From Candidatus Deferrimicrobiaceae bacterium (GTDB lineage: Bacteria > Desulfobacterota > Deferrimicrobia > Deferrimicrobiales > Deferrimicrobiaceae): 64,000 bases of DNA. Shown piece by piece: positions 1-64,000 of this stretch; the first letter of the stretch is position 1; every line of letters starts with the position of its first letter. The notes under the pieces are model-generated. The model did no database searches. It saw nothing but the letters and a program-made list of their open reading frames with translations, and was not told where the DNA came from. Location: positions 192,001-256,000 of the forward strand of contig CAWBVY010000004.1 of the NCBI GenBank assembly GCA_963792415.1, given 5' to 3'. Position numbers and translations under genes: made by a program.

Positions 1-8
1 TACGAAAC

Positions 9-110
9 AGGAGGGACGCAGCATGCGATCCAGGACGAACCGCAGGGATTTTCTTCGGCTGATGGGTGCGGCGGCCGGTGTCGCGGTGGGCGCGACGCTA
101 CCCGCGATCC
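9..110 (+). repeat. Copy 1 of a ~102-bp RBS plus Tat-leader repeat (copy 2 at 63108-63209)
   Basis: Manual alignment: 11 mismatches in 102 nt, no gaps. Confidence 0.9.
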
Positions 111-622
111 TCGGCGGCCGGCTCACCGGATCGGGCGGTTTCACCGATACGGCGCGAGCTGCCGAGCGATCCGCGCCGCGTTCGATCCGGGTGTATTCCG
201 TCGAAAAGGGGAGCTACGTCATGACCCAGACCGTTGTGAAAACGAACGAAGAGTGGAAAAAAATCCTGACGCCCGAGCAGTACCACATCCTGCGGGAGAA
301 GGGGACGGAGCGGGCTTTCACCGGCAAGTACGACAAGAATCATGAGCACGGAATCTACCGCTGCGCCGGCTGCGAGCTCGAGCTGTACCGTTCGGAAGAG
401 AAGTACGACTCCAGGACCGGCTGGCCGAGCTTCACGGCGCCGATCGCGCCGGAGAACGTAAGCACCCGGCCCGACAACAGCCTCTTTTCCCGGCGCACCG
501 AAGTGGTTTGCCCCCGGTGCGACGGACACCTCGGCCACGTGTTCGACGACGGGCCGAAGCCGACCGGAAAGCGATACTGCATGAACTCGGCGGCCCTGCA
601 GTTCGTCGCCACCGCAAAATAG
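23..622 (+). CDS. msrB: Peptide-methionine (R)-S-oxide reductase MsrB with Tat signal peptide
   Basis: LTPEQYHILREKGTERAF, Zn ligands CAGC/CPRC, GWPSF, HLGHVFDDGP, RYCMNS; N-terminal twin-arginine NRRDFL; RBS AGGAGG. Confidence 0.95.
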   Translation: MRSRTNRRDFLRLMGAAAGVAVGATLPAILGGRLTGSGGFTDTARAAERSAPRSIRVYSVEKGSYVMTQTVVKTNEEWKKILTPEQYHILREKGTERAFTGKYDKNHEHGIYRCAGCELELYRSEEKYDSRTGWPSFTAPIAPENVSTRPDNSLFSRRTEVVCPRCDGHLGHVFDDGPKPTGKRYCMNSAALQFVATAK

Positions 623-647
623 ACCGGTCCTCGGGGAGGGGGCTCTT

Positions 648-1262
648 ATGAAAACGTTGCTCTTCGGATTGTTTGCGCTTCCCTTGATGCTCGTCGCCGC
701 CGGTACGGTCAACGCCGCCGCCACCCTCGAAAAAGCGACCTTCGCCGGGGGCTGTTTCTGGTGCATGGAGCACCCGTTCGACGCGTTGCCGGGAGTGGTG
801 TCGGTCACGTCCGGCTACACGGGAGGGCAGAAGGTGAATCCCACCTATAAAGAGGTCTCGGCCGGCGGGACCGGCCACGCGGAGGCGGTGCAGATCGTCT
901 ACGACCCTTCGAAGATCCATTACGGGAAGCTTCTCGACGTCTTCTGGCACAACATCGATCCGACCACGGTGGACCGCCAGTTCTGCGATTCCGGCAACCA
1001 GTACCGGTCGGCGATTTTCTACCACACGGAGGAACAGCACAAGGAGGCGTTGCAGTCGAAGGCGGCGCTGGAGAAGTCGAAGCCCTTCAGGGAGCCGGTG
1101 GTCACCGAAATCGTCCCCGCCGGCGAATACTATGCGGCGGAGGAGTACCACCAGCAATACTACAAGAAGAACCCGATCCGGTACCGGTATTACAGGAGCG
1201 GATGCGGCCGGGACCGGAGGCTCAAGGAACTGTGGGGGAGCGCGACCGGAGGGGAAAAGTAG
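648..1262 (+). CDS. msrA: Peptide-methionine (S)-S-oxide reductase MsrA with Sec-type signal peptide
   Basis: FAGGCFWC active site, GHAEAV, AEEYHQQYY; hydrophobic N-terminus ending in AxA. Confidence 0.95.
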   Translation: MKTLLFGLFALPLMLVAAGTVNAAATLEKATFAGGCFWCMEHPFDALPGVVSVTSGYTGGQKVNPTYKEVSAGGTGHAEAVQIVYDPSKIHYGKLLDVFWHNIDPTTVDRQFCDSGNQYRSAIFYHTEEQHKEALQSKAALEKSKPFREPVVTEIVPAGEYYAAEEYHQQYYKKNPIRYRYYRSGCGRDRRLKELWGSATGGEK

Positions 1263-1296
1263 CAGGGAGACGGCGGGAGGCCCTGCGCGGAGGGCC

Positions 1297-1578
1297 TTAC
1301 CCGCCGCAGCCGCAGGAAGGCTTCGAACCGGTAAGCCACCCGTTCAGGATCGCGGCGGCGCACCCCACGCCCGGATTCACCGAGATCGCCTGCGTCGGGC
1401 AATTCCTCGCGCACGCCCCGCACTCCATGCAGGCGTCGCGGTCGAGGATCCGGGCCTTGCCGTCCGCCACGGCGTAGACCCCGTGAGGACACACCTCCTC
1501 GCACATCCCGCACCCGATGCATGCGGCATCGGCGAGACGCACGGTGGCAACGCCTTCGATATATCGAAACCCGTCCAT
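1297..1578 (-). CDS. hgcB: Mercury methylation ferredoxin HgcB (alternative GTG start at 1581)
   Basis: Two CxxCxxCxxxCP motifs, including HgcB-type CMECGAC; GVGCA; Cys-containing tail SCGCGG; directly downstream of hgcA. Confidence 0.92.
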   Translation of the reverse strand: MDGFRYIEGVATVRLADAACIGCGMCEEVCPHGVYAVADGKARILDRDACMECGACARNCPTQAISVNPGVGCAAAILNGWLTGSKPSCGCGG

Positions 1579-1600
1579 CACGATCCCCCCTCGACCGATA

Positions 1601-2731
1601 TCAACGGAGAAACGCCCCCCCGACCCAGAGGAGGCCGGCCACTGCCGTCAGGCCCGCCTGGACGGGAAGGGCCCTGCGCATCTCCTTCTCCACGCCCGAC
1701 GGGGACGTGAACGGCGTCGCACCGGTGAAATTCATTGCGGTGAACGACGAGACCGTCGTCATCGCAAGCAGCAGCGCCAGCGCCGTGGGCGTCTCCAACG
1801 TTCCGCGGTACCACATCACCGCGCAAGCCCCGAGGACGGCTCCCGCCAGACCCCCCTTGACCGAAAACGCCCGCCCGGGAAGCCAGGGGAGAAGCACCGG
1901 GGTCACCACGGCACCCGCCAGGATCCCGGCCGCGAGGACTTCCACCGCGCTGAACCCACGCTCCCAAGCCGCACCGAGGGAGAAGATCCCCGGCCCGACG
2001 CCCGCGAGCAGGAACAGGACGGCCGCCGCCCACCCCGCGGTACGCAATAGACCCGTGATTTCGACCGGCGTCAGGACGAGGCGGTCCATCGTGGGGAAAT
2101 CGACCCTTCGCATCTCCGGAGACGCCTTCAACCCGGCCTCGAGGAACGCACGGATGTCGCAGGCGCGCACCGGACCGTACGCCACCGTGAAGCCGCACCC
2201 TTTCCGGACCTCGTGGGCGGCGACCCCGGGCGCGCCGAGCTGCGGAAGGATCAGCATGCGGTGGCGCACCACCTCCGATAACCGCGCCTCCGTCACCCTG
2301 CGGATCACTTCTCCGGTTCCGAAGGTCCCCTCCCCGGCGGCGCACCAGACGTTGACTCCCGAGGTGTCGAGGACCAGGATCCATGCGTCCAGCCCCGCCG
2401 CGTCGCGGCGCACGACGTCGAAGGTCAATTTATAGTTGGCGGTAACCAGGACGGGCGCGTCCGCCCCCGGTGCCCCCAGCGCGTACAGGCCCGGGACGAC
2501 GCGGTAGCGGTCCCTGCCGATCCCCCACCGAATTTTCCACCGGCCCACGAGGTCGCGCCCCCCGATCCGCGAATGTACGCGGGGAACCGGCCCGGCCGGC
2601 GTCTCCACCTGCCCGGCCACAAACGTATCCTCGTAGCGGGGTACGGCCGTCGACGGCGAACCCCCGCCGCAACAGGGTGATCCCTTCCCGCTCGGGGGCG
2701 CGCAGCACTCCCCGCTCTTCGCTTCGCTCAT
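1601..2731 (-). CDS. hgcA: Mercury methylation corrinoid protein HgcA
   Basis: PGLYALG, PVLVTANYKLTFD, cap helix GVNVWCAAGEGTFGT, LPQLGAPG, YGPVRA; C-terminal TM domain ending MNFTGATPFTSPSGVEKE; adjacent hgcB. Confidence 0.93.
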   Translation of the reverse strand: MSEAKSGECCAPPSGKGSPCCGGGSPSTAVPRYEDTFVAGQVETPAGPVPRVHSRIGGRDLVGRWKIRWGIGRDRYRVVPGLYALGAPGADAPVLVTANYKLTFDVVRRDAAGLDAWILVLDTSGVNVWCAAGEGTFGTGEVIRRVTEARLSEVVRHRMLILPQLGAPGVAAHEVRKGCGFTVAYGPVRACDIRAFLEAGLKASPEMRRVDFPTMDRLVLTPVEITGLLRTAGWAAAVLFLLAGVGPGIFSLGAAWERGFSAVEVLAAGILAGAVVTPVLLPWLPGRAFSVKGGLAGAVLGACAVMWYRGTLETPTALALLLAMTTVSSFTAMNFTGATPFTSPSGVEKEMRRALPVQAGLTAVAGLLWVGGAFLR

Positions 2732-2747
2732 CCCCTCTTCCCCCCCG

Positions 2748-3026
2748 TCATCCTTTCGGGAGCAGGTCCGCCATCAGGGGGCCGAGCACTCCCTTGAGCA
2801 TCGTGCTGAGTTCCTCGACCTTGATCAGCGAGAGGCAGCACACCTTCCCCTCTTTCTCCCAGCCGATCAGCGCCAGCTTGTCGCCCCCCCTGATCCCCGC
2901 CCTGTCCCGGAGATCCTTGGGGAGGACCATCTGCCCCCGCTCGTCCACCGTCACCAGCGACTCGACCTTGCACCCCCCGAACGACGGCGTCGTGCAGCAC
3001 GACCCGCTCTTTCCCTGCTTCCTCAT
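2748..3026 (-). CDS. hgcC: HgcAB-associated AbrB/MazE-like protein (HgcC)
   Basis: CKVESLVTVDERGQMVLPKDLRDRAGIRGGDKL swapped-hairpin signature, two CC pairs, first gene of the hgc operon, RBS GGAGG. Confidence 0.8.
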   Translation of the reverse strand: MRKQGKSGSCCTTPSFGGCKVESLVTVDERGQMVLPKDLRDRAGIRGGDKLALIGWEKEGKVCCLSLIKVEELSTMLKGVLGPLMADLLPKG

Positions 3027-3062
3027 GTCCGGGCCTCCCGTGAAGCAACCCCATGAAACCAA

Positions 3063-3120
3063 AATATCTGACAAATCAGATTATACTGATAATACTGCCC
3101 GCGGGACGCACCGGTGTCAA
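3063..3120 (-). promoter_or_regulatory. hgc operon promoter/operator region
   Basis: TTGACA (3115-3120), TATTAT (3089-3094) and TATAAT (3080-3085) on the minus strand; four abutting imperfect 9-bp units; ATCTGA-N4-TCAGAT inverted repeat. Confidence 0.6.
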
Positions 3121-3247
3121 GTGGGCATTTCACGCCCGGCTTTCCATGCGCCACCGCCCGCGCTTCGTGGTTGACCCCGGTCAAGGACGGGGCGGGGGGG
3201 AAGAGGGAGAGTGAAGCCGTGGAAATCAGGTCCCCGGAGGTACGACG

Positions 3248-3628
3248 ATGAGCGACCCCGTGTTCGCGCGGCCCAGGAACGATCCCGAGTTCGACCCGAA
3301 ACGGTTCCTCCCCCGGCCCCTGTTCGAAAGCCCGGAGATGAAGGTGGTCCGCGCCACGTTCCGCGCGGGGCAATTCATCCCCGTCCACGCCCCGGACGTG
3401 CACGTCGCCCTTTATATCCTTTCCGGGGAAGGGGAAGTGGTCGCCGGGACGGAGCGCCGAAGCGTCACGGAAGGGGATCTCGTCGTTGTCCCGAGGAAGG
3501 TCCGGCGGGGCGTCAAGGCGAAGACCGACATGATCGTGCTGCACGTCGTCTCGCCGTCCCCGACGCAGGCCGACCACGGCGACATGGGGGAGCGGATCGC
3601 CCGCGGGGAGTTCGAACTCCCGGCCTGA
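3248..3628 (+). CDS. Cupin domain protein
   Basis: GQFIPVH...YILSGEG...EGDLVVVP cupin barrel pattern. Confidence 0.8.
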   Translation: MSDPVFARPRNDPEFDPKRFLPRPLFESPEMKVVRATFRAGQFIPVHAPDVHVALYILSGEGEVVAGTERRSVTEGDLVVVPRKVRRGVKAKTDMIVLHVVSPSPTQADHGDMGERIARGEFELPA

Positions 3629-3643
3629 CCCGATCCCCGTCCT

Positions 3644-4186
3644 TCATTTCCCGGCGTTTTTCGGGATCGGCGGAATGAAGGGTTCCCCGGGGCGCCAGCC
3701 GACGGGGGTCAACTCCCCGGTTTTGAGCGCGGACAGGAGCCGCAGAATCTCGTCGACGCTCCTTCCCACGGTCAGGTCCTGCACGCCGTACGCCCGGACG
3801 AGCCCGTCCGGATCGATGAGGAACGTCCCCCGAAGCGCGGCCCCGAGCCTCTCCAGCAGGACCCCGTACTCCCTCGAGACCTGCTTGGTGAAATCGGCGA
3901 GCAGGGGGAAGCGCAACTCCCCCAGCTCCTGGTTGACCCAGGCCAGGTGGGAAAACTTGCTGTCCGTGCTGATCCCAAGGATCTGCGCGCCTGCCGAGGC
4001 GAATTCGTTCTCCCGCCGGGAGAACTCAAGGATCTCCGAGTTTCATATGGGGGTGAAGTCGAACGGGTAGAAGAACAGGACGACCCACTTCCTTTTGTAG
4101 TCCGACAGTCTGATCTCCCGGAACTGCTTCCCCACGACTCCGGACAGCTCGAACGTCGGCGCCGGGCCATTCACCTGGACCGCCAT
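3644..4186 (-). CDS. Selenocysteine-containing AhpC/TSA-family peroxiredoxin (in-frame TGA at 4043-4045 read as Sec)
   Basis: [25 protein letters not shown]: TGA sits exactly at the peroxidatic Cys, and the frame continues with [30 protein letters not shown]; SECIS-like hairpin downstream. Confidence 0.88.
4007..4025 (-). promoter_or_regulatory. Putative bacterial SECIS hairpin
   Basis: GTTCTCCC-GGC-GGGAGAAC perfect 8-bp stem starting 17 nt after the UGA, with a G-initiated apical loop. Confidence 0.65.
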
Positions 4187-4254
4187 GTGCGTCCCCCTTT
4201 CATGGAACTCGTGTCCACGATCCGATGAAACCGGCATTCATCCGCTGGCACGGA

Positions 4255-5373
4255 TCACCGGGTCGATGCGATCTTCAGCATCTTTTCGTTGGCCTTGAGG
4301 CCATGGCCCGTGAGCGGAGCCACCATGACTCCGCCCCGGAGCGCGGGAACCTTCAGATACGCCGCTACCGGAAGGGCGGATGTCGGCTCCACGTAAAGCC
4401 CCTTGCGGCCCAGCAGGAGCAGCGCGTTCTCGACCTCCGCATCGTCCACGGCGACCACCTGGCCTCCGGTCCGCCGGACGATGTCGACGATCTCCTTTCC
4501 CCGCACCGGAGCGGCGATCGCCACACCCTCGGCGATCGTCTCGCGGCTCTCCACCGGGGGGACGGCGTCGAGGCCGTCCCGGAACATCCGCAGGAGTGGG
4601 GCGCAATTCGCCGCCTGCACGGCGATGTGCCTCGGGATGCGGTCGATCCGACCCGCTTCCTTCAAGTCGCGGAACCCGAGGAAGGAACCGATCAGCAGCG
4701 TCCCGTTCCCGACCGGAAGCAGGATCGCGTCCGGGGCCCGGAACCCCATCTGCTCCCACACCTCGTAGGCGAAGGTCTTCGTCCCCTGGAAGAAAAAGGG
4801 GTTCCAGGAGTGGCTGGCGTAGTAGGTCGTTTCCGCGGCCGCCAGGGCGGCTTTCGCGGTTTCCTCCCGACTTCCCGGGATCCGTTGCAGCGTCGCACCG
4901 TAGAAAAGGATCTGGGCCAGCTTCCCCGGGGAGGTGCTTTCGGGCACGAGAATCTCGCAACGGATCCCCGCCTTCGCCGCGTAGGCGGCGATCGCGCAAC
5001 CGGCGTTCCCCGAGGAGTCTTCCACGACACGCTCGACGCCCAGTTCCTTCGCCTTGCTCACCAGCACGGCGGCCCCGCGGTCCTTGTACGACCCCGTCGT
5101 GAAGAGCTGTTCGAGCTTCAGGTGCAGCACTCCCGGCCCCAACTCGACGGGGAGGATCGGCGTCATCCCCTCATCGAACGACACGACCGCCGCATCCTCC
5201 CCGATGGGCAAAGCCTCCCGGTACCGCCACATCGTCGGCTTCCGCCGGGCGATCTTTTCCGGGTCGAGCCGGGCCTCGAAGCGGACGTCGAGGAGGCCGC
5301 CGCAGCCGCACCTCCACCTCGGGTCGTTCATCGGATACGCAGTAGCGCACGACTGGCATACAAGCCCGGTCAA
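4255..5373 (-). CDS. Threonine synthase-like PLP (fold type II) enzyme
   Basis: N-terminal CxxC/CxC, EGMTP, KLEQLFTTGSYKDRG (PLP lysine), DSSGNAG, PVGNGT, VEPTSA; TTG start with GGAGG RBS. Confidence 0.85.
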   Translation of the reverse strand: MTGLVCQSCATAYPMNDPRWRCGCGGLLDVRFEARLDPEKIARRKPTMWRYREALPIGEDAAVVSFDEGMTPILPVELGPGVLHLKLEQLFTTGSYKDRGAAVLVSKAKELGVERVVEDSSGNAGCAIAAYAAKAGIRCEILVPESTSPGKLAQILFYGATLQRIPGSREETAKAALAAAETTYYASHSWNPFFFQGTKTFAYEVWEQMGFRAPDAILLPVGNGTLLIGSFLGFRDLKEAGRIDRIPRHIAVQAANCAPLLRMFRDGLDAVPPVESRETIAEGVAIAAPVRGKEIVDIVRRTGGQVVAVDDAEVENALLLLGRKGLYVEPTSALPVAAYLKVPALRGGVMVAPLTGHGLKANEKMLKIASTR

Positions 5374-5450
5374 GGGGTTCCCCTCCTTCCCGTCAGCCAG
5401 ATCTCCCGGAACGATTTCCCCACGACTCCAGGCATTCCGCTGGAGGCCAC
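5370..5450 (-). pseudogene. Relic of the peroxiredoxin 5' end, now a 26-aa mini-ORF whose TGA overlaps the TTG start of the threonine-synthase-like gene
   Basis: 5389-5480 aligns to 4101-4210 with an internal deletion; peptide GVVGKSFREIWL vs [12 protein letters not shown]. Confidence 0.7.
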
Positions 5451-5478
5451 GTGCGTCCCCCCTTTCACGTCATGGAAT

Positions 5479-5835
5479 TCACGGGAGCGGCGAGGTGAAT
5501 TCGACATCGATACTTATCCCGCAAAATGGACAGAATTTCACAGCCTTCGACATGGTCAGTATGCTAGTACGCATGAACGGCACCTTGTACATTACGATAT
5601 ACCCGATGACGGCTCTGCAGTTGGGGCAGTACATGAAAAAATACGCGTAGAACAACGCAAAAATAACGATCGCAAATCCAATGATAAATACGATCGATGC
5701 CATCTTCACATCGGTTACAACGTTGATTGCTATCCCGGAAATGGAAATCAAGATTCCTGACAGTATGACGATCATGATCTTCCGTAGTTTTTCATTGATC
5801 ATTTGCCTTATGGTCATGACCTGTGTCCCTTTCAA
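5479..5835 (-). CDS. Small AT-rich two-TM membrane protein with double CxxC zinc ribbon
   Basis: Two hydrophobic stretches, then YCPNC and FCPFCG; visibly AT-richer than its flanks; start could be 5817. Confidence 0.65.
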   Translation of the reverse strand: MKGTQVMTIRQMINEKLRKIMIVILSGILISISGIAINVVTDVKMASIVFIIGFAIVIFALFYAYFFMYCPNCRAVIGYIVMYKVPFMRTSILTMSKAVKFCPFCGISIDVEFTSPLP

Positions 5836-6005
5836 CGCAAATGCGTACCTGGTTCCTCGCCCATCGAGTATGGCATAAAAATTATGACTCTAAACGGCAG
5901 CCATTCCCCCAGGCCGGATGACTCCATGGAGCAGGAGGAGGAGGATCTCCGGGGTATCTATCCACAGGCACCACTCCTGCGTTCTTCCCTGTGGCAAACT
6001 CCGCG

Positions 6006-6032
6006 TTGCATTTATCAAAAATAATCTATAAT
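6006..6032 (+). promoter_or_regulatory. Possible sigma70 promoter of the lipoprotein gene
   Basis: TTGCAT-N15-TATAAT in an AT-rich patch; the spacer is short. Confidence 0.4.
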
Positions 6033-6108
6033 CCGGTAACATCCGCAAGCACAACGCTCCGGACGCGGAGATATACGGCCCATACCCCCTGACCGTGAGG
6101 AGGGTTCG

Positions 6109-7404
6109 ATGAGAAGGCTGGCCTGGGTGTTCGTCGCGATGCTGTTCGCGGGCTGCGGTGGCGGAGGCGGTGGTGGCGGCGGTGGCGGCGGTCATACCCC
6201 GGAGATCTCGAACCTCCAGTTTTCTCCGACATCCGCCATGGTGAACGATGGGGGGGGAACCGTCAACATCTCGGGGAGTTTCGATTTCACCGACAGCGGA
6301 GGCGATCTCGCCCGGATGGTTCTCACCACGTACGACGATAATCATAACCAGGTCGAATCAATTACCATTCCTGTCTCTTCTCCGGGAGTTACCGCGGGGA
6401 CGCTATTCGGAACCGTAATAATTGACACATCCGCACCCGGGGTCTTCACGTTTACCGTTCTTCTTTACGATTCTGCCGGCAATGCATCCAATTCCCTCGG
6501 GGGAACATTCTCCGTTACTCCCGACCCCTGGCAACCCCGGAGCAACCCCCTGTCGCCGGGAACCCAGATCACATCCGTGGCGTACGGCGGGGGACTCTTC
6601 CTCGCCGGGGCGGACGACAACAGCATCCTGGGATCGGCCGACGGGGCTACATGGTTCATCGCAAACTCCGGGATCGGGAAAATGATCCGGAGAATCAGTT
6701 ACGGAAATGGGCATTTCGTGGCGATCGCCGAGGACCAGGTTAACGACTTCCTCATCGCATCGGCGGACAACGGAGCCACCTGGACGACAGCTTCGCTGAC
6801 CCTCGGAAGGAATACCTGGCGGGACGTCTCTTTTGGAAACGGGATCTTCTTCGTGACACAGGACTACTCGGACTCTCTGTATGCCTCCCTGGACAACGGG
6901 GCTACGTGGACCCGCGTGTCGTCGGGACTGACCAGTCTCGGCATGAATGCGCCCGCGTACGGAAACGGGAAATTCGTTGCGGCGGCCGATGGAGGAGACC
7001 TGTTGGTTTCCGGCGACGGAATCGACTGGTCCCTCGGCACCCCTTACGGCGGTACTTCCCGCCCTGTGATCGCTTTCGACAACGGGGTGTTCGCGATCGT
7101 CCCGCTGCTTCTCGAGGATATCTACGTTTCGCACGACGGTGCCATCACATGGCAAAACCGGTTCACGATCCCCACTTACTGGCGGATGTGGGACCTCGCC
7201 GCGGGTGACGGCATGTTCGTCGGCGTGGGGAGGATCGACTCGCAACAGGGTGGCGCTCTCTGCGCATCCTACGGAGGGGACGCGTGGGTGACGCGTACGC
7301 TCGGAAACAGCGATTTGTGGGGGATCGCTTACGGGAACGGGACGTTCGTGGCCGTTGGAGACAACGCGACGATCTACCAGTCCGCCCCGGGGTGGAAACC
7401 GTAG
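6109..7404 (+). CDS. Lipoprotein with Gly linker, Ig-like region and BNR/Asp-box-type beta-propeller repeats
   Basis: Lipobox LFAGC, poly-Gly, repeated SxDGxxW and YGNGxFVAV units. Confidence 0.8.
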   Translation: MRRLAWVFVAMLFAGCGGGGGGGGGGGGHTPEISNLQFSPTSAMVNDGGGTVNISGSFDFTDSGGDLARMVLTTYDDNHNQVESITIPVSSPGVTAGTLFGTVIIDTSAPGVFTFTVLLYDSAGNASNSLGGTFSVTPDPWQPRSNPLSPGTQITSVAYGGGLFLAGADDNSILGSADGATWFIANSGIGKMIRRISYGNGHFVAIAEDQVNDFLIASADNGATWTTASLTLGRNTWRDVSFGNGIFFVTQDYSDSLYASLDNGATWTRVSSGLTSLGMNAPAYGNGKFVAAADGGDLLVSGDGIDWSLGTPYGGTSRPVIAFDNGVFAIVPLLLEDIYVSHDGAITWQNRFTIPTYWRMWDLAAGDGMFVGVGRIDSQQGGALCASYGGDAWVTRTLGNSDLWGIAYGNGTFVAVGDNATIYQSAPGWKP

Positions 7405-7429
7405 AGGGCAGCGGGAAGGGAACGCCCGC

Positions 7430-9259
7430 CTACTCCACCGTCACCGACTTGGCGAGGTTCCGCGGCTGGTCGACGTCGGTCCCTTTCAGAACCGCCATGT
7501 GGTACGCGAGCAACTGGAGCGGCACCACCTCGAGAATCGGCCGTGCGAATCGTCCGCAGGAGGGAAGGCAGATCACGTCGTCCGACTTCCCTTTCAGGAT
7601 GTCGTCCCCCTCGGTCCCCACGGCGATCACCTGCCCGCCGCGGGCGTGCGCCTCTTCCAGGTTGGAGAGCGTCTTTTCATAGCTCTCTCCCTTCGCGCAC
7701 AGCACCAGGACCGGCATCTGCTCGTCGATCAGCGCGATCGGGCCGTGCTTCATCTCCCCGGCGGGATACCCTTCCGCGTGGATGTAGGAGATCTCCTTCA
7801 GCTTCAGCGCCCCTTCGAGGGCGATGGGATAGGAGACGCCGCGGCCCAGGTACAGGAAGTCGCGCGCGTCCTTGTACTTCCTCGCGATGTCGGCGACCTC
7901 CGGTTCGCGCTTCAGGAACTCCTCGATCTTGCGCGGCAGCTCGGTCAGTTCGATGAGGTGCAGGGACATCGCGCTCCGGGAGAGGAGCCTCCGCGCCCGC
8001 GCCAGGTGGATCCCCATGAGGTAGAGCGCCACCAGCTGGGTGGTGAACGCCTTCGTGGAGGCAACGCCGATCTCCGGGCCGGCGTGGGTGTAGATCACGC
8101 CGTCCGACTCCCGTGCGATGGTGGACGCGACGACGTTGCAGATCGAGACCGTTGTCGCCCCCTTCGCCTTCGCTTCCCGCATCCCCGCGAGGGTGTCCGC
8201 CGTCTCGCCGGACTGGGAGATGGCGACGCACAGGGTCCCCTCCTCCACGACCGGATCCCGGTACCGGTACTCCGACCCGAGGTCCACCTCTACGGGAATC
8301 CGTGCCAGCCCCTCGATCATGAACTTGCCGACGAGGGCCGCATGCCAGGAAGTGCCGCAGGCGATGAGGGTCACCTTCTTCAGGGAAGCGAGCTGTTCCA
8401 CCGGAAGCGGCAACGTTTCGAAGAAGACCTCGCCCGACTCCGGCCGCATCCGCCCCGCGAGGGTGTCGAGGATCGCGCGCGGCTGCTCGTGGATCTCCTT
8501 CAGCATGAAGTGGCGGTAGCCGCCTTTCTCCGCCATCGAGGAGGACCAGTCGATCCGCTGCGAAGGGTGTTCCCGCCGCTTGCCCCAGAAGTCGGTGATC
8601 CGCACCCCCGTTGGTGTTGCGATCACCATCTCCCCGTCCTCGAGGAAGATCACGTCCCGCGTGCGGGATAAGAACGCCGTCAGGTCGGAGGCGAGGAAGA
8701 ACTCCCCCTCTCCCAGCCCTACGACCAGCGGGCAGTTCAGTCGCGCGCCCACCACCGTCCCCGGCTCCCGGTCGGTCACCGCGAGGAAGGCGTACGACCC
8801 GCGAAGCTCCGCGACGGTCCTGCGCGCCGCCTCCTCGAGCGGCATCCCCGCCGACACATGTTCGTCCAGAAGATGGGCGATCACCTCGGAGTCCGTCTGG
8901 GAACAGAAGGTGCGCCCCCTTGCGATCATCTTCTCCTTGAGCGTCCGGTGATTCTCAACGATCCCGTTGTGGATGACGGCGACGCCCCCCGCCAGGTGCG
9001 GGTGCGCGTTCTCGTCGGAGGGGCGTCCGTGGGTGGCCCACCGCGTGTGCCCGACCCCGCACGTCCCGGAAACCGGCTCCTTCTCGATCCGCTCCGTCAG
9101 GCGTGCGATCTTCCCCTGGGACTTGCGGATGACGATCGTGCCGCCGGCCTGGACCGCGACGCCCGCCGAATCGTACCCGCGGTACTCCAGTCGCCGCAGG
9201 CCGTCCACAAGGATCTCCACGCAGGAACTGGAACCGGTGTAGCCGACGATTCCGCACAT
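7430..9259 (-). CDS. glmS: Glutamine--fructose-6-phosphate transaminase
   Basis: MCGIVG, GHTRWATHG, PRNLAKSVTVE C-terminus. Confidence 0.98.
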   Translation of the reverse strand: MCGIVGYTGSSSCVEILVDGLRRLEYRGYDSAGVAVQAGGTIVIRKSQGKIARLTERIEKEPVSGTCGVGHTRWATHGRPSDENAHPHLAGGVAVIHNGIVENHRTLKEKMIARGRTFCSQTDSEVIAHLLDEHVSAGMPLEEAARRTVAELRGSYAFLAVTDREPGTVVGARLNCPLVVGLGEGEFFLASDLTAFLSRTRDVIFLEDGEMVIATPTGVRITDFWGKRREHPSQRIDWSSSMAEKGGYRHFMLKEIHEQPRAILDTLAGRMRPESGEVFFETLPLPVEQLASLKKVTLIACGTSWHAALVGKFMIEGLARIPVEVDLGSEYRYRDPVVEEGTLCVAISQSGETADTLAGMREAKAKGATTVSICNVVASTIARESDGVIYTHAGPEIGVASTKAFTTQLVALYLMGIHLARARRLLSRSAMSLHLIELTELPRKIEEFLKREPEVADIARKYKDARDFLYLGRGVSYPIALEGALKLKEISYIHAEGYPAGEMKHGPIALIDEQMPVLVLCAKGESYEKTLSNLEEAHARGGQVIAVGTEGDDILKGKSDDVICLPSCGRFARPILEVVPLQLLAYHMAVLKGTDVDQPRNLAKSVTVE

Positions 9260-9260
9260 G

Positions 9261-10688
9261 TCACTTCTTCCCCTTCTTCGACGCGGGGACGGAAAGCCCC
9301 GCCTTCTTGAGAAGCTCCGGCATCTTGCGGGCGACCCACCCCTCGATCACCTTCTGTTCGGCGCGGCACAGGGCCAACGCGTACGCGGGGACGTTCTTCG
9401 TGATCGTCGACCCGGCGCCGATCAGGGCCCCCTTGCCCACCGTGACGGGCGCGACCAGCATCGTGTCGCTTCCGACGAAGACCCCGTCCCCGAGCACCGT
9501 GGGGTGCTTGTGGATCCCGTCGTAGTTGCAGGTGATCGTCCCCGCGCCCACGTTGACCTTCTTCCCGATCGTGGCATCCCCGAGATAGGACAGGTGGTTC
9601 GCCTTGGACCCCTTGCCGATCCGGCTCTTCTTCACCTCGACGAAGTTCCCGATGTGCGCTCCCTCGCCGATGTCGGCCTCCGGCCGCAAGTGCGAGAACG
9701 GGCCAAGAATGGCCCCTTTTCTCACCGTGGATCTGGAGATCACCGTATACGGCTTCAACTCCACCCCGTCCGAGAGAACGCTGTCGTCCACCACGCACCC
9801 GGCCTGGATCCGCACTCCCCGGCCGACCCGCGTCGCGCCGAGCAGGGCCACCCCCGGATCGATGACCGTGTCCTGCCCCACGGACACCTCCGTCTCAACG
9901 TACGTCCGCCGCGGGTCCACCAGGGTGACGCCGGACGCCATCAGGTCGCCGAGCTTCCTCTCCTGGAGGATTCGCGTCGCCTCGGCCAGCTCCTGGCGGG
10001 AGTTGATCCCCCGCACTTCGTCCGCCTCGGCCGCCGCCACCCGGACGACGCGCTTCCCCTGGGCCAGCGCCTCGAAGACGAGGTCCGTCAGGTAATACTC
10101 CCGCTGGGCGTTCACGTCGGAGAGTCGCGGCAATCCCCGCTCGAGGAAGACCCGGTCGAAGGCGTACGTCCCCGAGTTGACCTCACGAAGCTTCCGGAGG
10201 GCGGGTTTGGCGTCCTTCTCCTCAACGATCCTGGCGACCGATCCGTCTTTGCCGCGAACGATCCGGCCGTAACCGGTCGGGTCGTCGAGAACGCCCGTCA
10301 GCACCGATGCCGGGGCGCCCTGCCGGCGCCGGGCCGCAAGGAGCCCGCGGATCGTCGCGGGCCGGAGGAGCGGGGCGTCCCCGCAAAGCACCACGACTTC
10401 CTTCGCCCCCGCGGAAAGTTCGGCCAGGCCGCACCGGGCCGCGTCCCCCGTCCCGAACTGGGTTTCCTGGATCGCCACCTTCCCGCCGAACGCCCCCACG
10501 ACCGGGAGGACCTTGTCCCGGCCGTACCCGAGGACGAAGACCATCTCGCGGATCCCGGCGGCGCGCGCCGCCTGCGCGACGTGCCACACCACCGGTTTCC
10601 CGAGGATGAGGTGGGCCACTTTGGGGAGGGAGGACTTCATCCGTCTGCCTTGCCCCGCGGCCAGGATGATCGCCGAAATTCCTTTCAT
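9261..10688 (-). CDS. glmU: Bifunctional UDP-GlcNAc pyrophosphorylase/GlcN-1-P acetyltransferase
   Basis: ILAAGQGRRMKS, GNFVEVKK, NHLSYLGD, TITCNYDG hexapeptide repeats. Confidence 0.97.
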   Translation of the reverse strand: MKGISAIILAAGQGRRMKSSLPKVAHLILGKPVVWHVAQAARAAGIREMVFVLGYGRDKVLPVVGAFGGKVAIQETQFGTGDAARCGLAELSAGAKEVVVLCGDAPLLRPATIRGLLAARRRQGAPASVLTGVLDDPTGYGRIVRGKDGSVARIVEEKDAKPALRKLREVNSGTYAFDRVFLERGLPRLSDVNAQREYYLTDLVFEALAQGKRVVRVAAAEADEVRGINSRQELAEATRILQERKLGDLMASGVTLVDPRRTYVETEVSVGQDTVIDPGVALLGATRVGRGVRIQAGCVVDDSVLSDGVELKPYTVISRSTVRKGAILGPFSHLRPEADIGEGAHIGNFVEVKKSRIGKGSKANHLSYLGDATIGKKVNVGAGTITCNYDGIHKHPTVLGDGVFVGSDTMLVAPVTVGKGALIGAGSTITKNVPAYALALCRAEQKVIEGWVARKMPELLKKAGLSVPASKKGKK

Positions 10689-10784
10689 GAACGCCCCCTA
10701 CTCTCCGATGCTACAATTTAACGCGAAAACGGCCGATAATGCTTCAGTCTACAAGGTTTCATTCCTGGGGGAAAGGGAACGCCC

Positions 10785-11318
10785 ATGGCGGAAAACCCGA
10801 AGGAGATGCTGGACCGTCTGGACGCGAACCTCGCCGCGCTCAAGCACGAGTACGACCTCTTCTTCAACGGGAAGCGGCGCGGCGAACCGACGAAGGAACG
10901 CAAGGAGCTGGAGACGAAGCTTCAGGTCGAGAGCCGCCGGACGATCGTCGGCAACGCGGACAAACTGCGGTTCAACAACCTGTCCGGCCGGTATTGGGCA
11001 CTCGCCAATCTCTGGACGCGGATGGTGCGTGACCTCGAGGAAGGACGGATGCACCGCGATGCCGGGGGGAGAACCCGGCGGACGTCGGGGGAACGGAAGG
11101 ACCCGGTGGAACGGGAGCACGTCGACCGGGCGGCGGAAGCGTTGCTGGAAGCCCGGCGTTCGTGCGGCCTTGGCGGCGATCCGTCGGACATCCCGTTGCT
11201 TCGGAATACGCTCCACGCGCGGGCGCTCGAGATCTCGGCGGCCGGCGGAGGAAAGAAGGTGGAGTTCGTCGTGAGCATCGAGGGGGGGAAACCGAAGGTG
11301 AAGGCGGTGCTGCGCTAG
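10785..11318 (+). CDS. Hypothetical protein resembling the MXAN_5187 C-terminal-domain family
   Basis: YDLFFxG...LRFNNL...W...EEG and C-terminal VEFVVSIEGGKPKVKA pattern (recalled resemblance). Confidence 0.55.
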   Translation: MAENPKEMLDRLDANLAALKHEYDLFFNGKRRGEPTKERKELETKLQVESRRTIVGNADKLRFNNLSGRYWALANLWTRMVRDLEEGRMHRDAGGRTRRTSGERKDPVEREHVDRAAEALLEARRSCGLGGDPSDIPLLRNTLHARALEISAAGGGKKVEFVVSIEGGKPKVKAVLR

Positions 11319-11324
11319 CAGCGA

Positions 11325-11732
11325 CTACTCGCCGCCGCCCGCCGCCATCCGCACAATTGCGCGCTGCAGCGCCGCAAGGGCCTTTGCGTGCGTGTCGTCG
11401 TCCATCGTCAGCTCTTTCAGGCGGCCCTCCGCACGTTCCCTGGCGCGCCGCGCGCGCTCCAGGTCGATCTCGTCGGAACGCTCCGCCGTGTCGGCCATCA
11501 CCACGATCCGTTCGTGAGTCACCTCGGCGAACCCGCCGCCCAGCGCGATCTTCTTCACCGCGCCTTCCTTCCGATACCACAGGATCCCGATGTTCAGGAT
11601 CGCCAGGAACTGGGTGTGGCCCGGGAGCACCCCGAACTCGCCCTCGTAGCCGGGGGCGACGACCTCGTCGACCTCCTCCGAGAGGAGGAGGCGTTCGGGG
11701 GTGACCAGTTCCAGCCGGATCGTCGATGCCAT
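11325..11732 (-). CDS. atpC: ATP synthase epsilon subunit
   Basis: LELVTPER, GEFGVLPGH, GGFAEV. Confidence 0.96.
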   Translation of the reverse strand: MASTIRLELVTPERLLLSEEVDEVVAPGYEGEFGVLPGHTQFLAILNIGILWYRKEGAVKKIALGGGFAEVTHERIVVMADTAERSDEIDLERARRARERAEGRLKELTMDDDTHAKALAALQRAIVRMAAGGGE

Positions 11733-11747
11733 AGCAAAGCTCTCCCG

Positions 11748-13193
<1,446 letters not shown>

Positions 13194-13213
13194 TTACACC
13201 GGACCCCTGGCGC

Positions 13214-14083
13214 CTACCCTTTCAACGCCTCGGCGCCGCTGACGATCTCGGTGAGCTCCGTGGTGATCGTCGCCTGCCGCGCGCGGTTCATCTGCAGCGT
13301 GAGCCGGGCGATCATGTCGACCGCGTTGTTCGTCGCCGAATCCATCGCCGTCATCCGGGCGCCGTGCTCCCCCGCCACCGATTCGAGGAGGACGCGCAGG
13401 AGCATCGTCTGCACGTACTTCGGGAGCAGCGTTGCCAGGATCTCCTCCCGGGACGGCTCGTACAGGTAGTCGACCTCGTCCCCGGCGGTCTTTTCCGAAG
13501 ACTCCAGCGCGATGGGGAACATCTTCTCGAACCGGACGACCTGGGAGATCGCGGACCGGAATTCGTTGAAGGCGATCTGCACCTCGTCGAACTCCCCGTC
13601 GAGGAACCCCCCGACCAGGTCGCCCGCGATCGTCTCCGCGTGCTGGCGCGAAACGGACCCGAGGACCCCGAGGTACTCCTTGCGGATCGGGATCTCGCGG
13701 CGCCGGAAGAAGTCGCGCCCCTTCCGGCCGACCACGAACAGGGTGATCTCCTCAAATTCGTCGCGGTGCTCGTTGATGTACCGGTGCACCGCGCGGGTGA
13801 GCCCCGAGTTGAAGCTTCCGCACAGCCCGCGGTCGGAGGTGACCACCAGCAGGGCGAGCTTTTTCGCCTCCCGCGCCGTCAGCAGGGGGTGCGCGTCGGC
13901 CCCCGCGCGGCCGGCGACCGCCGTGACGACCTCGCGCATCTTGCGGGCGTAAGGCCGCGCGGCGTTGATCGCGTCCTGGGCGCGACGCAGCTTCGCTGCC
14001 GAGACCATCTTCATCGCCCGGGTGATCTGCTGCGTGCTTTTTACGCTGCTGACCCGCTTCCGGATCGCGCGGAGGTTCGCCAT
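13214..14083 (-). CDS. atpG: ATP synthase gamma subunit
   Basis: ITRAMKMVS, SDRGLCG, RQATITTEL. Confidence 0.98.
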   Translation of the reverse strand: MANLRAIRKRVSSVKSTQQITRAMKMVSAAKLRRAQDAINAARPYARKMREVVTAVAGRAGADAHPLLTAREAKKLALLVVTSDRGLCGSFNSGLTRAVHRYINEHRDEFEEITLFVVGRKGRDFFRRREIPIRKEYLGVLGSVSRQHAETIAGDLVGGFLDGEFDEVQIAFNEFRSAISQVVRFEKMFPIALESSEKTAGDEVDYLYEPSREEILATLLPKYVQTMLLRVLLESVAGEHGARMTAMDSATNNAVDMIARLTLQMNRARQATITTELTEIVSGAEALKG

Positions 14084-14086
14084 GGG

Positions 14087-15598
<1,512 letters not shown>

Positions 15599-15608
15599 GG
15601 CGACTGCC

Positions 15609-16151
15609 TCACCCCTTTTGTAAATTTTCCCGGATCTGCCGGATCTGCGTGCGCACGCTGCCGTCGTACACGGTCGAACCCACCCGGACGACGAGCCCCC
15701 CGAGCACCGCGGGATCCACGGTCTCTTCCAGAGCAACCTTCTTCCCCGTCCGGCGCTCCAGCATCTCCTTCAACATCTCCTTCTGCGGGGGAGACATCGG
15801 CATGGGGACCGAAACCTCGACCCGCTCGATCCCCTCGAGCTCCTCCACCATGCGCCGCAATTCGCCGAGGATCGGAAGGAGGACGTTCATCCGCCCCTTG
15901 TCGACCAGAAGGGAAAGGAACGATTTCGTCGAAGGGAGGAACCCCCCCCTGGAGAGGACCTGGTCGAGGGCGCTTTGCTTGTCCCGGCGGTTGATGTGCC
16001 CGGCCTCGAGCACCTCGCGCAACCCGGGGCTCAAGTCGAGAAGACCTGCGAACTCCTCGACCTCCGAGAGCACCTGGCGGAGCTGCCGGTCCTCCTGGCC
16101 GATGTCCCGGAGCGCGCGGGCGTACCGCCTTGCGAGGCTTCCGCCGATCAA
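15609..16151 (-). CDS. atpH: ATP synthase delta subunit
   Basis: TTG start, [16 protein letters not shown]...DGSVRTQ. Confidence 0.93.
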
Positions 16152-16759
16152 TGGACGATCCCCTCGATCTTTTCGATGTTCTCGCGGACCAGGCGCTCCT
16201 GGTCCTCGGGCGACAACGTCTTGCGGACGAGCTCCTCGGCGGCGCGGGCCGTAAGGACGGACGCCTCGCGGCGCAGCTCCTCGCGGGCCTTCTTCACTTC
16301 CTGTTCGCCGGTGAACTCCGACTGGGTGCGGATCCGGGAGATCTCGGCGGCGACGGTCTCCTGCAGGCGCCGCGCCTCGGCGGCGGCATCGTCGTCCATC
16401 TTCGCGTTCAATCCCGCGATCTCGTCGCCCAGTTTCGCGGTGCGGGCCTCGATGGCGGCCAGCTTCTCCGCCGCGTCCGCGCGGGCCCTCGCGGCATCGT
16501 CGATCGCCTTGCGCATCAGTTCGCTTCGCTCCTTGAGGAAGGAGGAAAGCGGCTTGCGCAGGAAGTAGACGAGCACGCCGGCGAGGATGAGGAAGTTGAT
16601 CGCCTGCTTGAGGATCTCCCCCCAGGGGACGTGGACGCCGGCCCCCGGGTGCGCCCCGCTCTCCTCGGCGGCGAACGCGACGGCGGCGGCGCACAGGGAC
16701 GCCGCAAGGGGCGCGACGACGCGCAGCGCGCGGAAGGCGCGGATCCGCGGGCGGTTCAC
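16148..16759 (-). CDS. atpF: ATP synthase F0 subunit b
   Basis: INFLILAGVLVYFLRKPL TM followed by coiled coil; operon position. Confidence 0.88.
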   Translation of the reverse strand: MNRPRIRAFRALRVVAPLAASLCAAAVAFAAEESGAHPGAGVHVPWGEILKQAINFLILAGVLVYFLRKPLSSFLKERSELMRKAIDDAARARADAAEKLAAIEARTAKLGDEIAGLNAKMDDDAAAEARRLQETVAAEISRIRTQSEFTGEQEVKKAREELRREASVLTARAAEELVRKTLSPEDQERLVRENIEKIEGIVH

Positions 16760-17211
16760 GCGACCGGCCTCCCGAGGACTTTCCGGGCGATCTCCGTGGA
16801 GAGCTGCGCCACCTGGTCGCGCAGGAACGCGGCGGCCGATTCCTTCTCGGCGGAGATCCGCCCCTTCAGTTCCTCGACCTTCAGGTTCGTTTCCTCTACC
16901 ACGGCTTCGACCTGTTTGCGGCCGTCACGGGCAGTCTCTTCCATGACCCGGCGCTTCCGGGCGAGCGCCTCGGCCGCGCCCTTGCGGAGCGCCTCGTCGT
17001 ACCCGCGGGCCTTCTCGTCGGCCTCGACCAGGATCCGGCGGGATTCCTCGACCGGCTTCACCGAGAGGTTCTCCCGCTCCTCGAAGGTACGGAGGATCGG
17101 ACGGATGAGGAGGGAAGAGAGGAGGAACGCGAGGACGACCACCAGGCCCAGCTGGAGCAGGACGAGCCGGGAGATCTCCAACGTCTCGAAAATCTTGCTC
17201 ACAAGTTCCAT
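16756..17211 (-). CDS. ATP synthase F0 subunit b'
   Basis: N-terminal TM, RPILRTFEERE, coiled coil ending IARKVLGR; first gene of the atp operon. Confidence 0.85.
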   Translation of the reverse strand: MELVSKIFETLEISRLVLLQLGLVVVLAFLLSSLLIRPILRTFEERENLSVKPVEESRRILVEADEKARGYDEALRKGAAEALARKRRVMEETARDGRKQVEAVVEETNLKVEELKGRISAEKESAAAFLRDQVAQLSTEIARKVLGRPVA

Positions 17212-17338
17212 GAAACCGGCACTCCCCCGGGGGCGGACTGGTCTACGGAAGGACAACTACAAGAGAAACGGAAGATTGGTACCACGCCCGCCGCGGAACT
17301 GTCAAGGGCTTCTTGGCGATCGGCGGGGTACAAATTGA

Positions 17339-17369
17339 GAAGGGCGCCGGGGAAACCCCGGCGCCCTTC
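17339..17369 (-). terminator. Strong hairpin downstream of the small lipoprotein gene
   Basis: GAAGGGCGCCGGGG-AAA-CCCCGGCGCCCTTC perfect 14-bp stem; weak U-tail. Confidence 0.7.
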
Positions 17370-17392
17370 CTCTTGCCTTGCTGCCCGTGGAG

Positions 17393-17586
17393 CTACTTCT
17401 TGGGCTCTTCAGCCGGAGCTGCAGGTGCTGCGCGGTGCGCGCCGGAGCCATGTTGTCGGCAGGCGCGGCAGGCGCGGCGGCCGGCGGCGGAGGCGGCGGC
17501 GGCGGCTCTTCCTTCTTCGCACAAGCGGAGAGGCCGATCGTCGCGGCCAGCATCAGCGCGAACAGCATTGACAGATACTTGCGCAT
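17393..17586 (-). CDS. Small Pro/Ala-rich lipoprotein, apparently frameshifted near 17430-17440
   Basis: Lipobox LSAC, KKEEPPPP; the natural tail AAPAAPAEEPKK-TAG (17393) is in another frame just before the hairpin, while the annotated frame runs through the hairpin to 17302. Confidence 0.6.
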
Positions 17587-17657
17587 GTGGTTCTCACTCC
17601 TTTCCCTCGGAATTTATCCGTATTCGCGGATAAGATATTATTAGATTATATGGGGGT

Positions 17658-17685
17658 AATATAGCATAGGCAAATCGGGTTGCAA
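17658..17685 (-). promoter_or_regulatory. Putative sigma70 promoter of the small lipoprotein gene
   Basis: TTGCAA-N16-TATATT, with TGn extension. Confidence 0.5.
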
Positions 17686-17753
17686 TACTTTTTTAAAATG
17701 GGAATTCTTTTATCCCTGACGTACCGCCGTCGGCAATCCCTCGTCGATGAACG

Positions 17754-18635
17754 TCATCGCCCGCGGAACAGAACCTCGCAGAGTCGATCGAGCTCCTCCG
17801 ACGAGAAGTAGAAGATCTCGACGCATCCCTTCTTCAACGTACCGCGCAGCCGCACCCGCGTGCCCCCGCGGCGGGAGAGCTCCTCCTCGAGACTTTTCCG
17901 GTGGACATCCGGCGGGGCCGCGCCCCGCGCGGCTTTCCGTTTTCCGGCGGGGCCGCACAGCCGCTCCGTCTCCCGGACCGACAGGCCACGCCGCAGCACC
18001 GTCTCGCAGATCGACGACGCGTGCTCCGGCGGCGCGGAGAGGAGCGCGCGGGCGTGTCCGGCGGAGAGGCGTCCGTCCGCCACCGCCTGGCGGACCGGGG
18101 GGGGCAGCTTGAGAAGCCGCACGGTGTTGGCCACCGTCGCGCGGTCCTTCCCAACCCGCTCGGCCACCTGCTCCTGGGAGAGGGAGAAGTCGTGCACCAG
18201 CCGCTGGTACCCCTCGGCAAGCTCGATCGCGTTCAGATCCGTCCGCTGGATGTTTTCCACGAGCGCGGCTTCGAGCGCCTCCCGGTCGGAGAGCCTGCGC
18301 ACCACCGCAGGGATGGTGGAAAGCCCCGCGGCCTCGGCGGCGCGGAACCGCCGTTCCCCGGCGACCAGCTCATACCCGTCCGGGGTCGGCCGGACCAGCA
18401 CCGGCTGCAGAACCCCTTTTTCACGGATCGAGGCGACGAGTTCCTCGAGCGCCATCGGGGGGAAGGTCCTCCGGGGCTGCAGGCTTCCCGCGCGGATTTT
18501 TTCCACGGGGATCTGGAGGAACCCGGGGTCGCGTCCGGCGCCGGGGGCTCCCGCGGACGGCGTGGTGCCCGTCAACAGGGCGGAGAGACCCCGCCCCAGT
18601 GCTTTCTTCTTTACGGGATCGTTCTTCCGTTCCAT
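17754..18635 (-). CDS. parB: Chromosome partitioning protein ParB
   Basis: ALGRGLSALL, AGERRFRAA, ALVENIQR, HTH. Confidence 0.96.
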   Translation of the reverse strand: MERKNDPVKKKALGRGLSALLTGTTPSAGAPGAGRDPGFLQIPVEKIRAGSLQPRRTFPPMALEELVASIREKGVLQPVLVRPTPDGYELVAGERRFRAAEAAGLSTIPAVVRRLSDREALEAALVENIQRTDLNAIELAEGYQRLVHDFSLSQEQVAERVGKDRATVANTVRLLKLPPPVRQAVADGRLSAGHARALLSAPPEHASSICETVLRRGLSVRETERLCGPAGKRKAARGAAPPDVHRKSLEEELSRRGGTRVRLRGTLKKGCVEIFYFSSEELDRLCEVLFRGR

Positions 18636-19393
18636 CGATGCACCATCTCCCGGGCCAGTTCGAGGTAACTTTGCGCTCCGCGGGAGGAAACGGCGTACAG
18701 AAGCGCCGGCTTTCCATGGGAGGGCGACTCGGACAGGCGGACGTTTCTTGGTATAACTGTTTGAAATACTTGATCTTTCAGGATTTCACGGGCCTCGTCC
18801 GCGACCTGGTGGGCCAGGTTGTTCCGCGCGTCGAACATGGTGAGCGCCACCCCCTCGATCCGCAGTCCCGGGTTCATCTCCTCCCGGATCCGGTCGATGG
18901 TACGGAACAGGCTGGAAAGCCCTTCCAATGCATAATATTCACACTGAAGAGGAATCACTACCGAATCCGCCGCACAGAGGGCGTTTACCGTCAACAGGCC
19001 CAGGGAGGGGGGACAATCGATCACGATGACATCGTACTCTTCCGCAACAGGAGCCAGCGCCTCGGCCAGACGCCGCTCCCTCCGCTCCATCGGCACCAGT
19101 TCGATCTCGGCCCCGATCAGGTCCGCGGAAGCGGGCAACAAGAACAGGAAGGGAAGACCGGTCTCCCGGATCGCCTGTGCCACGGGAATCTCCCCCATGA
19201 GGACGCGGTAGACGTTCCGCTCCTCGTCCCCCCCGGGGGTCCCCCCCACGCCGGAGGAGGCGTTCGCCTGCGGGTCGAGGTCGACGAGCAGCGTCTTCTT
19301 CTCCATCACGGAGAGGGAGGCCGCCAGGTTGACCGCGGTGGTGGTCTTCCCGACGCCACCCTTCTGGTTGGCGACGGTGAGGATACGGGCCAA
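18611..19393 (-). CDS. parA: Chromosome partitioning ATPase ParA/Soj
   Basis: TTG start with AAAGGAGG RBS; NQKGGVGKTT, DLDPQANA, IDCPPSLG. Confidence 0.96.
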   Translation of the reverse strand: MARILTVANQKGGVGKTTTAVNLAASLSVMEKKTLLVDLDPQANASSGVGGTPGGDEERNVYRVLMGEIPVAQAIRETGLPFLFLLPASADLIGAEIELVPMERRERRLAEALAPVAEEYDVIVIDCPPSLGLLTVNALCAADSVVIPLQCEYYALEGLSSLFRTIDRIREEMNPGLRIEGVALTMFDARNNLAHQVADEAREILKDQVFQTVIPRNVRLSESPSHGKPALLYAVSSRGAQSYLELAREMVHRWNGRTIP

Positions 19394-19480
19394 TACGGGC
19401 CCTCCTTTTTCCGGAGACACAACGGTATCTTGTACCACGGGGAGGCGGTTGGCGAAAGGGGGAAATCCCGCGCGCGGGCG

Positions 19481-20140
19481 TTACGGGCCCGCCGGCTCGA
19501 TCTCGACGATCTCCCGCTCCCCCATCCCACGGGGGAGATGGAACCGCTCCCGGCGGGTCACCGTGCCCGGGAGGTCTCCCGGAGCGCTCTCCCGCGCCCC
19601 CGGCCCCATCATGAAGAGGAACCGTCCGCCGTCCGCCAGGTACGGGGACAGGAGCGGAACGATCTTGCCCGGCGATGCCGTCGCTCGGGTGACGATGTGG
19701 TCGTGCGGGGGAAGGGGGAGCCTCTTCCGCTCCTCCGCCCTCGCCTGGACGACGGCGACGTTCGAAAGTCGCAGCATCCCCCGGGTCCGGGAAAGGAACG
19801 CGCACTTTTTCACGGAGGCCTCCAGAACGGTTACGCGGGCTCCCGGAAGATACAGGGCCAACGGGATGCCGGGGTACCCGGCGCCCGAGCCGAAATCGAG
19901 GATGCGACCGGGGAATGGCGCGAACCGCAGGAGCAGGAGAGAATCCGCCACGTGCTTCACCGCCACCTCGACCGGGTCGGTGATGGCGGTCAGGCGGATC
20001 GACCGGTTCCACCGGAGCATCTCGTTGGCGTGGAGCACGAGCTGCTCCACCGCCTCGGGGAAGTCCGGGATCCCCGCCTCGGAGAGGACCTCCCGCAACA
20101 GGCCGGCGGAGACTTCCCCCCCTCCCCCTCCCCTCACCAT
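19481..20140 (-). CDS. rsmG: 16S rRNA m7G527 methyltransferase
   Basis: KHVADSL, LDFGSGAGYPGIPL, TRA; lies between mnmG and parA. Confidence 0.92.
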   Translation of the reverse strand: MVRGGGGGEVSAGLLREVLSEAGIPDFPEAVEQLVLHANEMLRWNRSIRLTAITDPVEVAVKHVADSLLLLRFAPFPGRILDFGSGAGYPGIPLALYLPGARVTVLEASVKKCAFLSRTRGMLRLSNVAVVQARAEERKRLPLPPHDHIVTRATASPGKIVPLLSPYLADGGRFLFMMGPGARESAPGDLPGTVTRRERFHLPRGMGEREIVEIEPAGP

Positions 20141-20156
20141 GGCCGCCCCCCCGGAA

Positions 20157-20172
20157 TGTTCCACGTGGAACA
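20157..20172. promoter_or_regulatory. parS site 1
   Basis: TGTTCCACGTGGAACA perfect consensus palindrome, extending to 26 bp (20152-20177). Confidence 0.92.
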
Positions 20173-20210
20173 TTCCGAAAAACTCCCTCTGCAGAAAGGA
20201 GTTACCGGGC

Positions 20211-22121
20211 TCATCCCGTCGTTTCCCCGAGCAGTGCGGGAAGTACCCCCCGTCGCAGCACGACCAGCAGGAGGGCGACGGCCGCCGGGGTCACCCCGGG
20301 GATCCGCTGCGCCTGTCCGATGGAGTCGGGCCGGACCCGGACGAGCTTGTCCCGGACTTCGGCGGAAAGGCCCGGGACGGTTTCGAACGGGAACGTGGAC
20401 GGGAACCGCATCTCTTCGTATTTCTTCATGTTTCTAGCCTCATCTTCCTGCCGTCGGATATACCCTTCATACTTGATGGAAAGTTCCGCCTGCTCCACCG
20501 CCTCCCGGGTCGCCCCCCGCAGCTCCGGGTCGCAGGCAAGGAGCATCGCGCCCGTAACCCCGGGACGGCGCAACGCCTCCGCGTAGGTGATGCCGGGCCG
20601 CAGGAGCGCATCCCCCGCCTGCTCTACCGCGCCGCACAGCGGGTGGCCGGCCCCCACGCGGCCTTCCTCGAGCCGCTTTCGGAACGCATCGATCCCCTCC
20701 CGCTTCGCGAGGAACCGACGGTACCGTTCCTCCGGGAGCAGTCCGACCCGCCGCCCCGTATCGGACAGGCGCAAGTCCGCGTTGTCCTCCCGCAGCAGCA
20801 GCCGGTACTCCGCCCGGGAGGTGAACATCCGGTACGGCTCCAGCGCCCCCTTCGTCGTCAGGTCGTCGATCAGGACCCCGATGTAGGCGTCGGCCCGCGA
20901 GAGCACCATCGGCGGCCTCCCGCTCACCCGAAGCGCCGCGTTGATCCCCGCCACGATCCCTTGCGCCCCCGCCTCTTCGTATCCGCTCGTCCCGTTGATC
21001 TGCCCGGCATGGAACAGGTTTTTCACCAGTTTCGTTTCCAGGGAGGAGTGCAGCTGCACGGGATCGACGAAGTCGTACTCGATCGCGTACCCGGGTCGAA
21101 CGATCTCCACGGATTCCAGCCCCGGGATGGACCGCAGCATCTTCCGCTGAATGTCGTAGGGCAGGCTCGTGGAGACCCCGTTCGGGTAATACTCCGCGGT
21201 CTTCAACCCTTCGGGCTCGAGGAAGACCTGGTGCCGCTCCTTCCCGGAGAACCGGACGACCTTGTCCTCGATGGAGGGGCAGTACCGGGGGCCGATTCCC
21301 TTGATGATCCCTGAATAGAGCGGTGACCGGGAAAGGCCGGACCGGATCGCCTCGTGGGTCGCGGCGTTCGTGTACGTCAGGAAGCACGGAAGCTGCGGCC
21401 GACGGATCGCCTCCGTACCGAAGGAAAAAGGGACGGGCCGATCGTCCCCCTCCTGACGGACGGTCTTCGAGAAGTCGATCGTCTTGGCGTCGAGCCGGGG
21501 GGTGGTGCCGGTTTTCAGGCGCCCGACGGAGAACCCGAGCCGACGGAGGGAATCCGACAGGTGCATGGAGGGGAAATCCCCCGCCCTTCCGGCCGGGTAG
21601 CTCACCATCCCGACATGGACCAATCCTTTCAGGAAGGTCCCGGGGCAAAGGACCACGGTCTTTCCGCGGTACCGGACCTCGAGGTTCGTGTCCACCCCCA
21701 CCGCCGCGTCCCCTTCCACCACGACCGCGTCGACGATCGCCTGCTTCACGTCCAGCCCGTACGTGGCCTCCAGCGCCTTCTTCATCCGGAGACGGTAGAG
21801 CTGCTTGTCCGCCTGGGCGCGCGAGGAGCGCACCGCAGGCCCCTTGCTCGTGTTCAACTGGCGAAATTGAATACCGGTGGCGTCGATGTTCCGCCCCATC
21901 TCCCCGCCCAGCGCGTCGATCTCCCGCACCAGGTGCCCCTTCGCCAATCCCCCGATCGCCGGATTGCACGACATGAGGGCGATGGCGTCCGCGTTGATCG
22001 TCAACAGGAGGGTGGAGCACCCCATCCGCGCCGCCGCCAGCGACGCCTCGCAGCCGGCGTGCCCGCCCCCGACGACGATGACGTCGTACTCTTTCGGATA
22101 TTCGTACGGAGACCCGCTCAT
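20211..22121 (-). CDS. mnmG: tRNA uridine 5-carboxymethylaminomethyl modification enzyme MnmG
   Basis: VVGGGHAGCEA, SCNPAIGG, GPRYCPSIEDK, GQINGTSGYEEA. Confidence 0.98.
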   Translation of the reverse strand: MSGSPYEYPKEYDVIVVGGGHAGCEASLAAARMGCSTLLLTINADAIALMSCNPAIGGLAKGHLVREIDALGGEMGRNIDATGIQFRQLNTSKGPAVRSSRAQADKQLYRLRMKKALEATYGLDVKQAIVDAVVVEGDAAVGVDTNLEVRYRGKTVVLCPGTFLKGLVHVGMVSYPAGRAGDFPSMHLSDSLRRLGFSVGRLKTGTTPRLDAKTIDFSKTVRQEGDDRPVPFSFGTEAIRRPQLPCFLTYTNAATHEAIRSGLSRSPLYSGIIKGIGPRYCPSIEDKVVRFSGKERHQVFLEPEGLKTAEYYPNGVSTSLPYDIQRKMLRSIPGLESVEIVRPGYAIEYDFVDPVQLHSSLETKLVKNLFHAGQINGTSGYEEAGAQGIVAGINAALRVSGRPPMVLSRADAYIGVLIDDLTTKGALEPYRMFTSRAEYRLLLREDNADLRLSDTGRRVGLLPEERYRRFLAKREGIDAFRKRLEEGRVGAGHPLCGAVEQAGDALLRPGITYAEALRRPGVTGAMLLACDPELRGATREAVEQAELSIKYEGYIRRQEDEARNMKKYEEMRFPSTFPFETVPGLSAEVRDKLVRVRPDSIGQAQRIPGVTPAAVALLLVVLRRGVLPALLGETTG

Positions 22122-22135
22122 CGCGTCCCGCTCAA

Positions 22136-22151
22136 TGTTCCACGTGGAACA
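22136..22151. promoter_or_regulatory. parS site 2
   Basis: TGTTCCACGTGGAACA perfect consensus. Confidence 0.92.
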
Positions 22152-22170
22152 CTTTTGATATTCTTTTTAT

Positions 22171-22183
22171 TATCAACTACTTA
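22171..22183 (+). promoter_or_regulatory. Putative IHF binding site
   Basis: TATCAACTACTTA matches WATCAANNNNTTR, with an upstream T-rich tract. Confidence 0.5.
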
Positions 22184-23550
22184 CCTATACAGAATGCGTC
22201 GAAGATCGCGTCGAGGACCTCTTCCGGGGCAACTTCCCCCAGCAGTTCCGCGAGAGCCCCGGCCGCCTCCCGGACATCCGTCGCCGGGAATTCGAGCGGG
22301 AGGCCTTCCGCCGCCGCCACCGACGCGCGGGACAAGGCCGACAGCGCCCGCTCGACCGCCATTCGTTGCCGCGCGCGGGTCAGCGGCGCCTGCGCCCGGA
22401 TCGCGCCCTCGGCCGGCGACACTTCCCTGGCGATCTCCACCAAGAGATCCCGGATCCCCTCCCCTGTTTTCGCGGAGAGGCGCAAGACCCCCCTCTTCCC
22501 CGCCCCGGCGAATCCACCCCCCTCCTCCTCCACCGCCAGGTCCGACTTGTTCAACAGGACCAGATGCGGCAGGGAAGCGACCTCTTCGTACGCGGAACGG
22601 TCCGCCGCCGCCGCCGGCCGGCTGCCGTCCAGAACGAAGAGGACGAGGTCCGCCGTCGCGACGATCTCCCGGCTGCGCCGCACCCCCTCCCGCTCCACCG
22701 GGTCCGCGGTCTCCCGAAGTCCGGCCGTGTCGATCAAGGTCACCGGGACCCCGGCGATGGGGATGTCGGCGTGAAGATAATCCCGCGTGGTCCCGGGGGT
22801 CTCCGTCACGATCGCGCGCTCCTCCCCCGCCAGTCGGTTCAGCAGTCGCGATTTCCCGACGTTCGCGACACCGGCGATCACGATCGTCGCGCCGTCCCGG
22901 TACCGGTGCCCCGCCTCGTACGACCGCAGGAGCCCTTCCAGCCTTGCCATTATTTCCGACACCCGTTCTAATAGTTGCATACTTGTGATCGCCGGGACAT
23001 CGTCCTCTTCCGCGAAATCGATCGCCGCCTCCTGGAGCGTGAGGAGGGAGAGAAGCCGCTCCCGCAGCGGGACGATCTCTTCCCGGATGCCGCCCCGCAT
23101 CTGTCGCAGCGCCGCCCGCGCCGCCTCCTCCGTCCGGGCCGCGATGAGGTCGCAGAGGCCCTCCGCCTGCGTCAGGTCCATCTTCCCCCGGTGAAACGCC
23201 CGTCGGGAGAACTCTCCCGGTTCCGCCGGTACGGCCCCCGCCGCGCACGCCGCCCGGACGACGGTCTCCACCACCACGGGATTGCCGTGAAGGTGGATCT
23301 CCACGACATCCTCTCCGGTGAAGCTGTCCGGTTCGGGGAAGAAGACGGCAAGCGCGACGTCGAGGATCTCCCCGGACGCGTTGCGGACGGAACACCGTCG
23401 CAACATCCTCGGGGGAGCATCGGCAGGGGAGAGACCGGTGAGACGGCCGGCGAGCGGAAAAGCGTCCGGCCCGGAGAGGCGCACGACGGAGATGGCGCCC
23501 GTCCCGCCCGGCGTGGCGGGTGCGACGATCGTCGTGTCTTCGCGGGTCAT
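22177..23550 (-). CDS. mnmE: tRNA modification GTPase MnmE
   Basis: SFTGEDVVE, GVANVGKS, PGTTRD, DTAG, NKSD, FCIGK end. Confidence 0.97.
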   Translation of the reverse strand: MTREDTTIVAPATPGGTGAISVVRLSGPDAFPLAGRLTGLSPADAPPRMLRRCSVRNASGEILDVALAVFFPEPDSFTGEDVVEIHLHGNPVVVETVVRAACAAGAVPAEPGEFSRRAFHRGKMDLTQAEGLCDLIAARTEEAARAALRQMRGGIREEIVPLRERLLSLLTLQEAAIDFAEEDDVPAITSMQLLERVSEIMARLEGLLRSYEAGHRYRDGATIVIAGVANVGKSRLLNRLAGEERAIVTETPGTTRDYLHADIPIAGVPVTLIDTAGLRETADPVEREGVRRSREIVATADLVLFVLDGSRPAAAADRSAYEEVASLPHLVLLNKSDLAVEEEGGGFAGAGKRGVLRLSAKTGEGIRDLLVEIAREVSPAEGAIRAQAPLTRARQRMAVERALSALSRASVAAAEGLPLEFPATDVREAAGALAELLGEVAPEEVLDAIFDAFCIGK

Positions 23551-23557
23551 CCGGGCG

Positions 23558-25240
23558 TTACGCCGTTGCGGTTTTTGCCGCCTCCGCCTTGCGGTTGTAG
23601 ATCATCTGCTGCCCGATGGCGAGGATGTTGTTCACCAGCCAGTAGATGACGAGCCCGGTCGGGAAGCTCCAGAACATGAAGGTGAAGATGAGGGGCATGA
23701 ACAGCATCATCTTCTGCTGCATCGGCTCCATCCCCGCCGACGGCGTCATCTTCTGCTGGACGAACATGGAGACCCCCATCAGGAGCGGCAGCAGGCGGAT
23801 CGGCAAATCGTACCCCGCGACGGCGATGTTCCAGAGGTGCTCGGGGGCGGACAGGTCGTTTATCCAGAGGAAGAACGGCGCGTGCCGCAGCTCGATCGTG
23901 ACCAGCAGCCCCTTGTAGAGGGCGATGAACACCGGGATCTGGGCAACCATCGGCAGGCATCCGGAGAGGGGATTGATCTTGTACGTCTTGTACAGGTTCA
24001 TCGTCTCCTGGTTGAGGCGCTGCGTGTCCCCCTTGTACTTCTCCTTCAGCGTCTTGATGATCGGCCCCAGTTCCTGCATCTTCCGCATGGAGACGATCGA
24101 CTTCTGCGTGAGGGGGTAGAAGAGGATCTTGATCAGGATGGTGAGCAGGATGATGTCGATTCCGTAGTTCCCCGTCACCCTGTTGCTCGCCTTCATCAGG
24201 AAAACGAGAGGTTTCGCGACGACGGCGAACCATCCGAAGTCGATCAGATCGGGAAGATCCTTCCCCGTGGCCTCGAGCAGCGCGGACCGCTTCGGTCCCG
24301 CGAAGACGCGGGCTCCTGCGCGAACCGTGTCGCCCGGCTGCAGCGTCGCCGCCGTGTCGGCCGCCGCCACCCGGGCGCCGGTCTCCCCGACCAGCGCCGC
24401 CCGTGTAACCGACCACTCCCGCTCGGGCAGGAGGATCCAGGTGAAATATTTCGCGTCTGCCGCGATCCACCGCGCAGGACCCTTTTCGATTTTCCCCTTG
24501 GAGATGTCCTTCAGGTCGTACCGCTTCAGGCCCGATTTGCCGGAACCGACGACGATGCCGTGGAAGGAGTAGGAGTCTCCGGCGAGCTCTCCCTCGTAGA
24601 TCTGTTCGAGCTCGAGCCCGGGGCGGATCGCGACCGGCTCCCTCGACCCGTTGGTCGTCTGGACACGGGCCTCGAACTCGTACTTGTCCCCATGGAACTC
24701 GTACTCCCGCGACACCCGGACCCCGGTGGTCGATTCCCACGTGAGCAGGACGCTCCGGGTCTCTCCCGCCTTCACCACGATCTCGGCCGGGGCGTCGGAA
24801 GAGAAGGCCAGGGGGGAGGGCAGGGGAGGGCGGTCCTCGTCGAGGTAGAGCGACAGCGTCGGATGGAGCGGCGCCTTTCCACCGAGGATGTCAAGCGGCC
24901 GCCCGGTGGGACCGGGAGCGTCCTTGTACCCGGACAGAAGGAAGGAGGAAACGCCGCCGCCCTCGGTGGCGAGGGACACGGAGTACAGGGGGGTCTTCAC
25001 CGTGATCGTCCGGCCCGACACGGCGGCCTTGGCCGCGAGTCCTCCGGCGACGGACGCCGGGCCGGGGGCCGGCGCTTCCTTCGCCGCCGGGGCGGGAACG
25101 GGGGCAACCGCCGCCCCGTTGTCCTTCCCCGCCGCCGCACCCGGAGGAGCCGGAGGAGGAGGGGCAGGGGAGTAGAAGTGCTGATATCCGATCAGGACGG
25201 CGATCGACAAAGCGATCGCCAGCATCATCCGTTTTTCCAT
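23558..25240 (-). CDS. yidC: Membrane protein insertase YidC
   Basis: IDFGWF, NPLSGCLP, ELRHAPF, GLVIYW. Confidence 0.97.
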   Translation of the reverse strand: MEKRMMLAIALSIAVLIGYQHFYSPAPPPPAPPGAAAGKDNGAAVAPVPAPAAKEAPAPGPASVAGGLAAKAAVSGRTITVKTPLYSVSLATEGGGVSSFLLSGYKDAPGPTGRPLDILGGKAPLHPTLSLYLDEDRPPLPSPLAFSSDAPAEIVVKAGETRSVLLTWESTTGVRVSREYEFHGDKYEFEARVQTTNGSREPVAIRPGLELEQIYEGELAGDSYSFHGIVVGSGKSGLKRYDLKDISKGKIEKGPARWIAADAKYFTWILLPEREWSVTRAALVGETGARVAAADTAATLQPGDTVRAGARVFAGPKRSALLEATGKDLPDLIDFGWFAVVAKPLVFLMKASNRVTGNYGIDIILLTILIKILFYPLTQKSIVSMRKMQELGPIIKTLKEKYKGDTQRLNQETMNLYKTYKINPLSGCLPMVAQIPVFIALYKGLLVTIELRHAPFFLWINDLSAPEHLWNIAVAGYDLPIRLLPLLMGVSMFVQQKMTPSAGMEPMQQKMMLFMPLIFTFMFWSFPTGLVIYWLVNNILAIGQQMIYNRKAEAAKTATA

Positions 25241-25482
25241 GGTGCCCTCGTTCCGAAAAGTTGAATCCGACGGGGCAGGTCGACGCCTCCCTTATTGAAG
25301 GGATGGCACCTGACGATCCGCCGGATTCCGTCCAGCGCCCCGAGGATCGTCCCGTTCAGTCGGATCGACCCGATCATGTACTCGGAGCAGTTGGGATGGA
25401 ACCTGCAGCAGTTGCCTATGTAAGGGGAAACCGCTGTCTGGTACAGCCTCAGGAGGCCGATGAGGAGCTGTCGGGGCCGCAC
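25225..25482 (-). CDS. yidD: Membrane protein insertion efficiency factor
   Basis: YQTAVSP...CRFHPNCSEY...RCHPF...GGVD; GTG start inferred. Confidence 0.9.
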   Translation of the reverse strand: MRPRQLLIGLLRLYQTAVSPYIGNCCRFHPNCSEYMIGSIRLNGTILGALDGIRRIVRCHPFNKGGVDLPRRIQLFGTRAPWKNG

Positions 25483-25859
25483 GGGGAGTCTCCCTCGCCT
25501 CCCCAGCGCCGTTGAAGCGCGGGGAGCAGTTCGGCGCACACTGAGTCAAGAACCGCCCCCTCGGGGGGCTTCCGGACCACGATCGCGGTCCGGGTCCCCA
25601 CCGGGAAGACGCTTTTGTGCATCCGGTAGAATTCCCGCAACAGCCGCTTGGCGCGGTTACGGGCAACGGCGTCCCCCGCGCGTTTCCCGGCGGAGATGCC
25701 CACCTGGCGTTTTCCCCCGCCCAGGGAGTCGCGGTAGACCGTATAATGCGTCGTATGCAGGCGTGCGCCCTTGCGCACCACCTCCCGGAACTCCCGGTCG
25801 GTGCGCAGGCGCTCGCTCGCGGGGAAGTCCCGCGGCCGTTCCCCAGGGGGAACGGTCAC
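25449..25859 (-). CDS. rnpA: Ribonuclease P protein component
   Basis: [16 protein letters not shown] motif; synteny. Confidence 0.93.
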
Positions 25860-26008
25860 TTCTTGCCGCTGACCGTTACGGAGAGACGCTTCCGCCCCTT
25901 GGCGCGGCGCCGTGAAATGACTTTCCTGCCGCCGGGGGTCGACATCCGCTCCCGGAACCCGTGGGTTCTTTTCCGCCGCAGGTTGTGCGGCTGGTACGTG
26001 CGCTTCAT
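25856..26008 (-). CDS. rpmH: 50S ribosomal protein L34 (not in ORF track)
   Basis: Manual translation [42 protein letters not shown]. Confidence 0.97.
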
Positions 26009-26124
26009 GGGAATTTCGCTCCTTCCATCAACACGACTCGCTCAAATGACGGGAATTGTATAATCTATTGCCTTATGGACCACCGTGTCAACCGGTTTTC
26101 CGGCAGGACACGTCCGGGGAGCCC

Positions 26125-27027
26125 ATGCCTACGAAGAACATTCCGCGGTTCGATCTGCGCAGGCTGTTCGGTCTTCCCCTCCTCTCGGCGGGAAAGGGGC
26201 CGGGTGCGCCCGCGCCCCTCGACAGCGAGCTCCTCTTCGACCTGACCGGGGAGAATCCGGAGAACCGGCTCTTCGGCCGTTACGGTCCCGAGGAGCTCCG
26301 GGACCGCCTCGTCGCATCGGGACTGCTGGCCGGCCTCTCGGAGCGGGGGTATACGGACCCGCTCCTTCGCCTCTCGTGCGCCGATCCCTCCGACCAGCGG
26401 ATCTGCCTGTACGCCGGGGAGGAGGCCCGTGAGCGGCTCCTCCTCGAAACGCGCCTGCAACTGGCCCCCTTCCACCCGCGCCGACCCATCGGACCCTTCA
26501 CGGAGGAGTCCTCCTTCCGGATGCTCGTGATCCACTGGCTCGTCCTCTCTTCCCCCGACGGGACGTTCACCGTCGACCGGCCGCGCCTTCCGGGGCAGGA
26601 GAAGCCCGGGCTGGGACTGCTGAACCCGACGATCGCGCTGCTCAAAGCCCTCTCCCGGGAACTGTCCGTCGACGGCGTGCTCGATGTCCCGGACCATTTC
26701 CACACGGCACTTTTCTACTCCCGCGCATTCCGCTATCTCGACCCGGAGGCGGAGGGGCGGTTCCTGGCGATCGCACGCGACCTTTCCGGCATCCCGCTGA
26801 CGCTGGCCTCCGACGCGATCCGGGAAGGGTGCCTCGTCGAACGGACGACCGGGGCCTCGATCTCCTGGCCCGCCGCGGAGCAGGTGCTGGCGCTGCGCGG
26901 ACCGCTGGCCCGTTTCCTTCGGTCCCCTTCGTATCGCGAGGCCAGAAACCGGGCGTTGGCAGATCATCGGTTCGTTGTCAACTGGGATCTTTACCGGGAG
27001 AACCTCGCCCACCGGGACCGCCCGTAA
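26125..27027 (+). CDS. Conserved hypothetical protein between rpmH and dnaA
   Basis: 300-aa ORF with native codon style; motifs RPRLPGQEKPGLG and PDHFHTA. Confidence 0.7.
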   Translation: MPTKNIPRFDLRRLFGLPLLSAGKGPGAPAPLDSELLFDLTGENPENRLFGRYGPEELRDRLVASGLLAGLSERGYTDPLLRLSCADPSDQRICLYAGEEARERLLLETRLQLAPFHPRRPIGPFTEESSFRMLVIHWLVLSSPDGTFTVDRPRLPGQEKPGLGLLNPTIALLKALSRELSVDGVLDVPDHFHTALFYSRAFRYLDPEAEGRFLAIARDLSGIPLTLASDAIREGCLVERTTGASISWPAAEQVLALRGPLARFLRSPSYREARNRALADHRFVVNWDLYRENLAHRDRP

Positions 27028-27191
27028 AAATATCCTTGCGTCCCGTTTTTCGCGTGTGGTACCCTCCATCCCTCATCTGCTTCCTTCCTGTCGTACGGAG
27101 GCGGAAACGGATCCGGCCCTCTCGCGGGAATACCGGTGAGAAAACCAAAGAAATCGTCACCTAAGGTGCTGAAATTCAAGGGAAATAAAGG

Positions 27192-27211
27192 TTATCCACA
27201 CCTGTGGAAAA
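27192..27211. promoter_or_regulatory. DnaA-box pair upstream of dnaA
   Basis: TTATCCACA (27192-27200) and inverted TGTGGAAAA (27203-27211) in an AT-rich context. Confidence 0.8.
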
Positions 27212-27316
27212 ACATGTTGGCAACTATTTCGCCTTCTCCCCCGCATTCCGGCCGGAAAATGAACGTATTTTCGATACTTTCCCCATCATGACCCGCATGC
27301 GCCCGGAGCCTGCCGC

Positions 27317-28663
27317 GTGACCGCGAAGGCATGGGAAAGGGTTCTCGCCCAGCTGCGCGGCGAGGTGAGCGAGCAGGTGTTCGAGACGTGGCTGCGCCCC
27401 CTGCGCTTCGTCGCGCGTGAAGGCCCGATTCTCTTCGTCGCCACCCCTCACAAGTTCTTCAAGGAGTGGATCGAGGAGAACCATCTCGCCCGGATCGAGG
27501 AAATCTCCAGGAAGGAGCTTGCGGAGGAGGTCACCGTCGAGATCCTGGTCGGGAACGAGGAGGAGGACCCTCTTTCCCCGGCGGTCGTGTCGTCCAGACT
27601 GCTGCAACTCCCCGAGGAAACCGTCACGCGCGCCCGCTCGGTGTTCGGTCCCCTGAACAACCGGTACACGTTCGACCGGTTCGTCGTCGGTACCGGAAAC
27701 CAGTTCGCGCACGCGGCCTCCGTCGCGGTGGCCAACGACCCGGGAAACAGCTACAACCCCCTCTTCGTCTATGGGGGCGTCGGTCTGGGGAAGACGCACC
27801 TTCTGCACGCCATCGGAAACGCGGCGCTGGAAAAGTCCCCTCGACTCAAGGTGTGCTACATCCCCGCCGAGAAGTTCACCAACGACCTCATCGCCTCCCT
27901 GCGCTCCGGCAAGATGTCCGACTTCAAGGAGCGATACCGGAACGTCGACCTGCTGCTGATGGATGACGTGCAGTTCATCGCGGGGAAGCGAAGCACCCAG
28001 GAGGAGTTCTTCCACACCTTCAACGAGCTGTACTCCTCCCGCCGTCAGGTCGTGGTGTCCAGCGACAAGTTTCCGAAGGAGATCCCCGACCTCGAGGAGA
28101 GGATCCAGTCGCGCTTCGAGTGGGGTCTTGTCGCCGACATCCAGGCGCCCGACATCGAGACGCGTGTGGCGATCCTCAACCGGAAGGCGGAGGCGGAACA
28201 GATTCTTCTTCCGGAAGACGTGGCGCTGTATCTGGCGACCATGGTGAAAAACAACATCCGCGAGCTCGAAGGGTGTCTCATCCGGATCGGGGCCCACGCA
28301 TCGCTTACCCGCAGGGAGATCAACCTCGAACTGGCGAAAACGATCCTCGCACCGATCCTTGGCAACAGCGGCCGGGAGGTTTCCCCCGATCACATCCAGA
28401 AATCGGTCGCGGAGCATTACGGCGTGAAGGTCTCCGAGCTTCGGTCCGACCGGAAGCACAAGGTGATCGCGATGCCGCGCCAGGTGGCGATGTTCCTGAT
28501 GCGCGAGATGACGCGCTGCTCTTTTCCCGACATCGGGAAGCAGTTCGGGGGACGGGATCACACCACGGCGATGTACGCCGTAAAAAAAATTGAGAAGAAA
28601 CTCGCAGACGATGTATCTTTAAGGAACACGCTGGACATCCTCCGGAAGAAAATCGAGGGATAA
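27317..28663 (+). CDS. dnaA: Chromosomal replication initiator DnaA
   Basis: YNPLFVYGGVGLGKTHL, DDVQF, QEEFFHTFN, GGRDHTT. Confidence 0.99.
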   Translation: MTAKAWERVLAQLRGEVSEQVFETWLRPLRFVAREGPILFVATPHKFFKEWIEENHLARIEEISRKELAEEVTVEILVGNEEEDPLSPAVVSSRLLQLPEETVTRARSVFGPLNNRYTFDRFVVGTGNQFAHAASVAVANDPGNSYNPLFVYGGVGLGKTHLLHAIGNAALEKSPRLKVCYIPAEKFTNDLIASLRSGKMSDFKERYRNVDLLLMDDVQFIAGKRSTQEEFFHTFNELYSSRRQVVVSSDKFPKEIPDLEERIQSRFEWGLVADIQAPDIETRVAILNRKAEAEQILLPEDVALYLATMVKNNIRELEGCLIRIGAHASLTRREINLELAKTILAPILGNSGREVSPDHIQKSVAEHYGVKVSELRSDRKHKVIAMPRQVAMFLMREMTRCSFPDIGKQFGGRDHTTAMYAVKKIEKKLADDVSLRNTLDILRKKIEG

Positions 28664-28835
28664 CCTGTGGAGAAAAAGAATGGTGCCCCGCTGTCCACAG
28701 ACCGTGTCTTCCCGGGGCGATGTTGCGCACAGATTCCCACACAGCCCCGTCCCGGGATGCGCGGCGTCCCCGCCGGCTTCTCCACAGAGTGCACACTCCC
28801 TGCTACGACTGCGGTCTTTTCAATTCTTACTACAG
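28655..28835. other. Probable oriC unwinding region in the dnaA-dnaN spacer
   Basis: DnaA-box-like TGTGGAGAA (28666), CTGTCCACA (28691), TTCTCCACA (28778) plus tandem GAGTGCACA, then a CCC motif, degenerate trio-like TGCTACGAC and an AT-rich tract. Confidence 0.65.
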
Positions 28836-28848
28836 GAAGAGGCAGACG

Positions 28849-29973
28849 ATGAACTTTACTGTGGACAGAGATCTGCTCATCGACGTGCTCACCGGAATCC
28901 AGGGTGTCGCGGAGCGACGACACACGATGCCCGTACTCTCCCACGCGTTGCTGACCATCGGCGGCGGAAACCTGACGGTGGTGTCGTCGGACCTTGAGAT
29001 CGTGGTCCGCTGTCTGCAGCCGATCGCCGCGGGCGAACCCGGGTCGATCGCCCTCCCGGCCCGCAAACTGCTCGACATCGCCAAGGTGCTTCCGAAGGAA
29101 TCCACGGTGAGCGTCGCCGGGAAAGAGGGGAACTACGTCGAGATCTCCTCGGGCCGGTCCCATTTCCGCCTTGCGGGATTGCCTTCACAGGAATTCCCCG
29201 AGATGCCGGAAAAGCCGTCGGGGAAAACGGTATCGATCGACGGAGACACCTTCCGGAGGCTTTCCGAGCGCGTGGTGCCGTTCGCCTCCTCCGACGAAAC
29301 GCGGTACAACCTCGCCGGGATCCTGCTCGAGCGGGCCGAAACGGAGTCGGGGTCGATGCTGCGGATGGTTGCCACGGACGGTCACCGGCTGGCGATGGCC
29401 GACGGCGAGGTCGGAAACGTCGGGGAACTTCTCGCGTCGCGAAAGATCCTCGTTCCCAAGAAGGGGATACAGGAGATCCGCAAGCTCGCGGAGAGCGGGC
29501 CCGGCTCCATCGAACTGTCCGCGTCGGAGAAGTTCCTGTTCGCCGCGAAGGGGGATACGGAGGTCTGGGTACGGCTGCTCGACGCCGATTTCCCGGACTA
29601 CCGGCAGGTCGTGCCGAAGGAGAACCAGCTGACGGCCACGGTGGCCCGCGATGCCTTCGCCGAAGTGCTGCGCCGCGTCGCCGTCATGGCGCCCGACAAG
29701 GTGCACAGCGTGAGGCTCTCCTTTTCGGGGAAGCAACTGGAAGTCTCGTCGACCAGCCCGGATCAGGGGGAAGCCAGGGACCTTCTGGAATCGGAGTACG
29801 AAGGTCCCGCGATGAAGATCGGGTTCAACGGAAGGTATCTGCAGGATGCGGTCTCGGGGGTTTCGGAGGAGAAGATGGTTCTGCAACTGAAGGACGAGGT
29901 CTCGCAGGTGATCCTTCGTCCGGAGAAAGAGAGCAACTACCTGGCGATCGTGATGCCGATGAGGATCTATTAA
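28849..29973 (+). CDS. dnaN: DNA polymerase III beta clamp
   Basis: VATDGHRL, FPDYRQV, IGFNGRYL, IVMPMR. Confidence 0.98.
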   Translation: MNFTVDRDLLIDVLTGIQGVAERRHTMPVLSHALLTIGGGNLTVVSSDLEIVVRCLQPIAAGEPGSIALPARKLLDIAKVLPKESTVSVAGKEGNYVEISSGRSHFRLAGLPSQEFPEMPEKPSGKTVSIDGDTFRRLSERVVPFASSDETRYNLAGILLERAETESGSMLRMVATDGHRLAMADGEVGNVGELLASRKILVPKKGIQEIRKLAESGPGSIELSASEKFLFAAKGDTEVWVRLLDADFPDYRQVVPKENQLTATVARDAFAEVLRRVAVMAPDKVHSVRLSFSGKQLEVSSTSPDQGEARDLLESEYEGPAMKIGFNGRYLQDAVSGVSEEKMVLQLKDEVSQVILRPEKESNYLAIVMPMRIY

Positions 29974-29992
29974 GCGGGTTAACTCAAGAGTC

Positions 29993-30162
29993 CGGCGGAG
30001 TCGCCGCAGGAGGGGGGGCGTAGTGAGGTAAAGCGCCCCACTCCCGGACCAAATGCGCTTCCTGGGGTACCCCCGCTGTAGGAAGAACGGGGGGCACAGC
30101 CGTGCAGGTTCACCGCACGGCGAGCCACGAACGGAGCCCCGCCCTCCGAGGCGACGCAGCCG
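29993..30162. other. Highly structured non-coding element (candidate ncRNA or interspersed miniature repeat)
   Basis: Nested inverted repeats closing the ends, plus three internal hairpins; no credible ORF. Confidence 0.6.
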
Positions 30163-30177
30163 AAAGGGCAGCACTAA

Positions 30178-32694
<2,517 letters not shown>

Positions 32695-33050
32695 TCCGGC
32701 GGCCTGCGGACGTTCGTCCGGCCGCGTTCTCCGGGCGCCGACGGAGCCGGCACGGAAATCCCACCGCGGGAGCGGCCTCTGGCGGACCAGCGATGAATCC
32801 GGGTCCGTACCGGAAGAGATCCGTTGCCGAGAGTGCACGTTCGGCCCACACCCGGTATCATCCTCCCGCGATTCCGGCCGAAAGGAAAATCCCCTCGTTC
32901 CGCAGGTCAAAGAACGGGGACCGGGCGCGTCGTGCAGGCGTCCAGCGCGGTTCCCGGGCCGGGACAACATCAGGACAAATGCAAATAAATTCATAAAAAC
33001 AACAACTTGTAGTTTATTAACGGGGGGTTCCGACGGGGAGTATCGTTGAC

Positions 33051-33090
33051 TTGACACGTTATGAAAGAGCATGACAATATGTGACATATT
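33051..33090 (+). promoter_or_regulatory. Promoter and palindromic operator of the catabolic operon
   Basis: TTGACA-N16-GACAAT overlapped by the perfect inverted repeat AATATGT-G-ACATATT (33076-33090). Confidence 0.6.
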
Positions 33091-33915
33091 TTGACCTGGA
33101 TTGAGAGAATCTATTTGGACCTCAATGGCGAAAAGATCGATCTGATCCCGGCTCGGCGCCGCAGCATGATATTGGAACTGATCCGACAGCAAACTTCCGT
33201 CTCGGTGCAGGAGTTGGCGCAAAATGTCGGGATCTCCCTCTCTACTGCCCGGCGGGACCTGGATGCGCTGAGCAGGCTGGGATTCATCGAACGCAGTTAC
33301 GGCGGGGCGATATTACCTCTGGCCCTGGGCACCGCCGCCGAGCTGGACCTCGGAATTTCCGCGCATTTTTCCCACGAGGAAAAGAAGGCGATCGGCCGCG
33401 TGGCGGCCGAACTCCTGCTCGACCGGCAGACCGTTCTTTTCGATTCCGGTTCCACGGTAATGGAAATTGCGCGGCGGGTTGTGGAAAAGGGGCTTCGGCT
33501 GACCGCCGTGACCAATGACGTGAAAATGGCGGGGTTGTTCGCCAGGTCGACGGCGATTCAGGTCGTCGTCCTGGGAGGCACGATGCGGCCCGGCTCTCCC
33601 ACACTGGTTGGCGAACCGGGGCTGGGTTTTCTCAAATCCCTCCACGTCGACGTTTCCTTCATCGGCATTCACGCGGTCAAGGGCGCCAGGCTCTGCGAGA
33701 CGACGATCGATCTCGCCGTGTTGAAGCGCGGTATGCTGGATGCGGCAGAGTACGGAGTCCTAGTGGCGGATGCCGGCAAGTTCGGCGCCACGGCGTTCTG
33801 TGACGTCTGCGACGTAAGCAAGTTGGATGAAATCATCACCGACAGCCGCCTTGAGGCGCCGAGGCGGAAGGAGCTCGAGGATCTGGGGGTCAAGCTTCGG
33901 ATCGCTTCCGGATAA
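33091..33915 (+). CDS. DeoR/GlpR family transcriptional regulator (start uncertain)
   Basis: STARRDL HTH, RSYGGA, EKKAIG, DSGST. Confidence 0.92.
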   Translation: MTWIERIYLDLNGEKIDLIPARRRSMILELIRQQTSVSVQELAQNVGISLSTARRDLDALSRLGFIERSYGGAILPLALGTAAELDLGISAHFSHEEKKAIGRVAAELLLDRQTVLFDSGSTVMEIARRVVEKGLRLTAVTNDVKMAGLFARSTAIQVVVLGGTMRPGSPTLVGEPGLGFLKSLHVDVSFIGIHAVKGARLCETTIDLAVLKRGMLDAAEYGVLVADAGKFGATAFCDVCDVSKLDEIITDSRLEAPRRKELEDLGVKLRIASG

Positions 33916-33934
33916 TAAGGAGGAGGAGGAGAAC

Positions 33935-34966
33935 ATGAAAAGCAGGCGAGTAAAAAAACCAGGAGGTGTTCAGATGGGTCGATCCAGAAAAGCCGTGGGA
34001 TTGCTGCTTGCGTCTCTCGTATTGGGAGGGCTGATCGCAACAGGCGCCATCGCGGCGTCCGACTACCCGACCAAGTCGATCGCCGTTCTTCAAGGGTTTA
34101 AGCCTGGCGGGGGAAGCGATGCGCTGGCTACGCTGACGCAGCCCTTCCTGGAGAAGATCCTTGGCAAGAGCTTCGTGAATCAGTACATCCCCGGAGCGAC
34201 GGGCGCCATCGCGTGGACGCAGCTTTCGAAGTCGACGCGGCCCGACGGGTACACCGTCTCGATCACCAACACGCCGATGCTGATGACCAATTACATCATG
34301 AATCCTGAGATTACCTACAATATCAACGAGTTGACCCCTATCGCCAACGTGGTAACCGACCCGGGCATTATCGTCGTCGGCAAGGACAGCCCGTACAAAA
34401 CGATCCAGGAATTTCTGGCGGCCGTAAAGAAGAGTCCCGGCATGATCACCGTGGGAAATTCCGGCATCGGCGGTGACGATTTCTTCACGACGCTGATCTT
34501 CGAAAAGGCGAGCGGGCTCAAGTTCCAGATGGTCCCGTTCCAGGGCGACGGCCCCTCCTGGCAGGCGGCCATGGGGGGAAAGATCGACGCAAGCTTCAAC
34601 AATCTCGGGATCACGTTCCCGCAGATCAAGGCCGGCAACCTGCGCGCCCTGGCGCTCTTCGCCGAGAAACGCGATCCGAACATCCCGGACGTTCCCACGA
34701 TGAAGGAACTCGGCTACGACGTCGTCTCCGGCTCTTCGCGCGGCTACAGCGCCCCGAAGGGGATTCCCGCCGAGGCCCGCGACACGCTGATCAAGGCGTT
34801 CGCCAAGATGGCGGAAGATCCGGCCTTCAAGAAAGCGGCTGCCGATCGGGCGCTGCCCATCGACATGAAACTCGGCGATGCCTACACCGACTACCTGCAG
34901 AAGCAGGAGAAGACCTTCGGCAAGATCTGGGACGAGGTCAAGAGCCAGTACCAGGGCAAGAAGTAA
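33935..34966 (+). CDS. Tripartite tricarboxylate transporter substrate-binding protein (TctC family; alternative start 33974)
   Basis: Signal peptide, YPTKSI...PGGGSD, PGATG, PDGYT, PDVPT. Confidence 0.92.
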   Translation: MKSRRVKKPGGVQMGRSRKAVGLLLASLVLGGLIATGAIAASDYPTKSIAVLQGFKPGGGSDALATLTQPFLEKILGKSFVNQYIPGATGAIAWTQLSKSTRPDGYTVSITNTPMLMTNYIMNPEITYNINELTPIANVVTDPGIIVVGKDSPYKTIQEFLAAVKKSPGMITVGNSGIGGDDFFTTLIFEKASGLKFQMVPFQGDGPSWQAAMGGKIDASFNNLGITFPQIKAGNLRALALFAEKRDPNIPDVPTMKELGYDVVSGSSRGYSAPKGIPAEARDTLIKAFAKMAEDPAFKKAAADRALPIDMKLGDAYTDYLQKQEKTFGKIWDEVKSQYQGKK

Positions 34967-34977
34967 GGCGGCATGTC

Positions 34978-35008
34978 CCGGAGCGGGGGCGTTCGGCTCC
35001 CGCTCCGG
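34978..35008 (+). terminator. Intergenic hairpin after the TctC gene (stabiliser or partial terminator)
   Basis: CCGGAGCGGGGGC-GTTCG-GCTCCCGCTCCGG stem. Confidence 0.5.
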
Positions 35009-35029
35009 AACCCCCAGGAGAGAATACGA

Positions 35030-35482
35030 ATGAATCGCCTGGCCCCGTATCTTCTGTTCGCCGGAGCCGTTGACTCCCTGGCGGTCGTCTTTTACGTAAA
35101 CACCCTCAGAATGCCGAAGGCGGCGTATCAGATGCCGCGCATCCTGATCGCCCTGGTGCTCCTGCTGTCGGTGCTCATGATCGTCGAGCAGCTCCTCCTG
35201 ATGCGGAAAACCCCCTCCGCGGAAAACGGCAACGACATTCCCGTGGAAATCAGCCCCATCCGGATCGGCGTGTTCGTATCCCTGATCCTCGCGTACGTCC
35301 TGACCATCGTGCCCCTGGGGTATTTCATCGCGACGCCGGTGTTCCTGATCGGATCCCTCCTTTTTCTCAGATCGACGAAGATGCACTGGATATTGGCGAT
35401 CGCGGTCGGTTTTACGGGATTCGTCTACCTGCTGTTCGTGCTTTTTCTGCACATGCCGGTACCCATGGGCCTGCTGGGCTAG
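35030..35482 (+). CDS. TTT small permease (TctB family)
   Basis: Four TM segments, C-terminal LFLHMPVPMG; lies between tctC and tctA. Confidence 0.88.
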   Translation: MNRLAPYLLFAGAVDSLAVVFYVNTLRMPKAAYQMPRILIALVLLLSVLMIVEQLLLMRKTPSAENGNDIPVEISPIRIGVFVSLILAYVLTIVPLGYFIATPVFLIGSLLFLRSTKMHWILAIAVGFTGFVYLLFVLFLHMPVPMGLLG

Positions 35483-35499
35483 GATATGGAGATTTCCCC

Positions 35500-37023
35500 G
35501 TGATTTTCGACGCCGTCCTCACCGGCTTGACGGGAGTGATGTCGCCGCTCAACCTCCTGCTCATCGCGGGTGGAACGGCGATCGGTATCTTCGTGGGGGC
35601 GATGCCCGGCCTTTCGGCGACGATGGCGATCGCGCTCCTGCTTCCGCTGACCTTCCCGCTTCCCCCGGCATCGGGTTTAAGCATGCTCGCTTCCCTCTAC
35701 ATGGGAGCCATGTACGGCGGGTCGATCGCGGCCATCCTGCTTCGGACCCCGGGAACCCCGGCGGCAGCTGCCACCGTGCTCGACGGATATCCGATGGCCC
35801 GGAACGGGCAGGCGGGAAAAGCGCTGGGCGTGTCCCTGGTCGCGTCGTTCATCGGGGGCCTGATCAGCAGTATCGGGCTGCTGACCGTCGCGCCGGTGCT
35901 TGGCAAGATCGCGCTGGAGTTCGGCCCCGTGGAGCTTTTCGCCGTAGCCGTGCTCGGACTCACGATCATCGCGTCCCTTTCCCGCGGCTCCACGATTCTC
36001 GGACTGATCTCGGGTGTGCTGGGTGCCCTCTTCGCCATGGTCGGGATGGACAACATCACCGGCGTGCCCCGGTTCACCTTCGGGAACATCAACCTGTTCA
36101 GCGGGATTTCCTTCGTCGTGGCGTTGATCGGCCTGTTCTCCATTCCACAGGCGATCCGGCTGATCGAAAGGAAGGAGGACGCGAAGCGGGAGCTGGTGGT
36201 CAACAGAATCACCGATAAGATGCTGCCGACGTGGAAGGAGTTCAAAGGGATGGCCGTGACCATCGTCCGCTCGTCTTTCATCGGGCTTGTCGTCGGCCTG
36301 ATCCCCGGAACCGGCGGCGACACCGCATGCTGGTTCGGCTATAACGAAGCGAAACGCTTCTCGAAACACAAAGAGAAGTTCGGAACCGGCATTCCGGAGG
36401 GGGTTGCTGCCGCGGAAGCCGCGAACAACGCGGTGGTCGGCGGCGCGCTGATCCCGACCATCTCGTTGGGGATCCCGGGCAGCTCCTCCACGGCAGTCCT
36501 CATGGGCGGCCTGATGGTGCACGGGATCATGCCCGGCCCGTCGCTGATGTCCGAATATGCCGACGTGACCTACACGTTGATCTGGGCGGTGGTTCTTTCC
36601 AATTTCGCGATGCTTTTCCTGGGGTTGCTCTTGACGCGCATGAGCATCTCCGTTACCCGGGTCAAGGACAGAATCATGGCCCCCCTGATCATCGTCCTGT
36701 GCGTGATCGGCTCCTTTTCCATCAACAACAATATATTCGACGTAATCCTGATGTTCGCTTTCGGGATTCTCGGGTACGTCATGGACAAGCTGAAGATTCC
36801 CACGGCGCCGATGGTGGTCGGACTGATTCTCGGGGACATGTTCAATGTAACCCTCCACCAATCGCTTTTGATCAGTCACGGCAGTTGGGCCGTTTTCGCA
36901 AAGAACCCCATCTCGGCAACGCTCCTTGCGATAGCGTTCTTATCCCTTCTGCAGTCCACACCGTTGTTTTCCTGGGTTCGCAAATACGGTTTCGCCAAGA
37001 ACGGGAGGTCTTCCATTGAGTGA
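35500..37023 (+). CDS. TTT large permease (TctA family)
   Basis: GAMPGLS, YGGSIAAILLRTPGTP, DGYPMA, EAANNA, LGIPG. Confidence 0.94.
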   Translation: MIFDAVLTGLTGVMSPLNLLLIAGGTAIGIFVGAMPGLSATMAIALLLPLTFPLPPASGLSMLASLYMGAMYGGSIAAILLRTPGTPAAAATVLDGYPMARNGQAGKALGVSLVASFIGGLISSIGLLTVAPVLGKIALEFGPVELFAVAVLGLTIIASLSRGSTILGLISGVLGALFAMVGMDNITGVPRFTFGNINLFSGISFVVALIGLFSIPQAIRLIERKEDAKRELVVNRITDKMLPTWKEFKGMAVTIVRSSFIGLVVGLIPGTGGDTACWFGYNEAKRFSKHKEKFGTGIPEGVAAAEAANNAVVGGALIPTISLGIPGSSSTAVLMGGLMVHGIMPGPSLMSEYADVTYTLIWAVVLSNFAMLFLGLLLTRMSISVTRVKDRIMAPLIIVLCVIGSFSINNNIFDVILMFAFGILGYVMDKLKIPTAPMVVGLILGDMFNVTLHQSLLISHGSWAVFAKNPISATLLAIAFLSLLQSTPLFSWVRKYGFAKNGRSSIE

Positions 37024-37024
37024 A

Positions 37025-38122
37025 ATGAACATTGCAACGGCGATGACGGGGCTGGTTTCCTATCCGAACGGAGATATCAGGCTCACCGAGGTACCGGTCC
37101 CCAGGCTCGGCGAAAACCCGTTCTCCCCGCGGGACGTCCTGTGCGAGGTCGCGTACTGCGGCATCTGTGGAAGCGACATCCACAAGTGGCTTGACGAGAA
37201 AAAAGGGAATATGAAACACGTTCCCAAGGCCGTAGTCGGAGGACACGAAATCGTCTCCGTCGTGCGCGAAGTCGGAAAGAAGGTTACCCGCTTCCGGCCC
37301 GGCGACCGGGTGGTGCACGAGATCGTGACCTTCTACTGCGGTGAATGTCCGGCGTGTCTTGAGGGACGCTTCAACATCTGCAACAAGATTCCGCCGATGG
37401 AGGGGCGCGCGCACTTCATGACGGGCGGCGGTTTCGCCAAATATGTGATGTGGCCGGAGCAGCAACTCCACAAGCTGCCGGACTCCATCGGGAGCAAGGA
37501 AGCCGTGCTGATGGAACCGACGGCGGGAAGCATCCACAGCATCATCACCCGGATGGGCGTCAAGGCCGGGGAATCGGTCGCCATCCTTGGCCCCGGTGCG
37601 CGCGGGCTGCTTCTGCTGCAGGTCTGTCTGGCCATCGGGGCCGGCCCCATCGTCATGACCGGCCTCACGCGGGACGAGTCGTTTCGCCTGGCGATGGCGA
37701 GGAAACTGGGGGCCGACCGGATCGTCAATGTGGAAAAGGAGGATATCCGGGACGTCGTCCGGGAAATGACCAACGGGATCGGCGTGGACGTTGTGTTGGA
37801 AAACACCGGCTCGGTCGCCCCGATCGAGGAATCGCTCGATATCGTCCGCAAGGGCGGGAGGGTCCTGTGGGCCGGCGGCGGGATCCGGGGCGGAATCGTC
37901 GCGCCGGTGGACACGTACAAGATCATCGTCAAGGAGATCGATGTAAAAGGAGAGATCTCGCAGATTCCCTACGACTGGAAAACGGCGATCCATCTGGTTT
38001 CCGCCGGGAAAGTCGATCTGAAATCGCTCGTGACCCACGAGTTCCCGCTCCCGGACTGGAAGAAAGGGTTCGATCTTGCCGCCACGAGTCCGGAGTGCCT
38101 GCGCGTGGCGCTGAAGCCGTGA
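37025..38122 (+). CDS. Zinc-dependent (MDR) polyol/sugar dehydrogenase
   Basis: CGICGSD, GHE, CGECPAC...C, GPGARG. Confidence 0.9.
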   Translation: MNIATAMTGLVSYPNGDIRLTEVPVPRLGENPFSPRDVLCEVAYCGICGSDIHKWLDEKKGNMKHVPKAVVGGHEIVSVVREVGKKVTRFRPGDRVVHEIVTFYCGECPACLEGRFNICNKIPPMEGRAHFMTGGGFAKYVMWPEQQLHKLPDSIGSKEAVLMEPTAGSIHSIITRMGVKAGESVAILGPGARGLLLLQVCLAIGAGPIVMTGLTRDESFRLAMARKLGADRIVNVEKEDIRDVVREMTNGIGVDVVLENTGSVAPIEESLDIVRKGGRVLWAGGGIRGGIVAPVDTYKIIVKEIDVKGEISQIPYDWKTAIHLVSAGKVDLKSLVTHEFPLPDWKKGFDLAATSPECLRVALKP

Positions 38123-38142
38123 GCGGAAGGAGCGACGTCCCG

Positions 38143-39411
38143 ATGAACGTCTTCAACGAGCTTCTCGACCACATACCCGTTCCCCGGATGGTCCGCGCCC
38201 GGCAGAGCTACGAGCGTCCGGTCCTGGCAAACCCCGAAGAGGAGTTCCGCACGCGCCTCCGCGGCAGCGGCGTCCTTTCTGCGATCCGGAAGGGGATGAC
38301 GATCGCGATCGCCGTGGGCAGCCGCGGCATCAGCAACCAGCCGCTCGTCGTGCGTGCCCTGGTGGCGGAGCTCAAAGGGGCGGGCGCGCAGCCGTTCCTC
38401 GTTCCGGCCATGGGATCCCACGGCGGCGCCACCGCCGAAGGGCAGAAGGCGATGCTCGAGGGGTTGGGCTTCGGCGAGGAGTGCGTCGGCGCCCCCATCC
38501 GGGCGACGATGGAGACGGTGGAGCTGGGATCCGCGGGGCCGGATCTTCCGGCGCACATCGACCGGATCGCCCACGCGGCGGACGGCATCGTCCTCGTCAA
38601 CCGCATCAAGCCGCACGTCGCATTTCGGGGCCCGTATGAAAGCGGTCTGGCCAAGATGATCACGATCGGGCTCGGGAAACAGAGAGGGGCCGAGATCTGC
38701 CACGACCTGGGGTTCGGAAAGATGGCCGAGCATATCCCCGCCATCGCCCGTACGATGCTCGCCCAGACCAAGATCCTTTTTGCCGTTGGGCTGCTGGAAA
38801 ATGCCTACCATGAAACCGCCCGGATCGAGGTGATTCCGGCGGCGGAGATCCTCGAGCGGGAGCCTGCCCTCCAGGAGGATGCAAAGCGGCTTTCGCCGCG
38901 GCTCGCGTTCGACCGTCTGGATGTGCTGGTGATGGACGAAATCGGGAAGGACATCAGCGGAACCGGTTTCGACACCAACGTGGCGGGCCGGTACCACACG
39001 CCGTACATCAGCGGCGGGCCGCAGATCACACGACTGGTCGTGCTGGACCTGACCGACAAGAGCCATGGGAACGGCAACGGCCTGGGAATCGTCGACTTCA
39101 CCACAAGGCGCGTGCTCGAGAAATTCCGCTTTGACCAAACCTATCCCAACGCGCTTACCTCGACGGTCCCCGCGAGCGTTAAGATCCCGATGGTGCTGGA
39201 AAGCGACCGTCATGCGTTCCAGGCCGCCATCCGGACCACCAACCTCGTCCGCAAGGAAGAGGTGCGTCTGGTGCGCATCAAGAACACGATCGATATGGAC
39301 GAGATCGAGATCTCGGAAAACCTGGTGGAGGAAGCACGCGGAAATCGCTCCCTCCAGGTGATCTCGGATGCGTTCACCCTGCCGTTCGATGCCAAGGGGA
39401 ATCTTCTTTGA
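38143..39411 (+). CDS. LarA/DUF2088-like (lactate racemase N-terminal domain) protein
   Basis: IAVGSRGI, PAMGSHGGAT, NRIKPH, ESGLAKM..IGLGK, GKDISGTG. Confidence 0.75.
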   Translation: MNVFNELLDHIPVPRMVRARQSYERPVLANPEEEFRTRLRGSGVLSAIRKGMTIAIAVGSRGISNQPLVVRALVAELKGAGAQPFLVPAMGSHGGATAEGQKAMLEGLGFGEECVGAPIRATMETVELGSAGPDLPAHIDRIAHAADGIVLVNRIKPHVAFRGPYESGLAKMITIGLGKQRGAEICHDLGFGKMAEHIPAIARTMLAQTKILFAVGLLENAYHETARIEVIPAAEILEREPALQEDAKRLSPRLAFDRLDVLVMDEIGKDISGTGFDTNVAGRYHTPYISGGPQITRLVVLDLTDKSHGNGNGLGIVDFTTRRVLEKFRFDQTYPNALTSTVPASVKIPMVLESDRHAFQAAIRTTNLVRKEEVRLVRIKNTIDMDEIEISENLVEEARGNRSLQVISDAFTLPFDAKGNLL

Positions 39412-39494
39412 GCCGGAGAGGCGTCGTCGGAAGGAACTCCGGTGAATGACATTGCCCCATCGCCTTCCCAATTCATTCCAATGAAGGGTTGCGT

Positions 39495-40484
39495 ATGACG
39501 CGTCCCGTTCTGGGCGTGACCATCGGTGATCCGGCGGGCGTAGGGCCCGAGATCTGCATCAAGGCGCTGACCCGGAAGGAAGTCGTCGAGATCTGCCGTC
39601 CCGTGTTCTACGGCGATGAAGGGGTGCTGCGGCGTGCGATGAAGGTCGTGCCCACGCCGGTGGAACTGCACCGGATCGGACAGGCGGCGGAGTTCCGGGA
39701 CGGGGTCATGAATGTGATCTCCCTCGACAATATGCCGGACAACTGGGAGTACGGAAGAGTCCAGGCCGCGTGCGGCAGGGCGGCGTTCGAGTACATCGTC
39801 CGGGCAGTGGAGGACGCCAAGGAGAGGAAGATCGCGGGAGTGGTCACCGGGCCGATCAACAAGGAATCGATGAACTTGGCCGGGATGAACTACGCGGGAA
39901 TGACCGAAGTCTTCGCGGAACTGACCGGGACAAAGGATTACTCGATGATGCTGACGGGTGGACCGCTGAAGGTGATCCATGTCTCGACGCACCTCTCGAT
40001 GCGCGAAGCCGTCGAACGGGTCAGGAAGGAGAGGGTTCTGCGGGTCATTCGCCTCGCTGACGCGAGCCTCCGGGACTTGGGGTACGCGCGTCGCCGGATC
40101 GCCGTGGCGGGACTGAACCCGCATTCCGGCGAGAACGGCCTGTTCGGCACCGAGGAGGCGCAGGAAGTGGTCCCGGCCATCGAGGCGGCGAAGGGGGAAG
40201 GGCTGGACGTTACCGGGCCGGTGCCTCCCGACACGGTCTTCATGAAAGCGGCGACGGGAATGTTCGACATCGTCGTGGCCATGTACCACGATCAGGGGCA
40301 CATTCCGTTGAAGCTCCTCGATTTCATGGGAGGGGTGAACGTTACGGTCGGCATACCGATCCTCCGTACCTCCGTCGACCACGGCACGGCATTCGATATC
40401 GCCGGCAAGGGCACCGCCGACGAGACGAGCATGGTCAAGGCCATCGAGCTGTGTGTCCAGTTCGCCCTCAACCGGAGAAAGTAG
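39495..40484 (+). CDS. PdxA-family 4-phospho acid-sugar dehydrogenase (PdxA2 type)
   Basis: GDPAGVGPE, GLNPHSGE, AMYHDQGHIP, RTSVDHGTAFDIAG; co-located with a DUF1537 kinase. Confidence 0.9.
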   Translation: MTRPVLGVTIGDPAGVGPEICIKALTRKEVVEICRPVFYGDEGVLRRAMKVVPTPVELHRIGQAAEFRDGVMNVISLDNMPDNWEYGRVQAACGRAAFEYIVRAVEDAKERKIAGVVTGPINKESMNLAGMNYAGMTEVFAELTGTKDYSMMLTGGPLKVIHVSTHLSMREAVERVRKERVLRVIRLADASLRDLGYARRRIAVAGLNPHSGENGLFGTEEAQEVVPAIEAAKGEGLDVTGPVPPDTVFMKAATGMFDIVVAMYHDQGHIPLKLLDFMGGVNVTVGIPILRTSVDHGTAFDIAGKGTADETSMVKAIELCVQFALNRRK

Positions 40485-40514
40485 CGGCATTCCCATCCGC
40501 GCGGAGAAAACAAA

Positions 40515-42221
40515 ATGACGACACGGAAAACGGATGAAAAAGGGAAATCCCCGCGGATACCTTCCGATGAGAAGATTTCCCGCAGCCGGGACCTGACGGA
40601 AGGGATCGACCGTGCGGCGCATCGGGCGCTGCTTTACTCCCTGGGCCTCTCCCGGGAGGACTTGAAGCGCCCCTTCATCGCGGTGGCCAATTCCTGGAAC
40701 GAGATCGTCCCCGGCTGCGTTCCGCAGAGGCAGGTCGCCGACGCGGTGAAGCAGGGGATCCGGGCCGCCGGGGCGATCCCCTTCGAGTTCAACACGATCG
40801 GCGTCTGTGACGGGATGGCCCAGGGGCACGTCGGGATGAGTTTTTCCCTGCCCAGCCGGGAGGTCATCGCCGACTCGGCGGAGATCATGCTGGAAGCGCA
40901 CCGCTTCGACGGCGCGGTCTTCCTGACCTCGTGCGACAAGATCACCCCCGGCATGCTGATGGCGATGTTCCGGGTCAACATACCGTCGATCATCGTCGCA
41001 CCGGGCACGATGGCGCCCGGGGAGTACAAGGGGGAGAAGCTCACCACCTCCGTGATCCGCGAGTTCGTCGGGCGGTGCCAGACCGGAATCCTCTCGGAAG
41101 AGGAACTTGCGGAGGTCGAGCGCGTCGCGTGTCCGACGCTCGGGAGCTGCGCCATGATGGGCACGGCCAACACCATGGCCTGCCTTTGTGAAGTTCTCGG
41201 GCTGGCGTTCCCCGCATCGGCGACCATGCCGGCGTCCTCCAGCGAGAAGCTGCGCGAAGGGATTATTGTCGGGAAGCGGATCGTAGAGCTGGTGAATCAG
41301 GATGTGAAGCCCCTGGATCTGGTAGACCGGGAAACGTTTATCGACGCCGTCAAGTTCGTCCTGGCGGTGGGCGGTTCCACCAATGCCACCCTGCATATCC
41401 CGACACTGGCCGCGGAGGCGGGGTACGAATTGAATCTCGCCGATATGGAAGCCCTCTGCGATAAGATCCCGTACGTTTCCCGGATCAACCCGTCCGGGAA
41501 ACAGACGATGGCCGATTTTCACCGTGCCGGGGGAGTGAGCGCCGTCTTCGCTTCCCTGGGCGATGCCCATTTCCACCTCGACCGGAGGAGCGTCACAGGA
41601 AAGACGCTGCGGGAGATCGCCGACGCCGCGCCGTGGACCGACAAGGAGATGATCCGTCCCGCGTCGGAGCCGATTTCGCCCATGGGGGCCCTCAAGGTGC
41701 TGCGCGGGAACCTCGCGCCGGGAGGAGCCGTCTGCAAGCGGTCCGGCGCCGTCAAGAACATGTGGCGCCACTCCGGGCCCGCCCGTGTCTTCCACTCGAT
41801 GGAGGAGGCGGTCAAGGTCGTGGAGGACGGGAGGATCGAGCCGGGCTCGGTGATCGTGATCCGCTACGAGGGCCCGGTGGGCGGGCCGGGGATGCGGGAG
41901 ATGCACCTCATCACGTCCATCCTGGCCGGATCGGGTCTGGCGGAAAGCACGGCGCTGGTCACCGACGGCCGCTTTTCGGGATCCACCCGCGGGCCCTGCA
42001 TCGGCCACGTGACGCCCGAGGCGGCCCTCGGCGGACCGATCGCATTCGTGCGGGACGGCGACACGATTTCGATCGATCTGTACGAGGGGAAGCTGGAGTT
42101 GGCGCTGAGCGACGACGAGATCGGACGCCGGCGGGCGGGGTGGCAGCCGGTCGTCCGGCCGCATCGCGGCGTATTGGGCTCCTTCGCCGACAAGCATCGC
42201 CGGGCGGCGATGGAACGGTGA
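40515..42221 (+). CDS. IlvD/Edd-family dihydroxy-acid or sugar-acid dehydratase
   Basis: CDG, SREVIAD, CDKITPG, GTANTM, GGSTN, GPGMREM, TDGRFSG. Confidence 0.92.
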
Positions 42222-42261
42222 CCCGCTGCCTGCGGGACAAGGGAAACCAGGCGAAGACCGG

Positions 42262-43587
42262 ATGAGAAAAGACGCTTTCAAGGTCATCGTCATCGCCGAC
42301 GATCTCACAGGGGCCAACGATACCGGAGTCCAGATCGTGAAACGCGGCCACGAGACGGTTACCGTCGTGGACCCCACCCTGATGGGAGACACGCTGGCGA
42401 ACGGGATCGTGCTGGATACCGAGTCGCGCACGCTGCCGGTGGAGGAGGCCCGGGCTGCGATGCGCGATGCGGCGCGCGCGTTGGGCAGTCGCCCGAACGC
42501 CCTTCTCTACAAGAAGATCGATTCCACGTTGCGAGGGCATATCGGCGCGGAGCTCGGTGCTCTGATACGGGAACTCGAACCGGATCGGGTGGTTTGCGCG
42601 CCGGCATATCCGAAAAACGGACGAACGACGCGAAACGGGATCCACTTCCTGCACGGAGTTCCGATCGACCGCACCGAGGTGGCAGGTGACCCGAGAAACC
42701 CTGTGGACACGGCCAGCTTGCCTGCCATGCTGGCGAAAGATGGCGGGCCACGCTTCCTCCATGTCGATCTGGGCGTGCTTCGGTCCGGGCAGGCCGCCAG
42801 CCTGGCGGCGGAACGCTTCCTCAGTTTCGATTGTGAGGAGCAGGAGGATCTGCGGCGGATCGTTCGGGCCGTGGGAGAAACCGGAAAAAGGGTTCTCTGG
42901 TGCGGGTCCGCGGGATTGGCCGAAGTGCTCCTGGAGGAGGTGCTCCCGCCCGGCAAGGGGAAAGACGAACGCGGCGGTTCCATCGGTCGTAAGCCGTCAA
43001 CAGGGCCGGCAGGCGGAATCGGCAGTGGCGGGCCGGTCCTTTCCGTTATCGGAAGCATGAGCAGCGTCAGCCGGCGTCAGCTCGAGAGGGCGATCGCTTC
43101 CACCTCGGCGCACGCCGTTCGCCTTCATCCGCAGGCGCTTGTGGACTCCCCCTCCCGGGAGCGCGGCCGCATCGTCCGCGAGCTTGAGGATCGGATGACG
43201 CGGACGGACCACCTGATTCTCACCTCCCTCGGGACGGAGGCAGATCCCCGACCGGCCGGATTTTCGGGAGGCCAACATCTTCAGGACGAGATTCCCGGGC
43301 GGATTGCAGGGTGTCTCGCCGATGCGACCGCCGGGTTTGTCCAAAGGAACCGCATCGCCGGAATGTTCCTTGCCGGAGGGGATACCGCCGTCCACGTACT
43401 CCGGGCCGTTGGTGCGCGGGGACTGCGGCTGGGATCCGAGCTCGAGGCCGGGGTACCGGCCTCCAGGCTTATCGGCGGGATCCTCGATGGCCTGCCGGTG
43501 GTGACCAAGGCGGGGGCCTTCGGCGACGAGGAGACCTTGGTGCGGTCGGCCCGTTACCTCGCGATGCAGCCTCGTGAAGGAACATGA
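42262..43587 (+). CDS. Four-carbon acid sugar kinase (DUF1537; DtnK/DenK/OtnK family)
   Basis: IADDLTGAND, YKKIDSTLRG, GGDTA, TKAGAFG. Confidence 0.92.
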   Translation: MRKDAFKVIVIADDLTGANDTGVQIVKRGHETVTVVDPTLMGDTLANGIVLDTESRTLPVEEARAAMRDAARALGSRPNALLYKKIDSTLRGHIGAELGALIRELEPDRVVCAPAYPKNGRTTRNGIHFLHGVPIDRTEVAGDPRNPVDTASLPAMLAKDGGPRFLHVDLGVLRSGQAASLAAERFLSFDCEEQEDLRRIVRAVGETGKRVLWCGSAGLAEVLLEEVLPPGKGKDERGGSIGRKPSTGPAGGIGSGGPVLSVIGSMSSVSRRQLERAIASTSAHAVRLHPQALVDSPSRERGRIVRELEDRMTRTDHLILTSLGTEADPRPAGFSGGQHLQDEIPGRIAGCLADATAGFVQRNRIAGMFLAGGDTAVHVLRAVGARGLRLGSELEAGVPASRLIGGILDGLPVVTKAGAFGDEETLVRSARYLAMQPREGT

Positions 43588-44522
43588 ACCCTCGAATCTT
43601 ACAAACCGGAAGTCTCTCTCCCTACTTCGATGCGGCTCTGCTGGAACGGTTCGAGGTCTATCCGCTATGGAAGCAGGACGATCCGGCCAGCTACCTCGCA
43701 CGGCATGGCCGTGCCATCGAAGGCGTGGCCACCTTGGCTCCGGTGGGCGCCTCGACCGGGCTGATCGAAGCGCTGCCTGCCCTGAAGGTCATTTCCTGCC
43801 GGGGAATCGGGTTCGACAAGATCGACCTCGACGGCGCCCGTCGACGGGGGATCCAGGTGAGCGGCACTCCCGGCGTGCTGACCGACTGCGTCGCGGACCT
43901 TGCGTTCGGCCTGTTGATCGACGTGGCACGGCACATTTCCGCATCGGACCGCTTCCTCCGGGCTGGCTCCTGGATGGCGGGAAAGTACCGGCTGACCACT
44001 CATGTCAGCGGCAAGAGGCTGGGCATCGTGGGGCTGGGGGAAATCGGACGCGCAGTCGCGAAACGGGCTGCCGGCTTCGCCATGGAAGTCCGATACACCG
44101 ACCGGCAACCGATCGAAGAGGTTCCCTTCAGGTATGAACCCACGTTGAACGGACTTTCCCGGTGGGCCGAATTTCTGCTGGTCGCGGTCCCCGGAGGAGC
44201 TGCCACGCGTCACCTGATTTCATCGTCCGTTCTCGACGCGCTCGGTCCCGACGGGTTTCTCGTCAATATCTCGCGGGGCACGGTGGTGGATCAGGACGCC
44301 TTGGTCCGGGCGCTCGCCGCCGGCGCCGTCGCCGGCGCCGCTCTGGACGTTTTTGCCGACGAGCCCAACGTGCCGGAGGAGTTGCTTCGCATGGACAACG
44401 TCGTGCTTACGCCACACATCGGCAGCGGCACGGTCGAGACACGCAAAGCGATGGAGGATCTCGTGCTGGCGAATCTCGAAGCCTTTTTCAAGACCGGCAA
44501 AGTCTTGACGCCGGCGTTCTGA
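43584..44522 (+). CDS. D-isomer-specific 2-hydroxyacid dehydrogenase
   Basis: GIVGLGEIG, NISRG, LDVF..EP, TPHIGSGT. Confidence 0.93.
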   Translation: MNPRILQTGSLSPYFDAALLERFEVYPLWKQDDPASYLARHGRAIEGVATLAPVGASTGLIEALPALKVISCRGIGFDKIDLDGARRRGIQVSGTPGVLTDCVADLAFGLLIDVARHISASDRFLRAGSWMAGKYRLTTHVSGKRLGIVGLGEIGRAVAKRAAGFAMEVRYTDRQPIEEVPFRYEPTLNGLSRWAEFLLVAVPGGAATRHLISSSVLDALGPDGFLVNISRGTVVDQDALVRALAAGAVAGAALDVFADEPNVPEELLRMDNVVLTPHIGSGTVETRKAMEDLVLANLEAFFKTGKVLTPAF

Positions 44523-44540
44523 GCCACGGGATACGCTGAA

Positions 44541-45278
44541 ATGAATGTTCCTTCAGGAGTTGTCGGGAAACTCCTGCCGACCGGCAGACTGCGCGCAGCG
44601 ATCAACCTCGGCAATCCGGTTCTTGCCAGGCGGGATCCGGAAAGCGCTTCTCCCGTTGGGGTATCGATCGATCTTGCTGATAATTTCGCGAAACGGCTTG
44701 GCGTGGACATCGAGTTCGTCCTGTTCGATTCCGCCGGCAAATCCGTGGAGGCCGTCACCCGGGAAGAAGCGGACATCGGTTTTTTTGCCGTGGATCCATT
44801 GCGCGGACAAGGGATCGCGTTTACCGCTCCCTATCTGCTGATCGAAGGGTGCTACCTGGTCCGGCAAGACTCGAAAATCCAATCCAACGGGGAAGTGGAC
44901 CGCCCGGAGCATCGGGTCGTCGTGGGAAAAGGCAGCGCCTACGATCTTTTCCTTACCCGGGAACTGCACCACGCTCAAATTGTCAGGGCGGCAACCTCTC
45001 CTGCCGTCGTGGATCTCTTTGTCGAACAAACCATGGAGATCGCTGCGGGCGTAAAACAACAGCTTGAAGCCGGTGCCCGAAGATTCCCGGGCTTGAGGCT
45101 GTTGCCAGGGGGATTCATGGTCATTCAGCAGGCCATGGGACTGCCGAAAGGCCGGGGAGCGGAAGCTGCGGCACTGCTCGGCAAATACGTCGAGGAAATG
45201 AAAGTGAGCGGCTTTGTCGCCCAAGCGCTTGCCCGTCATGGGATCCAGGGTGCTTCGGTGGCACCAACGGCCGAATGA
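44541..45278 (+). CDS. Family 3 solute-binding-like protein lacking a signal peptide
   Basis: PTGRLRAAINLGN, GSAYDL, QQAMG. Confidence 0.75.
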   Translation: MNVPSGVVGKLLPTGRLRAAINLGNPVLARRDPESASPVGVSIDLADNFAKRLGVDIEFVLFDSAGKSVEAVTREEADIGFFAVDPLRGQGIAFTAPYLLIEGCYLVRQDSKIQSNGEVDRPEHRVVVGKGSAYDLFLTRELHHAQIVRAATSPAVVDLFVEQTMEIAAGVKQQLEAGARRFPGLRLLPGGFMVIQQAMGLPKGRGAEAAALLGKYVEEMKVSGFVAQALARHGIQGASVAPTAE

Positions 45279-45608
45279 AGAGGTCGGGAAAGCAGCCCCC
45301 CCGGGCTCGCCTGTCGGGAATTGCGCGGCCGGACGCCTCCCCGCGTTCGTGAAGCCACACAGCAACACACAGATGCCTTTTAAATTCAACAACATATAGG
45401 CTATCGGCTTTCCGGTGCGCGACCGGTTTGTCTCCCGTTCGAATGGGCGTAAAATATTTGCAGGAGCCGGTTCGGCACCCGCGGCCGAGCCCGCGGAGAA
45501 AGGGGGGGATCCGGCGGTCCGGAGAGAGCGGTTCCGGCGAGCGGCCGTCCGGTTCCGGAGGGGAGGAACATAGGCCGGGTTCAGGAACCCGGGGACAGGG
45601 GGTTCGAC

Positions 45609-46094
45609 ATGTTGAAGAAAAATCCGTTTTCCCTTGCGAAGACGGAACCCGCATCCGCGCTTTCCCCGTTCGAGGAGTTCGAGCGGCGGTTCGAGGATTT
45701 CTTCCGCCGGCCCTTCTCGCTGATGGAGGCGCCCTGGTCGATGCGGTGGCCGGTGCTTGCCGGAGAGGTTTCTCCGGTGGTGGACATTTACGAGGAAGGC
45801 GACGACATCGTAGTGAAGGCGGAGATCCCGGGGATGAAGAAGGAGGAGATCCACGTCGACATCAACGAGAAGACCGTGACCGTATCAGGCGAGAAGAAGA
45901 AGGAGGAGAAGGTCGAGAGGAAGAACTACGTCCATCTCGAGCGCACCTACGGTTCCTTCGCGCGCACCTTCGCCCTTCCCGCGGAGGTGCAGACGCCCAA
46001 GGCCCGGGCGACGTTCAAGGACGGGATTCTTGAGCTCCGGGTGCCAAAGACCGCGGAGGCGGCGAGTCGAACCCGGAAGGTGCCGATCGAATGA
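45609..46094 (+). CDS. Hsp20/alpha-crystallin small heat shock protein
   Basis: VDIYE...AEIPG...ERTYGSFAR...FKDGIL. Confidence 0.93.
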   Translation: MLKKNPFSLAKTEPASALSPFEEFERRFEDFFRRPFSLMEAPWSMRWPVLAGEVSPVVDIYEEGDDIVVKAEIPGMKKEEIHVDINEKTVTVSGEKKKEEKVERKNYVHLERTYGSFARTFALPAEVQTPKARATFKDGILELRVPKTAEAASRTRKVPIE

Positions 46095-46178
46095 TGGGGG
46101 TCCGCGAGGAGGGGCAAGGAGAACGCACCTTGCCCCTTTCGGTTCTCCTCTCCAGCGGTTTCCACGGAGGGTGACGCC

Positions 46179-46685
46179 ATGATGACGCCCCGATACGAAC
46201 CCGCCAGCCGCAAGAACGTCGATCGCACGAGAGACCCCTACATCCCCCGGAAAGGCCCCCACGAAGTCGGGGTGTGTCCGGATTGCCACGCCATCAGCCG
46301 GAAGAAACGCTGGTACGTGAACGAGGCGGAGTACGCCTCCCTCGCGCGATCCGGCGCGGTCCCCCGCCGGTGCCCGGCGTGCCGGAAGATCGCGGACGGA
46401 TTCCCTTCCGGCGTGGTGACCCTGCGCGGGAAGTTCCTGCAGACCCACCGCGACGGGATCCTCGCGATCGTCCGCAACGAGGAACGTCGAGCCCGTGAGA
46501 GCAAGCCTCTCGAGCGGATCATGGAAATCCGGGAGGGGGACGAGCGAGTCGAGATTCTGACCACGGACGGGAAACTCGCCCAGCGCATCGGGCGGGAGAT
46601 CCGGAAGGCGTGCCACGGTACTGCGTCCTACAAGTGGTCCGAGGACGCCAGCCTCCTCCGGGTGAACTGGGCACGGGAGATCTGA
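46179..46685 (+). CDS. Zn-binding hypothetical protein (BCAM0308-like)
   Basis: DPY, CPDC...W...CPACRKI, PLERIM, LAQRIG, C-terminal RVNW. Confidence 0.7.
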   Translation: MMTPRYEPASRKNVDRTRDPYIPRKGPHEVGVCPDCHAISRKKRWYVNEAEYASLARSGAVPRRCPACRKIADGFPSGVVTLRGKFLQTHRDGILAIVRNEERRARESKPLERIMEIREGDERVEILTTDGKLAQRIGREIRKACHGTASYKWSEDASLLRVNWAREI

Positions 46686-46781
46686 CGCGGAATCCCCGGG
46701 TCCGCGGTGCCCTCGCAAATGTCCTTTCCGCAATTGTGCGAGAATGAACTCGGTACGCCAGCATGTTCCACGGAGGTGGTA

Positions 46782-47486
46782 ATGGATTCCAATGCGCGGA
46801 CAACGTCGACCCCGGCGTCGGCGATCACGCTGGAAAAGGCTTCCTTCTTCCCGAGGGTCTACGGGTGGATGGCGCTCGGGCTGCTCGTGTCGGCCGTCGC
46901 GTCGTTCGCGCTCCTGTCGTCCCCCGCGGCGATGAAGTTCGTCTTCGGGTCGAAGGTGGTCTTCTTCGGCCTCATCCTCGGGGAGCTCGGGCTGGTCTTC
47001 TACCTGAGCTCGCGGGTGATGGCGATGTCGCCGGCGGCGGCGAAGGGGGCGTTCCTCGTATTCGCGGGGCTGAACGGCGTCACGCTTGCGTCCATCTTCC
47101 TTCTCTATACGGCGGGGTCGATCGCTTCGACGTTCATGGTGTCGGCGGCGACGTTCGGAGCGATGAGCGCGTACGGCATGGCGACGAAGCGGGACCTGAC
47201 GGGGTTCGGCAGCTTCGTCGTCATGGGTCTCTTCGGGGTCGTCATCGCGTCGGTGGTGAACCTCTTCCTCAAAAGCGAGGCGGTCTACTGGGTCACCACC
47301 TACATCGGGGTCCTGGTCTTCGTCGGGCTTTCCGCCTACGACACCTGGAAGCTGAAGCGGATGGCGGAAACCACGGGGCACGGCGAAGCGCTCGCCAATC
47401 TTTCGATCCTCGGAGCGCTGATTCTATACCTGGATTTCGTCAACCTCTTCCTGATGCTCCTGCGGTTGCTGGGAAAGAGGAGGTAG
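46782..47486 (+). CDS. Bax inhibitor-1/YccA family membrane protein
   Basis: RVYGWMALGL, TKRDL, AYDT, LYLDFVNLF. Confidence 0.92.
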   Translation: MDSNARTTSTPASAITLEKASFFPRVYGWMALGLLVSAVASFALLSSPAAMKFVFGSKVVFFGLILGELGLVFYLSSRVMAMSPAAAKGAFLVFAGLNGVTLASIFLLYTAGSIASTFMVSAATFGAMSAYGMATKRDLTGFGSFVVMGLFGVVIASVVNLFLKSEAVYWVTTYIGVLVFVGLSAYDTWKLKRMAETTGHGEALANLSILGALILYLDFVNLFLMLLRLLGKRR

Positions 47487-47527
47487 GGCCCCGAGACGTC
47501 CGTTTCCCGGGGCCCTGCACGGCCCCC

Positions 47528-47938
47528 TTACTTTGCGCCGAGGGCTTTCGCCGCTTTCCCGACGTCCTTTGGCTTGACCCACAGGATCGCCCCGTACCGG
47601 CTTCCGCCGCCGGCGACCGCGTCGAGGGCGGTTATGTTCACCCCCGCGTCCGCCAGCTTCGACACGATCCCTGCGATCGCCCCCTTGCGGTCCCGTCCCT
47701 GGGCGAGGAAAGCCGTATTCTTCGTCACCGCGAGCCCGATCTTCCTAGCCGCCTTCCGGAAAGCCGGACCGTTCTTGGGGACGAAATCGACCTGGGCGCC
47801 GCGCCCCCGGGGGAAGCCGGTGAAGAAGAGGAGATCGATCCCTTCGCCGCGAAGCGCCGTGAGGATCCTCGCCCCTTCGCCGGTCTTGTTCGGCACCTGT
47901 GCCTTGAAATAGTCGACCTTGCGGATGATGTCGGCCAT
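47528..47938 (-). CDS. Tandem ACT-like domain protein
   Basis: NKTGEGARIL...GID and DRKGAIA...LADAGVNI repeats. Confidence 0.65.
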   Translation of the reverse strand: MADIIRKVDYFKAQVPNKTGEGARILTALRGEGIDLLFFTGFPRGRGAQVDFVPKNGPAFRKAARKIGLAVTKNTAFLAQGRDRKGAIAGIVSKLADAGVNITALDAVAGGGSRYGAILWVKPKDVGKAAKALGAK

Positions 47939-48383
47939 GGTCCCTCCTTGGCGTCCCGCGTAGGGGCGCGTCTGCGTTGTCAGAACATTTGAAACATCAT
48001 TCTACAATTTACATCTTACATCAAGGGATTGGACCCCCCCGATGGAATTTCATCCCCGGGGCAGGAGGATCGATCCGGCAGAACCGTTGACCCACCAACA
48101 CGCAAACCATTTTTCGGACGACGGATGCCCTGACGCGAATGTCGTCATGGCATTGTGGAACCCCCCGGATGAATTATAATGCCGGGAAGGAGCCGCGTCC
48201 CGTGCTTACCGCACAAATGGTGTTTTGAGGATTTTCCACGGCAGAGAGGGATTATCCCCCTGTTTTATATGGCAATAAGGAAGCGGATCGTATTATTATG
48301 GTCTCCTTGGCCTTATGACCGGAATGCGGAGCCCTTCCCGGGACCGTAAAATAAAACATCGAGGCGGGAGAGTGGGGGGGCGG

Positions 48384-49139
48384 TTGGGCGGCGACTACAT
48401 ATTGGAAACGCGCGGCCTCTCCAAGGAGTTCAGCGGCTTCGTCGCGGTCAACGACGTTAGCCTGAACGTGAAAAGAGGTTCCATTCACGCGCTGATCGGC
48501 CCGAACGGGGCCGGCAAGACGACGGTCTTCAACCTGATCACGAAATTCCTCCCCCCCAGCGGCGGCAGGATCCTGTTCAACGGCATCGACATCACCCGGG
48601 AAAAACCGGCGCAGACCGCGCGCCGCGGCGTGATCCGTTCGTTCCAGATCTCCGCGGTGTTTCCGCACCTGACGGTCCTGGAAAACGTCCGCATCGGTCT
48701 TCAGCGCAGCCTCGGCACCTCGTTTCATTTCTGGAAGCCGGAAAAAACGTTGAATGTCCTGAACGACCGCGCCATGGAGCTGCTGGAAGCGGTGGACCTC
48801 GCGCCCTTCGCATCCGTGACCACGGTCGAGCTCCCCTACGGGCGCAAGCGGGCACTGGAAATCGCCACGACGCTTGCGATGAATCCGGAACTGATGCTTC
48901 TGGACGAACCGACGCAAGGGATGGGCCACGAGGATGTCGGACGGATCGTGGAACTGATCCGAAAGGTTTCCGCCAACCGCACCGTCCTGATGGTGGAACA
49001 CAATCTTTCGGTCGTTGCGAACCTTTCGGACACCATCACGGTGATGCAACGGGGTTCGATCCTTGCCGAAGGGCCCTACACCGAGGTCTCGAAAAATCCC
49101 CAGGTGCTCGAAGCCTACGTCGGGACGACCGATGAATAG
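48384..49139 (+). CDS. HAAT ABC transporter ATPase (LivG-like; start uncertain)
   Basis: GPNGAGKT, RSFQ, LPYG, LLDEP. Confidence 0.92.
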   Translation: MGGDYILETRGLSKEFSGFVAVNDVSLNVKRGSIHALIGPNGAGKTTVFNLITKFLPPSGGRILFNGIDITREKPAQTARRGVIRSFQISAVFPHLTVLENVRIGLQRSLGTSFHFWKPEKTLNVLNDRAMELLEAVDLAPFASVTTVELPYGRKRALEIATTLAMNPELMLLDEPTQGMGHEDVGRIVELIRKVSANRTVLMVEHNLSVVANLSDTITVMQRGSILAEGPYTEVSKNPQVLEAYVGTTDE

Positions 49140-49884
49140 CGGAGCGGAACCCGCCGTGGACACCGTCAGCGCCTTCACACCGCGCTTCGAATACCTGCGG
49201 GTCACGGATCTGCACGCCTTCTACGGGGAGTCCCATATCCTTCACGGGATCGATTTCACGGTGAACCGCGGCGAGCTGGTCACGCTGCTGGGGCGCAACG
49301 GCGCCGGGCGCACCACAACGCTGAAGGCGATCCTCGGGCTGGTGGGGAGGCGCACCGGGTCGATCATGATCAACGGGAGAGAGGGGATCGACCTTCCGAC
49401 GCACAAGATCGCCCACCTGGGCATCGGCTACTGTCCGGAGGAGCGCGGGATCTACGCCAGCCTTTCCCTGGAGGAGAACCTGCTCCTGCCCCCGATCGTG
49501 TCCAGCAGCGGCATGGCCCTCAAGGAAATCTATGAAATGTTCCCCCAGCTGGCGGAGCGGAAGAACATCCAGGGCAGCCGGTTGTCGGGCGGGGAGCAGC
49601 AGATGCTCGCGATGGCCCGGATCCTGCGCACCGGGGCCACCCTGCTTCTGCTGGACGAGATCACGGAAGGGCTGGCGCCCGTCATCGTGCAGACGCTCGG
49701 CCGGGTCATCCGGGAGCTGAAGGAGAAGGGTCTCACCATCGTCATGGTGGAGCAGAATTTCCGTTTTGCCGCGCAGCTGGCGGACCGCCACTACGTGATG
49801 GAGCACGGGCGGATCGTGGAGATGGTGAAGAAGGAGGATCTGGCGTCCCGGATCGGGAAACTGCACGAGTACCTCGGCGTCTAA
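49132..49884 (+). CDS. HAAT ABC transporter ATPase (LivF-like)
   Basis: GRNGAGRT, LSGGEQQ, LLDE, VEQN. Confidence 0.92.
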   Translation: MNSGAEPAVDTVSAFTPRFEYLRVTDLHAFYGESHILHGIDFTVNRGELVTLLGRNGAGRTTTLKAILGLVGRRTGSIMINGREGIDLPTHKIAHLGIGYCPEERGIYASLSLEENLLLPPIVSSSGMALKEIYEMFPQLAERKNIQGSRLSGGEQQMLAMARILRTGATLLLLDEITEGLAPVIVQTLGRVIRELKEKGLTIVMVEQNFRFAAQLADRHYVMEHGRIVEMVKKEDLASRIGKLHEYLGV

Positions 49885-49912
49885 CACCCAACCGAAAAAG
49901 GAGGACGAAAAA

Positions 49913-51133
49913 ATGAAACGGAAACTGCTGAGCGCACTGATTTGCGCCGCCCTGATGCTTCACGTCGGCGCGACCGCCGGGGCCGCGACAAAGGTCTCGG
50001 ACGGCGTGGTGAAGATCGGCGTTCTGACCGACATGTCGGGGACATACTCCGACCTGGCCGGGCCCGGGTCGCTGATCGCGGTGCAGATGGCCGTCGAGGA
50101 CTTTATCGCGAAGAAAAAACCGGACTTCAAGATCGAGGTGATCTCGGCGGACCACCAGAACAAGGGGGACATCGCGGCGATCAAGGCGCGCGAATGGATC
50201 GACACGGAGAAGGTGGACGTGATCGTCGACCTGGTGACGACCTCCACCGCGCTGGCGGTCATGAAGGTGGGGAAGGAGAAGAACCGGATCACGCTGGTTT
50301 CGGGCGCCGCCTCCACGCCGATCACCAACGAGCAGTGCACGGACGTCAACGTGCACTGGACCTACGACACGTACGCGCTGGCCGTGGGGACGGGGAAGGC
50401 GGTCGTGAAGCAGGGAGGGAAGACCTGGTTCTTCCTGACCGCCGATTACGCGTTCGGGAAGTCGCTGGAGAAGAACACCAGCGAAGTGGTCGTCAAGGAA
50501 GGCGGCAAAGTGCTGGGGCACGTGCTGCACCCGTTCCCGGCCCAGGATTTCTCCTCGTTCCTGCTGCAGGCACAATCCTCGGGCGCCCAGGTGATCGGGC
50601 TGGCCAACGCCGGCAACGACACCATCAACGCCATCAAGCAGGCGTCCGAGTTCGGCATCACGCCGAAGCAGTCGCTCGCCGGGTTGCTGATGTTCATCAC
50701 GGACGTGCACAGCCTGGGGCTGAAGACCACCCAGGGCATGTACCTCACCACCGGCTTCTACTGGGACCGGAACGACGAGACCCGGGCATGGTCGAAGCGC
50801 TTCTACGAGAAGAAGAGCCGGCAGCCCACCATGGTCCAGGCGGGGGACTACTCGGCGGTGACCCACTACCTCGAGGCGATCAAGGCGGCCGGCACCGACG
50901 ACACGCAGGCCGTGATGGCCAAGATGAAGGCGACGCCGATCAACGACTTCTTCGCCAAGAACGGCCAGATCCGCGTCGATGGCCGCATGGTGCACGACAT
51001 GTACCTGGCCCAGGTGAAGAAGCCGGAGGAGTCGAAGTACGCGTGGGACTACTACAACATCCGGCAGGTGATCCCGGCGGACCAGGCGTTCATGCCGTTG
51101 TCCGAGAGCGTATGCCCTCTCGTTAAGAAGTAA
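49913..51133 (+). CDS. HAAT ABC transporter substrate-binding protein
   Basis: Signal peptide, KIGVLTDMSG, ADHQNK, DFSSFLLQAQ. Confidence 0.92.
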   Translation: MKRKLLSALICAALMLHVGATAGAATKVSDGVVKIGVLTDMSGTYSDLAGPGSLIAVQMAVEDFIAKKKPDFKIEVISADHQNKGDIAAIKAREWIDTEKVDVIVDLVTTSTALAVMKVGKEKNRITLVSGAASTPITNEQCTDVNVHWTYDTYALAVGTGKAVVKQGGKTWFFLTADYAFGKSLEKNTSEVVVKEGGKVLGHVLHPFPAQDFSSFLLQAQSSGAQVIGLANAGNDTINAIKQASEFGITPKQSLAGLLMFITDVHSLGLKTTQGMYLTTGFYWDRNDETRAWSKRFYEKKSRQPTMVQAGDYSAVTHYLEAIKAAGTDDTQAVMAKMKATPINDFFAKNGQIRVDGRMVHDMYLAQVKKPEESKYAWDYYNIRQVIPADQAFMPLSESVCPLVKK

Positions 51134-51144
51134 GGAGGACCGCG

Positions 51145-51181
51145 CGCGGGGCGGAAGGCTGACTTTCCGCCCCGCGTTTTT
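51145..51181 (+). terminator. Rho-independent terminator or attenuating hairpin after the binding-protein gene
   Basis: CGCGGGGCGGAAGG-CTGA-CTTTCCGCCCCGCG followed by TTTTT. Confidence 0.75.
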
Positions 51182-51225
51182 GCGGGGAGATCCGCGCAGA
51201 CAACCAGTGGGAGGAGAGCGTTTCC

Positions 51226-52194
51226 GTGACCGGGATCTTCGGCATCTCGATACAGGGCCTTCTCGGCCAGCTGCTGGTCGGCCTGCTCAACGGCTCCTTC
51301 TACGCCATCCTCAGCCTCGGGCTGGCGATCATCTTCGGCCTTCTCAACATCATCAACTTCGCCCACGGCGCCCAGTACATGATGGGCGCGTTCCTGGCCT
51401 GGATCGGGATGCGGTATCTCGGTGTCACCTACTGGTGGGCGCTGCTCCTCTCGCCGCTGCTGGTCGGGGCGTTCGGCATGCTCCTGGAGCGCGGCATGCT
51501 GAAGCGGCTCTACAAGCTGGACCACCTCTACGGGCTGCTCCTCACGTTCGGCCTGGCGCTGATCATCGAAGGCCTCTTCCGGTACCGGTTCGGCATATCG
51601 GGCGAAAGCTACCCGGTGACCGAACTGCTGGCGGGCGGGAAGAATCTCGGCTTCATGTTCCTGCCGAAGTACCGGGTTTGGGTCGTGGTGGCGTCGCTGG
51701 TCGTCTGCTTCGCGACGTGGTACGTCATCGAGCGGACCAAGCTGGGGTCCTATCTGCGGGCCGGCACGGAAAATCCGCAGCTTCTGCAGGCGTTCGGGGT
51801 CAACGTGCCGCTGATGATCACGCTGACCTACGGGTACGGCGTGGCGCTGGCCGCGTTCGCCGGCGTCCTGGCGGCGCCGATCTTCAACGTGAACCCGGTG
51901 ATGGGTTCGAATCTCATCATCGTCGTGTTCGCGGTCGTGGTGGTCGGCGGCATGGGCTCGATCATGGGCTCCATCGTGACCGGCCTCGGCCTCGGGCTGA
52001 TCGAGGGAATCGTCAAGTCCGGGATGATCGCCAACCTGCTCAGCAATGTGTTCGATTCGGTGCCCGTGGCGCGATCCCTCGTCTATCCGGTCAAGCTGCT
52101 CTTCTCCCCCGAGGCGTCGGCGGTGACCATCTTCGTGATCATGGCCATCGTCCTGCTGGTGCGGCCGGCGGGCCTCTTCGGCAGGGAGCGGTAG
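51226..52194 (+). CDS. HAAT ABC permease (LivH-like)
   Basis: GLAIIFG..NIINFAHG, VVVGGMGS, RPAGLFG. Confidence 0.92.
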   Translation: MTGIFGISIQGLLGQLLVGLLNGSFYAILSLGLAIIFGLLNIINFAHGAQYMMGAFLAWIGMRYLGVTYWWALLLSPLLVGAFGMLLERGMLKRLYKLDHLYGLLLTFGLALIIEGLFRYRFGISGESYPVTELLAGGKNLGFMFLPKYRVWVVVASLVVCFATWYVIERTKLGSYLRAGTENPQLLQAFGVNVPLMITLTYGYGVALAAFAGVLAAPIFNVNPVMGSNLIIVVFAVVVVGGMGSIMGSIVTGLGLGLIEGIVKSGMIANLLSNVFDSVPVARSLVYPVKLLFSPEASAVTIFVIMAIVLLVRPAGLFGRER

Positions 52195-52197
52195 GTC

Positions 52198-53202
52198 ATG
52201 CCCCGGCTCAAAATGAATGCGGTTGCCTGGGGGGTGCTCGCCGTGTTGGGCGTCGCGGCCCCCTTCCTCGTGTATCCGGTGTTCGCGATGAAGATCCTCT
52301 GTTTCGCACTGTTCGCGTGCGCGTTCAACCTGCTCCTGGGCTACTCCGGCCTCCTCTCCTTCGGGCACGCGGCGTTCCTCGGCACCGCCGGGTACGTCAC
52401 GGGCCACACCGTCAAGGCCCTCGGGTTCCCACCGGAGGTCGGCATCCTCGCAGGCACCGCGACGGCCGCGGTGCTCGGGTACGTCGTCGGCAGCCTGGCG
52501 ATACGGCGCTCGGGGATCTACTTCGCGATGATCACGTTGGCCCTGGCGCAGATGGTGTACTTCATGTGTCTGCAGATGCCCTTCACGGGAGGGGAGGACG
52601 GGCTGCAGGGGGTGCCTCGCGGGAAGCTTTTCGGCGCGATCGACCTGATGCAGCCCCTGTACATGTACTACTTCGTGTTCGGGATCTTCATGGTGGGGTT
52701 CCTGGTCATCTACCGGACGATCCATTCCCCGTTCGGCCAGGTGCTCAAGGCGATCCGGGAGAACGAGCCGAGGGCGATCTCCCTCGGTTACGACGTGGAG
52801 AAATATAAACTGACCGCGTTCGTGCTCTCGGCGGCCCTTTCGGGCCTGGCGGGGGCGACCAAGACCCTGGTCTTCCAGCTGGCGTCTCTCACCGATGTGC
52901 ACTGGCACATGTCGGGGGAAGTGGTGCTGATGACCCTGCTGGGCGGGATGGGGACGGTATTCGGGCCCGTCGTCGGCGCGATCGTCGTGGTCAGCCTGCA
53001 GAACTACGGCGCGAATATCGGCCAATGGGTGATCGTGATCACCGGTACGATCTTCGTCATCTGCGTGCTGGCGTTCCGCCGGGGGATCGTGGGCGAGATC
53101 GCGGCGCTGTTCAAGGAGGTCTCTCCCGCCGTTGCAGGAGGGGGGGGGCCGGATCAGCCCGAGCCGCGGAAACCCGCGGCCCGGACCCCGGGCGTCACCT
53201 GA
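52198..53202 (+). CDS. HAAT ABC permease (LivM-like)
   Basis: GLLSFGHAAF, TGGEDG, AIRENE, GGMGT..GP. Confidence 0.92.
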   Translation: MPRLKMNAVAWGVLAVLGVAAPFLVYPVFAMKILCFALFACAFNLLLGYSGLLSFGHAAFLGTAGYVTGHTVKALGFPPEVGILAGTATAAVLGYVVGSLAIRRSGIYFAMITLALAQMVYFMCLQMPFTGGEDGLQGVPRGKLFGAIDLMQPLYMYYFVFGIFMVGFLVIYRTIHSPFGQVLKAIRENEPRAISLGYDVEKYKLTAFVLSAALSGLAGATKTLVFQLASLTDVHWHMSGEVVLMTLLGGMGTVFGPVVGAIVVVSLQNYGANIGQWVIVITGTIFVICVLAFRRGIVGEIAALFKEVSPAVAGGGGPDQPEPRKPAARTPGVT

Positions 53203-53268
53203 TCGGCGTACCCGACGAGGGTCTCCCGGAACCTCCCGGTCGTCCGTTCTGCCTCCGTTCGATCCGCT

Positions 53269-54663
53269 TTACCACTCCGCGCGACGGTGTTCCGCGTGGC
53301 GGGGAGACGGCTTGCTCGCTCCGAATCCCGGAGTCCACTTCGAATCGCGACGCGAGCGGCCCGGGCGGCCGTCGGGACGCGTGCCGGAGGCGTCGTGCTT
53401 TCTCCGGGGGTTCGGCACGTTGTTGGGGTGCGCCGCCGCGCCGTGCGCCTGCCGCGGGTCGAGGTTCGTCGGTGTCCCGGCGCCGTACCCGGAGCGGTAC
53501 GGATGGTCCTCCACCACCGGAAGGTGTTTGCGGATGAGCCGCTCGATATCGGCGAGGAAGGGGCGCTCGTCGACGGAGCAGAACGACAGCGCGATCCCGG
53601 AGGCGCCGGCCCGCCCCGTGCGCCCGATCCGGTGGACGTAGCTTTCCGGCTCGTTGGGGAGGTCGAAGTTGACCACGTGCGACAGGTCGACGATGTCGAG
53701 GCCCCGGGCGGCGATGTCCGTCGCCACGAGCACTCTCGTCACGCCCCGCTTGAAGCTCGCCAGCGCCTTCTCTCGCGCGTTCTGCGACTTGTTTCCGTGG
53801 ATCGCCTCGGCCCGGACCGCGTACCGCTCGAGCTGCCTGGTGACCGCATCGGCCCCGTGCTTGGTGCGCGTGAAGACGAGCGCGTTCTTGATGGAAGGTC
53901 CGTCCAGCAGGTGCTTGAGGAGCTTGATCTTTTCGGATTTCTCGACGTAGTGGATCCGCTGCTCCACGGCCTCGGCGGGAGTCGCAACCGGGGTCACGGC
54001 CACCCGGATCGGATCGCGGAGGATCGTGTCCGCCAGCCCCTGGATCTCCCTCGGCATCGTCGCCGAGAAAAAGAGGGTCTGCCGCTTCGCGGGCAGCTGG
54101 TCGATGACGCGCCGGATGTCGTGGATGAAGCCCATGTCCAGCATCCGGTCGGCCTCGTCGAGGACGAACGTCTCGACGTTCTTGAGCTGCACGAGTCCCT
54201 GGGACATCAGGTCGAGGAGACGCCCGGGCGTGGCGACGAGGATGTCGATCCCCCGCCGGAGCGCCTGCGACTGGGGCCCCTGGTTGACGCCGCCGAAGAC
54301 GATGGCGTGCTTGAGGGGCGTGTACCGGCCGTACTCGCCGAAGCTCGCGGCGATCTGGGAAGCCAGTTCCCGCGTCGGCGTCAGCACGAGGACGCGGATG
54401 GGACGGCGTCCGGTCCCCCTCCACGGGGTACCCTGGAGGCGGTGGAGGATCGGAAGGGCGAAGGCGGCCGTCTTTCCGGTGCCGGTCTGCGCGCAGCCGA
54501 TCAGGTCCTTCCCCTCGAGCACGATGGGGATCGCCTTCTCCTGGATGGGGGTGGGTACGGTGTACTTCTTCTCCGCGACGGCGCGGAGGATCTCGGGGCG
54601 GAGCCCGAACGCTTCAAACGACATGTTCTCTTCGAGCGGTTTCTGTTCCTGCATGTTCTGCAC
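53269..54663 (-). CDS. DEAD-box RNA helicase (RhlE-like; start may be 54654 or 54624)
   Basis: [29 protein letters not shown]. Confidence 0.95.
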
Positions 54664-55004
54664 TTCTCCTTAGAGTTTTTTCACCAAGCACAAGCCGGTG
54701 GGCGGGACAGTGTGCCCGTCCGATCTTCCGCACGGTGAAATCTCGGGAGAAGCTGGATGACCCGGCCGGGGTGCCGGGTAGCTCCTTCGAAAGGACCCTT
54801 GGGGGAGAGGATTGCGTCTGGGATATTTGAACTGACGACACCATACCACCTTGGCGCCGGATCCGCAAGCGATCTCTTTCGGGGGATTTCCGGCCCGGAG
54901 CGACTCCCCCCCCCCCCCTTCCCTCCGGAATCGTTCGGTCCCCGCCGGCAATCCTATGGTCGGACGCCGCGGAAGAGAACGGTGCCCGGGACGGGGACAG
55001 GCAC

Positions 55005-55799
55005 GTGACAAGCTGGTGGGAACTATTCCTGATCGTATGGGGGGGCGCCGCCGCAGGGATGGCGGTGTTGCACATCGTCCAGCGGATCCGTCGCGACGCC
55101 GGGATCGTCGACGTTGGGTGGGCGGCCGGCGTCGGGCTTTCGGCCCTCTTTTACGCCATCGTCTCCGGCGGGGATCCGGTCCGCCGCGCGGTACTGGCGG
55201 TCCTCGGCGGGGTCTGGGGGTTCCGCCTGGCCGGGTACCTCCTCGTCGACCGGGTGTTGCGCGACCGCGAGGACGGGCGGTACGCCGCGATGCGGGAAGC
55301 GTGGGGGGAGCGCGCGCAGCGCAACCTCTTCCTCTTCTTCCAGGCGCAGGCGTTCTGGGTCGCCCTTTTCTCGCTGCCGTTCCTGGGGGTCGCCGCGAAC
55401 GGGGCCCCCTTCCCGGGGCCGATCGATGTCGCCGGGATCGCCGTCTGGCTCCTCTCGGTGGCGGGCGAGGGGGTGGCCGACGCGCAGCTCTCCAGGCACC
55501 GGCGCGACCCCGGAAACCGGGGGAAGACGTGCCGGTCCGGGCTGTGGCGCTACTCCCGGCACCCGAACTACTTCTTCGAGTGGCTCCACTGGTTCGCCTA
55601 TGTGCTGCTGGCGTGGGGATCGCCGTGGGCGGCCCTCTCGTGGCCGGGCCCCGTGGTGATGCTCCTCTTCCTGTACAAGGTCACCGGGATCCCCTACACC
55701 GAGCGGCAGGCCCTCAGGAGCCGCGGCGACGACTACCGCCGGTACCAGGAGGAGACGAGCGCCTTCTTCCCGTGGTTCCCGAAGGAGAGGGAGCCGTGA
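55005..55799 (+). CDS. DUF1295 (steroid 5-alpha reductase-like) membrane protein
   Basis: VDVGW, EDGRY, ADAQL, GLWRYSRHPNYFFE. Confidence 0.9.
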   Translation: MTSWWELFLIVWGGAAAGMAVLHIVQRIRRDAGIVDVGWAAGVGLSALFYAIVSGGDPVRRAVLAVLGGVWGFRLAGYLLVDRVLRDREDGRYAAMREAWGERAQRNLFLFFQAQAFWVALFSLPFLGVAANGAPFPGPIDVAGIAVWLLSVAGEGVADAQLSRHRRDPGNRGKTCRSGLWRYSRHPNYFFEWLHWFAYVLLAWGSPWAALSWPGPVVMLLFLYKVTGIPYTERQALRSRGDDYRRYQEETSAFFPWFPKEREP

Positions 55800-56830
55800 G
55801 CCTGGGGGCGACGCTCGCCGAGCGGGGATATCTCCCCGATTCCGTGGTCCGCTACGGCATCCGGCGCCTCGACCGGAAACGGCTTCGGGCCGAGGACCGG
55901 GGGAGCCCGGAGCGGAACCGGGAGGCGGTGCGGGAGTTCGCGGCGCGCCTCGCGGAGAGTCCCCTCGCGCTCCACACGCGGGAGGCGAACGAGCAGCATT
56001 ACGAGCTTCCGCCCGCGTTCTTCGCCCGGGTGCTCGGTCCCCGGATGAAGTACAGCGGCTGCTACTGGCCGGCCGGCGTCTCCACGCTCGGCGCGGCCGA
56101 AGAGGCGATGCTGGACCTCACCTGCCGGCGGGCGGGGATCGCGGACGGGATGGAGGTGCTCGAGCTCGGTTGCGGCTGGGGGTCGCTGACGCTCTGGATC
56201 GCCGAGAGGTACCCGCGGTGCCGTGTCGTCGCCGTCTCGAACTCCTCCCCCCAGCGGCTCCACATCGAGGCGGCCGCGGCGGCCCGGGGAATCCGCAATG
56301 TGGAGGTTCGCACCGCAGACATGAACGACTTCGACCCGGGGCGCCGCTTCGACCGGGTCGTCTCGGTCGAGATGTTCGAGCACATGCGGAACTGGCCGCT
56401 CCTGATGCGCCGCATCGCATCGTGGCTGGACGACGGGGGGAAGCTGTTCGTCCACATCTTCTCGCACGCGCGCCTCCCGTACCTGTACGAGCCCGACGGG
56501 GACGACGACTGGATGGGGCGGTACTTCTTCACCGGGGGGATGATGCCGTCGGACGACCTCCTCCTGCGCTTCCAGGAACACCTCTCCGTGGAGGACCACT
56601 GGGTCGTCGACGGGACCCATTACGAGAAGACGGCCGACGCGTGGCTGGGGAACCTGGACCGCGCGCGGGACGAGCTCCTGCCGGTCCTCGCGTCCGTTTA
56701 CGGGGAGAGGAACGCACCCCTGTGGTTCCGGCGGTGGAGGATCTTCTTCCTGGCGTGCTCGGAATTGTGGGGGTACGACGGCGGCCGGGAGTGGGTCGTC
56801 TCCCACTACCGATTCGGCAGGAGAAGCTGA
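55796..56830 (+). CDS. Cfa-like SAM-dependent methyltransferase
   Basis: GTG start overlapping the upstream TGA; ANEQHYE, LELGCGWG, SVEMFEHMRN. Confidence 0.9.
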   Translation: MSLGATLAERGYLPDSVVRYGIRRLDRKRLRAEDRGSPERNREAVREFAARLAESPLALHTREANEQHYELPPAFFARVLGPRMKYSGCYWPAGVSTLGAAEEAMLDLTCRRAGIADGMEVLELGCGWGSLTLWIAERYPRCRVVAVSNSSPQRLHIEAAAAARGIRNVEVRTADMNDFDPGRRFDRVVSVEMFEHMRNWPLLMRRIASWLDDGGKLFVHIFSHARLPYLYEPDGDDDWMGRYFFTGGMMPSDDLLLRFQEHLSVEDHWVVDGTHYEKTADAWLGNLDRARDELLPVLASVYGERNAPLWFRRWRIFFLACSELWGYDGGREWVVSHYRFGRRS

Positions 56831-57342
56831 CCCGGACCTTCCACCCGCTCGGAGAGCCGCACAAGGAGCGGCACCGACGCCGCCCAGACCACGGCCAGCA
56901 ACACCAGCCCGAAACGGATCCCCCCCGGGAACGACAATGCCCCCAGGCGTGCGCCGGCATAGTAGGCTCCGGGGCCCGCCACCGCGCCGAGAACCGCGGA
57001 GAGCGCGGTCTTTCCCCGCAGGAACCGCATCGACACCGTCACCGCGGCGCCGAAGTTCGGCCACAGGGCGAAAAGCCACAAGGGGGGAAGTGGCGCCGGG
57101 ACCGCGTCCCGCGCCGGGGCGGTGGCGCCGATCGCGGAAAGCGCCGTTTCGACGAGCAGCCCCAGGACGGCCGCGGCGGCCAGGAGGAGCGCCTGCCTCT
57201 TTCGATTTTCCGAGAGGGCAAGATGGAGCGTCACCGCGGCGGCCACCACGGCGGGACCAAGGAAGAACCTTCCGTTCGCGGCCCCGAGGACGCAGGCGAA
57301 CCATCCGGCCTGGAATGCGACGAGGTTCACGAGAAGGCGCAT
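56806..57342 (-). CDS. DUF2878 family membrane protein
   Basis: NLVAFQAGWFACV, PLWL..LW, GP..Y.AG. Confidence 0.82.
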   Translation of the reverse strand: MRLLVNLVAFQAGWFACVLGAANGRFFLGPAVVAAAVTLHLALSENRKRQALLLAAAAVLGLLVETALSAIGATAPARDAVPAPLPPLWLFALWPNFGAAVTVSMRFLRGKTALSAVLGAVAGPGAYYAGARLGALSFPGGIRFGLVLLAVVWAASVPLLVRLSERVEGPGQLLLPNR

Positions 57343-57366
57343 CGCCGTCGGCCGGGGAAGAACGGG

Positions 57367-58653
57367 TCAGTCCGCGGGAAGCGGGGGAAGGAGAGGCGCC
57401 TCCCGCCACCGCGGGCGGGAAAAGAGCATCTGCACGTCCCCGTTGTACCGCTCCCGGAACGACCCCTCGCAATAGGAGAGGTAATACTCCCATGACCGCG
57501 CGAACGGGTCGGGAAATCCTTGCTTCCGCACCTCGCGCAGGCGCGCCCGGAACCGTTCCCGCCACCTCTTGAGCGTCTCCGCGTAGTGCGGCGTGATGTC
57601 CTCGAGGTGGACCAGCCGCAGGTCGGTCCCCTTCGCCGCCGCCGCCGCGATGGCCGTCACCGAGGGGATGAAGGTTCCCGGGAAGATGTGCCGCTTGATG
57701 AAGTCCACCGTCCGGACATGGCGGTCGTACAGGTCGTCGCGGATCGTGATCGCCTGCAGGAGCAGCAGCCCGTCGGGTGCGAGCCGGTCCGCGCACGCCT
57801 TCATGAAGACCGGGAGATACGGTGCGCCCACCGCCTCGATCATCTCGACCGAAACGACCCGGTCGAAGGTTCCTTCCGCATCCCGGTAATCCTGGAGGCG
57901 GATCTCCACCCGGTCGGCGAGCCCCGTCTCCGCTACCCGCCGCGTCGCCTCCTCGTATTGCGCCCGGGACACGGTGATGCCGACGACCCGGCAGCCGTAG
58001 TTCGATGCGGCGTGGAGCGCGAATCCTCCCCACCCGCACCCGACCTCGAGGACCCGGTGGGCGGGCTTGAGGCGCAGCTTCCGGGCGATCCGGTCGAACT
58101 TGGCGATCGACGCCTCCTCGAGCGTGGCGTCGGCCCGCTCGAAGATCGCGCACGAGTACGCCATCGTGGGGTCGAGGAAGAGCCGGTAGAAATCGTTTCC
58201 CAGATCGTAATGCTGCGCGACGTTGCGACGGCTCCCGGCCCGGGTGTTCCGGCGGAGGCCGTGTGCCGCGCGGTATGCCCACCCGAGGAACCGGGCGGCG
58301 CCCGACTCCATCCCGGAGAGCGCCTCCTCGTTGCGGGCCATGATCCGCACCAGCGCCACGAGGTCGTCGCACGCCCAGTCGCCGTCCGCATACGATTCGC
58401 CCGCCCCCACGCTTCCCCCGAGGACCGCCCGCCGGTAGAAGGAGGGGTTGCGGACGGTCACGGCCGCCCGGACGGGGAAATCCGGTGTGTTCCGGCCGAA
58501 CGTCCCGGCCCAACCCCCGTCGGACACCGCGATCTCCCCTTCGCGGATCCCGTCAAGCGTCCGTGCGAGAAGGTCCCGGCAGACGGCGTCCAGCCGCGGA
58601 ATCTTCCGGACCGACGCGGGGGACAGTGCGGTTTCCGCATACGATTTCGTCAT
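57367..58653 (-). CDS. Cyclopropane-fatty-acyl-phospholipid synthase family methyltransferase (UfaM-like)
   Basis: GESYADG, HYDLGNDFY, EVGCGWGG, SVEMIEAVG, IFPG, WEYYL.YCE. Confidence 0.92.
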   Translation of the reverse strand: MTKSYAETALSPASVRKIPRLDAVCRDLLARTLDGIREGEIAVSDGGWAGTFGRNTPDFPVRAAVTVRNPSFYRRAVLGGSVGAGESYADGDWACDDLVALVRIMARNEEALSGMESGAARFLGWAYRAAHGLRRNTRAGSRRNVAQHYDLGNDFYRLFLDPTMAYSCAIFERADATLEEASIAKFDRIARKLRLKPAHRVLEVGCGWGGFALHAASNYGCRVVGITVSRAQYEEATRRVAETGLADRVEIRLQDYRDAEGTFDRVVSVEMIEAVGAPYLPVFMKACADRLAPDGLLLLQAITIRDDLYDRHVRTVDFIKRHIFPGTFIPSVTAIAAAAAKGTDLRLVHLEDITPHYAETLKRWRERFRARLREVRKQGFPDPFARSWEYYLSYCEGSFRERYNGDVQMLFSRPRWREAPLLPPLPAD

Positions 58654-58697
58654 GCGCACCCTTTCCGGATCCCGGGGAACCTTTTGTCTGGCGTACT

Positions 58698-59441
58698 TTA
58701 AGGATGGTCGTGGAAGGGGGCTCGTTTCAAGGTGAGGCGAAGCGCCTGCCAGTGGATCGCCGCGACGACCTTCGCGGTCATGAAGGGGTGGCGCAGCAGG
58801 GCAGCGCGGAGGGACCGGGGGGTGATCTCCTCCCGGGAGAGCGCGAGGGTCGCGTCGAACAGGCGCGTTCCCCGCTCGAAGTTCGTCATGTGGACGTGGA
58901 TCTCCCGGCCCGGGTCCCGGAAGCGCCACTCGTACCGCAGGTCCATCGGCATGAACGGGGAGACGTGGAACGCCTTTTCGAAGGAGAAGAACCGCCACGG
59001 CGGTTTCCCTTCCCCCTCCCGGGAAGGGAGGACGTAGAGGTGCCGTTCCTTCCACGGCGTGTTGCTCACGTCGGCCACGAACGTCTCGACGGCCTCGCCG
59101 GCCGGGTCGAAGCAGTAGAAGAAGCTCACCGGGTTGAAGCAGTGCCCGAAGTAGCGCAGGTGGGTGAGGAGCCGGACCGGCCCCGCCGGCCGTTTCCCGG
59201 TCTTCCCCTCCACGAGGTCCCGGACCGCCGTGTCGAGGGGGACCGACGGGTCGCCGAACTGGTCGGAACGCCGGAAGACCGCCGGGGTCCGCCCTTCCAC
59301 GGAGAAGAGCCGCGACCCCTCGAAGATGCGCGGGAGCTCGGCGAGGTCGAGGTACACGAAGAAGAGCTGGTACCGGAACGCGTTCGCGACGGGGGCGAAC
59401 CGGCGGTGGCGCACCCACCCGCGGTAGAGGGCGCTGTTCAC
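58698..59441 (-). CDS. DUF1365 family protein (UfaO-like)
   Basis: Y.G.V.HRR, FNPVSF, VSNTPW.ERH, K.FHVSPF, IHWQA. Confidence 0.9.
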   Translation of the reverse strand: MNSALYRGWVRHRRFAPVANAFRYQLFFVYLDLAELPRIFEGSRLFSVEGRTPAVFRRSDQFGDPSVPLDTAVRDLVEGKTGKRPAGPVRLLTHLRYFGHCFNPVSFFYCFDPAGEAVETFVADVSNTPWKERHLYVLPSREGEGKPPWRFFSFEKAFHVSPFMPMDLRYEWRFRDPGREIHVHMTNFERGTRLFDATLALSREEITPRSLRAALLRHPFMTAKVVAAIHWQALRLTLKRAPFHDHP

Positions 59442-60688
59442 GAGGGAAGATCCATGCCGAGGGCGCGCGTCACGGCGAGGGCGCTGTTGACGCCGTCCTC
59501 GTGGAACCCGTACCCCCAGTACGCCCCGCAGAACCAGGTGCGGCGGACGCCGTTGATCTCGCCCCACCGGGACTGTGCGGCGAGCGCCTCCGCGGTGTAG
59601 ACGGGGTGGTGGTAGACCGTCCGGTAGAGTACGCGCGACGGGTCGACCGCCTCCTCCCGGTTCAGGGTGACGAGGAACTCCTCGGGGGCCCGGTACCCCT
59701 GCAGGATGCTCATGTCGTACGTGACGACGGCGCGCCCGCCCCGTCCCGGGAGCCGGTGGAAGTTCCATGCGGCCCACGCCTTCCGCCGCTTCGGCAACAG
59801 GGATGCGTCGGTGTGCAGCAGCGTGTCGTTCTCCTGGTACGGGATCGCGCCGAGGATCGCCTTCTCCGCCGCGCCCGGGTCGGAGAGGAGCGCGAGCGCC
59901 TGGTCGCTGTGCGTCGCCACCACCACCTGGTCGAAGGAGCGGGTTTCACCCCCCGCCAGATGAACGTCGACGCCGTCTTCCCGGCGGCGGATCGACGCGA
60001 CCTCGGCGTCCGTCGCGATCCGGTCGCGGAACGTCGCGGTCATCGGCTCCAGGTACCCACGCGATCCCCCTTCGATCACGCGCCACCCGGGCTGGCCCTC
60101 CTGCTCGAGAAAGCGGTGGTTCGCGAAGAAGCGGACGAAAAACCGCAGGGGGACGTTCCGGAACCGCTCCGGGTCGGCCGACCAGATCGCCGCCCCCATG
60201 GGGATCAGGAACTCCTCGATGAAGGCGGTCGAATATCCCCCTTGCCCGAGATACTCCCCGAGGGTGGTCTCGTAACCGGTCCCCGCGAGGATCGCGGGCA
60301 TCTCCCTGCGGAAGCGGAGGGCGTCCCGGAGCATCCGCCAGAAGGCGGGCCGGAACAGGTTCCTGCGCTGGGCGAAGAGGGTGCCGAACGTCGACGGGCA
60401 ATACTCCAGCCCGGTCCCCTCGCACTTGACCGAGAAACTCATCGTCGCCTCCTTCGTCCCCACCCCGAGGATCGAAAGGATCCGCGTGAAGTTCGGGTAC
60501 GTCTCCCGGTTGTGGACGATGAACCCGGTGTCGACGGGCCAGGTGCGGCCCCCGGCGGGGGCGTCGACCGTGTTCGTGTGACCGCCGACGCGGGAATCCT
60601 TTTCGAACACGGAGACCTCGTGCTCCCGCGACAGGGTCCACGCGGCGACGAGCCCGGAAACTCCCGCGCCCACGACGGCGATCCTCAT
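59438..60688 (-). CDS. FAD-dependent oxidoreductase (UfaD-like)
   Basis: GAGVSG, GGHTNT, DTGFIV.N..YPN, GAYWGYGFHEDG. Confidence 0.9.
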   Translation of the reverse strand: MRIAVVGAGVSGLVAAWTLSREHEVSVFEKDSRVGGHTNTVDAPAGGRTWPVDTGFIVHNRETYPNFTRILSILGVGTKEATMSFSVKCEGTGLEYCPSTFGTLFAQRRNLFRPAFWRMLRDALRFRREMPAILAGTGYETTLGEYLGQGGYSTAFIEEFLIPMGAAIWSADPERFRNVPLRFFVRFFANHRFLEQEGQPGWRVIEGGSRGYLEPMTATFRDRIATDAEVASIRRREDGVDVHLAGGETRSFDQVVVATHSDQALALLSDPGAAEKAILGAIPYQENDTLLHTDASLLPKRRKAWAAWNFHRLPGRGGRAVVTYDMSILQGYRAPEEFLVTLNREEAVDPSRVLYRTVYHHPVYTAEALAAQSRWGEINGVRRTWFCGAYWGYGFHEDGVNSALAVTRALGMDLPS

Positions 60689-60719
60689 GGCCGGCCTTCC
60701 TGGCGCGCGTCTCCTCCGG

Positions 60720-61700
60720 TCATCGATCCCCCTTCGCGCCGTCGAGCCGCCGGCCCTCCGCGAGGACGGCCTCCGGTACCGGCGCGAGGTCCCGGACGAT
60801 CCCGAGGAGCGCGAGAGCCTGGAGAATGTAGAAAGTGGCGTCCACCTCCCACCAGTAGAACCCCTGCCGCGCCGAGACGGCGTACCGGTGGTGGTTGTTG
60901 TGCCACCCCTCCCCCAGCGTCAGGACCGCCAGCGCCGCGTTGTTCCGGCTGTCGTCCCCCGTCGGGAACCGCTGCGAGCCGATCATGTGGTCGAGGGAGT
61001 TGATCGTCGAGGTCGCGTGGAAGAGCACCGTCGTGGAGAGGAAGAAGCCCCAGACGAGCATCTGGAGGCCGCTGGTCCCGAGGTGGGGGGCGCGGACCGA
61101 GAGAATCGCCCCCGCCCCGTAGAGGCCCGTCGCCAGCAGGACCGGGACGAGGGTGTCGAACCGGTCGAGGAAGCGCAGCTCGGGGAAGCGGGCGAAGTCG
61201 CCGACCAGGTCGAGCCGGGGGCGGAAGTTCCGCGTGGAGAGGATCCACCCGACGTGGCTCCACCAGAACCCTTGCCGCCGGGGGGAGTGGATGTCCTCCT
61301 CCGTGTCCGAGTACCGGTGGTGGTGGCGGTGATGCCCCGCCCACCACAGCGGACCGCGCTGGACCGCCGTGCTCCCCAGGACCGCAAAGATGAGCTGGAC
61401 GGGCCGGGAGAGCCGGTAGGCGTTGTGGCAGAAGTAGCGGTGGTAGATCCCGGTGACGGCGAACATCCGGACGAGGTAGAGGGCGACGGCCGTCCAGACG
61501 GCGACGGGACTCCATCCGACGACGAAAATGCCCAGGCAGGCCAGATGCAGCGCGAGGAACGGGACGACGCGGAATCCGTCGAGGCGCTTTTCGGAGACGG
61601 AGACGATCTCCTCCGCTCCGGCCCAGGAGTCGAACCACCGGGCGAAGGAGAGCAGGACGTGTCGCACGCCGCCTCCCTTAGCGGTTTTCCGGTCCGCCAC
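60720..61700 (-). CDS. Acyl-CoA/acyl-lipid membrane desaturase (delta-9 type)
   Basis: His boxes HRYFCH, HRHHH, HNNHH; GEGW. Confidence 0.92.
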   Translation of the reverse strand: MADRKTAKGGGVRHVLLSFARWFDSWAGAEEIVSVSEKRLDGFRVVPFLALHLACLGIFVVGWSPVAVWTAVALYLVRMFAVTGIYHRYFCHNAYRLSRPVQLIFAVLGSTAVQRGPLWWAGHHRHHHRYSDTEEDIHSPRRQGFWWSHVGWILSTRNFRPRLDLVGDFARFPELRFLDRFDTLVPVLLATGLYGAGAILSVRAPHLGTSGLQMLVWGFFLSTTVLFHATSTINSLDHMIGSQRFPTGDDSRNNAALAVLTLGEGWHNNHHRYAVSARQGFYWWEVDATFYILQALALLGIVRDLAPVPEAVLAEGRRLDGAKGDR

Positions 61701-62133
61701 GGCTACGTTTCTCCATAAAGTTCCCGAACGCCGCCCGGATCGCCCCGACCCGGCGGCGGTTGACGCCGAGATCCCAGTACCCCTTCCGCGATGCGGAGCG
61801 GACGTGGATCACCCCGGCGGCCTCGTCGATCCGGAATTCCACGTCGTCCACGAACCCGAGGAGCGATCGGAACTCCGCCCGGACTTCCATCCCGGAAGAG
61901 TCTGTGACGACGGCGCGGGGGAAGGAGCGCACGGCCGCTTCGATCCCCGCCCGGGCCTCCGCTGCCGTCCCGGCGAACGGGATCGGGTCGACCCGGCGGT
62001 CCGGATCGGGGTCATGGCTCGACACGCAATTGGGGGACGACGGGCAGGGCGGAAGATCGGCATCCCCGGCCCCGGCGGCCGAGACGAGGAGGGACATGCC
62101 CGGAACGAGAAGGAAGATCAGCAGGGTCCGCAT
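61678..62133 (-). CDS. DUF1499 family exported protein
   Basis: Signal peptide, CPSSPNCVSS, FVDDVEF, RSASR.G..DLGVN. Confidence 0.88.
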   Translation of the reverse strand: MRTLLIFLLVPGMSLLVSAAGAGDADLPPCPSSPNCVSSHDPDPDRRVDPIPFAGTAAEARAGIEAAVRSFPRAVVTDSSGMEVRAEFRSLLGFVDDVEFRIDEAAGVIHVRSASRKGYWDLGVNRRRVGAIRAAFGNFMEKRSRGGPENR

Positions 62134-62270
62134 GGAGATATTACATCATGCTTCCCTCCCGGCGGCCAATGGGGACCTCCGGCTCGCTTCGTCGGGACGC
62201 TCGCATCGAGCGGCATTCGCGGGACGCCCTTGTCGAACCCGGGTGCGGTGCGCCGGGGTATAATCCCGAC

Positions 62271-63050
62271 ATGGACGAATTCACCCATCGGGAGGTGCCG
62301 CGTCTCGGCCGACGGCTCTTCCGCCTCGGCCTTTCCGGCTCCTTCAACCTCGACGCGGCGGGGTGCCGCGAAGCGCTCGAGCGCGTTCAATACGTCTTCT
62401 GGTCCCCCCGGATGAAATCGCTGACCCCCGCGCTCCGCGATGCCCTCGCGCGGGACCGCGACCGGTACGTCGTCTCCGCCGGTCCCCTTTTCGGGTATTT
62501 CCCCGGCGCCGTCCGACGCGCGGCCGAGGCGGCGCTGCGGACCCTTGGCGTCGATTCCCTGGACGTCTTCCAGCTCTACTGGCTCGGGAAGATGTCCGCG
62601 TTCACCTCCTCGGTCCAGGAAGAGATGTACCGGCTTCGGGAAGAGGGGAAGGTCCGCGCGCTGGGGGTCTCGATCCACGACCGGCCGCGGGCCGGGGAAC
62701 TGGCGGGGGAGTCGATCCTCGACCTTCTGATGATCCGTTACAACGCCGCGCACACCGGCGCCGAGGTGGAGATCTTCCCGCACCTGGCCCGTCGCCGTCC
62801 CACCGTGGTCGCCTACACCGCGACGGCGTGGCGGAAGCTGCTTCGCGCTCCCGGCGGCTGGAAAGGAAAGGTTCCGACGGCGGGCGACTGCTACCGGTTC
62901 TGCCTCGCGAGTCCGCACGTCGACGTGGTGCTCACCGGCCCACGGAGCGTGGCCGAGCTTCGGGAGAACCTGGCGGCCGTCGACCGCGGACCGCTCTCCC
63001 CCGCCGAGATCGAGGAGATGCGCGCGTTCGGGCGCGCGGTCCACAGGTAG
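62271..63050 (+). CDS. Aldo/keto reductase family protein
   Basis: LRTLGVDSLDVF, EGKVRALGVS.H, RYNAAH, VLTGP. Confidence 0.82.
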   Translation: MDEFTHREVPRLGRRLFRLGLSGSFNLDAAGCREALERVQYVFWSPRMKSLTPALRDALARDRDRYVVSAGPLFGYFPGAVRRAAEAALRTLGVDSLDVFQLYWLGKMSAFTSSVQEEMYRLREEGKVRALGVSIHDRPRAGELAGESILDLLMIRYNAAHTGAEVEIFPHLARRRPTVVAYTATAWRKLLRAPGGWKGKVPTAGDCYRFCLASPHVDVVLTGPRSVAELRENLAAVDRGPLSPAEIEEMRAFGRAVHR

Positions 63051-63107
63051 AGCGGGACGCTGCACGAATGACGGCGGCGGCGCGCGTGCACGCCCGCCGA
63101 TCAAGGA

Positions 63108-63209
63108 AGGAGGGACGCACGATGCGATCCAGGACGACCCGCAGGGATTTCCTCCGGATGATGGGGGCGGCGGCCGGTGTCGCGGCGGGCGCGGCGCTGC
63201 CCGGGATCC
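63108..63209 (+). repeat. Copy 2 of the RBS plus Tat-leader repeat (copy 1 at 9-110)
   Basis: Manual alignment with 9-110: 91 of 102 nt identical. Confidence 0.9.
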
Positions 63210-64000
63210 CGCCGAACGCGTCGGGAGCGACGAGCCCGGGCCCGGGCGTGCCCGAACAGCGGCCGCTGGGGAAGACCGGATTTACGGTCGGGACCGTGGG
63301 GTTCGGCGCGATGACGACCCGCGACCCGGAAGTGATCCGGTTCGCCGTCGAGCGGGGCGTGGATTACGTCGATACGGCGGACTGCTATATGGGGGGCGAG
63401 AACGAGCGGATCGTCGGGAGGGCGCTGGCCGGCCTCCGGGACAAGGTGGTCCTGGCGACCAAGGTCCACATCGCCGCGGTGGACCAGATGATCCGGTCCG
63501 CGGAGAACAGCCTGCGCTCCCTCAAGGTGGACGTGATCGACATTCTCCAGCTCCACGGGATCAGCACCGAAGACGAAGTGACCGACGGGCGGGCCCTTGA
63601 GGCGCTACGGAAGCTGATCGACCAGGGGAAGGTCCGCGCGGCGGGGGTCACGACCCACAGCGGGCAGGAAACCGTCCTGCGCGCCGTGGCGAAACACGGG
63701 TTCTACAAGACGGTCCTCGTTGCGTACAACTTCCGCTCCGACACGGGCGTCGCGGCGACGGTGAAGGAGGCCCTCGGGATGAGCCAGGGGCTCTCGAACA
63801 CGATCCGGGCGGTCGCAGAATCCGGAATCGGCGTGATCGCGATGAAAACCCAGGCCGGGGGATACGCGTCGCCCCCGGGGGGATTCAGCCCGCACCAGGC
63901 GGCGCTCGCCTGGGTCCTCGCCAACCCCGGCGTGGTAACGACGATCCCGAGCATGACGAGCTACGCCCAGGTCGAGGAGAACCTCGGGGCGCGCGGCAAG
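63122..64000 (+). CDS. Tat-signal aldo/keto reductase, truncated by the window end (not in ORF track)
   Basis: Manual translation: MRSRTTRRDFL..., RPLGKTG, GFGAM, DTADCY, LATK, SLRSLKVDVIDILQLH, GKVR, IAMK; no stop before 64000. Confidence 0.88.
   Translation, partial: MRSRTTRRDFLRMMGAAAGVAAGAALPGIPPNASGATSPGPGVPEQRPLGKTGFTVGTVGFGAMTTRDPEVIRFAVERGVDYVDTADCYMGGENERIVGRALAGLRDKVVLATKVHIAAVDQMIRSAENSLRSLKVDVIDILQLHGISTEDEVTDGRALEALRKLIDQGKVRAAGVTTHSGQETVLRAVAKHGFYKTVLVAYNFRSDTGVAATVKEALGMSQGLSNTIRAVAESGIGVIAMKTQAGGYASPPGGFSPHQAALAWVLANPGVVTTIPSMTSYAQVEENLGARGK

What the first reader, a model, noticed from the sequence alone, without database searches (positions are those of the whole stretch)
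1297..3026. Complete hgcC-hgcA-hgcB mercury-methylation operon with a non-canonical cap helix (NVWCAAGE)
Seen: codons at 2330-2353 give NVWCAAGE, with GAG at the position usually Lys. The cobalt-ligating Cys, TM domain and a typical hgcB are intact. Established: the usual HgcA motif is N(V/I)WCA(A/G)GK, and many screens filter on GK-ending motifs. Inference: a likely functional methylator variant that strict motif filters would discard. The operon lies about 25 kb from oriC with no mobility genes nearby.
Basis: partly seen in the sequence, partly recalled or inferred. Interest (0 to 1): 0.75.

Follow-up and report, generated by a model that had tools for sequence, protein, structure and literature searches.

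The report
Mercury-methylation operon with Glu-variant motif
This is an intact set of genes for turning mercury into methylmercury, with one letter changed in its signature motif; the change is fixed across a lineage of uncultured sediment and soil bacteria, and strict motif filters used in environmental surveys discard such genes.

Summary
Confirmed: an intact hgcC-hgcA-hgcB operon (minus strand, 1297-3026) whose HgcA cap helix reads NVWCAAGE, not the usual ...GK. All three genes pass NCBIfam cut-offs.

The Glu is not a read error. 159 of 160 close relatives (71-100% identical; the best named ones are Ca. Deferrimicrobium) carry it, also in a motif-blind and a Lys-favouring search. It is the only departure among 54 family-conserved columns. 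Glu recurs in at least 8 separate places on the HgcA tree, usually with a separate hgcB (12 of 15 loci). A solved corrinoid-binding homologue has Asp at the aligned position.

In a published 2432-sequence HgcAB alignment GE occurs 69 times, as often as or more often than three accepted spellings. The consensus protocol's own table marks all 29 GE rows seen as failing high stringency.

Most likely a working Hg methylase variant, perhaps with an altered rate; activity is untested. The impact is limited: HMM annotation and the universal primer still catch it. New variant of a known system.

The parts
2748..3026 (-). hgcC: 92-aa AbrB/MazE-fold HgcAB-associated protein, putative regulator, first gene of the operon
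   Evidence: NF040962 118 bits (cut-off 70); PF04014; same position in L032, L062, L067
1601..2731 (-). hgcA: 376-aa corrinoid protein with Cys-rich N-terminal extension, corrinoid-binding domain and five-helix membrane domain
   Evidence: NF040863 443.6 bits; model pLDDT 91.4; best fold hit is the computed HgcAB model 9a0b, E 6.5e-22, then CFeSP structures
2330..2353 (-). Cap-helix motif NVWCAAGE (residues 127-134); Cys130 = ND132 Cys93; Glu134 = ND132 Lys97, codon GAG at 2332..2330
   Evidence: helix 128-134 in the model
1297..1578 (-). hgcB: 93-aa 2x[4Fe-4S] ferredoxin (ATG at 1578; an in-frame GTG lies at 1581)
   Evidence: NF040864 127 bits; Cys 20, 23, 26, 30, 50, 53, 56, 60, 73, 89, 91
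1414..1431 (-). HgcB CMECGA motif (residues 50-55)
   Evidence: translation; motif definition in PMC10087281
1306..1314 (-). HgcB C-terminal Cys-Gly-Cys (Cys89, Cys91) in place of the adjacent CC pair; same tail in L032, L062, L067
3066..3120 (-). Candidate promoter/operator: TTGACA at 3120..3115, inverted repeat ATCAG-N6-CTGAT at 3075-3090 enclosing TATAAT, and an overlapping ATCTGA-N4-TCAGAT at 3066-3081
   Evidence: TTGACA in 3 of 3 close loci, ATCAG-N6-CTGAT in 3 of 3, absent from the archaeal locus L031. The consensus scan called no minus-strand promoter here. Function inferred only.

Best explanation
A chromosomal, vertically inherited HgcAB mercury methylase of the Ca. Deferrimicrobium lineage, in which the last cap-helix residue changed from Lys to Glu and is tolerated. 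It should work like canonical HgcAB (established for ND132; inferred here). HgcB's two [4Fe-4S] clusters reduce the HgcA cobalamin to Co(I). SAM methylates it to a Cys-on methylcob(III)alamin through Cys130. The HgcB tail cysteines (here Cys89/Cys91) and Cys73 handle Hg(II) and CH3Hg+. Position 97 is not a cobalt ligand. In the published model Lys97 NZ makes one hydrogen bond to B12 atom O39. If O39 is a side-chain amide carbonyl (recalled atom naming), Glu can take a hydrogen bond from the NH2 of the same amide, or the contact is simply lost. The rate may differ from GK enzymes. Shown: gene integrity, fixation in the clade, recurrence, conservation, loss to filters. Inferred: cofactor binding and methylmercury formation.
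For: (1) 53 of 54 columns conserved at >=90% in 142 GK representatives are kept in the window protein; Glu134 is the only departure. These columns are 99.5% conserved across 138 clade members, against 86% for family-variable columns. (2) All other B12-contact residues of the Cooper model (T60, A61, T66, G88, N90, V91, W92, Q127, A153) are present. (3) The aligned residue is Asp in the solved CFeSP 4DJD and Ala in 2H9A/4C1N and 9FZY, so the corrinoid pocket does not need a positive charge there. (4) GE needs 10 changes on a 42-row IQ-TREE tree, at least 8 of them forced by well-supported branches; a single GE clade is rejected, p-AU 6.5e-38, with the motif column left out. (5) GE loci keep a separate hgcB in 12 of 15 cases, against 1 of 47 for NVWCxxGG and 0 of 9 for xxGA loci. 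(6) Purifying selection: dN/dS 0.25-0.41 against six clade loci and 0.08-0.17 within a separate Desulfocapsa-type GE clade, where Glu is encoded by both GAG and GAA. (7) The order msrA-hgcBAC-cupin is kept in 3 of 3 close loci. (8) HgcB needs only one tail Cys in ND132 (PMC7305189); this one has two.
Against: No GE protein or isolate has been assayed. [quoted passage not shown] Lys is kept in about 95% of representatives (143 of 147 with an NxWC motif), so it is under selection, and K-to-E reverses the charge beside the cofactor. dN/dS of hgcA (0.25-0.37) is at the level of msrA/msrB but higher than cupin (0.04-0.08), thrC (0.15) and glmS (0.18) in the same genome pairs, so some relaxation is not excluded. 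One of three full-length clade loci (L062) has a frameshift in hgcA, and one clade member has Lys (P0230). No consistent compensating residue was found across GE lineages; HgcB position 58 is Arg here but Met in the three close loci. Selection on HgcA need not be for Hg methylation at all.
Confidence: 0.72

Rival explanations
1. GE-type HgcAB is folded and kept by selection for its unknown native methyl-transfer role, but methylates mercury poorly or not at all, as reported for fused HgcAB-like proteins. The strict filter would then be right to drop it.
For: Charge reversal at a residue modelled to touch B12. Lys in 143 of 147 representatives. Changed HgcB tail in this clade. dN/dS higher than core genes. 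Fused HgcAB-like proteins keep the cap helix yet tested strains do not methylate (PMC10087281).
Against: Every residue reported essential in the papers read (Cys93, HgcB Cys73, one tail Cys, the TM domain) is present. GE co-occurs with a separate hgcB, including normal CC tails in the Desulfocapsa-type loci. Asp occurs at this position in a corrinoid-binding structure.
Confidence: 0.17
2. The Glu is adaptive rather than merely tolerated: a negative charge at the corrin edge retunes the Co(II)/Co(I) potential, attracts the cationic SAM sulfonium, or fits a different cobamide, and this has been selected repeatedly.
For: At least 8 independent changes. Fixed in 159 of 160 clade members. Kept through a synonymous change (GAG/GAA) in a second clade. 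Among loci with a separate hgcB, Glu far outnumbers other non-Lys residues seen (12 Glu, 1 His, 1 Gly).
Against: AAR to GAR is a single transition, the easiest change, so recurrence is expected without advantage. My genome pattern excluded codons starting with A, so Arg(AGR), Asn, Thr and Met variants were not counted. No shared ecology or co-varying residue was found.
Confidence: 0.1
3. The GAG codon is a sequencing or assembly error, or the gene is a decaying pseudogene.
For: AAG to GAG is a single base; the window gives no read data.
Against: An independent 374/376-identical record has GE, as do 119 of 120 relatives in each of three searches, one blind to the motif and one using the Lys form as query. 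All three ORFs are intact.
Confidence: 0.01

Closest known systems
HgcAB mercury methylase of Pseudodesulfovibrio mercurii ND132 (NF040863 / NF040864)
   Same: Domain layout, Cys93 equivalent, all other modelled B12 contacts, five-helix membrane domain, adjacent hgcB with identical Cys numbering through Cys73; 50% identity to the ND132-based model 9a0b.
   Different: Lys97 is Glu. The HgcB tail is C-G-C rather than CC. The upstream gene is hgcC (AbrB fold), not the ArsR-like regulator described for ND132. Cys-rich N-terminal extension.
HgcC / AbrB-PrlF-like gene upstream of hgcAB (NF040962; PMC7438021, PMC10349881)
   Same: Directly upstream of hgcA, above the family cut-off, MazE/AbrB fold.
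   Different: Here in a bacterium; PMC10349881 found it mostly in archaeal isolates (6 of 8). A conserved inverted repeat upstream is a candidate operator that I did not see described in the passages read.
Corrinoid iron-sulfur protein large subunit AcsC (2H9A/2YCL, 4DJD, 9FZY)
   Same: Homologous corrinoid-binding domain with a cap helix; Asp or Ala at the position aligned to HgcA 97.
   Different: Thr in place of the Co-ligating Cys, no membrane domain; 71.5 bits against a cut-off of 306.
Fused HgcAB-like proteins and NVWCAAGG paralogues (NF043039)
   Same: NVWC cap helix and a non-Lys residue at position 97.
   Different: They form a separate long-branch group, often carry a ferredoxin motif in the same ORF (30 of 54) and rarely have a separate hgcB (1 of 47). 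The window protein scores 189 against a cut-off of 285.

Membership tests
HgcA (NCBIfam NF040863) | Score above curated cut-off | tested here: met
   443.6 vs 275 bits
HgcA (NCBIfam NF040863) | Co-ligating Cys (Cys93) in an NVWC cap helix | tested here: met
   Cys130 in helix 128-134
HgcA (NCBIfam NF040863) | C-terminal membrane domain of about five helices | tested here: met
   Helices 221-242, 252-279, 289-307, 314-338, 344-375 in the model; hydropathy cut-off found three stretches
HgcA (NCBIfam NF040863) | Separate hgcB directly downstream | tested here: met
   hgcB starts 20-22 nt after the hgcA stop
HgcA (NCBIfam NF040863) | Phylogenetic placement among canonical HgcA | tested here: met
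   Nested among GK sequences in a 10-row group with SH-aLRT 98, apart from the GG paralogues. The GK rows are unnamed representatives; no confirmed-methylator or Hg-MATE sequences were in the tree.
HgcA (NCBIfam NF040863) | Binds cobalamin Cys-on and produces methylmercury | not testable with these tools
   Needs protein or strain assays
High-stringency hgcA of the consensus protocol (Capo 2022) | One of six cap-helix motifs, all ending in GK | tested here: not met
   NVWCAAGE is not on the list; GE rows are marked 'no' in the paper's table. Not filed under this class.
Moderate-stringency hgcA of the consensus protocol (Capo 2022) | Hg-MATE HMM bit score >= 100 | tested here: inconclusive
   The Hg-MATE HMM was not available. 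Similar GE paddy fragments score 217-369 in the paper's table, and NF040863 gives 443.6, so a pass is very likely.
HgcB (NF040864) | Two CxxCxxCxxxCP motifs, C(M/I)ECGA and Cys73 | tested here: met
HgcB (NF040864) | At least one C-terminal Cys | tested here: met
   Cys89 and Cys91. The adjacent CC pair of ND132 is absent, but tails vary and one Cys suffices.
HgcC (NF040962) | Score above cut-off and position next to hgcAB | tested here: met
   118 vs 70 bits
HgcC (NF040962) | Regulates hgcAB transcription | not testable with these tools
   Only proposed in the passages read
AcsC/CdhE corrinoid Fe-S protein (NF003195) | Score above cut-off, full-length match | tested here: not met
   71.5 vs 306 bits, residues 77-199 only
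Fused HgcAB-like protein (NF043039) | Ferredoxin fused in the same ORF; score above cut-off | tested here: not met
   189.1 vs 285 bits; ferredoxin is a separate gene

The most novel reading that the evidence does not exclude
GE-type HgcAB is fully active, and the Ca. Deferrimicrobium clade carrying it is an abundant methylator guild of paddies, peatlands and sediments. GK-only filters have removed it from genome catalogues and metagenome counts. Restoring it, with the GE lineages in Desulfocapsa-like bacteria, methanogens and Chloroflexota, would measurably improve the poor link between hgcA abundance and methylmercury at some sites. The Glu would be a repeated retuning of the corrin environment. 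ArsM-HgcA fusions in the same clade would further tie SAM-dependent arsenic and mercury methylation into one polypeptide.
Probability: 0.25. Interest if true: 0.8.

Novelty: new variant of a known kind. Interest (0 to 1): 0.56.

Why it matters
hgcA motif filters decide which microbes are counted as producers of methylmercury, a neurotoxin that builds up in fish and rice. GE is about 3% of a global HgcAB alignment (69 of 2432) and at least as common there as WCSAGK, WCASGK and WCAGGK, which the consensus protocol accepts. It is concentrated by lineage: nearly every member of this Deferrimicrobium-type clade fails the filter, so the loss is taxonomically biased. One point mutant (K97E) would decide whether GE should be added. 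Adding E specifically looks safe, because GE loci carry hgcB while GG/GA loci mostly do not. Limits: GE was only 32 rows against 5211 WCAAGK rows in the stored part of Capo's table. A 2026 paddy study also reports Deferrimicrobiaceae as roughly 10-62% of hgcA abundance in 17 samples of one site after a stated GK filter, so the family as a whole is not invisible.

Tried and rejected
- Full-length homologue search timed out; region searches worked. Cluster sizes by exact look-up could not be obtained.
- Smith et al. 2015, the mutagenesis paper, is not held, and a search for K97/W92A/N90A/V91A with hgcA found nothing relevant. The measured effect of changing Lys97 therefore stays unknown here. 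I recall that cap-helix alanine mutants were tested but give no value.
- The single GTDB scan used a broad pattern (any codon not starting with A after NVWCxxG).
- Search for compensating changes: 14 hand-picked GE lineages against 142 GK rows gave only weak, inconsistent signals. An HgcA Glu - HgcB Arg58 salt bridge was rejected as a general explanation, because Met58 occurs in the three closest loci. The coevolution table of Cooper 2020 could not be searched for residue 97.
- Horizontal-transfer island rejected: GC3 of hgcA/B/C 0.83-0.91 against 0.82-0.95 for neighbours and core genes, and synteny is conserved.
- The sigma-70 scan found no minus-strand promoter. No significant SECIS-like fold after the peroxiredoxin TGA (z 0.24).
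- No complex prediction was run, as it would not discriminate Lys from Glu.
- Metagenome and viral contig collections stayed unchecked, so gene context is known for only three full-length clade loci. Read-level confirmation was not possible.

Full report
OBSERVATION. The minus strand carries three intact ORFs: 3026..2748 (92 aa), 2731..1601 (376 aa) and 1578..1297 (93 aa). They pass the NCBIfam cut-offs for HgcC (118 vs 70), HgcA (443.6 vs 275) and HgcB (127 vs 99). The HgcA falls below those for fused HgcAB-like proteins (189 vs 285) and AcsC (71.5 vs 306). Residues 127-134 are NVWCAAGE, with GAG at 2332..2330. HgcB has the ND132 Cys numbering through Cys73 but ends in C-G-C-G-G. The locus lies between msrB-msrA and a cupin gene, about 24 kb from dnaA, the DnaA boxes and the skew minimum. 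None of the 70 hand-picked ORF entries scanned matched a mobility family.

THE GLU IS A LINEAGE TRAIT. A search with residues 60-220 returned 120 best hits at 82-100% identity over that region; 119 of 120 have NVWCAAGE and one (P0230) has GK. Scoring could favour Glu, so I ran two controls. Residues 140-376, which exclude the motif, gave 119 of 120 GE. The Lys-bearing P0230 as query over the motif returned no further Lys form among its 120 hits. Pooled, 159 of 160 distinct entries (71-100% identical; the pool includes the window's own protein and some start-site duplicates) have GE. The best named hits are 'HgcA [Candidatus Deferrimicrobium sp.]' at 325/376 identity and a Deferrimicrobiaceae entry, so the window most likely comes from that lineage (inference). 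A few hits carry other labels (Actinomycetota, Desulfobacteria, Deltaproteobacteria). An independent record is 374/376 identical and also GE. These lists hold only the top 120 hits, so they describe this clade, not the whole family.

RECURRENCE. Among 150 representatives at 50% clustering, 3 have GE and 143 end in Lys. GE loci include Deferrimicrobium/Deferrimicrobiaceae, Desulfocapsa and Desulfobulbaceae, a Methanomicrobiales archaeon, a Bathyarchaeia archaeon, a Treponema, Nitrospirae, Nitrospinota and Chloroflexia; all are MAGs. With the motif column removed, a 198-row FastTree puts the window protein in a fully supported GE clade among GK sequences, away from the GG paralogues. It needs 13 K/E changes for 39 E and 144 K tips (deep branches are weak and GE rows were deliberately enriched). 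On a 42-row IQ-TREE subset that I chose from this tree, 10 changes are needed and at least 8 are forced by branches with SH-aLRT >= 95. One GE clade is rejected (p-AU 6.5e-38). Of 15 GE loci with flanks, 12 have a separate strict-motif HgcB. L068 has a 48% tblastn hit that the strict pattern missed, L001 has an assembly gap, and L034 belongs with the paralogues. For GG loci the figure is 1 of 47 with room downstream, for GA 0 of 9.

SELECTION AND ANATOMY. Of 54 columns conserved at >=90% in 142 GK representatives, the window matches 53; position 134 is the exception. Clade conservation tracks family conservation (Spearman 0.62 over 331 columns). NG86 dN/dS against six clade loci is 0.25-0.41, and 0.08-0.17 in 14 of 15 pairs of the Desulfocapsa-type GE clade (one pair saturated). 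In the same genome pairs msrA gives 0.27-0.30, msrB 0.20-0.43, hgcB 0.18-0.26, cupin 0.04-0.08, thrC 0.15 and glmS 0.18. So hgcA is under purifying selection, at the weaker end; high GC3 probably inflates all these ratios, and I had no GK benchmark. L062 has a frameshift near residue 290. The model (pLDDT 91.4) shows a cap helix at 128-134, with Glu134 as its last residue, and five C-terminal helices. Its best fold match is the computed HgcAB model 9a0b, then CFeSP structures. No experimentally solved HgcA appeared in the sequence searches.

MECHANISM. In ND132, SAM methylates the HgcA cobalamin to a Cys-ligated methyl-Co(III); Cys93, HgcB Cys73, at least one tail Cys and the membrane domain are needed (PMC11588087 and PMC7305189, passages). 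All have counterparts here. Supplementary Table 3 of PMC7305189 lists one modelled contact for Lys97: NZ to B12 O39, 2.9 A. From recalled ligand nomenclature, O39 is the carbonyl of a corrin side-chain amide, which could instead donate its NH2 to a Glu. In the gap-free alignment to solved CFeSP proteins, the residue aligned to position 97 is Asp in 4DJD and Ala in 2H9A/4C1N and 9FZY. I conclude that the change is most likely tolerated (0.72). A crippled enzyme (0.17) and adaptive retuning (0.10) remain open. The mutagenesis paper could not be read.

EFFECT ON SURVEYS. Capo 2022 lists six high-stringency motifs, all ending in GK, and recommends them for routine use. GK-only filters are also stated in PMC7438021, PMC11513008, PMC10349881, PMC12997803 and PMC7536318 (passages). 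In Capo's supplementary table (cut when stored) there are 32 WCAAGE rows against 5211 WCAAGK rows; rows repeat genes across samples. All 29 GE rows I saw are 'no' at high stringency and accepted at moderate, including a full-length gene at 506.6 bits and paddy fragments that by eye belong to this clade. In Cooper 2020's uncut alignments the counts are WCAAGK 2170, WCAAGE 69, WCSAGK 69, WCASGK 30, WCAGGK 17 in the paired file (2432 sequences by the text), and 3653, 121, 104, 41, 27 in the HgcA file. Other spellings were not counted. Against a large effect: GE is about 0.6% of the GE+GK rows in Capo's data; NCBI already names relatives HgcA; and the universal forward primer matches the window exactly at 2334-2353. 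In addition, PMC12997803 assigns about 10-62% of hgcA abundance in 17 samples of one paddy site to Deferrimicrobiaceae after a stated GK filter (my arithmetic from Data S7). Either other members of the family carry a GK hgcA outside the clade I sampled, or the filter was applied differently; I could not resolve this.

NOVELTY. Full-text searches for NVWCAAGE, hgcA + WCAAGE and HgcA/lysine/glutamate/cap-helix/variant returned no paper. Searches for hgcA with Deferrimicrobi*/MBNT15 returned no discussion of the motif in the passages read. GE sequences are present in two papers' supplements. The library lacks most subscription journals, a motif written as G(K/E) could not be searched, and bioRxiv supplements and Hg-MATE itself were not seen, so prior mention is not excluded.

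PAPERS SEEN. PMC10087281: passages and supplement rows. PMC7305189: passages, supplement 1 part 1, supplement searches. PMC12997803: passages, section 8, supplement rows. PMC11588087, PMC7536318, PMC7438021, PMC11513008, PMC10349881, PMC7573106, PMC9386147: passages. 10.1101/2022.11.21.517362: listing only. Smith 2015 and Parks 2013: not seen.

VERDICT. A real, intact hgcCAB operon; a new variant of a known system. It is probably functional and has a demonstrated, lineage-biased blind spot in strict screens. Interest 0.56.

Noticed in passing
window 4186..3644 (-): Peroxiredoxin with an in-frame TGA at codon 48 in the active-site motif (PFDFTPI-U-NSE); read through it gives 180 aa, best family NF040737 PrxU at 157 bits (cut-off 270). 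Probable selenoprotein; no significant hairpin after the TGA.
   Followed up: partly
proteins P0283 (628 aa, 19 member sequences) and P0222 (549 aa): Arsenite methyltransferase (NF008823, 340.9 bits in P0283, cut-off 263) fused in frame to a GE-type HgcA of this same clade. Notable because SAM is HgcA's methyl donor. Other representatives fuse ArsC (P0105) or an SO_0444 efflux domain (P0051) to HgcA. DNA not checked; one paper search listed three papers, and I saw no such fusion in the passages read from two of them.
   Followed up: partly
window 3066-3120; L032 5810-5825; L062 3683-3698; L067 4271-4286: Conserved inverted repeat ATCAG-N6-CTGAT and a conserved TTGACA upstream of hgcC in all four Deferrimicrobium-type loci; candidate operator for HgcC.
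   Followed up: partly
L004-L120 (80 of 123 pattern matches): Large HgcA-like paralogue family with NVWCAAGG in Chloroflexota, Myxococcota, Desulfobacterales, archaea and others; often with a ferredoxin motif in the same ORF and almost never a separate hgcB.
   Followed up: partly
L049, L056, L064, L069, L073, L117: A second fixed-GE clade in Desulfocapsa/Desulfobulbaceae-type MAGs, with normal CC-tailed HgcB in the five loci with flanks, dN/dS 0.08-0.17 and both Glu codons; may offer a route to a cultured test strain.
   Followed up: partly
L061; L003 and L081: Rarer variants inside canonical HgcA: NVWCAAGH with hgcB in a Smithella MAG, and NVWCAAGA in a Peptococcaceae MAG and one other.
   Followed up: no
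L062, about 4900-4916: Frameshift in hgcA near residue 290 in an otherwise syntenic relative; assembly error or pseudogene.
   Followed up: no
window 5479-7404: Lower-GC stretch (about 61%) between thrC and glmS with a 118-aa ORF and a 431-aa lipoprotein-like ORF; absent in L062, where glmS and thrC are adjacent.
   Followed up: no
window 25900-27100 and 29973-33100: About 1 kb between rnpA and dnaA with overlapping ORFs that match no Pfam family. dnaN is followed by gyrB with no room for recF, and gyrB by a DeoR regulator rather than gyrA.
   Followed up: no
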